Shown: one piece after another, positions 1 through 64,000 of the stretch
How positions within the stretch are numbered: the stretch's first letter is position 1
How the letters are laid out: every line of letters begins with the position of its first letter
From: Gekko japonicus
Taxonomy: Eukaryota
Length of the DNA: 64,000 nucleotides
NCBI RefSeq assembly: GCF_001447785.1
Contig: NW_015167086.1
Coordinates: 62,001 to 126,000 of the forward strand
Reading direction: 5' to 3'
The notes under the pieces: model-generated
Database searches by the model: none
Told to the model about the DNA's origin: nothing
The model's input: only the letters and a program-made list of their open reading frames with translations
Made by a program: the position numbers and the translations under genes

Positions 1-722
1 TAGATTTGCGATCTCGTGTATTTTGCTATCATGGTTTATTCCTACTGGCAGCTCCCTGAACACTGGCTCACTTCTGTTACTTTTAGCTGAAAGGAACAGA
101 CAGGCAGGTACATTTTTTCACTCCACTGGGACAACTGCCAGTCCAAAGCAGGAAATCTGACAATCTGCACTGATTCCATGCTCTCCCCTCCCTTGCCCAG
201 TCAGCCATGACTGGGCGAGCAGGCCGAGGCCTACACAGGACGAATCCCTTTGCCATGTGGAGACTGCAGAGCTTCATCTCTGGCTTTACAGGGCTGTCAG
301 AAAGATTAATGAGGAAACAGTATCGTACAGATATTCTTCAGTGGTTTTTTAATGAAAGGGGGGGTTCAGCAAGAGGTCAGTCGCTTGGCGCATGCCAAGG
401 TCTGCTTCTTTTCTAACCCTCTTGCTTTGCTTCTGTTTCAAACCCTTCAGCCAGGCCTTGCTCGTTCACTTTTTTCCCTTCTACAACCCTCATTCCCAAA
501 GAAAAACTTCTGTCATCCTCTGAGGCAAATGGACAGAAATGGCATTAAAAGTAAGGCTATAAGCAGAAGACGGGGGAGTGGGCAGCCAGTCTCTTCTGCA
601 CACAATCCTTGATGACATGGCTAACTGTTTAAAAGGAATTGCACAACAGCCCAGCCCCGATTTTTTTTTTGGGGGGGGGGAATCAATGTCATTTGGTTGA
701 AGAACTTTACAGGAGTCCCCAA

Positions 723-1007
723 TACGGCTGCCAAGTCCCCCCGGGGGTCAGATTTCCCCCCGCTTTGGAGGCCCGATTTCTGCCCCCGCGGAATCGGGCC
801 CCGGGGGAAAGCCCACCCCCGCGTGCACGTCACCCGGATGTGACGTCATGATGCCGGGCACGCTGGGGGCGGGGCCTCAGCCATTTGAGGGAAAAACTCT
901 ATGATGTGACGTGCATGCGGCGTGCGCGTGCTCTGCGCGCATGCACACGCTCTGGGAGCTACCCCAGAGTCCCCCACCGGTGAGGTAAGTCCAATTTGGC
1001 AACCCTA
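723..1007 (+). mobile_element. CpG-rich hAT-type MITE (TAGGG(C/T)TGCCA termini), copy 1
   Basis: Termini tacggctgcca/tggcaacccta; 8-bp TSD gtccccaa. Confidence 0.85.
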
Positions 1008-2008
1008 GTCCCCAACCTTTTGGAGCTTGTGGGGGCACCTTTGAAATTCTGAGCCTGTGGGCACCTTTGGAATTCTGAGACACAGTGTTGGGGGCAACCA
1101 TAAAATGGCTGCCATAGGAGGAGGTGCCAACCACAAAATGTCTGCTAGTAACTCTTCAACATTCCAGGCAGAAGTTCAGTTTGACCAGATCCCTTTTTAA
1201 ATGAACATGGTGTTTAGAAACATTTCCTTGCCTACACACAGCTTACCTTCAGTCACACAGCGAAGAACCTTGCGGTGTAGTGGCAAGTGCTGCTAAAGCA
1301 ACTTCTAAAATAAGTTGCACAGCCAATCAGATCTCCAGTGGCCAATCAGAGGCCCTGTTAGGCAAAACCCCCACCTGCCCCTACTCTCTTTCTCAAAACA
1401 CTTGGCAGGCGCCAGAAAAGGTGTTGGCAGGCGCCAAGCGGGGAACGCCAAGCAGATGTATCATCATTATTTTGTTGTACATGGCATATTGCAGAAATCC
1501 ATAGGCAAAAAAGACGGACTCTTGTCCCCATGGAGTCTGCATTCTAGCAGTGGGGTAGCCCAGTATAACAGATATAAGTGAGCAAATGCAGAGAAAACAT
1601 CAAAGGGTCTTAAAGACAGTTTTATTGTGGCATTGTTTTTATGGACTTTAGTCTGCTTATCCTGCAGTCAGGATTGCCAGCTGATAAACTGGTCCCTCTA
1701 GCTGCCCCTTTAATACCAGTTTGATCCACAGCAAATAACAGCTCATGTTGTTTAGCTCCCTGCCCACGAGAAGCTTCAACTGCCCATTTGTACACCTTAA
1801 GCTAATGTTAAAGGGACAAGACATTTTTTTCTCCAGGACTGTTGGCAATAAAAGCTTACGGTTCCATCATCACAAGTCTCTTCATTAACTCTGGAGATGA
1901 GGGACTGAGGGGTTAAACCAAATAATAGATTTATCTGTAATAAAAAGGGACGGAATCTGTGAAAACTGGAAAATGCAGTAGAAAAGAGCAAGAGTCTAGT
2001 AGCACCTT

Positions 2009-2317
2009 AAAGGTAAAGGTTCCCTTGCTCGAAAGCCAGTCGAATCCGACTCTAGGGTTGCGGTGCTCATCTCCGTTTCAAAGCCGAAGAGCCAGCGCTG
2101 TCCGAAGACGTTTCCGTGGTCATGTGGCCGGCATGACTAAACACCAAGGCGCACGGAATGCTGTTACCTTCCCACTTAAGTGGTACCTATTTATCTACTT
2201 GCAATTTCTTGCTTTCGAACTGCTAGGTTGGCAGGAGCTGGAACTAGAGACGGGAGCTCACTCCATCATGCGGCACTCGAGTCTCGAACTGCTGAACTAC
2301 TGACCTTCCACAGCCTG
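2009..2317 (-). mobile_element. Sauria SINE inserted in a Penelope-like remnant
   Basis: Reverse complement of the Sauria SINE body (gagctcccgtc...cctgccaacctagcagttcgaaagc...) with (ACCTTT)n tail. Confidence 0.85.
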
Positions 2318-2946
2318 CCTTAAAAACTAACAAAGTTTGTGGCAGAGTCACGAAAGGTCATACCCTGCCACAGGTTTTGTTAGTCTTTAAGGTGCTACTG
2401 GACCCATTGTGAAAAACACAAGTATTCCCTAATCTGCTCTCTTGTCTTAGCCCTTCCACATCTGTCCCTTGCTCTTCTCCTAGCAGTGGGCATTCTCTCC
2501 CACACACCTCTCCCCTGCCCTCCCTCCTCCCCTCCTGTCTTGTATTTCCTCTCTCCCCACCACAGCTGCTGTGCCCCACCCCAGGTCTGCCTCCCTAAGG
2601 AATGCACCAAGTCTGAGTCACCCGCTCAGGCTCCTAAATAAGGCCTGGCAGAGCAGGGGGTGGGGAGCCGGGAATCCATGCAGCTGTTGCCTGACTGGGT
2701 TCAGCCAAGAACCCCCCCCCCCCGCGCTCAGAATCTCCTTTTCTCACAGAATGCACAGCAACAAGGGAACCGGCTGAAAGCAGAACCAGATTCTCTGGGG
2801 GTGAGGGCAGGACCGGGGGAAATACGCACTTTCTACACAAGAGTGTGTGAACAGCAGTAGTACAAACGCCAGCAGATAGCCCTGTTAGTTTCATTCAGCA
2901 CAAACAAGCAAGGATCAAGGGGCACATTAGAGAATAATAGATGAAG

Positions 2947-3455
2947 GGCTGCGGTCACACGGAGCATTAGCCACGCTACAGAGACGGAAGATAGGCGGAT
3001 TTTCCGGGCGCGATCAAACCGCAACATCTGGGAAGCGCAGAGCTCCCATGGCGAACACGAGGCTTCCCTCCAAAAATGTGCCATCAAAAACTAGTACCTC
3101 CGAGGTACTAGTTTCTGGAAACCTTGGGGCAAGGGCGGGAGTCTGATCACGTTTCCGGTGGTAGCTCGTGGCATCCGGCGCCCGCCCATGTCCCGTCGCA
3201 AAAAGGGTTTTTTCCCCCAAGTCTCCACGGGATGCGCACAAGCACCCAACAGCGCATGCGCACACTTCGGTTTAAAAAAAACACCCCACAACCCCCGCCG
3301 TGCCGCTTCTTTGCCGCGCCGCAGGATTGACATATGATCGGCACCTCCCCCCTGAACCATGGGACGTTTGATCCGGTGGCCGTGCGGTAGTTCGCTCCGG
3401 GGCAAACAGCCATGCCCCACCCCCACCGCGATATCCGGCCCGTGTGACCGGGGCC
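2947..3455. mobile_element. CpG-rich MITE with Harbinger-like GGC termini
   Basis: TIRs ggctgcggtcacacgg / ccgtgtgaccggggcc; a related left end ggccccgttcacacgg starts at 4271. Confidence 0.6.
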
Positions 3456-3789
3456 ATATTATGGTTTCTGTAACCTACCTCACAGGGTTGTTGTGAAGAT
3501 AAAATGGAGGAGAGGAGAACATTCTAAGCTGCTTTGGGTTCCCATTGGGGAGAAAGGTGGGGTACAAATGAATTAAATAATAAATAAAATATAAACTATG
3601 ACGTCCCAGCCTTTCCTTAAGAGACTCAGGGCATATACATGATATTGTTCCCCACCCCCTCCATTTTATTTCTCACAGCTCACTGACAGACTGACCAGAA
3701 GTCACCTACTGAGTTTGAACATGGGTGCAACCAGTCTTAGGTCTGGTTCACACACACAAGGCCACAAGGTAGTGGCAGAGTCCAGAGGT

Positions 3790-4092
3790 TAGGGCTGCCA
3801 AATGCCCCCGGGGGGCGGATTTCCCTCCGCTTTTGAGCCCCGCTTTCCGCTCCCGCGGAATCGGGGCCCGGGGAAACCCCACCCCCGCGTGCGCGTCACC
3901 CGGAAGTGACGTTGCACGCAGGGGGCGGGGCCACGCCATTTGAGGGGGAAACTCTTTGTTTTCCCCTCAAATGGCGTGGCCCCGTTCCCAGCGCGCGATG
4001 TCATTTCCGGGTGACGCGCACGCTGTGCGCGCACGTTCCAGACACCGGCCGGGAGCCCCCCGCTCCCAACCAAAACATATTTGGCAACCCTA
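3790..4092 (+). mobile_element. CpG-rich hAT-type MITE, copy 2
   Basis: TIRs tagggctgcca/tggcaacccta; 8-bp TSD ccagaggt. Confidence 0.9.
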
Positions 4093-5170
4093 CCAGAGGT
4101 GGTAGAACAGACTGCACCCACTTCAGACTGCAGATGGAGGAACATGTTTTTGGAACATGTCACTGTGCAGAAAAGTCTCTAAAAACTATCACAGCATGCA
4201 AAGGGGGGGGGATAGAACCGTTTTCCCTGTTGTGCTACTTTTCTATATGCACGGACTTTTAAAATATGAAGGCCCCGTTCACACGGCGAATTTGCTGCGG
4301 GAGAGCCACGGGTGGTGGGTGGATTATTCGTGCACGATCACACCCCAACACCGGGAAGTGGAGCGCATCCGTGGCTTACCGCTGAAAACGCACGATAAAA
4401 AAGTAGTACCTCCAAAGTACTGGCAAACGGTTTGCCACGGGCTGCCTCTGGATGCCTGTGGTGTGATCGCGCTGGTGCGCGGCTTTCCCCTCCGGCCCCT
4501 CGTTTACCCACCGGCACCAAGGGAAGGACCCGTGGTGTGCCACTGGCGTGTCTGATCGTATAATCGCGGATCAAACTGCGCCAGGGCAATTTGCCACACC
4601 TCCCCCCCCCCCCCCCCCCCGCCCCCCCCCCCGCCCGGGTAACATTGGCTGTTGGAATTTGCCACCTCAGATATGAAGTGGTGCTGCAGTCCCTTCTAAG
4701 GAGACTGTTTCACACAGTGGCCAAGCAGTTGCCCCCAAAGTCTCAAAACCCTTCAGGCCTCTTGTAGGCTTGCCAGACCTAAGCCAGCAGCCACTGGGAA
4801 AAATCTGGGGCAGGGCCTGTTGTGTCAGTGTTGTACCAGTGCCTTGACATCATTTCCAGTCAAAACAAAACAGAAGTGATGCCATTGGATGCGCTAGAAT
4901 TAAAAAAAAAAGCTATAGTTTTACCATAGAGTTCTTGTAAATTCTAGAGTGTCCACAACATCACTTCCAGTTTTTACCGGAAGTGACATTAGCAATGCTG
5001 GCACATGATTCCTCCCCATTCCCTTCCACTGGCATCTCAGGTGCTGTTGGGCAAAGCAACAGGGTAACAGGAGGTCTCCCACTATAGTGGGAAGCCTGAC
5101 ATCCCTACTCTGCCATCACATCAGACCTCATTCTCTCCATGTGTGAACTAGGCCTGAGTCCAGCCACCAC

Positions 5171-5487
5171 TAGGGCTGCCAAGTGGGGGCGGGGGGCGGG
5201 GAAACCCCTGCTTTGGAGGCCCGATTTCCGCTGCGGCGGAATCGGGCCCCGGGGGGAACGCCGCCCCCTGAAGCTGCATCACCAGAGGTGACGCAGCCAC
5301 GTCGCTCAAATTGGGGCCGTGGCCCAGATCGTCGGGGGGGGAACCATATGGTTTCCCCCCCCCATGTTCTGGGCCACGCCCCCAACGTGAGCAACGAAGC
5401 ATGCCACTTCCTGTGACGTCCTGGGAGAGCTCCCGGAGCCCGGTAAGGCTCCCCCGCCGGCAAGGGTAAGTACACTTGGCAACCCTA
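5171..5487 (+). mobile_element. CpG-rich hAT-type MITE, copy 3
   Basis: Same TIRs; 8-bp TSD gccaccac. Confidence 0.9.
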
Positions 5488-6015
5488 GCCACCACTCTAT
5501 ACCATATACTCAGGCCCTTTCAGAGTTCTGGAGAGCCAACTTTTGTGACCCTGGCCGTAAAAAATTTAAATGATGACATCAGGAAACAAAATGAAGCACC
5601 TCAGAAAGAGTAACAAAGTCTGTATCAGTTAATAAAAATGCATGGCTTTTACCATAGCCAAGAGGCTGTGGCACATTTTGAACAAACTGTAAAATGTATT
5701 AGATGCAAGTACATATTAGCAGGTATCTAAATCTGAAGCCCCTTTTGACCATGAGGGATTAACAAATGGCCCTTCCTCCTCTGATTGGCCCTAAGTGTAC
5801 TACATCATTGCTACTATACAAAGCCAGTTGGATGTGGTATCTTTCTACTCAGCTATGGAGCTTAGGATGGAAGGCTTTAAGTTGCCAACTTTTTTACCAG
5901 TTGCTGCTCCTGTGCCTTTAATAGCACCTTGATCTACACGCTTTAGCATACCATGACAAGCTTCACTCACTGGTTCCTACCACTCAAGTACCTGTTAAAA
6001 GCACAGCAGTAAGCC

Positions 6016-6170
6016 AGGGACGGCAAAGGATGAGATGGTTGGACAGTGTCATAGATGCAACGAACATGAAGTTGAGCAAACTTCAGAGGACAGCGGAGGA
6101 CAGGAGGGCCTGGTGGGATCTAGTCCATGGGGTCGCGAAGAGTCGGACTCGACTGTGCGACTGAACAACA
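6016..6170 (+). mobile_element. BovB/RTE LINE 3' end
   Basis: GRQRMRWLDSV-coding tail ending (CAA)n; flanked by aagccagg repeats. Confidence 0.8.
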
Positions 6171-6963
6171 AGCCAGGCTAGGTTTTCTCCAAGCTGGCAA
6201 CTTTGGTGGCTTTGGGCAAGCTGTTACTTCTCCAGTAGCACTAAGGTGCTACTGAACTCAAATCTAGCTATTCGACTGCAGACCAACATGGCTATCCCCT
6301 GAAACTATTTCACAGGAATATTTTGAGGCTAATAGGTCTGTTCTTAGCTCCTTGGAAGATGAGAAACAAACATAATAAAGATATCAAAATTAGCCCCCCC
6401 CCTTCATCTAACCCCTCAAATGGTGTGTTCCTTTCCTCTTCTATTCATGCCTACCACCTTATGCTTTTAAACTGCAGATGCCGCGGATTGAACCTGGGAT
6501 TTCCTGCATGCCAAGCAGATGCTCTGACACTAAGCCATGGCCTCCTCCCTAAATGAACTTTGCCTAGACTAATTTGTCAGGGCTCAAAACTCTCTGTGAT
6601 TTCTTTACTCCTCGCAATGGAAAAATATATCAAGCAGTAAAAATGCCTTAACGCAGTGATCCCCAATGGGGTGTCTGCCAATGTGTTTCTTGGTGCCCAG
6701 TTCCTTTTTTTCTCCAGAGAATATTTTCTTCAAAGCAGAGAGTCATACCTGCCTTGCCTCACTGGAGAAAGAGGAGCCCAGAAAGCATCATCTCTATATC
6801 CACAAGGAGCACCCCACCCCAGGTTTCATGCCCCCACCCCAGGTTTCATGGCACCTCATAGCTTTTCGTGATAGGTTCCCACCATCCTTCCATGGCAGCC
6901 ATTTTATTGCAGCCCCTATTTCTGTGATTCTCAGCATTCTCAGCATTCCAAAAGTGCCCACAG

Positions 6964-7263
6964 TAGGGTTGCCAAGTCCTTACTGCATGTAGAGCGGGGG
7001 ACTCCAACGCTGCTCCGGGAGTCTGTGCGCGCACTGCAGTTATGTCACCTGGAAGTGACGCAACCACGTCGGGCACGCCAGGGGCGGGGCCACAATCATC
7101 CGAGGGAAAACCGTAGAGTTTTCCCTCGGATGACCGCAGCCCCGCCCCCAACGCGCCCGTGCTTTGGGGGTGGGGTTCCCCCGGGGCCCGATCCGCTGGC
7201 AGCGGGTAACGGGCCTCTCAGGCGGGGGTTTCCCCGGCCCCCGGGGGGGACTTGGCAAGCCTA
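6964..7263 (-). mobile_element. CpG-rich hAT-type MITE, copy 4 (inverted)
   Basis: TIRs tagggttgcca/tggcaagccta; 8-bp TSD gcccacag. Confidence 0.9.
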
Positions 7264-7633
7264 GCCCACAGGGTCAACACGGTTGGGGACCCTGCCTGAA
7301 TAAATTGCCTTTCTGTCACAACCCACTCATTACACATTTCGGAGTAGGGTTACTCCAAATATACAGTTGCCTCAGTTGTGAAGGAGAGGCTGGGGCCCCC
7401 GATACAAAAAGTGAACTGTGAGGCTAACCGCTGGTGAGGCTTTGCTCAGATTATGTCCTGTGCGCCATTCCATTTTTCCAAAATTCTAGAAGAAAATGGC
7501 CTCACCTTCGCCTGTGGGGTTGATAGCAGTGTGATATGCAGGATTCAGGGGGTGAAGGTTTTTCAAGGCATGGAAATAAGAATTATCACCTGGCATCGGA
7601 GGTTCCTATTCAACCAGCGGTTTCTTTCCCCAA

Positions 7634-7636
<3 letters not shown>

Positions 7637-7692
<56 letters not shown>
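7637..7692. repeat. (GT)n microsatellite
   Basis: About 28 perfect GT units. Confidence 0.95.
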
Positions 7693-7695
<3 letters not shown>

Positions 7696-8254
7696 GTGCT
7701 GTCAAGACACAGCCGACTCATGGTGACCCCAGCAAGGGGCTGTCAAGGCAAGGGAGAAGCAGAGGTGGTTGGCCATGGCCTTTCCTCAGCAGTGTGCTCC
7801 TTGGTGGTCTCCCTTCCAAGTACTGACCCTGCTTAGAATCTGAGATCTGAGGGGATCAGGCTATACTATGCCACTTTTCCTCCTTCCCCAAACATTTCCA
7901 AACACCTTTCTGGCCTCCTTCAGACATTTCCCGTTCTTTGTCCTCTATTTTCAGTTTGGTATAATGATGCCAGCCTCCAGTTGGGACCTGGAGATCCCCC
8001 GGAATTACTGCTCATCTCCAGAGATCAGTCCCCCTGGAGGACCTTTGGAGGGTGGACTCTCTGGTAGTGTACCCCACTGAGGTCCCGGTAGTGTACCCCT
8101 GTCCTCCTCAGGCTTCATCCCCAAATCTCCAGGAGCCCCCCCAATCTGGAGCTGGCAATGCTACCCTCCCACCCCCCACTGGTGCCCATGTGGATCTGGC
8201 AACTCTTAAGGCCTGCATCAACCCACATCCCCTTCTTGGCCGCCCTCCAGCTTC

Positions 8255-8531
8255 GTGTAGTGGTTAAGTGCACGGACTCTAATCTGGGAGAACCGGGTTT
8301 GATTCCCAACTCCTCCACTTGCACCTGCTGGTGTGACCTTGGGTCAGTCACAAGCTCTGGCACAGCTGTCCTTGAAAAAGAGCAGTTTCTGTCAAGAGCT
8401 CTCTCAGCCCCACCCACCTCACAGGGTGCCTGTTGTGGGGAGGGGAAGGGAAAGGAGTTTGTAAGCCGCTCTGAGACTACTCTGGGTAGTGAAGGGCGGG
8501 GGGATAAATCCAATCTCTTCTCTTCTTCTTC
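8255..8531 (+). mobile_element. tRNA-derived squamate SINE (Squam3-like); further copies at ~13010-13280(-), 16264-16538(-), 32050-32310(+), 36138-36630(+), 47612-47885(+)
   Basis: Head gtgtagtggttaag...gggtttgattccc (A/B boxes), shared body and (CTT)n tail. Confidence 0.8.
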
Positions 8532-11232
8532 CTCCCTGTGGCTTTAATGACAGCTTGATCAGCAGGCAGTTGGGAACCGATATTGCTTATGTTATCTCCA
8601 GACTGTGGAAAGTTTCTTCTCCTATTTTTTTGCCAATCAAGCTGTTTTTAAAGGCACAGGAGCAAGCCCGACTGGCTGGCAACCTTGTCTTCTTCTCTGT
8701 TTTGCCCATAAAGAAATCCCTAGATGTGAAACACCCGGCTCCTTCCCTGCTTCTCCCCTAGTCATTAATAGACCTCAGTTAATTGAGATTTAGCTGGGAT
8801 TAATTCCCATGGGAACTGCTTGAGAAGAAGATAAGATCAAGGACCCCCCACGTCGTTGAACTCTGGGTAGGGGGGACTGGGGAGAAATTAGATTGGTGGT
8901 GGGTAGGGATTGGGGTCTAAAACAGTCACTGGCAAAGGAGATCATCAACACTGTCATGATGGCAGAGTGCTGGAGAAAAGGCGGCCCAGTCCACTTTAAA
9001 ACAAAGGGGGGGGGGAATGAGCCTTCCTGAGCCATTCTGAGTTTGAGCACGGCAGGCTTTTAAAAATTAGAATTAGTCGCAGACTGTCAAAGTGCGATGA
9101 GTGAGGTACTTTGAGACCCTTAGGGTCCCCTTCACGATGACCCTGTCAGAAAAAGCTGGTAAAATTGGACAGAGGGAGACTGACTCAGACTGTGGTTGAA
9201 TTTGTGCCTCAGAATGTATGGCCTTCCATTCAGGCCTTCCATGTTGAAGTCTGCCTTTTAGGGCAACCTGACTTTCAGGATCGATCTGTCCAGGGGTCAT
9301 TTCGTAGAAGAAGAGATGCAGGCGCTCATTAGCATAACTCATTAGCACAACTTATTTGCATATGCCACACCCCCTGACATCACCGGAAGCTCAGGCCCCA
9401 CTGGACTCTTTTGGATTGCTAGCTATGGGGGGAGGGGGACGTGCAGATCTGTCCTCGCAGAGGAGGGAGAGCTTGTACCTGAATAAAACTTGGTCTTAAA
9501 GGTGCCACTGGACTGTTTTGGAGCGGGGGGGAGGGGCTCTGCAGCTTACCTGGCTGCTTCCTGCTCTGACTGAGGGCTGCTGGGAGCAGGGGGTGGGGCT
9601 TGTTGCATGTGCCCACCCCCTGGGCTCTTTACTGGCGGAGCTCTGCTCCTGTGCGCTCCTGCAGGAAAAGACCCCTGGATCTGTCCATTCTGTCAGATTT
9701 TTATCCCACCCTCCCTTTCCTCGAAGGAGCCGGGGGGGGGGGGGCGGGCATCTGTCCTATACTCACAACAACCCCATGAGATGGGTTTTACTGGAAGAGA
9801 ACAACTTGCCCACCGCTTCAGGGTGGAGTTAGGTTGCCGACTGCCTGGAGGAAAAAGCAGTATGCCGCTTTCATAGAGGTTTAATGGAATGGTCTTTACC
9901 AAGTGATGATATTTACTTTCATGCCAGGAAAAGCTTCAGCTGCTCTTTTTCTCACATTAAACCTCTATTAAAGAGATGGGACATTTTTTTTTTCTCCAGG
10001 TCTGTTGGAGTGGGGATATGATCTCCCCAGTAATAACCTGAAGCTCTAACCACTACATGACATTTGCCTTGCGTCAGGTAGGAGCACGAGGGCAGCATGA
10101 GGTAGTGTTTTGTATCATTCAGAAAAGGGAACTGAGGTAAATGGAGCTCCTGAGGGCCTTTAATGGCTATGCAGTAGGCAGAAATTCAACAGGTGAAGAC
10201 CTTTCTAACAAGGAGATGGACTGAAGTGGGCAAAGTCAGCTCTGTATACTGACTGTCCTCTGTAACTTATTTCTTAAAACTACTGGGGTTCACACCTGCC
10301 TGCAAGCTATATTTTCTATTCCTGAAGCAATGACTCTTCCCCAAGTGTGTCAAGCAAGGCTGCTAAAGGGAATGCACTCTGCACAAGTTTGGAGGTGCCC
10401 TCCTCATTACTTTCCATATCCCAGGCTGAACCTTGAAATTGGGTTCCAGTGATGAGACCACAGCTCCCGGACCAAGCCTCACCCATTTCTATCACCGAGG
10501 TCTTGTTGTATGGGTACCTTTACTGCCACCTGGCTCTAACGCCAACCCAGCTCCACAAGATTATCCATCAGGTGGCAACGTTTTCAGGGGTGCTGGTGAG
10601 GCCATGAGCCACATGAGGCATACGCATCAGGCCACCTTGTAATATGGCAGACCGTTCAGAGGGTAGAAACTGTGGGGAGAAATGATGGGAAACTGCTCAG
10701 CCACTCCAAGAGTAAGGAGAAATCCTGCCCCAATGGATGAAATGTAGAGAGCCACGGGAAGGGCTAGAGGGAGAGAACTTCAAGAAGGTACCTTTTGCAA
10801 TGTATAACTATTTTACTGAATTTTAATGCTTTAGATTATTTATTTTGGGGGACATTTCTATGCCACTTTTCTCCCCAAAGGTATCCAAAGTGTCCTGCAG
10901 AAATACAGAATAACCAATTTAAACAAGCAAAACAAACAGGAAAAAAATACATTCTGGGCAGGCTCCAGGCCCTGGGCTGAGAGCTCTTTGGATCTTGCTC
11001 CTCGACCCGCGTCTCTGGTCATGCCCAGTAGGCTAAGTTCCTGCAAGCAGAGGAGAAAACAAATGCAGCCCAGACGGGCCTCAGCAGCATCTTTCCAGTT
11101 TCCTCTCCAGCCAGGTATCTCAGGTTTTAATTTTCTTATCATGTCTGCTGCCTCAAAAGGTTGGGCAGAAAGTCAACAGAGAAGTACTTTCAATAGATCG
11201 ATAAAGAATGCACTCTTGGATAGGGTTGCCAG

Positions 11233-11626
11233 CAGGGCTCTTTTTGTAGAAAAAGCCCAGCAGGAACTCATTAGCATAATAGGCCACACCCAACAGCAAA
11301 ACTCATTAGCCTATTAGGCCACACCCTGACAGCACCACTCATTAGCACATTAGGCCACACCCCCATGTTACCAGAAGTGTGCTCATCCAGCCACACCCAC
11401 CTTTCCCTTCTTATTCTGTTTACCTTGTTTGTTGTCAAAACCCAGGGCTTTTTTTGTAGCAGGAACTCCTTTGCATGTTAGGCCACACACCCCTAATGTA
11501 GCCAATCCTAATGAGTTTCTGCTGTTGGGTGTGGCCTATTATGCTAATGAGTTCCTGCTGGGCGTGGCCAATTCAGGAGCCAGCCGGAACTCCGTTCCTG
11601 TGCGTTACTGCCCAAAAATAGCCCTG
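11233..11626. mobile_element. hAT-type non-autonomous element nested in an older TAGGGTTGCCA element
   Basis: TIRs cagggct/agccctg; 8-bp TSD gttgccag; internal repeats actcattagcatattaggccacacc. Confidence 0.8.
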
Positions 11627-14600
11627 GTTGCCAGAAGTCCTGGAAGGGGGGGGGGAATGTCCTGTCCCTTCAAAAGAGGCTGTGTGTGGAAATGGTCAGC
11701 TGAAGCTTTTCATGGCATCAGGGTAAATATCATCCCGTTAAATTCTTCGGACCGTGTGCTTAGGACAGCCAGACACGTTGGGCCGGCCCTGCCGGATAAG
11801 GTGAACCATAAGGGCACAGCTTCGTTTCCTTTCACTGGATGTGACCAGCCCAAAGTCACCCAGTGAGGTTCTTGGCACAGTGGGGATTTGAACGGGGGCC
11901 TCTCCCATCCTAGTTCAACACTCCAGTCCTAGTTTGACACCACACCACCCTGGCTCTGTGCAGAAGAGGGGATTTTGACAGGTGCCGCTTGTCAGAGCAA
12001 CTGTGAATAGGGATGTGTGGTAGCAGGCCCCGTTTCTGTAGAAAGGGTCCAAGGGAGAGCCGGCTGGCCCTTCGTTAGTCCTTCTGTCTGAGTGCCCTCA
12101 ACCCACTCCCCACTCTTCCGGCCCCCTGATCTCCCCCCCCCCGACAATGGATTGAACAGCCACTGAGCAGGGTGGAGTTGCATCACTTCTGTTAGTTCCC
12201 TGCAGTGTCTTGTGCATAGTGTTGATGCTCCAGCAAGTGGCAACTGTGGGGGCAGCTGTTGGCAACAGCTGCTCCACCCTAGAGGTACCAGTGCCTCATC
12301 ATCTCATCCTTCCAGTGGGGGCCTTCTACCCACTTTGCCTAGGTGCTCTTTCTGAGCACCTTTTGCTCCACTCCAAGCAATGTTCCCACTGAGCTGAGTT
12401 GGTGTGAGCTAGCTCACAGTTTTTTAGCCTCCTGCTCACATTTTTGCCTTAGCTCAGGAAGGGATGGCTCCGGAGCAAACTAATCGATTCATTAGCCCAA
12501 TTACTCACTCACAGCTTTAATGCCAGTAGCTCACAGTGGAGAATTCTTTGCTCACAAGACTCCACAGCTTAGAGGGAGCATTGGCGCCAAGGCACCAGGG
12601 CCAGGAGGACGCACCTGTCCTTGTGAACACTCTGTCATCCCCTCTCTTTCCACCAGAGCTGTGGGCAGGTAGAGGTGAGGAGTGTAATCTCATTTCCTCC
12701 AGGGTTTATCTCCTGCTGCGGCTTCCGCCCTGGGTACTGCCGGGAGGGGGTGTGTGTTCAGCATGGGAGCAGAAAGGACATATCCTGGCAGGCCAGGACA
12801 GACAGGCTTACCTGGCTAAGGCTATGCAGCCTCACATATTTTTAGGCTTCCTGGATCTGAGGCATATGCAGCCCCCCCCCCCCCCAGCTATTCTAAGCCT
12901 TCCCTGAGCTTTTGCCTTTTGCTATGACGCTTCCCATCTTTTGAAGGCAGCGTGCATCTTTATATCAGCTGCTGAGGAGCACGGCCGGGAGGAGGCTGTT
13001 TCAGTCATAAGAAGAAGAAGAGGAGGAGATTGGATTTATACCCCGCCCTTCACTCAGAGTCTCAGAGCGGCTTACAAACTCCTTTCCCTTCCCCTCCCCA
13101 CAACAGACACCCTGTGAGGTAGGCGGAGCTGAGAGAGCTCTTTCCAGAGCTGCCCTTGAGAGAACAGCTCTGACAGAACTATGGCTTGCCCAAGGTCATC
13201 CAGCAGCTGCAAGTGGAGGAGTAGGGAATCAAACCTGGTTCTCCCAGATTAGAGTCCGCGCACTCAACCACTACACCAAACTTCCTGGGCTTCCTAGAGG
13301 CAGCTGGCCGGCCACTGTGTGAACAGAACGCTGGACTTGACGGGTCTTTGGTCTCTGATCCAGCAGGGCTCTGCTTATGTTCTCGTGAACCTGATAAAAG
13401 AAGGGCAGTCCTGTCACTTATGGTACCACTGTGGCAAACAGAATAACATCAGGGGAGCTTCTTGCAACCAAAATATAACGAGGGTTATCGGATCCCATCG
13501 TTTCTGCAATGTTCGATCACCAGCATGGTGTAGCAGTTAAGAGTGCAGCGCAAGGATCTGGGTACAGTGGAAGAGTGGCCACTCTCTCTCAGCCGAACCG
13601 ACCTTACAGAGTTGTGGTGGAAATAAGAGGAGGGGAGAGCGAAGACAAAAATGTGTGAGCCGGAGGCTAAAAACTGTGAGCTAGCTCACACAAACTTACC
13701 TTAGAGCGAACACTGGTTGTACGATGTTGTGGGTCCCTAGTAGATAGATAGCGGGTAGATTGAGGTGGGGTAGGCATGTTGGTCTGAAAACAGCAATGCA
13801 GCACAAGAGATTGGCATACAATAGCAACCCTCACTGATGCAGGTGTAATTCCAGATGTGTCTGCGCCGCCGATGTTCATCTGGGTCCTTTTGAACTGGCT
13901 GAATTTGTCTTTTGATGAAGGCAGGAACTTTGTAGCCTTATCCAGGGCGCTCGGTTTGTTACACATGACTAACAGTGCAACAACAGAGGGCACATTCAGT
14001 GGATCTGGTCTATTTATTCCAGAGGGGTAGCCGTATTAGTCTGTGGAAGCCAAAACAAAAAAGCATCTCATGGCACCGCCAAGATTATAATACATTTATC
14101 ACGGCATATGCTTTTGTGAGCCACAGGCCATTCTGTCAGATGCATTACATCCAGTTGGGAGAAAGAGATGCCTACAAAGCTGCATGCACAAAGCAGAAGG
14201 GCTGGGCTAGGGGGCAAGAAGGGGAGTTACAAAGAAGCTCCACTTCCCAGGACATGGGTGTGCTATACCGTTGCACTGCAGAGCACGTGATAACGTCAAA
14301 AGAGCAAAGGATCCATTCAGAATGGGTAGGAACCACGCCCAACATTTGGTGAACCGATGAAGCGGGATTAGTGGGAATGGCATGCACGCATAGAGACATC
14401 TTTTCCTTTTATTTCCCTAAGCTTTTTCATTAGTATTTCCCCAGATATCTATGCAATCATGAGGGCTAGAAACTTGCTTTTTAAAATGTGTGAAAAAGTA
14501 GAATTTGCTACACCAGCATAGTGAAGTTGTTTGGGTGCCAGACTAGGAGTGTTTGTGTGTGCATGTGTGTGTGTGTGTATGCGCGTGTGTGAAGTGCCGT

Positions 14601-15637
14601 CATGTCACTTCCGACCCATGGCGACAACAGACTAGGAGACTCGGGTTCAAATCTCCAGTCTGTCATTAAGCTTGCTGGATGACTGTGGGTGAGCCGCATC
14701 CTCTTTCTTCCAACCTATCCTACCTCACGCACCCCTGACCTAGGCGGCCCAGGGTAGCCCAATCTCACCAGATCTCGGGGAAGCTAAGCAGGGTCAGCCC
14801 TCGAAAACCCCATAAGGGGTCGCCATGTTAGCTGCAACTTATTTATTTTTTATTTATTTTATTATATTTATACCCCACCCTCCCCGCGAACGGGCTCAGG
14901 GCGGCTCACACAGGCACTAGGTGCGTTCAGTATTCAAATACATAATACAAAGTTAAAACAAATTAAAATCAGTTAGACGGATGCGTATATAAACTCCTCA
15001 CATTTTGCGTAGCAGGGAGGGAAGGCCGGGTGATGAAAGATGTTACTCAACCACCCTAGCAGTCTCTCTCTATAAAAGGGCGTTGGTGTAAGTGGCCGCG
15101 GCGGCTCCTACTCGTAAGCCTGGCGGAAGAGTTCTGTCTTGCAGGCCCTGCGGAACTGCACCAGGTCCCGCAGGGCCCTGATCTCTTCCGGGAGCTCATT
15201 CCACCAGGTAGGAGCCGCCAATGAAAAAGACCTGGCCCTTGTTGCCACCAGCTTGGCCTCCTTAGGGCCTGGGGTCACCAGCTGGTGGTGTGACCCCGAC
15301 CGAAGTGCTCTTCAGGGAACACTTGACAGCACACCCTACCTCACGGGATTATGATGTGTATAAAAATGGAAGGGAGGGAGGAGGATGTCGTAAGCCGTTT
15401 TGGGTCTCAGTTGGGGAGAAGATGGGGGATGAATAAACAAACAAACACGGCACCATGATCTTGGGCAGTACACACAACCTGCATCGCAGGATGACCCGAT
15501 CTGAATGAAAAGATCCTAGTGTGAAACTGTTCTGACCTTCCGCAGCCAAGGGGGAAGGGGGGCTGACTGAAAGCAGACGATGCCGTGGGTGGCTGTTCCT
15601 GGACTGGAGACCTAACCATCTCTCTCCTCCCCTGCAG

Positions 15638-15845
15638 CTGAAGATTTCATTCAGCGAGAACCAGCTGGAGAGGACCTTCCAGTACCCATCGGAGGGTTCC
15701 CTGCTGGAGGAGTTCGGCCCCCCTGAGGAGTCAGAGACTTTGGTGTCTACCAACCCCCATGGGGACGAGGAGGAGGAAGAGGAGGAGCTGCTGATGCTTC
15801 ATCGTGGCCTCCCTGGCCTATTGAGGACCAAACCCCTCATCGTGG
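15638..15845 (+). CDS. PPP1R18: Phostensin (PP1 regulatory subunit 18), penultimate coding exon
   Basis: ctgcag acceptor and GTGAG donor. Translates LKISFSENQLERTFQYPSEGSLLEEFGPPEE...EEEELLMLHRGLPGLLRTKPLIV, matching the phostensin C-terminus including the KISF PP1-docking motif. Synteny upstream of DHX16 as in the MHC. Confidence 0.93.
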
Positions 15846-16764
15846 GTGAGTGCCTGGGAGCCTCCGGAGCTGCCGCCGTGGTGTGCCTGAGAGCATCGTG
15901 GTCATTCCGAGAACGTTGCTCCCCCCCCCACACGCTCAGACTAAATTTTGTTTTAATTGTAGCTTATGTTTTAATGTAACTTATCTATTTTATGTAAGCT
16001 GCCCTGAGCCAGCTTCGGACAAGAGGGTGGGGTAGAAATTCAAAAAATAAATTAAATAAATAAATTTAGGGCATTTTCACAAAAGTCCTTGACAGAGTTA
16101 CACCCTTCTAGGCCCCTTGGCTTTATTGGACTTAGGAGGGTATAACTCTGCTTAAGACTGCACCGTTAGAAACTCATTGAATCAAGACAAGTTGGCAGCT
16201 GGCCGCCAGAAAGAGAGGGGAATGCCTGGTAGACAAACGGTCATGTCTTACTGAGAAGTAGTAGAAGAAGAAGAAGAGATTGGATTTATACCCCGCCTTT
16301 CACTACCCAAAGGAGTCTCAGAGCGGCTTACAAACTCCTTTCCCTTCCCCTCCCCACAACAGACACCCTGTGAGGTAGGCGGGGCTGAGAGAGCTCTTGA
16401 CAGAAACTGCTCTTTTTCAAGAACAGCTCTGACAGAACTATGACTTGCCCAAGGTCATCCAGCAGGTGCAAGTTGAGGAGTGGGGAATCAAACCCAGTTC
16501 TCCCAGATTAGAGTCCGCACACTTAACCACCACACCAAGTAGAAGCCTCACATGAATTACCAGACCAGACCAGACCGTGTCTGGTAGCAGGTGGAGGCTT
16601 TAGATGTCTGAATGCTCCCCAACATAAAATATTCCCTACACATACAAAACGAATGTGACAGAGTGAGTGAATTGATTTATTCCAGTCAAAGACTAGCCCA
16701 AAAGCAAATACATTACAAGAAATGATACCTTTAAGAAGTTATGCGAATTATATTGAAATAAGCC

Positions 16765-16990
16765 AAATGAGAAGGGAGCACTCACTGGAGAAGACCCTGA
16801 TGCTGGGAAAGATTGAAGGTCAAAGAAGACGGGGACGGCAAAGGATGAGATGGTTAGACAGTGTCATAGATGCAACAAACATGAAATTGAGCAAACTTCA
16901 GAGGACGGCGGAAGACCGGAAGGCCTGGCGTGATCTAGTCCATGGGGTCGCGAAGAGTCGGACTCGACCGTGCGACTGAACAACAACAAC
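16765..16990 (+). mobile_element. BovB/RTE LINE 3' end
   Basis: Encodes SLEKTLMLGKIEGQRRRGRQRMRWLDSV...VHGVAKSRTR; (CAA)n tail. Confidence 0.88.
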
Positions 16991-17713
16991 CACCCATAGT
17001 GGCAGAATAGGACTTCAGAGATCTGGGTTCAAATCTCCACTCTGCCATGAAACTTATTCTATGACCTTAGGCCAGTCAACTCTCTTTCGGTTGTTGTGAG
17101 GATAAAGCAGAGATGGGAGAACTATGTCTGCAACCCTGAGCCCCTTGGAGGAAGGGAGGAAGGCCAATGTGGTTCATCAAATGAATACAAGGCTCTGACA
17201 GCTGCAGAGAGTCTGGCCGCTTTATCCGTGATCCGAGGCTCGTGGGTCAAGAGGAGAAAGGCAATAGACAATGCCTTCGATCTACCTGGAATTTTGGGGA
17301 GGAGTAATGAAACCATGTGTAAAATCACAATTAAAAAGGGAGTGCAATACAACGTGCCCCACTTCCCCTCTTGCAGAAGAACATATACATTCCTGGTACA
17401 GTGCACCACGATATCTCCCTTCTAAGAGTGCAGAGGATAGGAAAACATGACAGAAAATAGTTTTGGGTTAGCCTTTTCTTTCATATGTTCTTGGGCAAGG
17501 GGATCTGAAGAAACCAAACACACTTTTCAGATATTTACTATTTATTGTATATATTTTTGTTTTATACGTCCTCCATAAAATCCACTCAAACCATCTGAAG
17601 AAGTGGGGGTCCAGACCATGAAAGCATATGGTAGAGTAAAATGGTGTTAGTTTTTAAGGTGCCGGTTGACTCCTGTTTTATTTTTGATGCAACGAACTAA
17701 CACGGCTGCCCAA

Positions 17714-17918
17714 CAATGTTCCCTCTAAGCAGAGTTAGTGTGAGCTAGCTCAGTTTTTTTAGCCTCCGGCTCACACATTTTTCTCTTAGCTCAGGAAGGA
17801 TGGCTCCAGAGCAAACTGATTTATGCAGTAGCCAAATCGCTCGCTCACAGCTTTAATGCCAGGAGCTCACAAAGTAGCATTTTTGCTCACAAGACTCCAC
17901 AGCTTAGAGGGAGCATTG
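17714..17918 (+). mobile_element. ~205-bp hAT MITE (CAGTGTTCCCTCTAAG termini); further copies at 12378-12583, 36312-36518, 41438-41643, 52338-52546, 62107-62313, partial ~13655-13714
   Basis: Near-identical copies with 8-bp TSDs: ctgcccaa, ctcacagg, atgagtgg, gtaaggac. Confidence 0.9.
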
Positions 17919-18333
17919 CTGCCCAACTAGAGTTATTGTCCTGTACGGTCTGCATACAAGGATGAGGAATTAAAATAAGCCTTGGTGAAAAAGCTGTAGA
18001 AACTAATTCAAATGTAGATCCCAGGAAACTGCCCTGGGGATGGGTGGGAATTGTGCTTGTCAAGCTGAAGCAAAGCTGTGCATCTAAATGTTAGAAATAA
18101 AGAAGTTTTGTTTTACAAACAGGCCCTTGCAATGCAATCCTAAGAATCACCCTCTTCTAAACCCACTGAATTCAATGGGGTTTAGAAAGGTCGATTGTTT
18201 AGGAGGGCCATTGGAAGCCGATATTGGAGCTCCATCTAGAGGCCCATCTTGAGAACTGCAGTGACTTTTGGAAATCCTCGTACCTAAGGTTTGGGGAGAG
18301 CATTCAAGTAGGCTTCTTGGGCTTCCTTATTAG

Positions 18334-19257
18334 CAGGCCCGTAGCCAGGATTTCTTGTGTCGAGGGGGCCTTTAAATTTCTCGGGGACGCCTAATTGATT
18401 TGGTTAAAGTAAGTTAAATTAAGTGCCCCTTTCACATAGCTGCATTTGATGGCCTCCTCCTCTCCTTCCCCACGCCATTCTCCCTTCTACAGGGGCCGGA
18501 AGGCAGGTGGGAAGGTGAGGCAGTGGAGGAGTGCGCCTGTGCACACTTGCCCACTAAGAGGCCCTTCAGCCAGCCAAGGCTGAGCGCGGCCGGCCTAGGA
18601 CAGAGCGCTGCTGCACCCGCCTCATTTTGTCTCCGCTCTCCTCCACTCTGTTCGGCGGAGGCGGTGCTGCTGTTTTTCCCCACCCCCTCCCCCCCCCCCC
18701 CCCTAACAGCAGCCGTAGGCCAAGCCCTGGTAGTAGCCACCGCTACGCACGCCTCGTTTTACCCCGGCCAGCTGCCTGCCCACCATGGCCTGCGTGGGGC
18801 AGGGCTGCTCATTTTTCATTGCATATATTCATACAGGCGGCCATCCCGGGAAGAAGCGCTGCTGCTGCAGCTGCCTCGTCTCCGCTCTCCCCCACACGCT
18901 CCACCCTCTGCTTGGCAGCAGCGTCACTGCCGTCTTTCCGCCCCCTCCCCCGGTAACAGCAGCAGCAGACCAGGTCTGGGTAGCAGCCGCTGCTGCTGTG
19001 TGCACCTCGTCCTCCCCCAGCCAGCAGCCTGCCCACCATGGCCCGCGTGGGGCTGCTGGTTCTTCATTGTGTGTATTCGTACAAGTGGGGCTGCTGGCAG
19101 GTGGAGAAAGGGGAGTCCTCTGGGCAGTGGCGGCGAGTCCTCTGGGCAGCGCTCAGAGTCGGGGGGGCCTGGGCTGTGTAGGAAGTCACTGGGGGGGCCT
19201 GGAAGGAGGTTGGGGGGCCAGGCCCCCCAGGAGGCCCCACTGTTGCTGCGGGCCCTG
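18334..19257. mobile_element. GC-rich non-autonomous hAT-type DNA transposon
   Basis: TIRs caggcccgtagc / gctgcgggccctg; 8-bp TSD cttattag; absent from the paralogous site in repeat A' (~22573). Confidence 0.88.
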
Positions 19258-19323
19258 CTTATTAGTGCCTCCATCCCCTTTTTACCCTGACAAGCCCGGT
19301 TTTCTTTCTGTCTTCCTTCCCAG

Positions 19324-19343
19324 ATGAGTCTTGTCGGCGGTAA
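19324..19343 (+). CDS. PPP1R18: Phostensin terminal coding exon (DESCRR*)
   Basis: Polypyrimidine tract plus CAG at 19321-19323. The phase-1 join G|AT GAG TCT TGT CGG CGG TAA gives DESCRR-stop, the known phostensin C-terminus. Confidence 0.92.
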
Positions 19344-20108
19344 CCCCACCCGTCCTTCTCCGTCACCAGGAAAGATGGAGGATATTTAAGGATTCATGTC
19401 AACCTTCAAGTCCCTCAACTGGACTTTTATGTCCTTTCGTCTTCCACTGACTCTTACACCAGGGAAAGAAGCTGGGACCATGCCAGACTGGACCGTTTTG
19501 CCCATTTTCCTAGGGCTCTGGGTGTTTCTCTCTTCACGATGGGAGAAAGCGCTTGAAAGACACCTTCATCGATATTGTTGTTCTATCTCTAGCACTGAAA
19601 AAGGGACCTCAGAAACTCCCCCACCCGAAATCTAAATGGCAAGGATCTGGGTCACGTGACAGGCTGCCCAATCTAACCTGTACAAAGAGACTGCATCCAC
19701 ATGGTTTTGACTGAAAGGAAATCTTTTTTTCTTTCTTATCCTGATGCTAAAACAACTTAGGAACAAAGAGGTTAAAACAGCCAGCAGGGCGGAGCAGCAA
19801 ACCTCATGCCCGTCTGCCGGCCTCCAGCGTTGCAGGCGATCCCCAGCCAAGGGCTGATTTCTCCTTGCTGTTTCCCAAACACAGCCCACACTGGGTGGAG
19901 GGATGTTTCTAATTCCCAGATCAACCTTTTTGTAAAATCCTTTAGGATCCTTGTCAGATCAACCTTTTTTGTAAAATCCTTTAGGACCCTTGTCATTTTA
20001 AAATTTTCTAATCGCTGCCATGTTGTGGGAGGGGAGTTGGAGGGGGGAGGGAGGGACTAGCTTGGGGGGGCGGGGCCATTTCTTTCTTTCCCGTTAATTC
20101 AGAACATA

Positions 20109-20114
20109 TTTATT
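20109..20114 (-). terminator. RIOX1 polyadenylation signal followed by decayed poly(A) remnant
   Basis: AATAAA on - about 20 nt after the stop; GAAAGAAAGAAA follows at 20090-20079. Confidence 0.7.
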
Positions 20115-20132
20115 TTGTTCATCCATGACACA

Positions 20133-21953
20133 TTACGCAGAAAACAGAGGGCTCTTAGTAATCAGCAATCCCTTTTCAAACAAAACAGTGGCTAAAGCAA
20201 TCTTATCATCCAAGGTGACACATGGAAGGTCTTCCACACTGACATACTTCGGGTAAGAAGAGAGCAAGAATTCAATACCATCTGTATATTCTGGCTCGAT
20301 TTCACAGTACTTGGGCTCCTCCTTATGATACACCCTTGAATTTTCTGCGGTGTAATACAGCAGTGTTTTGTCTCCTTCGTTGCACAGCCTGACGATTCCA
20401 TACCGAAGCAACCGTACTTGCGTATTTTCACTGAATGGGACGTCGACGTCTCGCACGTCTCCATTCTCCCACCGGGCAGGAAGTCCATATACACTGAGCG
20501 TCTTTTCAGTCTCAGTCAGCACTGGAGGGAGGCAGTCGTGGAAGAAACCCTTGGCTTTTTGATCCACCGCAGCGTCGACTGGTGCATAGTTCATTAGTTT
20601 AGTGATCAAAGTCTGGACCTTTTTCATAAAGGCGGTTCTGCGAGGATCAATCACATCGGAGTTCACGACTCCTGTGTATGCCAGGTAATCTGTAGGGAGA
20701 CCCTGGCGGTATTCCACATCCTCCTCAATGGCCATCTGCAAAGCTGCAGGAAGGAGTTTTTCCAACAAGTCTCCCCAGGAGTTTCTCTGGAACGAGGAGA
20801 CAGTTATGTGGAGTGAATGGGCATCGGGGAGGCAGTCCCCTTGATGGATAAACCCCCGTGGAAAATACAGCAGGTCCCCAGCCTCTAATACGGTTTCCAG
20901 AACCGGCTCCCCGATCTCCTCCTGAGCAAAGTTGGGGCTTGAAAACTGGGGCAACACCTCCGCTTCTTTCCGAGGGCTGTAAACCCGCCAGTGCTTCTTC
21001 CCTTCGAGCTGGACGACAAAGGCTTCGATGTCGTCATAATGAGGAGCAAAGCCCTGAGTGCCGGCAGGAGTCAGGTAAGTGTTGGCTCCGACCATGCTGC
21101 CAAACTGCTCCTGCAAGAGAGACAGGAAGTGCCAGACTGTGGCAGAAAAGGCCTGGGGGTTCAGCATCCTGAGGGAGCAGCCGTTCCGGTAGAAGTCCCA
21201 CACCACGGCCGGCAGGGCCCTGCCCAGCGGATTGTGCGTCTCCCTCTTCCCGTCTTCGTAGCTAGTCACGTCCAAGTTCACACCGAACTGGACCTCTTGG
21301 TCGCGCAGGACGGCATCAAACTCGGCCGTGGAAAAGAGCCCCTGGTAGTAAGCCGGGTTGCGCCGGCGGATGAGGAGGGGCTTCTTCTCCCAGTGCTGGC
21401 CGAAGAACCGCTGTGAGGAGACGGGGGCGATCAGCCACTCGAAGAGCCTGGCTGCCTTCTCCCGGCTGTGCTGGACCTCCCCCAGCTCCTGAAGGAGGTG
21501 CCGGAGCGAGGGGCCTGCCTGAAACTGCTGGGCAGAAGCTCGCTCCTTTTCCTGTCCCGCCGCTGGTGGTGCAGCCGCAGCCGAGCAACTTTCGCCCGCC
21601 ATCGGACTCCGTTCACGGTTCTCCTGCAGCGCCACTCTTGGGCCGGATGAGGTAGCCACAAGACGAGAGCGCAGTTTCATCCTCCGTCTCTTTGCTAGCT
21701 TCGCTGCTGCAGCATCCACCACCGTCGGGACAGGATGGGAGTCTAAGGGATGTTCCCCATTGGCGGCCCCTGAAGGAACGGGGCAAGCCCCGGGTGTTCG
21801 CCTCTTAGTACGCCGTTTCTTTATCTTCTGGCTTCCGGGGGAGACAGTCGGGCTGTGGGCTAGGCAGGGTGGCTGCTCATGTGGACCTCCACGTGGCGCC
21901 ATTGAACGGTAGGCAGAGAGAGCAGACACAGGTGCTCTCCGCAGCTCCTCCAT
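20133..21953 (-). CDS. RIOX1: Ribosomal oxygenase 1 / NO66 (JmjC histidyl hydroxylase), single-exon CDS, probable retrogene
   Basis: 606-aa uninterrupted ORF. JmjC motifs are intact: YLTPAGTQGFAPHYDDIEAF (HxD), GKKHW (2-OG Lys) and GFIHQG (distal His). The C-terminal dimerisation/winged-helix region ends LATVLFEKGLL. Confidence 0.96.
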   Translation of the reverse strand: MEELRRAPVSALSAYRSMAPRGGPHEQPPCLAHSPTVSPGSQKIKKRRTKRRTPGACPVPSGAANGEHPLDSHPVPTVVDAAAAKLAKRRRMKLRSRLVATSSGPRVALQENRERSPMAGESCSAAAAPPAAGQEKERASAQQFQAGPSLRHLLQELGEVQHSREKAARLFEWLIAPVSSQRFFGQHWEKKPLLIRRRNPAYYQGLFSTAEFDAVLRDQEVQFGVNLDVTSYEDGKRETHNPLGRALPAVVWDFYRNGCSLRMLNPQAFSATVWHFLSLLQEQFGSMVGANTYLTPAGTQGFAPHYDDIEAFVVQLEGKKHWRVYSPRKEAEVLPQFSSPNFAQEEIGEPVLETVLEAGDLLYFPRGFIHQGDCLPDAHSLHITVSSFQRNSWGDLLEKLLPAALQMAIEEDVEYRQGLPTDYLAYTGVVNSDVIDPRRTAFMKKVQTLITKLMNYAPVDAAVDQKAKGFFHDCLPPVLTETEKTLSVYGLPARWENGDVRDVDVPFSENTQVRLLRYGIVRLCNEGDKTLLYYTAENSRVYHKEEPKYCEIEPEYTDGIEFLLSSYPKYVSVEDLPCVTLDDKIALATVLFEKGLLITKSPLFSA

Positions 21954-21982
21954 GCTTCAGGTCCGGATGTGGAGACTGAGAG

Positions 21983-23362
21983 AAGCTGTGTATCAAAATG
22001 TTAGAAATAAAGAGGTTTTGTTTATTTGTTTTACAAACAGGCCCCTGCAATGCAATCCTAAGAATTACCCCCTTCTAAACTCACTGGCTCAGAAGTTAAG
22101 GCGCTGAGCTGCAGACCAGAAAGTCTGTAGTTCGGCAGTTCGAGACCCGAGTGCCGCGTGACGGAGTGAGCTCCCGTCTCTGGCCCCAGCTCCTGCCAAC
22201 CTAGCAGTTCAAAAGCAAGAAATTGCAAGGAGATAAAATAGTGGGAAGGTAACAGTGTTCTGTGCAACTCGACGTTTAGTCATGCCGGCCACATGACCAT
22301 GGAGAATTCTTCGGACAGTGCTGGCTCTTCGGCTTGGAAACGGAGATGAGCACCGCCCCCCCAGAGTTGGATGTGACTAGCTTTCAAGCAAGGGAAACCT
22401 TTACTAAATCCACTGAATTCAATGGGGTTTACAGAGGTTAACTGTGTAGGATGGCCATTGGAAGCCAATATTGGAGCTCCATCTGGAGGCCCATTTTGAG
22501 AGCTAGAATGACTTTTGGAAATCCTGGTACCTAACGTTTGGAGAAGAGCATTAAAGGGGGCTCTTGGGCTCCCTTATTCATGATTTCCTCCCCCTTTTTA
22601 CCCCGATAATTCCTGTTTTCTTTCTGTCTTCCCTTTCTAATAAGTGTTGTCAGTGGTAACCCCACCCATCCTTCTCCATCACCGGGAAAAATTGAGGCTA
22701 TTTAAGGATTCGTGTCACCCTTCAAGTCCCTCAAACTGGACTTTTGTCTTCCACTGACTCTTACACCAGGGAAAGAAGCTGGGACCATGCCAGACTGGAC
22801 CGTTTTGCCCATTTTCCTAGGGCTCTGGGAGTTTCTTTCTTTACGATGGAAAAAAGCATTTGAAAGACACCATCTATATTTTTGTTTTAACTCCAGCACT
22901 GAAAAAGTGACCTCAGAAACCCCCCCACCCGAAATCTAAACAGCAAGGATCTGGGTCACGTGACAGGCTGCCCAATCTAACCTGTACAAAGAGACTGCAT
23001 CCACATGGTTTTGACTGAAAGGAAATCTTTTTTTTTTCCTTATCCTGATGTTAAAGCAACTTAGAAACAAAGACATTAAAACAGCCAGCAGGGCAGAGCA
23101 GCAAACCTCATGCCCGTCTGCCGGCCTCCAGCGTTGCAGGCGATCCCCAGCCAAGGGCTGATCTCTCCTTGCTATCTCCCAAACACAGCCCACACTGGGC
23201 GGAGGGATGTTTCTAATCCCCAGATCAACCTCCTTTTTTTGCAAAATATCTGGGAGTTATCCTTTAGGACTCCTGTTATTTTAAAGTTTTCTAATTGCTG
23301 CCATGTTGTGGGAGGGAAGTTGGAGGGAGGAGGGAGGGACTAGCTTTGGGAGGGGGGGCAAT
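21983..23362 (+). repeat. Direct repeat copy A' with decayed PPP1R18 terminal exon
   Basis: Second copy of 18073-20080. The acceptor and coding part are degenerate at ~22637-22659 (ctaataagtgttgtcagtggtaa versus ccagatgagtcttgtcggcggtaa). Interrupted by a Sauria SINE. Confidence 0.92.
22087..22403 (+). mobile_element. Sauria SINE
   Basis: Full body with ACCTTT tail; ~12-bp TSD ctaaactcactg/ctaaatccactg; absent from repeat copy A. Confidence 0.88.
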
Positions 23363-24799
23363 TTTGGTGGCCAACAACCTATCAGTATTGGGGACGGATC
23401 TGTACCAAGGATGGTGGACGGGGTATTTCTAACAGTCTTTTTAAAATGCCGTTCTGGAACAAGGAAATTCCAAATGGTATGGCTATCTGGGTTGTTACAA
23501 CCAAGTAACAGTTGGTATTAAGGCATAGAAGTGGGCAAACATGGACTACAAAACTTGTGTTTAGAAGTCAAGAAAGGGAGGCAGCTGGGTGTGGAGACGG
23601 CAAACAACCAAGTGGTCTTTGCCCCACCCACTTCCTGTCTGGCATTCAGAACTCAAAACAGGATTGGACAAGTGGGCACGAAGGAGAGGGTGGGACTGAA
23701 TGGATAAGCAGAGGCAGGTTGAATGTTAGAAAATGGACTGGTATCTTGACATACTTTTTAAAAAAAATGATCATTCACTGTAAATGAATGTTAACCATTC
23801 CTCACAGCATGGCATTCTGAAGTAGGGAGGGGGCAAAGAGAGTAATTTAGAGAAGGCTTTTAAAAAAAATGTCAGCATGCACAGCAGTCACAACAACTGG
23901 AAATACTGACATTCAGGACTTTGAGGACTCTCGGACAAGACAGTGCATTCAACCAATGGCGGGAACAGCTCAGATTCCTCTGTGCCAATGACTCAAGCCC
24001 AGCCCCTGGCGAACAGAACAGTGTTCTGGAGGTGTAGGGGCAAATAGGCCAATAGGCAGTGGCAAGCTTGGTCATGACTAAAACCAGGTCATGTGGTGCT
24101 ATCATCTGAAGGTGGTACTCAGTTTCTTCGAACAACCTCACCCCATCCTTCTGCTGGGATCAGAGCCCTGTCAGCCACCCCTCCACGCGTGCGACTCTCG
24201 TTCTGCTGAAAACACACAACCACGCTGGAAAGGTCAGATCCAAGGGGCAGTGTTTCTTAAACGCCTATCCGGGAATCCCCCCACCTATGAAACATACGTG
24301 TCTTGTGGAAAACTTGTGTTCGATGGCTTGTGGGAAAAGGGTGTGAGAGCGGACGCAGACTGTGAGGACGGAGGAGCGATGAATGTATGAGAGGAGAGAG
24401 TTGTGACTGTAGGAGCACCAGGGGTTAGTCAAAATGTGGGGGGCAGAGTGTGGACCGAGCAAGAAGCATGAGTGAGCGGATGAAGGAAGTGCAGAGGGGA
24501 AGGCACAAAGAAAACGGTGTGTTTCTTCCCTCTTTCCTTCCTTACTAATTTATCTTGTTACCTGTGCACAGTTTTTATTATCTTCCCCCCCCCTTCTTTT
24601 GCACTGTGGGAACAGCCGTGCCTACAGCCCGGGAACAAGTCAGCGAGAGAATGACTGGGCATGGCAGACATCTCGTCCTCTTACAGAGGCAGAATGGAGC
24701 CTTGCCCGGATCAGTGTACGTGAGGGGAGGGCTGAAGCAGCTGTGTCCAGCCATTTCCATCAGTGTTTTTTTATATATATTATTATTATTAATAATAAC

Positions 24800-24805
24800 A
24801 ATAAA
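24800..24805 (+). terminator. Candidate ancestral PPP1R18 polyadenylation signal
   Basis: AATAAA after an AU-rich tract, at the end of the unique sequence that continues from repeat copy A'. Confidence 0.5.
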
Positions 24806-25149
24806 TCAGAATGATGTTGCACGCTGATTCACCTTGTCTGCTGTGTTGTATCAGCCATGATAGCCAAACAGACTTCCATGAGCAGAGACAATATGCCTTT
24901 GAATGTAAGATGCTAGGAGGAAACAACAGAAGATTGTTGCCTTCAGCAGTTCACCTGTGCAGCTCCGAGAGGCGTCTGTACTCACTGCCGGGAACTAAAT
25001 ACGTTAACTTTGGTGTGCCTGAGGAGTGCTTTTATCTTTATTCATTGTCTTTACAGCACTCTGCCAAGGGGGAAGAGCAACCTCTCTTGAGTTGTGAAAC
25101 CACAGAAGGGCCAAAAGGCCATATCCTGCTTCAACACTCAAAGACTGTG

Positions 25150-27240
25150 CACTGGAACAGTTGGTCACAGAACCAACGAGAGGGGTGGTAATCCTGGACT
25201 TGGTTATGAGCCAGGCTCAAGACCTGCTGAGAGATGCAGACGTTGCTGCACCAGTTAGAAACAGTGACCACAATGCTATTTAATCAATGGAAAATTACCC
25301 CCTGAAGTCCAAAACTGTGACTTTTTATTTCAAAAGAGGGAACCTTACAAAAATGAGGGAAATAGTTAAAAGGAAGCTGAAAGGGAAACACAAGAGAGTC
25401 AAATCCCTAGAGGATGCCTGGAAGCTACTTAAAACTACACTAATTGAGGCCCAGATAGAATGCATTTCACAGGCTAGGAAAGCCACTGCCAAGTCTAAAG
25501 AATGCCAGCATGGTTAACAACAGAAGTCAAGGAAGCTATGAAAAGTAAAGAGGCTTCTTTTAAAAAGTGAAAGGTCTGCCCCAGTAAATTGAATGAAACG
25601 GACCACAGGCTCTGGCAAAAGAAATGTCAGTCGATAATCAGGCATGCAAACAGTGAATTTGAGAAGCAGGTTGCTAGAAGCATCAAGAAAAACAGTAAAC
25701 ATTCATTTAAATATATCTGGAGCAGGAAACCAGCCAGAGAAGCAATGAGCAAAGAATAAAGGGACTGCTAAAGGATGACAGGGAGATGGCAGAGATGCTC
25801 AATTAATTCTTTGCTTCTGTATTCACTGTGAAAAGTGTGGGGCTTGTACCCATGCCACAGCCACTATTTTCAGGAAGGGAGTCTAACCCAGTACTGAGTC
25901 AAAAAGTCCTGCCTCACCAGCCTTTTGGAGTTCTTTGAGAAACTGAACAAGCATGTAGAAAATGTTGACCAAGTAGACATTATATACTTCGACTTTCAAA
26001 AGGCTTTTGATAAGGTATCTCACCAAAGAGGACAGGTTCTCTTAAGGATTAAAAACTGGGAAAGAAGACGGGTTCCCTTAAGGATTAAAAATGGGTTAGA
26101 TGATTGGAAGCAAAGAGAAGGGGGGAAATGAGCAGTTCTCACAGTGCAGGGAAGTAAGCAGTGAGGTCCCACAAGAATCAGTATTTTATTTATTAATGAT
26201 CTTTATGAATGATCCTTATTTAGGGGTGAGTAGTCAAATGGCCAGATTTGCAGATGACACAAAGTTATTCAGGATGTTGAAAACCAAGGATGACTCCACA
26301 AACTGGGTGAGTGGGCAGCAATGTGGCAAAAGTGCAATGGTGGTAGATGTAAGGTGATGCAAATTGGAACAAAAAATCCCAGCTTCTGGTAAAGGCTAAT
26401 GAAGTCTAAACTTGCTGAGACTGAGAGGAAAAAAGAACTTGGGGTTGTAGTAGATAGCATAATGAAAGTGTCAATCTAATGTGCTGCAGCAGTGAAAAGG
26501 GCAAACTCTATATTGGGTATTATTAAGAAAGGGACTGAAAACAAAATGGCCAATGTTATGATGCCCCTGTATAGATCTATAGTGCAGCCTCCTTTGGAGT
26601 ACTGTGTGCAGTTCTGGTCACTGTATTTCAAAAAGGACATTGCAGAGCTGAAAAAAGTACAGAAGAGGGCAATCAGAATGATTAAAGGATTAGAGCACCT
26701 TCCCTATGAGGAAAGGCTGAAGAATCTGGGACTCTTGAATTTAAAAAAGAGACAACACAGGGTGTGTGTGTCATAGGATAGAGGTTTATAAAATTATGCA
26801 CAGGGTGGAGAGAGCTAACAGAACTTTTTCTCCCTCTCCCAAAATACTAGAAGTCAAGGGCAGTGAATGAAGCTGATGGGGAGTAGATTCAGGATCGACA
26901 AAAGGAAATAATTCTTTACAAAGCAAATGATTAAAATGTGGAATTCGCTGCCAGAGATGTAGCGATGGGCACAGGCATAGACAGCTTTAAAGGGGGATTA
27001 GACAGACTCATGGAGGATACATCTATTAGTTACTACTAGCCATGGTGACTAAAGGAAAACTCAGCGTTCACAGACAGTAAACCTTTGAATCCCAGAGCCA
27101 GGAAGCAACATCAGCACAAGCCTCATCCTCTATGCTGTATTGCTGGACCTCCAGAGAAACAGGTTGGCCACTGTGTGAGACAGGATGCTGGATGAGAAGG
27201 ACCACTGGTCTGATCCAGCAGGGCTCTTATGTTATGCTCT
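25150..27240 (+). mobile_element. Degraded CR1 LINE (ORF2 and 3' end)
   Basis: Fragmented RT motifs DFQKAFD, FADDTKLF and LEYCVQFWS; CR1-type 3' tail. Confidence 0.88.
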
Positions 27241-27439
27241 TATGCTAACACAACAGTGTTCACCTCTCAGTCCCCCACAAATTAAGTCATGCAGTCTTCA
27301 ACCATAGTTTGCCACAAGAAGAGAACAAATGTTCAACAGAACATCAGGGAGGGGCCCTGGCTCAGTGGCAGAGCACCTGCTTCAGATGCAAAAGGTCCCA
27401 GGTTCAGTCCCCAGTTCCTGCAGTTAGAGGATGCCAAAT

Positions 27440-29630
27440 GCTTTCCTGATAGGCTCCTGTGCCTTCTGTGTCCCTTGTGGAAAGTGGGGGACATGTATGC
27501 ATGCCACAGACCCTATTTTCAGGAAGGGAGTCTGAAGAACTGAGCCAAATTGAGGTGACCAGTGATGAAATTCTAAACCTACTGGGTATATTAAAAACTG
27601 ATAAGTCTCCAGGTCTTGATGGCATACACTGAGAGTACTTAGGGAACTCAGTTGTGAGATAGTTGATCTACTAACCCATATAGGTAACCTATCACTAAAT
27701 TCAGCCGCTGTACCAGAAGACTGGAGAGTAGCAAATGTGCCACCAATTTTTCGAAAGGGATCCAGAGGCGAACCAGGAAATTACAGGCCAGTCAGCCTAT
27801 CACCAGTCCCAGGCAAATTAGTATAAACTGTAATCAAAAATAGAATTGTTAGGCACATAGAGGAACAAAGCCTGCTGAGGAAAAAATCAACATAGCTTCT
27901 GCAAAGGTCCTGCCTCACCAACCTTTTGAAGTTCCCCGAGAAACTGAACAGGCAGTGACCCAGTAGATATTATATACTTGAACTTTCAAAAGGCATTTGA
28001 CACGGTACCTCACCAAAGATTCCTGAGTAAACTTAGCAGTCATGGGATAAGAGGATGGGTTCTCCTATGGATTAAAAACTGGTTAAATGATGGGAAGCAA
28101 AGAGTAGGAATCAACGGACACTTCTCACAATGGAAGGAAGTAAGCTGTGGGGTCTCACAAGGATCGGTACTGGGGCCAGTACTATTTAATGTATTCATCA
28201 GTCATTTGGAACTAGGGCTAAGTAGTATAGTGGCCAAGTTCGTAAATGACACAAAATTATTCAGGATCATGAAAACCAAGGCTGGCTGTGAAGAACTCCA
28301 AAAGGACCTCCACAACCTGGGTGAGTGGGCTACTATGTGGCAAATGAAGTTCATTGTTGGTAAGTGTAAGGTGATGCACATTGGGACAAAAAATCCCAAC
28401 TTCAAGTATAGGCTAATGGGATCTGAACTTGCTGAGACAGGGGAAAGGATTTGAGGGGGTCGTAGTGGATAGCTCAATGAAACATAAGAACATAAGAGAC
28501 ACCAATGTTGGATCAAGCCAAAGGCCCATCCAGTCCAACACTCTGTGTCACACAGTGGTCAGAAATACCAGGTGCCATCAGGAGGTCCACCAGTGGGGCC
28601 AGGACATTAGAAGCCCTCCCACTGTTGACCCCCCCCCCAAGCACCAAGATGACAGAGCATCACTTGCCCCAGAGCCCCTATCTATACCTTGTGGCTAATA
28701 GCCACTGATGGACCTCTGCTCCATATGCTTATCTAATTCCCTTTTGAAGCCGTCCATGCTTGTAGCCGCCACCACTTCCTGTGGCAGTGAATTCCATGTG
28801 TTAATCACTCTTTGGGTGAAGAAGTACTTCCTTTTATCCGTTCTAACCCGACCACTCAGCAATTTAATTGAGTGCCCACAAAAGTGTCAACCCAGTGTGC
28901 TGTATCGATGAAAAAGGCAAACTCTATGTTAGGGATTAGGAAAGGGATTGAGAATAAAACGGATGATATCGTAATGCCCCTGTATAGATCTATGGTGTGG
29001 CCTCATTTGCAATACTGTGTACAGTTCTGGTCACCATATCTCCAAAAGGAACAAAGGACATTGCAAAGCTGGAACAAGTACAGAGGAGGGCAACCAAAAT
29101 TATTAGGGGGTTGGAGAACAAGTATCTGGGACTTTACAGTTTAGAAGAGACAACTAAAGGAGGACATGATAGAAGTTTATAAAATTATTCTTGGAATGGA
29201 AAGAGTTGGCAAAAAGAATTTTTTCTCCCTCTCCCAAAATACTAGAACTTAAGGGCATTAAATGAAACTGACAGGCAGTAGGTTCAGGATGGGAAAAAGG
29301 AAATACTACTTTACACAGAGAGTGATTAAAATGTGGAATTTGCTGCCAGAGGATGTAGTGATGGCCACAGGAATAAAAAGCTTAAAGGGGGATGTAATAG
29401 ATTAATGGAGGATAAATCTATCAATGACTACTAGCCATGGTGACTGAGGAGAACCTCCACATTCAGAGGTACTAAGCCAGAGCCAGAAGGCAACATCAGG
29501 AGAAGGCCTTGACCTCTATGCCCTGTCGTTGGCTGTCCAGAGGAACTGGTTGGCCACTGTGTGAGACAGGATGCTGGACTAGATGGACCACTGGTCTGAT
29601 CCAGCAAGTCTCTTCTTATGTTCTTATGAA
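27440..29630 (+). mobile_element. Degraded CR1 LINE with nested inverted CR1 3' end (~28481-28880)
   Basis: NYRPVSL-like and FQKAFD...GVSQGSVLGPVLFNVFI motifs; the nested piece is nearly identical to 32570-32952 in reverse. Confidence 0.88.
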
Positions 29631-30154
29631 TAACCAAATGCTGTTCCAGCCATCAAATAGCTTGGAAAAAAGCACCATATTAATAGTTGTTAAAGGCACA
29701 GGAGCGTGTCAGAAAAACAGCTGAGCACCTCTTACTGGCTCCGTTTAGAAGCTGTGTTGGATTTACTGCCTTTAGTTTTGGGAGTTTGATGGCTACATAA
29801 TGGCTAGAAATACAAACAGCAAACTTTTCCCACCATGGAGAGGCAATGATGAGGGAAACGCTTCTTTTGTACTTCTTTACACTATGTGAGGATTATATTT
29901 GTACAGATGGGCCCATTTCAGTTAATGTACCTTGATCAAGCAAGCATCTAGCTTTGTATGGAGAATTGACTTAATTGTGAAAATTTCTCATACAGACCTT
30001 TTCTTCTGCATTAAGGGGGAATAGTAATCTGCCTTGGAAGTTCCTGGGAAGGCTGACAAAATCATAAATCCCTAAAGAAAAGGGCTTTGGTAGGCCTGGG
30101 TTGCAGGTAACCACATTGGCCCAAAGCAAAATCCAAACATACACCATATACATA

Positions 30155-30377
30155 AATCCAGATGGTCAGCCGTATTGGTCTTTAGCAGTGGAATAAATTT
30201 AGAGTCCAGTGACACCTTTAAGAGCAACAAAGGTTTATTCAAGGTATAAGCTTTCGTGTGCAAGGCACACTTTTTCAAATACCATTCCAATGTATTTGAA
30301 AAAGTGTGCCTTGCACACCAAAGCTCATACCTTGAATAAACCTTTGTTAGTCTTAAAGGTGCCACTAGACTCTAAAT
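30155..30377. mobile_element. Inverted pair of Penelope-like element termini (palindrome)
   Basis: ~92-bp arms centred at 30287/30288; same family as fragments at ~1980-2405, 14020-14150, 17590-17705 and 31575-31710. Confidence 0.75.
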
Positions 30378-30859
30378 CCGTTCTACCATATACATAAGAC
30401 AGTGTGCAACCTTTCCAGTTTTGGACGATACACGTGGTAGTGCGGGAAAGCTAGAGTCACATGCGAACTTACTTCAGAGTAAATCCCACTGAATAAAACT
30501 CGTTACTCCCAGTAAATATGCAGCGATGCAGACTGTGTCCGCTTCTTCCTGCTAATACAAACCAAATATTTTAGTGCCACCCACAGCAAGAGAGGCACAT
30601 ACAACTATCACGATAGGTATTTCTGTATTTATAATGAAAAATTGCGGCTCTGTCCTGACGATTACAATGCATAGCCACAGCCAGACCGGCAGGCTCAGAT
30701 TATTTAAACACGTACCGTGGAAGAGTCAAAACTCCACACACCCGCCTTTCCAGTACTGAAGAGTCTAAAGTCAAGCCGGCTGTCCACTCTACTTCTTATA
30801 CAAAACACGCAGGATCTTTCGCCACACCAAGGCATAAAGCATGCATACAAGAAAGTAGC

Positions 30860-31122
30860 CAAGGACCTCCCCTTACCGCCGGAAACTCAAGCTACGTGAC
30901 ACTCTAGCCTTTCACTTCTCTATCGTAAACCTATCTCGCGCCTTATGCCTGTGAGATAAGAATCCGAAACCCGTCCTTTCCCTGTGTCTATGGTTGGTCT
31001 CCAACACCGGAACTTATTCTTTCCGTGAGCTCTGATTGGCTAGGAGAATCACGAACACGAAAGAGCAGCTGCAACGGCGACCGGAAGAAGCCGTTTGGGG
31101 GGCGATTTTGTCCCCCTCAACC
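30860..31122. promoter_or_regulatory. DHX16 CpG-rich housekeeping promoter, possibly bidirectional
   Basis: Several ETS CCGGAA sites (~30879, ~31007, 31081), a CCAAT box as ATTGG at 31035-31039 and TCTCGCG at 30934, directly upstream of the Kozak-context ATG (accATGG). Confidence 0.75.
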
Positions 31123-62687
<31,565 letters not shown>

Positions 62688-62799
62688 AACAGGAACCTAC
62701 AACCACACTTCCCATTTACCCTGTGTTGCAATGATTCATCCACCCAGGGACTACTAATTTTTGATACTGCTGTATAGTTTTCTCTTGTCACAGGCAGAG

Positions 62800-62805
62800 A
62801 ATAAA
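62800..62805 (+). terminator. DHX16 polyadenylation signal
   Basis: AATAAA about 110 nt after the stop, followed by a GT/T-rich downstream element. Confidence 0.75.
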
Positions 62806-63306
62806 CATCTTGGTGTTTGTTTTTTTACAGTCTTGGGTCCCTTGCTTTTCTTCCTGGTCAAAAATCTGACAGTCCGGGGGGAGGGGGGGAGACTCTCTTT
62901 GAACTGTTCCATCCCTCTGGAATTTGTTTGGCTTTCCTTGGGTAGTTTGAGACATGGTGTTTCCAGCTCTAGCCAATGTCTGTCAGGGCTCTCTGATGCC
63001 CGAGTCAAAGTCAGTGTTGTGAGAGTCTATTGTAGGGTGTTATGGAACAATACCTAAGACACAAACCTGTGTGCCAGGGGCAACTGCCCTGCACTCTTGG
63101 TTTAACATAGTTCTCTTGGAGAGCAGCTCCCACACTGTTGGCAGGCTGGGGTTAGTTGCCGCCAAGTTGTAGTTGACTTTGAGACCTTATAACATTTTCA
63201 AGGCAAGAGATAAGCAGAGGCAGTATGGACCATTTAATAAAATAGGGTGGTTCCAGGTATACCACCGCAGTCCCAGTTGGGGGGGGGGGCTCTTCTTGTC
63301 ACCGAC

Positions 63307-63403
63307 NNNNNNNNNNNNNNNNNNNNNNNNNNNNNNNNNNNNNNNNNNNNNNNNNNNNNNNNNNNNNNNNNNNNNNNNNNNNNNNNNNNNNNNNNNNNNN
63401 NNN
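63307..63403. other. Assembly gap
   Basis: Run of N. Confidence 0.99.
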
Positions 63404-63888
63404 ACGACACCAAACAATGCACACAGGACAATCCCTCCTGTTCTTGGCAAAAAAAAAACACAAAACCTGCCAATACTTGGGGCACTACTGCATATTACAC
63501 CTTCTTTACAGAAGCAGTTGCCACTTCAAAGGATTGTTTGCACTGCCCCCAAAGGGCAAAAGGTTTGGCCAGACAGGGACTCGGCTGTTTGCTCAGCACT
63601 AGTTCAAAGTTCACCGTTCTCCTTGTGAAGCCTGCGGCCTGATCTCTGCTCTTGACGGAGCCATTCCAACCAGCCAGACTCTCTTTAACATAAACCTTTA
63701 TTATATACAGATTAAATTACAATCATCTTTACAGCACTTGCTGGGTGGGATTTAACAGCAGCAACAAGAGGCCAGGCCCACCCTCCCTGTGCAGAGGCAA
63801 CACGGATGCACAATGAGCCGCTAGCGACAAGCCTCACCCTGCGGTGGGGCAGGCGCACTAAAAAGGAACACGAGACGCACGCTCGGCC

Positions 63889-64000
63889 TCAGCTGTTCTG
63901 GCAGTCTACCGGAAGGCCCTGCTGCTTGCCAGCCAGAGCCATGAAGAAGAGCTGCAGGGAGGGTCTCTGGTCAGAGAGCCCCAGGCCCAGCAAGGAGGCG
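63889..64000 (-). CDS. C6orf136: C6orf136 homolog, end of last coding exon (partial)
   Basis: - frame reads ASLLGLGLSDQRPSLQLFFMALAGKQQGLPVDCQNS*, resembling the C6orf136 C-terminus (..ALGLSE.P.L.L). Convergent with DHX16 as in the human MHC; AATAAA on - at 63697-63702. Confidence 0.65.
   Translation of the reverse strand, partial: ASLLGLGLSDQRPSLQLFFMALAGKQQGLPVDCQNS

Follow-up and report, generated by a model that had tools for sequence, protein, structure and literature searches.

How did a complete RIOX1 (NO66) coding sequence come to lie in antisense orientation between two kilobase-long direct repeats, each containing the last coding exon of a host gene? This question is raised by a locus of Gekko japonicus, in which an insert flanked by the genes PPP1R18 (phostensin) and DHX16 was noticed in a stretch of 64,000 nucleotides (GCF_001447785.1, NW_015167086.1:62001-126000), hereafter the window, from whose first letter all positions are counted. 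The window was compared with itself and with independent data, i.e. contigs of two other runs (X1 and X2) from two other individuals.

Self-comparison of the window confirmed the order given in a preliminary description of this DNA: copy A (18073-20081), the RIOX1 insert (20082-21982, 1901 bp) and copy A' (21983-23364) follow one another, both repeats directly adjoining the insert. The copies are colinear direct repeats linked by three matches (18073-18168 with 21983-22086, 18151-18331 with 22398-22578 and 19275-20081 with 22591-23364). No N gap occurs anywhere in the A-RIOX1-A' region, and the self-search revealed no further match to A or to the insert in the window outside A and A'. Once the transposons private to each copy are subtracted, A measures 1077 bp and A' 1053 bp, in agreement with the previous estimate of about 1.05 kb per copy; as direct target repeats abutting an insert, they are about 50 times longer than a usual target-site duplication (TSD). 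A short TSD belonging to the insert itself is not seen: the final bases of A recur neither at the start of A' nor after A'.

The two copies differ at 119 of 1039 aligned columns (88.5 % identity, six indel events), corresponding to a K2P distance of 0.126, or 0.109 when CpG is left out. This divergence is uneven (K2P of 0.188 in the intron part and 0.095 in the UTR part) and a run of 92 bp is identical between A and A' (p about 0.001), which indicates that gene conversion or selection acted; the age of the event, put at tens of millions of years, is for that reason uncertain. The highly similar 3' UTR block gave no hit to a structured RNA or tRNA with Rfam and ARAGORN, and homologous minus-strand ORFs of the two copies (19632-19889 in A and 22936-23244 in A') matched no Pfam family and were put down to the high identity of the copies. 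The copies were also considered as LTRs and discarded as such: A starts with AAGC and ends in a T-run instead of following the TG...CA pattern, the flanks differ (GAAGCA vs GGTGGC, i.e. no short outer TSD), and a conserved host exon ending in DESCRR and a stop lies inside.

The host content of the repeats was established from PPP1R18. Its penultimate coding exon (15638-15845, plus strand), which carries the KISF PP1-binding motif, was recognised by the Pfam family Phostensin (PF13914, E = 2.3e-6); its donor, as read from the sequence, is in phase 1, and identity of the exon reaches 97 % with a model from Gekko kuhli and 91 % with the phostensin of Crotalus adamanteus. This exon alone was used as query in the PPP1R18 searches, and the C-terminus was read off the database models. 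The left part of copy A (18073-18333, plus strand) is the terminal stretch of the final PPP1R18 intron, is repeated at 21983-22086 plus 22398-22578, and is bridged to the left flank by X1 and X2 contigs. The right part (19266-20081, plus strand), repeated at 22591-23364, comprises the polypyrimidine tract, the acceptor, the terminal exon and the 3' UTR. The AG acceptor stands at 19322-19323 and the terminal coding exon with its stop at 19324-19343, reading CAG/AT GAG TCT TGT CGG CGG TAA, i.e. D-E-S-C-R-R-stop in the frame set by the penultimate exon. The models P0121, P0122 and P0124 have matching C-termini, and squamate phostensin models terminate in KPLIVDESCRR. Judged by sequence, the genuine terminal exon of PPP1R18 is the one in copy A, and the earlier placement of the host 3' splice site and terminal exon within the repeat agrees with these C-termini. 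Copy A' (left part 21983-22086, right part 22398-23364, both on the plus strand and delimited by direct-repeat match to A) contains a dead copy of the acceptor, of the terminal exon and of the 3' UTR; in the counterpart of the exon region (about 22638-22659), TA is found where A has AG and four codons are changed. It was thus rightly described that A keeps a CAG acceptor and that A' has lost both the AG and the reading frame.

Each copy additionally harbours a transposon that the other lacks. In A, a 924-bp element (18334-19257) is bordered by a perfect 8-bp TSD (CTTATTAG, at 18326-18333 and 19258-19265) and by imperfect terminal inverted repeats starting with CAGG; by structure alone (8-bp TSD and inverted ends) it is assigned to the hAT-type DNA transposons. 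The element contains an internal tandem duplication of about 254 bp (18607-18835 and 18861-19083), has a read depth of 2-9 times the unique level, and holds no transposase ORF according to Pfam, and is thus non-autonomous. In A', a 311-bp SINE-like repeat (22087-22397, plus strand) is flanked by a decayed 18-bp TSD (22069-22086 and 22398-22415, both matching 18151-18168 of A); three more copies with 82-84 % identity occur in the window and its read depth is in the millions. The limits proposed beforehand (18334-19257 for the hAT and 22087-22403 for the SINE) were accurate within a few bases.

The insert encodes an intact RIOX1 of 606 amino acids plus stop (20133-21953, minus strand), identified as an ORF matching the Pfam families JmjC_2 (E = 4.5e-35) and RIOX1_C_WH (E = 1.1e-51). 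Human NO66 structures can be aligned to residues 149-603 with no gap (E = 1e-190), and in this alignment both the HxD motif of the iron site (PHYDD) and the downstream HSLH are kept. The RIOX1/NO66 features found were the JmjC fold, the HxD...H iron site, the dimerisation region and the C-terminal winged helix, and the protein shares 93 % identity, with no gaps, with RIOX1 of G. kuhli. Upstream of the coding sequence, a 5' leader of 29 nt (21954-21982, minus strand), delimited by sequence reading, adjoins A', and an X2 contig (20079-22131) crosses this junction. Downstream, a 3' trailer of 43-51 nt (20082-20132, minus strand), delimited by sequence reading and motif scan, includes an AATAAA at 20109-20114 on the minus strand and a tail remnant located 16-20 nt past it (about 20080-20092), A-rich and GAAA-like on the RIOX1 strand and T-rich on the plus strand. 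The remnant is impure and 9-14 nt long, and its neighbouring letters were not reproduced in other runs. (GAAA)-like stretches are a common decay product of A-tails. The ORF is intronless; the gene is intronless in mammals and birds too, according to a paper whose scope is without reptiles (PMC6006756), so missing introns prove nothing about an RNA intermediate and a comparison with parental introns carries no information. The name 'retrogene' given at the outset is accordingly based on the mRNA-like ends and the location of the insert, and not on its lack of introns.

A check of long reads across 18-23.4 kb had been advised, and the data from the two other individuals support the structure at three of the four junctions. 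Contigs bridge the left flank to A and on to the hAT-like element, the element to A, and RIOX1 to A', and they carry variants of their own; several haplotypes have the structure. In X2, A, RIOX1 and A' show much the same word depth (about 60-100). Given this depth and the bridged junctions, A and A' are single-copy and real in independent data. The remaining point is the A-RIOX1 junction, where the letters 20068-20079, a G-rich tract, were not reproduced and both sets of contigs depart from the sequence of the window.

The X1 data also bear on the right end of the duplication. Within the window, the match between the copies ends at 23362-23364, as in the preliminary description (23362). One X1 contig proceeds from RIOX1 (20078) through 13 letters to letters fitting up to 23423, and the unplaced letters of the X1 contigs sum to the expected length. 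From this contig, a further 66 bp (23365-23430, plus strand), whose counterpart is missing from the A of the window, would be duplicated target; the counterpart seems to be present in copy A of another individual, and the duplication probably ends at 23430 rather than at 23362-23364. The short match is ambiguous, since 23352-23364 resembles 23417-23430. Two nick sites are candidates, namely CAATTTT/GG at 23364 and TATTTCT/AACAG between 23430 and 23431, neither of them a perfect TTTT/AA; the one at 23430 appears more likely.

We regard as reasonably probable that this arrangement results from a single LINE-mediated, target-primed insertion of RIOX1 with a second-strand break far off. A LINE enzyme would have reverse transcribed a polyadenylated RIOX1 mRNA at a plus-strand nick, at a T-rich site in the PPP1R18 3' UTR, RIOX1 being thereby placed antisense to PPP1R18. 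A second-strand break usually falls 7-20 bp from the first nick; here the break, or the end priming second-strand synthesis, would have been located about 1.05-1.1 kb upstream, between 18072 and 18073. Filling in of the two long overhangs would have yielded a second copy of the last intron's end, of the 3' splice site, of the terminal exon with its six codons and of about 0.75 kb of 3' UTR. Later, A would have retained the working acceptor and exon and acquired the hAT-like element, A' would have lost the acceptor and acquired the SINE, and RIOX1 would have been kept under purifying selection. The succession of T-run and antisense gene along the plus strand is the geometry expected if this strand primed cDNA synthesis, and the mRNA-like ends, the abutting repeats and the lack of an own short TSD favour a single retrocopy insertion. 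What we infer here is that an RNA intermediate and a LINE enzyme were involved, that the nicks followed this order, and that the event was a single one.

Either distant second-strand cleavage or a repair-associated insertion had been proposed initially, an interpretation that finds support here; of the two, we prefer cleavage. A repair-coupled insertion without LINE endonuclease would give the same A-RIOX1-A' product, if a double-strand break or collapsed fork at the boundary between A and the right flank was mended by synthesis-dependent annealing or break-induced replication, with capture of a RIOX1 cDNA (or DNA) and re-copying of the adjacent kilobase. Vertebrate genomes commonly contain proximal repair-mediated duplications copied from donors within 5 kb, and likewise chimeric acceptors whose second donor lies on another chromosome (PMC2671141); the short tail remnant and a target imperfect for TTTT/AA also speak for repair. 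However, none of the 39 proximal duplications inspected in that study had a polyA/T tract, whereas the gecko insert has an A-rich remnant at the right distance from AATAAA, beside the target T-run; moreover, comparison of A and A' revealed no clear microhomology or filler at the 5' junction. We consider this route unlikely. Captured as a chromosomal fragment, a single-exon RIOX1 could have been transferred at the DNA level, and with a parent expected to be intronless (PMC6006756) the coding part of such a 1.9-kb fragment would look identical; ends situated 29 nt ahead of the start codon and directly past a polyadenylation signal and A-rich remnant would nevertheless be odd for random breaks, and this origin seems very improbable.

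The repeats and the insert might also stem from two independent events, either a retrocopy followed by copying of A to the 5' end of the gene, or an older A-A' tandem struck at its joint. The uneven divergence of the copies does show a history more complex than one clean event, but two boundary coincidences would be needed (the end of A with the 3' end of the insert, and the start of A' with its 5' end), the insert would be expected to have a short TSD, of which none is seen, and a strike within a few bp of the joint, given a target of about 2.1 kb, has by our own estimate a chance of about 0.5 %; we hold two events to be improbable. An assembly artefact, e.g. two haplotypes placed in tandem, is scarcely credible. 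The irreproducible letters at 20068-20079 point to some error or polymorphism, at least locally, but the copies are 11-19 % divergent, each private transposon has its own TSD, the region is free of N gaps, depth over A, RIOX1 and A' is equal in an independent DNA run, and three junctions are bridged in two other individuals. The argument made from the copy-specific transposons, i.e. that the event is old and not artefactual, is hence backed by this divergence, by the equal depth and by the several haplotypes.

The preference for a single insertion with a distant second-strand break calls for comparison with known systems. The novelty of a TSD of about 1 kb was overstated when it was set against usual LINE-mediated TSDs of under about 30 bp, as kilobase TSDs are known for L1 (PMC5223499; bioRxiv 10.1101/2024.12.14.628481). 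In cultured human cells, as recounted in passages of Servant et al. (Genetics 2017, PMC5223499) citing Gilbert 2002/2005 and Symer 2002, L1 produced target repeats of >100 bp up to 5.3 kb with the second nick far from the first, most frequently under a nucleotide excision repair defect; Servant et al. expressly anticipate exon duplication by large TSDs. The gecko locus resembles the events recounted there in having an insert between long direct target repeats, but those were fresh, somatic and due to an engineered L1, whereas the gecko locus has a cellular mRNA as cargo and is germline, fixed and old, with an intact RIOX1. In tumours and L1-induced clones, tandem duplications of 1-10 kb at L1 junctions are 'regarded as large TSDs' (bioRxiv 10.1101/2024.12.14.628481); there too, a polyadenylated insertion is found where the two units of a small tandem duplication meet, somatic in those cases and evolutionary in the gecko. 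Pace et al. 2009 (PMC2671141) described breaks into which DNA lying <5 kb off was copied, sometimes together with a second, distant donor, a similar layout; their proximal cases are without polyA/T, whereas in the gecko the distal partner resembles the copy of a polyadenylated mRNA, and the break lies directly beside the proximal donor.

The gecko locus would thus be a natural instance of an already documented kilobase-TSD process. If our reading is true, it represents an old germline kilobase TSD that survived, with a conserved enzyme gene and a duplicated host coding exon, although such TSDs are predicted to be short-lived because long repeats can recombine. To our knowledge, a kilobase target duplication has rarely been described as an old, fixed event, the process having so far been encountered chiefly in repair-deficient cells and in tumours. 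The locus would illustrate later selection, one acceptor being kept while the other decays, and second-strand choice during target-primed reverse transcription could be studied in it as a natural substrate. It also calls for caution in retrocopy pipelines, at least those limited to TSDs of up to 30 bp, as in one retrocopy study (PMC2912911).

In G. kuhli, RIOX1 (KAL8212974.1) and a phostensin C-terminal model (KAL8212973.1) have consecutive accessions on one 151-Mb record, and the insertion is therefore probably shared within Gekko. A further comparison is with relocated ('orphan') retrogenes, i.e. those that replace their parent. In line with these, only one RIOX1 protein was found per gecko species in the search, and Gekko RIOX1 behaves as an ortholog in the tree; unlike typical orphan retrogenes, its parent was probably itself intronless. 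Accelerated evolution after relocation was considered and rejected, since no gecko branch is shorter than that of Gekko and the topology agrees with the species tree. We tentatively suggest, as a possibility we hold to be less likely than not, that the only RIOX1 of Gekko was retroposed antisense into the PPP1R18 3' UTR in one event with a kilobase TSD, this TSD providing both a spare PPP1R18 acceptor and terminal exon and the upstream region of RIOX1, that the parent was lost, and that an obligate sense-antisense pair resulted; if such a relocation took place, the locus would be a natural, fixed and functional outcome of the kilobase-TSD process. By contrast with the gecko neighbours PPP1R18 and DHX16, two bird gene models have RIOX1 joined to an acyl-CoA thioesterase domain, suggesting a different ancestral neighbourhood.

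Self-comparison of the 15-27 kb part of the window yielded three colinear direct matches (18073-18168 / 21983-22086, 18151-18331 / 22398-22578 and 19275-20081 / 22591-23364), i.e. two diverged copies of host DNA, A (18073-20081) and A' (21983-23364), on either side of a 1901-bp insert carrying RIOX1 (20082-21982, minus strand). Neither the repeat nor the insert has further copies elsewhere in the window. Once private insertions were removed, A measured 1077 bp and A' 1053 bp; their alignment contains six indel events and 119 differences over 1039 aligned columns (88.5% identity), for a K2P distance of 0.126, or 0.109 when CpG sites were left out. The A - RIOX1 - A' arrangement of the preliminary description was right, coordinates included, to within a few bases. 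As the window has it, the repeat ends on the right with …CAATTTT|GG (23364).

Each copy carries one private insertion. That of A is a hAT-like element (18334-19257, 924 bp) with CAGG… inverted ends and a perfect 8-bp duplication, CTTATTAG; it holds no recognisable protein-coding content, its body is 65% G+C and a segment of about 254 bp is duplicated in tandem inside it (18607-19083, 68% identity). That of A' is a SINE-like repeat (22087-22397, 311 bp) with three more copies in the window (82-84% identity), and its read depth runs into the millions. Its target-site duplication (TSD) is the 18 bases by which the first two matches overlap, now mismatched at 5 of the 18 positions. Another very high-copy repeat, also with a read depth in the millions, lies immediately left of A (17717-17920), and many contigs break there or join other copies of it. 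LINE remnants occupy 16671-16976 and 25100-29200. The former is an ORF tail carrying a …RGRQRMRWLD… motif, as is typical of BovB/RTE-like elements; reverse-transcriptase fragments lie between RIOX1 and DHX16, the next gene downstream (Pfam RVT_1, E 2.4e-16 at 27948-28451).

Read support was assessed by comparing 5951 bases with four runs, the raw DNA run being too thin to inform. Contigs from two other individuals (X1 and X2), each with its own variants, span the left flank, A and the element as well as the passage from the element back into A, and an X2 contig over 20079-22131 spans RIOX1 into A'. In X2, word depth was about equal over A (94-100), RIOX1 (83) and A' (71-103). Because of these bridging contigs and near-equal depths, an assembly artefact is very unlikely, as the preliminary description had argued.

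The host gene is PPP1R18 (phostensin). A frame at 15638-15845 encodes the KISF PP1-binding motif, matches Pfam Phostensin and has a phase-1 GT donor at its end; searched alone, it retrieved short gene models of Gekko kuhli, Crotalus adamanteus ('phostensin') and Sphaerodactylus townsendi, and all matched phostensin models terminate in …KPLIVDESCRR. The stretch AT GAG TCT TGT CGG CGG TAA (19324-19343) of A comes after a polypyrimidine tract and CAG. Read in phase 1, it gives D-E-S-C-R-R-stop, so that A holds the true terminal coding exon of PPP1R18. A' has TA in place of the AG acceptor and changes in four of the six codons, in agreement with the earlier claim that only A keeps the acceptor and exon.

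The insert itself contains one intact ORF of 606 amino acids (20133-21953) with JmjC_2 and RIOX1_C_WH domains. Residues 149-603 align without gaps to solved human NO66 structures (E ~1e-190), and both the iron-binding HxD motif and the histidine downstream of it are conserved. The closest protein is RIOX1 of G. kuhli (93% identity, equal length, no gaps), the changes falling mostly in the disordered N-terminus; this match assigns the window to the genus Gekko. Across 29 sauropsid RIOX1 proteins, a maximum-likelihood tree agrees with the species tree: Gekkota form a monophyletic group (SH-aLRT 99), within which Gekko has the shortest branch; only one RIOX1 per gecko species was found among the proteins returned by the search. 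The window RIOX1 is predicted from sequence to be a functional ortholog rather than a decaying copy. According to a study that did not include reptiles (PMC6006756), RIOX1 lacks introns in mammals and birds but has several exons in fish and amphibians. The intronless state of the window gene was probably inherited and does not argue for a recent RNA step.

On the 5' side of the insert, the ATG lies just 29 nt from A'. On the 3' side, 43-51 nt follow the stop codon and include AATAAA (20109-20114 on the minus strand); 16-20 nt beyond this signal comes a short (GAAA)-like, A-rich stretch, which merges into the end of A. On the plus strand the order is target T-run, T-rich remnant and antisense gene, which matches the geometry expected of a nicked plus strand priming cDNA synthesis. 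The insert lacks a short target duplication of its own; the last bases of A recur neither at the start of A' nor after it.

Only the A|RIOX1 junction lacks such contig support, and in its G-rich tract (20064-20084) the window differs from the contigs of both individuals. An X1 contig that approaches from the left matches the window as far as 20068 and continues with 75 non-fitting letters; coming from the right, X1 and X2 contigs fit down to 20078/20079, followed by 40 and 56 non-fitting letters, respectively. The 40 letters of X1 comprise 13 unmatched letters and, after these, letters fitting up to 23423, in the flank just right of A', and the last of the 13 together with 20078-20083 reads TATTTCT, identical to 23424-23430. 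We infer that A in this individual extends by about 72 bases homologous to 23352-23423, followed by 12 G-rich bases, TATTTCT and the tail. Lengths agree (75 + 40 - 30 = 85; 72 + 13 = 85), assuming a 30-base (k-1) contig overlap. If this reading holds, the duplicated target would end …GGGGTATTTCT|AACAG (23430), nearer to the LINE-1 endonuclease preference, and the window would probably be about 76 bp short at 20069-20077, either through an allele with a deletion between two G-run/T-run motifs that resemble each other or through assembly collapse of the G-rich tract.

The most likely origin of this structure is LINE-driven, target-primed insertion of RIOX1 mRNA: the mRNA would have been reverse transcribed by a LINE enzyme from a nick in the target, with the second-strand break or primer located some 1.05-1.1 kb upstream. 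A single event then accounts for both boundary coincidences, which supports the initial proposal of a retrogene insertion with a target duplication of about 1 kb. Two independent events are improbable: A would have to end exactly at the 3' end of the insert and A' to start exactly at its 5' end, and a short TSD should remain, yet none is present. Transfer of the single-exon RIOX1 gene at the DNA level appears no less improbable, as it fits poorly with the mRNA-like insert ends.

The main rival, which we consider unlikely but ahead of these two, is a repair-coupled insertion, in which healing of a break by SDSA or BIR copied first a captured cDNA and next the kilobase alongside. Repair-mediated proximal duplications are common, but the proximal class lacks polyA/T tracts (PMC2671141), whereas the RIOX1 insert has an A-rich remnant.

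Target-primed insertion with a distant second-strand break is a mechanism of an already known kind. L1 TSDs usually measure 5-30 bp, but exceeded 100 bp in up to 10% of the events recovered in HeLa cells and reached 5.3 kb (median 1495 bp) in repair-deficient cells, and the authors remarked that exons could be duplicated and long repeats later recombine (PMC5223499). In tumours and L1-induced clones, polyadenylated L1 insertions have been reported with tandem duplications of 1-10 kb, likewise 'regarded as large TSDs' (bioRxiv 10.1101/2024.12.14.628481). In primates, a genome-wide retrocopy study considered only TSDs of 5-30 bp (PMC2912911), a design that natural kilobase-sized cases would escape. 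What this locus would add is a natural case, old and fixed, in which the insert is a working conserved gene and the duplication took in a coding exon of the host, one acceptor being retained and the other decayed.

Divergence between A and A' is uneven: K2P reaches 0.188 over the 318 columns of the intron part but 0.095 over the 701 columns of the 3' UTR part. The latter (19430-19900 vs 22740-23200) has about half the intron-part divergence and contains identical runs of 92, 84 and 67 bp; under uniform divergence, neither the 92-bp run (permutation p ~0.001) nor a stretch of 300 columns that has 14 differences (p ~0.0002) would be expected. This lower divergence and these long runs point to gene conversion or UTR constraint. 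No known RNA family (Rfam) or tRNA accounts for the similar UTR part, and minus-strand ORFs common to both copies have no Pfam matches. Squamate neutral rates are roughly 0.5-1.5 x 10^-9 per site per year, and the A/A' divergence therefore places the duplication at very roughly 40 to over 100 Myr, i.e. tens of millions of years; the decayed SINE TSD is consistent with the old age already proposed from the sequence. In G. kuhli, RIOX1 (KAL8212974.1) and a phostensin C-terminal model (KAL8212973.1), both labelled UNVERIFIED_CONTAM by the source, have consecutive accessions on one 151,239,192-bp record. The two genes are most likely adjacent in that species, and the insertion would therefore be older than the split of the two Gekko species.

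RIOX1 lies antisense in the 3' region of PPP1R18 and upstream of DHX16, whose exon 1 (31036-31437, plus strand) matches only human DHX16 among solved structures and whose DEAH-motif exon (48175-48591, plus strand) has human DHX16 as its best match among them. The locus thus retains the PPP1R18-DHX16 order of the human MHC class I region. No AATAAA or ATTAAA occurs on the plus strand from the PPP1R18 stop (19343) to RIOX1, the next signals being ATTAAA at 23075 and AATAAA at 24800, and coverage by unstranded RNA reads is continuous across 19.3-23.65 kb; the transcripts of PPP1R18 and RIOX1 may therefore overlap in antisense.

Follow-up and report, generated by a model that had tools for sequence, protein, structure and literature searches.

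Retrocopies that are transcribed from the bidirectional promoter of a neighbouring gene and have gained new 5'UTR exons were reportedly described by Fablet in 2009, and L1 insertions flanked by target-site duplications (TSDs) of very large size are said to have been found by Gilbert in 2002 and 2005 and by Symer in 2002. Orphan retrogenes that replace their parents include RNF113A, MARS2 and TRMT12 (Ciomborowska 2013, PMC3548309; Carelli 2016, PMC4772013), and both orphan retrogenes and retrocopies driven by bidirectional promoters have been described (PMC4772013). The TSDs on record for L1 include some of more than 100 bp and some termed 'extremely large' (PMC5223499). In every mammal and bird examined RIOX1 has one exon, and the human copy is on chr14 (PMC6006756).

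The window analyzed here is a stretch of 64,000 nucleotides from Gekko japonicus. It contains an intact RIOX1/NO66 open reading frame (ORF), placed between the last PPP1R18 coding exons and DHX16 exon 1. Amniote RIOX1 appears to be at the ACOT/HEATR4 locus in birds and human (human chr14q24.3), whereas the gecko copy is at PPP1R18-DHX16, and it differs further in that its 5'UTR is spliced and its promoter also serves DHX16. Like the orphan retrogenes, gecko RIOX1 is a retrocopy of a gene that is broadly needed and expressed at a low level; it gained a CpG-island promoter and continued the parental function. In contrast to them, its parent was a single-exon gene that had already arisen by retroposition, which makes this a second round, and the loss of the parent is putative. 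Bidirectional-promoter retrocopies (Carelli 2016, Fig. 2E-F) are likewise head-to-head with a protein-coding gene no more than 2 kb away and have new non-coding exons spliced to them, but the body of the gecko retrocopy is ~9 kb from the promoter and its splice acceptor comes from duplicated target at the insert edge. Large-TSD L1 insertions (Servant 2017, PMC5223499) resemble it in the geometry of target-primed reverse transcription (TPRT), a distant second nick and duplicated exons. These are cell culture events, frequent in defective nucleotide excision repair, whereas in the gecko a cellular mRNA was inserted naturally and became fixed, with an apparent TSD of ~1.1 kb. Gecko RIOX1 is a clean case of a known route of gene movement and involves no new mechanism. 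The account as a whole, comprising retroposition, a giant TSD, capture of the DHX16 promoter and a relocated functional retrogene, is considered likely. The gene and its neighbours were located as follows.

15638-15844, plus strand: penultimate coding exon of PPP1R18, containing the end of the Phostensin domain (Pfam Phostensin 28.4 bits, cutoff 25)
19323-19343, plus strand: terminal exon of PPP1R18, coding part (DESCRR, stop), preceded by the acceptor cag
20133-21953, minus strand: intact RIOX1/NO66 coding sequence (CDS), 606 aa, ATG to TAA
31123-31329, plus strand: DHX16 exon 1, coding part; relatives of the peptide are named DHX16 by NCBI

PPP1R18 and DHX16 had been named as the neighbours in the original prediction, and the Phostensin match, the DESCRR exon and the DHX16 exons were all found. 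DHX16 runs on the plus strand from its ATG at 31123 to a last exon that ends near 62684. Its exons were searched singly. The search with the exon-1 peptide returned fragments only; their cluster members were either Logan contigs of short length or incomplete bird models, with no full-length DHX16 among them. The original 3'UTR of PPP1R18 continues through 20081 and then from 23431 to ~24830, and PPP1R18 and RIOX1 overlap in antisense at this locus.

The 606-aa ORF was compared with Pfam domain profiles and with chains of known structure. JmjC_2 (PF08007; 120 bits, E 4.5e-35) and the winged helix RIOX1_C_WH (PF21233; 174 bits, E 1.1e-51) were both detected far above the cutoff. Residues 149-603 were aligned without gaps to the human NO66 crystal-structure chains (4DIQ), in comparison with which the iron-ligand HxD...H is retained and the motifs GFAPHYDDIEAF and HSLH are present. 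The profiles and the gap-free alignment bear out the earlier description of a 606-aa ORF with JmjC iron ligands. MINA53 chains were matched much more weakly in the structure-chain comparison (213 bits), and the best protein matches were gecko RIOX1 at 93-77% identity, which argues that the ORF is an orthologue of RIOX1 rather than of RIOX2/MINA53. The protein tree had the topology of the species tree, with a branch of 0.039 for the protein from the window and 0.040 for Gekko kuhli. Judged by sequence, the ORF product is RIOX1/NO66 ribosomal oxygenase, a predicted histidyl hydroxylase of Rpl8. As in amniote RIOX1/NO66 (PDB 4DIQ, 4CCJ and others), JmjC_2 is combined with a winged helix and HxD...H ligands; a disordered basic N-terminal extension and an intronless coding part are likewise common to both.

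The anatomy of the insert and of the sequence on either side was read directly from the window and from reads and contigs of other individuals.

18073-20081, no strand assigned: repeat copy A, which spans PPP1R18 from within its last intron through the functional terminal exon to ~740 nt of 3'UTR
18334-19257, no strand assigned: hAT-like insertion of 924 bp in copy A only, with the 8-bp duplication CTTATTAG and CAGG...CCTG ends
20078-21985, minus strand: retrocopy body, which also forms the only coding exon in the transcript, covered by a 1948-nt contig from run X1
20079-20092, minus strand: (GAAA)n tract, a decayed poly(A) tail, with extra TTTC units between the two sides of the joint
20109-20114, minus strand: AATAAA polyadenylation signal, 18 nt past the stop codon
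21986-23430, no strand assigned: repeat copy B, with a dead PPP1R18 terminal exon whose acceptor AG is lost at ~22640
22086-22404, no strand assigned: SINE in copy B, inserted after the duplication, with similar copies at 2013-2308 and 45232-45509 and a read pile-up

In the insert the CDS is preceded by 32 nt of 5'UTR and followed by ~55 nt of 3'UTR. The 32 nt extend from the ATG at 21953 to the start of similarity to the flanking repeat (21985/21986), and an in-frame TGA 6 nt upstream of the ATG excludes an N-terminal extension. The number of (GAAA)n repeats varied among individuals in reads and contigs across the joint. These observations match the ~30 nt upstream of the ATG, the AATAAA ~20 nt after the stop and the A-rich remnant that had been noted from the sequence. 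The intronless ORF had also been offered as evidence of retroposition, and this argument fails. RIOX1 is already single-exon in amniotes, so the absence of introns is uninformative about the gecko event (PMC6006756). Introns were already missing from the parent mRNA, so the gecko event would be a second round of retroposition, within the gecko lineage.

Copies A (18073-20081) and B (21983/6-23364) are collinear direct repeats that abut both ends of the insert. They were originally ~1.1 kb long and differed by 112 substitutions and 6 indels over 1028 aligned bp (K2P 0.107-0.156, with 0.156 in the intron-derived part). No further copies of either were found inside the 64-kb window. The repeats are compatible with a giant TSD that copied the PPP1R18 terminal exon. 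A TSD of ~1.1 kb is far beyond the usual 5-30 bp, yet inside the reported extremes (PMC5223499). Copy B is without the hAT-like element, which postdates the RIOX1 event.

At the right end of copy A the reference haplotype is short of ~85 nt, and between 20068 and 20078 the contigs and reads of other individuals contained ~85 nt more of the duplicated target. The nick site on the primed strand is T-rich, reading TATTTCT/AACAG at 23430/23431 in the unbroken copy (the slash marks the nick) or AATTTT/GG in the reference haplotype. Of the two, TATTTCT/AACAG (23430/23431) most likely represents the original nick, and it is T-rich. A T-rich junction, as first proposed, was retained, while the 'gcaatttt' quoted for it is specific to the reference haplotype and results from the later ~85-nt deletion. 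The nick is followed by AA provided that a 12-nt insertion in the alternative haplotype is accepted; if it is not, the target departs further from the canonical form.

The mRNA-like boundaries, the poly(A)-derived microsatellite and the flanking target duplication together agree with target-primed reverse transcription, as the original prediction had it. Arrival of RIOX1 as DNA, by segmental or repair-mediated transposition without an RNA intermediate, has a very small chance of being correct. With an intronless parent, RNA origin cannot be demonstrated in the usual way (PMC6006756), and kb-scale flanking duplication is also known from repair-mediated gene transposition. However, the insert ends ~20 nt past AATAAA in an A-rich microsatellite, starts 32 nt before the ATG, carries no promoter or downstream DNA, and has its junction at a T-run on the primed strand.

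Three other explanations of the structure were rejected. An assembly artefact was ruled out, as runs from 8 studies contained the stretch, contigs spanned the junctions, and other individuals had the same junction, albeit with ~85 nt more target and another length of (GAAA)n. Copies A and B were dismissed as LTRs of an element that had captured RIOX1, since A contains the working terminal exon and 3'UTR of PPP1R18, B contains a dead copy of the exon, and the window has no other copies of either. A tandem duplication followed by a retrocopy at its junction was considered unparsimonious, given that both repeat boundaries are insert ends.

The similarity of A and B (K2P 0.107-0.156) is far too high for an event of amniote age, and the insertion would be roughly 35-100 million years old. 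It is improbable that the position at PPP1R18-DHX16 is instead old, being squamate- or lepidosaur-wide, with repeats kept alike by gene conversion. Conversion is plausible between repeats 3.3 kb apart, and identity was uneven, at 94% across 19567-19866 and 84% across 19270-19418. However, constraint on the functional 3'UTR in copy A would account for this unevenness just as well, and there was no tract near 100% identity, the intron-derived part had a K2P of 0.156, and each copy carried a private transposon insertion. RIOX1 of non-gecko squamates was located on contigs of 135 to 459 Mb, which speaks slightly against an old position; many of these are apparently the largest chromosome of the species, which carries the chicken-chr5/human-chr14 homology.

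Transcription of the insert was assessed in RNA libraries that were unstranded, the strand being taken from the orientation of splice sites and not from the direction of reads. Depth in run X23 was 25-100x on 20050-22049 and ~0 in the flanks. The coding exon started exactly at the retrocopy boundary and was spliced to 5' exons at ~30.47 and ~30.72 kb.

21986-30472, minus strand: RIOX1 5'UTR intron, ~8.5 kb, supported by 16 + 5 split X23 reads and one X1 contig
30473-30548, minus strand: RIOX1 non-coding 5' exon; reads back its donor GTAAGT, and the acceptor at 30549/30548 is predicted from sequence
30716-30812, minus strand: RIOX1 first non-coding exon, donor G/GTACGT, predicted extent
30717-31400, no strand assigned: CpG-rich promoter region shared by RIOX1 exon 1 and DHX16 exon 1, CpG observed/expected 0.84-0.88

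A longer form of the intron, to 30715, is produced upon use of the upstream donor. The loose ends of the split reads matched 30473-30502 and 30717-30746 exactly, with canonical GT donors there on the minus strand. The X1 contig extended 173 nt past 21985; if this run is exon 2 plus exon 1, the transcript starts at 30812 or above. The edge of copy B beside RIOX1 reads ...ttctctcag and is the splice acceptor now used by RIOX1. The 5' exon donor at 30716 is head-to-head with the DHX16 ATG at 31123, ~400 bp apart, and RIOX1 is transcribed from a CpG-island promoter common to DHX16, with a predicted start site. The retrocopy is expressed as a discrete spliced transcript. RNA-seq coverage of the minus strand had been proposed as a check of the gene, and the X23 transcript was assigned to that strand by its splice sites. 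Runs X21 and X24 covered the whole region at a low, even level, and part of this signal is PPP1R18 read-through or pre-mRNA and not RIOX1.

Under neutrality, the chance of the 1.8-kb ORF staying open was calculated as about 0.005 x 0.029, or ~1e-4. Variants in the CDS (n=12) comprised 6 synonymous and 6 nonsynonymous changes, giving a pN/pS of 0.31 (p=0.045) from 12 sites only. The retrocopy is under purifying selection. This had been claimed from the start and is upheld by an ORF that is open despite decay of the flanks, the gap-free alignment to NO66, the short branch and the pN/pS value.

Bird RIOX1 was found on contigs of 47-73 Mb, and two finch RIOX1 gene models were fused to an ACOT-type BAAT_C domain. 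Pieces of bird DHX16 were on separate small contigs, the Chloebia RIOX1 and DHX16 coming from the same assembly. On whether RIOX1 occupies this position in outgroups, which the original prediction had named as refuting, birds thus give an indirect answer. Among the best 120 matches listed there was one RIOX1 per species, including three RefSeq-annotated geckos, and no second RIOX1 protein of Gekko japonicus. Reads mapped at an identity of at least 95% had no mixed CDS positions suggestive of a close paralogue. Gecko RIOX1 is probably the only copy of the species, hence an orphan relocated retrogene, and the parental gene would have been lost. It is unlikely that the same retrocopy is an extra copy and that a functional parent persists at an ancestral ACOT/HEATR4-type locus: most retrogenes coexist with their parents (PMC4772013), but the single RIOX1 per species among the matches listed, including those of the three RefSeq geckos, the lack of mixed CDS positions and the absence of rate acceleration on the branch of the window all point the other way. 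The fullest version of the relocation, a second retroposition within Gekkota with loss of the ancestral ACOT/HEATR4-side copy and full dependence on the DHX16 promoter, antisense in the PPP1R18 3'UTR, is put forward tentatively, as somewhat under an even chance. A literature search found no report of RIOX1 relocation in geckos or squamates.

Under the preferred account of retroposition, an intronless amniote-type RIOX1 mRNA would have been reverse-transcribed, presumably by an L1-type enzyme, and inserted antisense into the PPP1R18 3'UTR in the gecko lineage. The order of events is likewise inferred. The plus strand would have been nicked at TATTTCT/AACAG and the nicked end would have served as primer for cDNA synthesis, starting from the poly(A) tail. 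A break in the second strand ~1.1 kb away would then have left the target, including the PPP1R18 terminal exon, duplicated on both sides. The promoterless copy would have come under the CpG-island promoter shared head-to-head with DHX16, from which one or two short non-coding exons (~30.72 and ~30.47 kb) would be spliced over ~8.5 kb to the acceptor at the insert edge. This acceptor, at the 5' edge of the retrocopy, would have come from the duplicated target DNA. The encoded protein is predicted to be an ordinary Fe(II)/2-oxoglutarate ribosomal oxygenase that purifying selection maintains.

The steps from a promoterless retrocopy to a working gene are still legible at this one locus, namely the TPRT junctions, the kb-scale duplication of a host exon, the donated acceptor and the CpG promoter captured over an 8.5-kb intron. 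An amniote gene born by retroposition can undergo retroposition again. If the parent is gone, the chromosome neighbourhood and the regulatory partner of the gene have changed and the protein has not. For annotators, synteny of RIOX1 appears not to be conserved in geckos.

Elsewhere in the window, an L1 ORF1-like ORF at 57297-57740 matched no significant Pfam family. Hybrid A/B reads were observed in which 19931 was joined to 23234. The 1.1-kb duplication may still be recombining, and these hybrids may represent a segregating allele in which RIOX1 is deleted.

Self-comparison of the window identified two collinear direct repeats, copy A (18073-20081) and copy B (21983/6-23364). The 1.9 kb interval between them is exactly RIOX1. 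The annotated features of the block were as follows.

15638-15844, plus strand: PPP1R18 exon, matching the end of Pfam Phostensin and ending at a GTGAGT donor
18334-19257: hAT-like insertion of 924 bp in copy A, with 8-bp duplication CTTATTAG and CAGG...CCTG ends
19323-19343, plus strand: PPP1R18 terminal coding exon, with acceptor cag, then DESCRR and a stop
20133-21953, minus strand: RIOX1 ORF, intact, 606 aa
22086-22404: SINE in copy B
31123 (ATG) to near 62684 (end), plus strand: DHX16, whose exon-1 peptide relatives are named DHX16 by NCBI

The first exon was assigned to PPP1R18 because of its Phostensin match. With this exon on one side and the DHX16-named exon-1 peptide on the other, PPP1R18 and DHX16 are neighbours here, as originally predicted. 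The former PPP1R18 3'UTR extends to an AATAAA near 24800. Together with the exon and DHX16 positions, this places RIOX1 antisense within the former PPP1R18 3'UTR, ~9 kb upstream of DHX16.

Read in RIOX1 orientation, the right-hand flank is followed by copy B (ending ...ttctctcag), a 32 nt 5'UTR, and the ATG and ORF. The TAA is followed by 18 nt, AATAAA, a further ~20 nt, a (GAAA)n remnant, copy A and the left-hand flank; the processed-mRNA ends described in the original prediction were therefore confirmed. Judged from this layout, the two copies have the geometry of a target-site duplication (TSD) ~1.1 kb long, and are of unequal length because of later insertions. The hAT-like element is GC-rich and non-autonomous, contains a ~115 bp internal repeat (18688-18800 and 18937-19053) and lies immediately upstream of the PPP1R18 terminal exon. 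Copy B contains a dead duplicate of that exon, its acceptor AG changed to TA. Substitution distance (K2P) between the copies was 0.107-0.156, with 6 indels over 1028 aligned bp.

The predicted intact ORF is real. Its product contains JmjC_2 and RIOX1 winged-helix domains, human NO66 crystal-structure chains aligned to residues 149-603 with zero gaps, and the iron-binding HxD...H motifs are retained. N-terminal extension was excluded because an in-frame TGA lies 6 nt upstream of the ATG. The window is from a gekkonid gecko, and its RIOX1 protein shares 93% identity with the Gekko kuhli protein, 82% with that of Heteronotia and 78% with that of Eublepharis; the values are ~75% for lacertids, ~70% for turtles and 64% for crocodilians. 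When 30 RIOX1 proteins were placed in a maximum-likelihood tree, the species tree was reproduced with geckos monophyletic, and the window protein had a terminal branch (0.039) no longer than the one leading to G. kuhli (0.040).

Purifying selection on the ORF, as proposed, was supported by comparison with the flanking repeats and by simulation. At the flanking-repeat rate, ~5.3 indels were expected on the ORF lineage (chance of zero = 0.005), and when 6% substitutions were simulated, only 2.9% of the sequences remained stop-free. Half of the 12 CDS variants found across runs were synonymous (pN/pS 0.31, binomial p = 0.045); this polymorphism pointed weakly in the direction expected for constraint. 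CpG observed/expected values were 0.65-0.68 across the ORF vs 0.29-0.40 in the flanks.

The ORF is intronless, but the missing introns, which the original prediction had counted as evidence of retroposition, do not serve as such. According to Brauer et al. 2018 (PMC6006756), fish and amphibian RIOX1 genes have several exons, and the gene is single-exon in all mammals and birds examined, so the intron-removing retroposition is at least amniote-old. The event in this gecko was a different one, because non-coding repeats with ~85-90% identity are too alike to date from some 300 million years ago. Here RIOX1 was retroposed for a second time, from an mRNA that already lacked introns. An RNA intermediate is indicated by the mRNA-like shape of both ends, by the remnant of the tail and by a T-rich site for priming.

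Squamate neutral rates are ~1-2 x 10^-9 per site per year. With K of ~0.11-0.16 between the copies, the event would date back tens of millions of years, which would place it inside Gekkota. Among L1 insertions in HeLa cells, fewer than 10% have TSDs over 100 bp, and "extremely large" TSDs, able to duplicate exons, dominate under defective nucleotide excision repair (PMC5223499). On this precedent the giant duplication at RIOX1 is a rare but known outcome, which would arise if the second-strand break were distant from the first nick. Unlike the L1 events, the gecko duplication was fixed in nature and surrounds a cellular mRNA.

The stretch was present in runs from eight studies, all of the same species. 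A contig from run X1 and reads from RNA run X21 join 20068 to 23352-23423 and then, after 13-22 letters, 20078/20079. Copy A in those individuals therefore has ~85 nt more duplicated target before the RIOX1 3' end, and the reference haplotype (the assembly sequence) carries a small deletion (20068-20078 vs 23352-23430) between two ATTT motifs. The predicted T-rich priming site stands, but the reference junction is not the original nick, which was most likely TATTTCT/AACAG at 23430/23431. As these other individuals show the junction with the extra nucleotides, an assembly artefact was ruled out. The X1/X21 individuals and the reference differ in how many TTTC units precede the RIOX1 3' end, and the joins indicate that the A-rich tract behaves like a microsatellite of poly(A) origin. 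Length of the (GAAA)n remnant also varies between runs.

Eight X21 reads and one read from RNA run X24 cross homologously from copy A to copy B (19931 to 23234), skipping RIOX1. These reads could come from a recombinant deletion allele, from a copy A that conversion made B-like in the individual concerned, or from template switching by reverse transcriptase on a read-through RNA.

For 18850-24849, raw reads of three RNA-seq runs were mapped together with one set of contigs. Libraries were unstranded, and the RIOX1 transcript strand was assigned from splice sites. Identity to the window was only 95-99% for most X21 and X24 reads and at least 99% for most reads of the third run, X23; the individuals grouped under a single species name seem genetically quite distinct. 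X23 depth was 25-100x over 20050-22049 and near zero either side, which is a discrete transcript with limits matching the retrocopy. At 21985/21986, 16 and 5 reads and one contig (173 further letters) leave into non-local sequence. The two loose-end consensus sequences had exact, unique window matches at 30473-30502 and 30717-30746, next to minus-strand donors GTAAGT and GTACGT, respectively. The RIOX1 mRNA therefore begins in non-coding exon(s) that face DHX16 head-to-head, ~400-650 bp from the ATG of that gene, and is spliced across ~8.5 kb to an acceptor exactly at the retrocopy 5' edge. This acceptor lies in copy B, in duplicated target DNA. CpG observed/expected was 0.84-0.88 between the 5' exons and DHX16. 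This RIOX1 gene matches both the "bidirectional promoter" and the "exon gain" routes of mammalian retrocopies (PMC4772013).

Three X21 reads contained a plus-strand GT..AG intron from 21072, antisense in the RIOX1 interior, to a cryptic acceptor at 22643/22645, inside the defunct copy of the PPP1R18 exon. RIOX1 is thus read through in antisense by at least some transcripts of PPP1R18. The region of the copy B SINE (22050-22449) attracted RNA reads in the hundreds, along with contigs of very high depth and numerous variant letters; this pile-up is genome-wide family expression, not local. Inside the RIOX1 5'UTR intron, 25800-29740 contains two adjoining copies of a LINE reverse-transcriptase segment, ~80-88% similar (RVT_1 27978-28454).

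Bird RIOX1 genes were located on 47-73 Mb contigs, and two finch models show the gene fused with a BAAT_C domain of ACOT type. An ACOT-type gene neighbours RIOX1 at human 14q24.3. Pieces of bird DHX16 lay on different and small contigs (for Chloebia, the two genes were taken from one assembly), so the ancestral amniote position was probably not PPP1R18-DHX16. Human RIOX1 is on chr14 (PMC6006756). One RIOX1 per species was found among the best matches listed. The RIOX1 of the window is supported as a functional retrogene using a bidirectional promoter, and is probably an orphan retrogene. It is unusually well preserved, and its transcript evidence is new here.

Elsewhere in the window, two overlapping 217-aa ORFs at 42540-43607 lie on opposite strands with nearly identical protein sequence, indicating an inverted duplication. 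A coiled-coil ORF at 57297-57740 (minus strand) matched no significant Pfam family. Positions 63307-63403 consist of 97 consecutive N (an assembly gap or masked sequence).

What the first reader, a model, noticed from the sequence alone, without database searches (positions are those of the whole stretch)
21953..31020. Hypothesis: RIOX1 uses the DHX16 promoter bidirectionally through a new ~8.9-kb 5' UTR intron
Seen on - strand: just upstream of the RIOX1 ATG is a 3' splice site-like sequence, TTCTAAC (branch A at 22001) ...cacagcttctctCAG|tctccacatccggacctgaagcATG, with the AG at 21977-21976. The branch point comes from the duplicated A' segment. In the DHX16 promoter there is a strong - strand donor, GCG|GTAAGG (30877/30876), and 30877-31020 has no - strand ATG. 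RIOX1 and DHX16 are head-to-head. Known: retrogenes often gain expression from bidirectional CpG promoters through new 5' UTR introns. Inference: a spliced leader would co-regulate a ribosomal oxygenase with a spliceosomal helicase.
Basis: inference. Interest (0 to 1): 0.8.

Follow-up and report, generated by a model that had tools for sequence, protein, structure and literature searches.

The report
RIOX1 spliced leader from DHX16 promoter
RNA reads show that this lizard-type genome's intronless RIOX1 gene is transcribed from non-coding leader exons beside the DHX16 start and spliced across an 8.5-8.7 kb intron, a real but familiar way for a relocated gene to borrow a neighbour's promoter.

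Summary

- **Junction reads.** In one raw RNA-seq run, reads covering the RIOX1 5' end stop matching at 21985. They continue with letters that match the window exactly once each.
  - 16 reads, plus a contig from a second study, continue at 30473-30502.
  - 5 reads continue at 30716/30717-30746.
- **Introns.** On the - strand these are canonical GT..AG introns:
  - 30472-21986, 8,487 nt, GAA|GTAAGT;
  - 30715-21986, 8,730 nt, ACG|GTACGT.
- **Acceptor.** It lies inside the duplicated A' flank, 3 nt before the RIOX1 insert.
Use of donor 30877 and AG 21977-76 was not seen and is not excluded.
- **Promoter.** The leader reaches at least 30746. That is 377 nt from the DHX16 ATG (31123, + strand) and in the same CpG island.
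- **Still inferred.** The start site was not mapped, so promoter sharing, co-regulation and "new" remain inferences.

The mechanism is well documented for retrocopies. This is a new example, not a new kind.

The parts
20133..21953 (-). RIOX1 (NO66) coding sequence: one uninterrupted ORF of 606 aa, stop codon included
   Evidence: ORF. PDB match to human NO66 at E 1e-190 over residues 149-603. Pfam JmjC_2 and RIOX1_C_WH. Expressed at depth 20-115 in X21.
20093..21985 (-). RIOX1 terminal exon as transcribed. The 5' edge is fixed by junction reads. The 3' end is approximate.
   Evidence: Loose ends at 21985 and 21986, a contig break at 21985 and a pile of read starts at 20093. - strand AATAAA at 20116-20111. 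In-frame TGA 6 nt before the ATG; A at -3 and G at +4.
21986..22006 (-). The 3' splice site in use: TTCTAAC (22006-22000), a weak pyrimidine tract and AG 21987-21986. All of it lies in the duplicated flank A'.
   Evidence: This is the first AG downstream of the branch-like A at 22001. By a rough score it is a weak site, rank 118 of 521.
21976..21977 (-).
   Evidence: No loose end or joint is listed at 21975. 102 weaker loose ends were not shown, so minor use is not excluded.
21986..30472 (-). Major 5' UTR intron, 8,487 nt, GT..AG
   Evidence: 16 X21 reads and one X1 contig (166 further letters) continue past 21985 with a 30-mer. That 30-mer matches the window only at 30473-30502. Donor GAA|GTAAGT.
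21986..30715 (-). Minor 5' UTR intron, 8,730 nt, GT..AG
   Evidence: 5 X21 reads continue with a 30-mer that matches only 30717-30746. One shared base lets the cut sit at ACG|GTACGT.
30473..30548 (-). Leader exon before the major donor. 30473-30502 is shown by reads. The 5' edge at 30548 is inferred from the best acceptor.
   Evidence: The acceptor tattagcag|GAAG scores best in 30715-30503. No ATG lies in this exon.
30716..30755 (-). Leader exon before the minor donor. 30716-30746 is shown by reads. The 5' edge is unknown: 30755 if an acceptor is used, otherwise the exon continues upstream.
   Evidence: ctcttcag|TACTGG is the best acceptor in 30876-30747.
30877..31020 (-). Use is untested.
   Evidence: Second-best promoter-proximal donor by rough score. 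Free of ATG. This stretch lay outside what was laid with reads.
30250..31750 (.). CpG island holding the RIOX1 leader exons and DHX16 exon 1
   Evidence: CpG observed/expected 0.72-0.90. CCAAT at 31039 (-). CCGGAA at 30879, 31007 and 31081.
31123..31329 (+). Coding part of DHX16 exon 1
   Evidence: Matches human DHX16 residues 6-70, E 1.6e-16. Helicase motifs follow on the + strand at 38691, 48214, 51152 and 53127.
21983..23364 (.). A': the upstream copy of the direct duplication that flanks RIOX1. It supplies the 3' splice site.
   Evidence: K2P distance to A is 0.10 over 1,044 nt.
18073..20081 (.). A: the other copy of the flanking duplication. It carries the same acceptor-like sequence at its 18073 end.

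Best explanation
**Transcription unit.** RIOX1 here has several exons. Transcription starts on the - strand inside the CpG island that also holds DHX16 exon 1.

**Leader and splicing.** One or more short non-coding leader exons are made. The transcript is then spliced across 8.5-8.7 kb to an acceptor at 21985, 32 nt before the RIOX1 ATG. The intron contains the PPP1R18 3' end in antisense and LINE debris.

**Isoforms.** Two exist:
- donor 30473 (GAA|GTAAGT), major;
- donor 30716 (ACG|GTACGT), minor.

These are either a skipped cassette exon or alternative donors within one exon.

**Origin of the acceptor.** The branch motif, tract and AG are not RIOX1 sequence. They lie in the duplicated host flank A', 3 nt from the insert boundary.

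**Shown:** the two junctions, their strand, their link to the RIOX1 coding exon, and the collapse of RNA depth upstream of 21985 in a tissue with little PPP1R18 signal.

**Inferred:**
- the start site lies within a few hundred nt of the DHX16 start site, so one bidirectional promoter serves both genes;
- the full leader may have four exons, which would leave all five upstream ATGs in introns;
- this is the main way the gene is expressed.
For: **Junction reads**
- In X21, depth over RIOX1 is 20-115. It falls to 0-3 beyond 22460.
- 16 reads have a loose end after 21985 and 5 after 21986, with agreement 1.0 and 0.91.
- In X1, from another study, the RIOX1 contig breaks at 21985. One branch carries the same loose letters for 166 nt.

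**Where the loose letters belong**
- Each 30-mer has one exact match in the window, at 30473-30502 and 30717-30746. None was found in 100 shuffles.
- Both cuts are GT..AG on the - strand (CT..AC on the + strand), so the RNA has the sense of RIOX1.
- 30473 is the best promoter-proximal donor and 30716 the fourth.

**Promoter context**
- The CpG island covers 30250-31750.
- The DHX16 ATG is at 31123, so the leader reaches to within 377 nt of it.

**Precedent**
- Carelli et al. 2016 (PMC4772013).
- AmphiSYCP1 and CHIC (PMC5803294).
Against: - The start site was not mapped, because the laid stretch ended at 25800. The leader could have a further exon whose start lies elsewhere.
- Only the 30 nt next to each junction were printed.
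- In X1 about three quarters of the depth (35.2 of 46.8) runs on unspliced past 21985. In X4 the contig runs straight through to 22152. I attribute this to + strand PPP1R18 transcripts, but the libraries look unstranded, so a proximal RIOX1 start cannot be excluded there.
- No junction is listed for X20.
- The acceptor is weak by a rough score.
- Nothing was measured for DHX16 expression.
Confidence: 0.75

Rival explanations
1. RIOX1 is driven mainly by a proximal promoter of its own. Candidates are the CpG-rich 5' coding region, the A' flank and the SINE. On this view the spliced leader is a minor or tissue-limited isoform.
For: - The 5' half of the CDS is itself CpG-rich (observed/expected 0.65-0.78 at 21000-22000).
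- Unspliced continuity across 21985 is seen in X1 (depth 35.2) and X4 (a contig covering 20079-22152).
- Human RIOX1 is a single-exon gene (PMC6006756).
Against: - In X21, where the region 22460-24800 is almost silent, depth ends at 21985. There, 21 reads carry the leader.
- In X1, X4 and X20 the unspliced depth equals the depth of the whole 19900-24800 stretch. That stretch ends at a + strand AATAAA at 24800. This fits antisense PPP1R18 transcripts rather than a RIOX1 start.
Confidence: 0.12
2. The leader is real but comes from a separate - strand promoter, not from the DHX16 promoter. One option is an alternative first exon starting around 30550-30640. Another is an exon still further upstream, beyond DHX16 exon 1.
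For: - The start site is unmapped.
- The major isoform is shown only for 30473-30502, plus 166 unprinted letters in X1.
- Good acceptors at 30548 and 30755 leave room for further upstream exons.
Against: - Any start consistent with the data lies at or above 30638 for the major form and 30746 for the minor form. Those positions are less than 500 nt from the DHX16 ATG and inside the same CpG island.
- By the usual criterion of start sites less than 1 kb apart, that is still a bidirectional promoter.
- CCAAT and CCGGAA motifs sit between the two genes.
Confidence: 0.1
3. The junctions are artefacts: chimeric reads, or a genomic deletion allele that joins the two places.
For: Only two runs show them. 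The sampled animals differ from the window at many places and in the structure of the A end.
Against: - Two different donors join the same acceptor.
- Both have exact GT..AG ends at strong donor motifs.
- The reads begin at several places.
- Two independent studies show them.
- A deletion would remove the 3' end of the + strand transcript, yet the same samples cover it.
Confidence: 0.03

Closest known systems
Retrocopies expressed from a neighbour's bidirectional promoter: the 'head-to-head integration' class of Carelli et al. 2016 (PMC4772013), following Fablet et al. 2009
   Same: - An intronless gene copy lies head-to-head with a housekeeping-type gene.
- A CpG-island promoter is involved.
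- Non-coding 5' exons have been gained, which lets the copy use a distant promoter.
   Different: - Their class required the copy to lie within 2 kb of the neighbour. Here the coding exon is 9.2 kb away and only the leader exons are close.
- The copy is flanked by a 1.3-2 kb duplication and has no visible poly(A) tail, so retroposition itself is not established.
- The gene sits antisense within another gene's 3' end.
Amphioxus SYCP1 retrogene and the CHIC promoter (PMC5803294)
   Same: - A single coding exon.
- A multi-exon 5' UTR that arose de novo and reaches the neighbour's start.
- Two isoforms that differ by one leader exon.
- A bidirectional promoter proposed from position.
   Different: - A different gene and lineage.
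- In amphioxus the retrogene replaced a multi-exon parent. In amniotes RIOX1 was already intronless (PMC6006756), so this would be a second move.
- Here the acceptor was supplied by duplicated host sequence.
Human, mouse and chicken RIOX1 (NO66)
   Same: An orthologous protein (E 1e-190 to human NO66) with an intronless coding sequence.
   Different: The human gene is described as one exon of 2,428 bp on chromosome 14, with no 5' UTR intron (PMC6006756). It is not described next to DHX16. No paper in the searched library mentions both genes.

Membership tests
Relocated or retroposed gene that uses a neighbour's bidirectional promoter | Intronless, intact coding copy of a known gene | tested here: met
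   One ORF of 606 aa with JmjC_2 and RIOX1_C_WH domains, and an NO66 match at E 1e-190.
Relocated or retroposed gene that uses a neighbour's bidirectional promoter | Hallmarks of retroposition: poly(A) tail, short target-site duplication, parent gene elsewhere | tested here: inconclusive
   - There is no clear poly(A) remnant at the 3' boundary.
- The flanking duplication is 1.3-2 kb, not 7-20 nt.
- A parent copy cannot be sought with these tools.
Relocated or retroposed gene that uses a neighbour's bidirectional promoter | Head-to-head orientation with a protein-coding neighbour | tested here: met
   RIOX1 is on the - strand and DHX16 on the + strand.
Relocated or retroposed gene that uses a neighbour's bidirectional promoter | Non-coding 5' exon(s) near the neighbour's start, spliced to the copy in RNA | tested here: met
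   21 junction reads in X21 and a contig in X1. The loose ends map uniquely to 30473-30502 and 30717-30746.
Relocated or retroposed gene that uses a neighbour's bidirectional promoter | Divergent start sites less than 1 kb apart | tested here: inconclusive
   The leader reaches at least 30746, which is 377 nt from the DHX16 ATG and in one CpG island.
Relocated or retroposed gene that uses a neighbour's bidirectional promoter | Co-expression of the two genes | not tested
   DHX16 lay outside the single stretch that could be laid with reads.

The most novel reading that the evidence does not exclude
The RIOX1 copy may have been "born spliced". On this reading it landed 3 nt behind a ready-made 3' splice site that already belonged to a DHX16-divergent, PPP1R18-antisense transcript. 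The same acceptor survives in copy A at 18075. The copy would then have been expressed from the DHX16 promoter from the day it was inserted. Since then its whole coding exon has lain inside the PPP1R18 3' UTR in antisense. That would make an obligate sense-antisense pair, driven from two ends of the same small block.
Probability: 0.25. Interest if true: 0.6.

Novelty: new member of a known kind. Interest (0 to 1): 0.42.

Why it matters
- **A clean vertebrate example outside mammals.** It shows how an intronless gene moved to a new place gets expressed. The promoter is borrowed from 8.5 kb away, the donors lie in the neighbour's CpG island, and the acceptor comes from duplicated host sequence right at the insertion boundary.
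- **A testable regulatory link.** It ties a ribosomal oxygenase to the promoter of a spliceosomal helicase.
- **Antisense overlap.** The RIOX1 coding exon sits inside another gene's 3' UTR, which offers a case for studying antisense interference.
- **Limits.** The mechanism is textbook for retrogenes. RNA-based genome annotation of this species probably already shows the leader exons.

Tried and rejected
I could not fetch assembled transcripts that encode the RIOX1 protein.
- I chose the acceptor side (19900-25800) and found the donors from the loose-end letters. The start site, the leader's inner structure and use of 30877 stay open.
- **Transposon origin of the major donor.** I suspected it, but blastn of 30390-30720 and 30720-31120 against the window found no other copy. 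I dropped the idea as unsupported.
- **Hosted small RNAs.** There is no Rfam family and no tRNA in 17000-33000, so no snoRNA explains the intron.
- **Splice scores** come from matrices built from remembered frequencies. They give ranks only. MaxEntScan and SpliceAI were not available.
- **Conservation in related species** could not be tested, because no collection of eukaryotic genomes is on hand.
- **The big protein searches** were not used. The protein's identity was already clear from PDB and Pfam.
Full report
**The observation**

The - strand reads as the finding says.
- TTCTAAC lies at 22006-22000. It is followed by cacagcttctctCAG|tctcc...gaagcATG, with AG at 21977-21976 and the ATG at 21953.
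- GCG|GTAAGG has its exon end at 30877.
- Between 31100 and 30473 the - strand has ATGs only at 30846, 30842, 30835, 30672 and 30600. The stretch 30877-31020 is therefore free of ATG.

The gene identities hold.
- The ORF 20133-21953 (-) is RIOX1/NO66. It matches human NO66 structures at E 1e-190 and carries Pfam JmjC_2 and RIOX1_C_WH.
- The + strand ORF piece from 31123 matches human DHX16 residues 6-70 at E 1.6e-16.
- DEAH-helicase motifs follow on the + strand at 38691, 48214, 51152 and 53127.
- The genes are head-to-head, with their ATGs 9.2 kb apart.
- A Phostensin (PPP1R18) match on the + strand at 15536-15976 places PPP1R18 upstream of DHX16 in the same direction.

The motifs alone are weak evidence. 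By a rough matrix built from remembered frequencies, the acceptors at 21985 and 21975 rank 118th and 130th of 521 - strand AGs in the interval. The donor at 30877 is the second best among the promoter-proximal ones.

**RNA evidence**

One search for runs and one laying of reads were allowed. A laid stretch could have at most 6,000 letters, so the acceptor and donor could not go in together. I laid 19900-25800 with two raw RNA-seq runs (X20, X21) and two runs kept as contigs (X1, X4).
- In X21, RIOX1 is covered at 20-115 fold. The stretch 22460-24800 is at 0-3 fold, so the RNA ends near 21985.
- Exactly there, 16 reads go on with one 30-letter consensus (agreement 1.0). Another 5 reads go on, one base later, with a different consensus (agreement 0.91).
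- In X1, from a different study, the RIOX1 contig (20078-21985) breaks at 21985. One branch carries the first consensus for 166 letters.

I searched those two printed 30-mers in the window only. Each has a single exact match, at 30473-30502 and 30717-30746, with none in 100 shuffles.

Read on the - strand, the joins are as follows.
- ...gggatttactctgaa|GTAAGT ... cacAG|cttctctcag. This skips 30472-21986, which is 8,487 nt.
- ...gactcttccacg|GTACGT ... cacAG|c. This skips 30715-21986, which is 8,730 nt. One shared base allows this canonical cut.

Both are GT..AG on the - strand, so the RNA has the sense of RIOX1. Two donors joined to one acceptor, with exact consensus ends, in reads that begin at several places and in two studies, is splicing. 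It is not a chimera or a deletion allele.

**What is spliced to what**
- The acceptor in use is AG 21987-21986. It is the first AG downstream of the branch-like A at 22001, as the usual scanning rule for 3' splice sites predicts (established knowledge).
It is not among the listed loose ends, although weaker ones were not printed.
- Alignment of the two flanking copies puts the start of A' at 21983 and of A at 18073. The branch motif, the tract, the AG and the first three exon bases are therefore duplicated host sequence.
- The RIOX1 insert begins at 21982. The same acceptor-like sequence survives in copy A.
- The 32 nt between the acceptor and the ATG contain an in-frame TGA 6 nt before the ATG. 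The leader adds no coding sequence, and the ATG has A at -3 and G at +4.

**The leader and the promoter**

The reads prove only 30473-30502 and 30716-30746. The leader reaches to within 377 nt of the DHX16 ATG. It lies in the same CpG island (observed/expected 0.72-0.90 over 30250-31750). Between the two genes are a CCAAT box (31039) and CCGGAA motifs (30879, 31007, 31081).

The best acceptors in the gaps are 30548 (tattagcag|GAAG) and 30755 (ctcttcag|TACTGG). A four-exon leader would fit:
- start site to 30877;
- 30755-30716;
- 30548-30473;
- 21985 onward.

The chance of this is about 0.04 if the ATGs were placed at random. This is inference. One long first exon with two alternative donors fits the reads equally well. 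Neither start site was mapped, so "one shared bidirectional promoter" is likely but not shown. Nothing was measured on co-regulation.

**Unspliced signal and the other strand**
- In X1 about 35 of 47 depth units continue unspliced past 21985. In X4 the contig runs through to 22152.
- In X1, X4 and X20 the whole stretch 19900-24800 is covered at a similar level. The depth falls at about 24825, just after a + strand AATAAA at 24800. There is no + strand AATAAA or ATTAAA between 19300 and 22006.
- Three X20 reads show a + strand GT..AG joint from inside RIOX1-antisense (21074|21075) to the decayed A' copy of the last PPP1R18 coding exon.

The simplest reading is a + strand PPP1R18 transcript that runs through RIOX1 in antisense. 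That would account for the unspliced depth. The libraries look unstranded, so a proximal RIOX1 start in those samples cannot be excluded.

**Age and origin**
- A and A' differ by K2P 0.10 over 1,044 aligned nt, so the arrangement is old.
- RIOX1 is intronless in mammals and birds and has many exons in fish and amphibians (PMC6006756). An intronless coding sequence is therefore ancestral for amniotes, and this locus would be a later relocation or copy.
- I see no clear poly(A) remnant, and the flanking duplication is kilobase-sized. Retroposition is not established.
- Whether the intron is "new" could not be tested. No related eukaryotic genomes are on hand.

**Comparison with what is known**
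- Carelli et al. [quoted passage not shown]
- The amphioxus SYCP1 retrogene has a multi-exon 5' UTR that arose de novo and reaches the CHIC promoter. It has two isoforms that differ by one leader exon (PMC5803294). This is a close parallel.
- No paper in the searched library mentions both RIOX1 and DHX16.

This is a new member of a known kind.

**Housekeeping**
Exons were handled by reference, and only the two printed 30-mers were searched, in the window.
- The N run at 63307-63403 was left alone.
- The earlier notes of this scan that I used are first-reader notes on this same window. The "squamate" label comes from one of them and was not checked here.

Noticed in passing
window 19900-24825, + strand: RNA from X1, X4 and X20 covers the whole stretch evenly. 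The depth falls just after a + strand AATAAA at 24800. There is no + strand poly(A) signal between 19300 and 22006. A + strand (PPP1R18) 3' UTR therefore seems to run through the whole RIOX1 gene in antisense.
   Followed up: partly
window 21074|21075 to 22644|22645, + strand: A GT..AG joint seen in 3 reads of X20. Its donor AG|GTAAGT lies inside RIOX1-antisense. Its acceptor lies in the decayed A' copy of the last PPP1R18 coding exon. In A' the original cccag|ATGAGTC has become tctaataag|TGTTGTC.
   Followed up: partly
window 20040-20081 and 23365-23432: Reads and contigs of X1, X4 and X20 join 23423, plus 13-22 other letters, to 20078/20079. In the sampled animals copy A therefore continues about 60 nt further next to the RIOX1 3' end than it does in the window. 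The window's A end carries a deletion or another allele, and the flanking duplication is longer than the assembly shows.
   Followed up: partly
window 20082-20132: The RIOX1 3' boundary has no clear poly(A) remnant. The 3' UTR is only about 40-50 nt (AATAAA at 20116-20111 on the - strand; read starts at 20093). With the kilobase-sized flanking duplication, this does not look like a standard LINE-mediated retrocopy.
   Followed up: no
window 22087-22397: A SINE-like insert is present in A' only. Its contig depth is 50,000-119,000 and many reads are clipped at its edges. It lies 100 nt upstream of the RIOX1 acceptor, inside the intron.
   Followed up: no
window 18332-19274: A GC-rich insert of about 940 nt (65% G+C) with an internal repeat of about 250 nt is present in copy A and absent from A'.
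   Followed up: no
window 28485-28867 and 32571-32953: Two inverted arms of 383 nt, 96% complementary, bracket the DHX16 promoter and the RIOX1 leader exons. One arm lies in the RIOX1 5' UTR intron and the other in DHX16 intron 1. LINE reverse-transcriptase debris (RVT_1) fills 25800-29700.
   Followed up: no
window 30188-30386: A near-perfect hairpin with 95-nt arms, 89% complementary and 9 nt apart, lies about 90 nt inside the intron, just downstream of the major donor.
   Followed up: no
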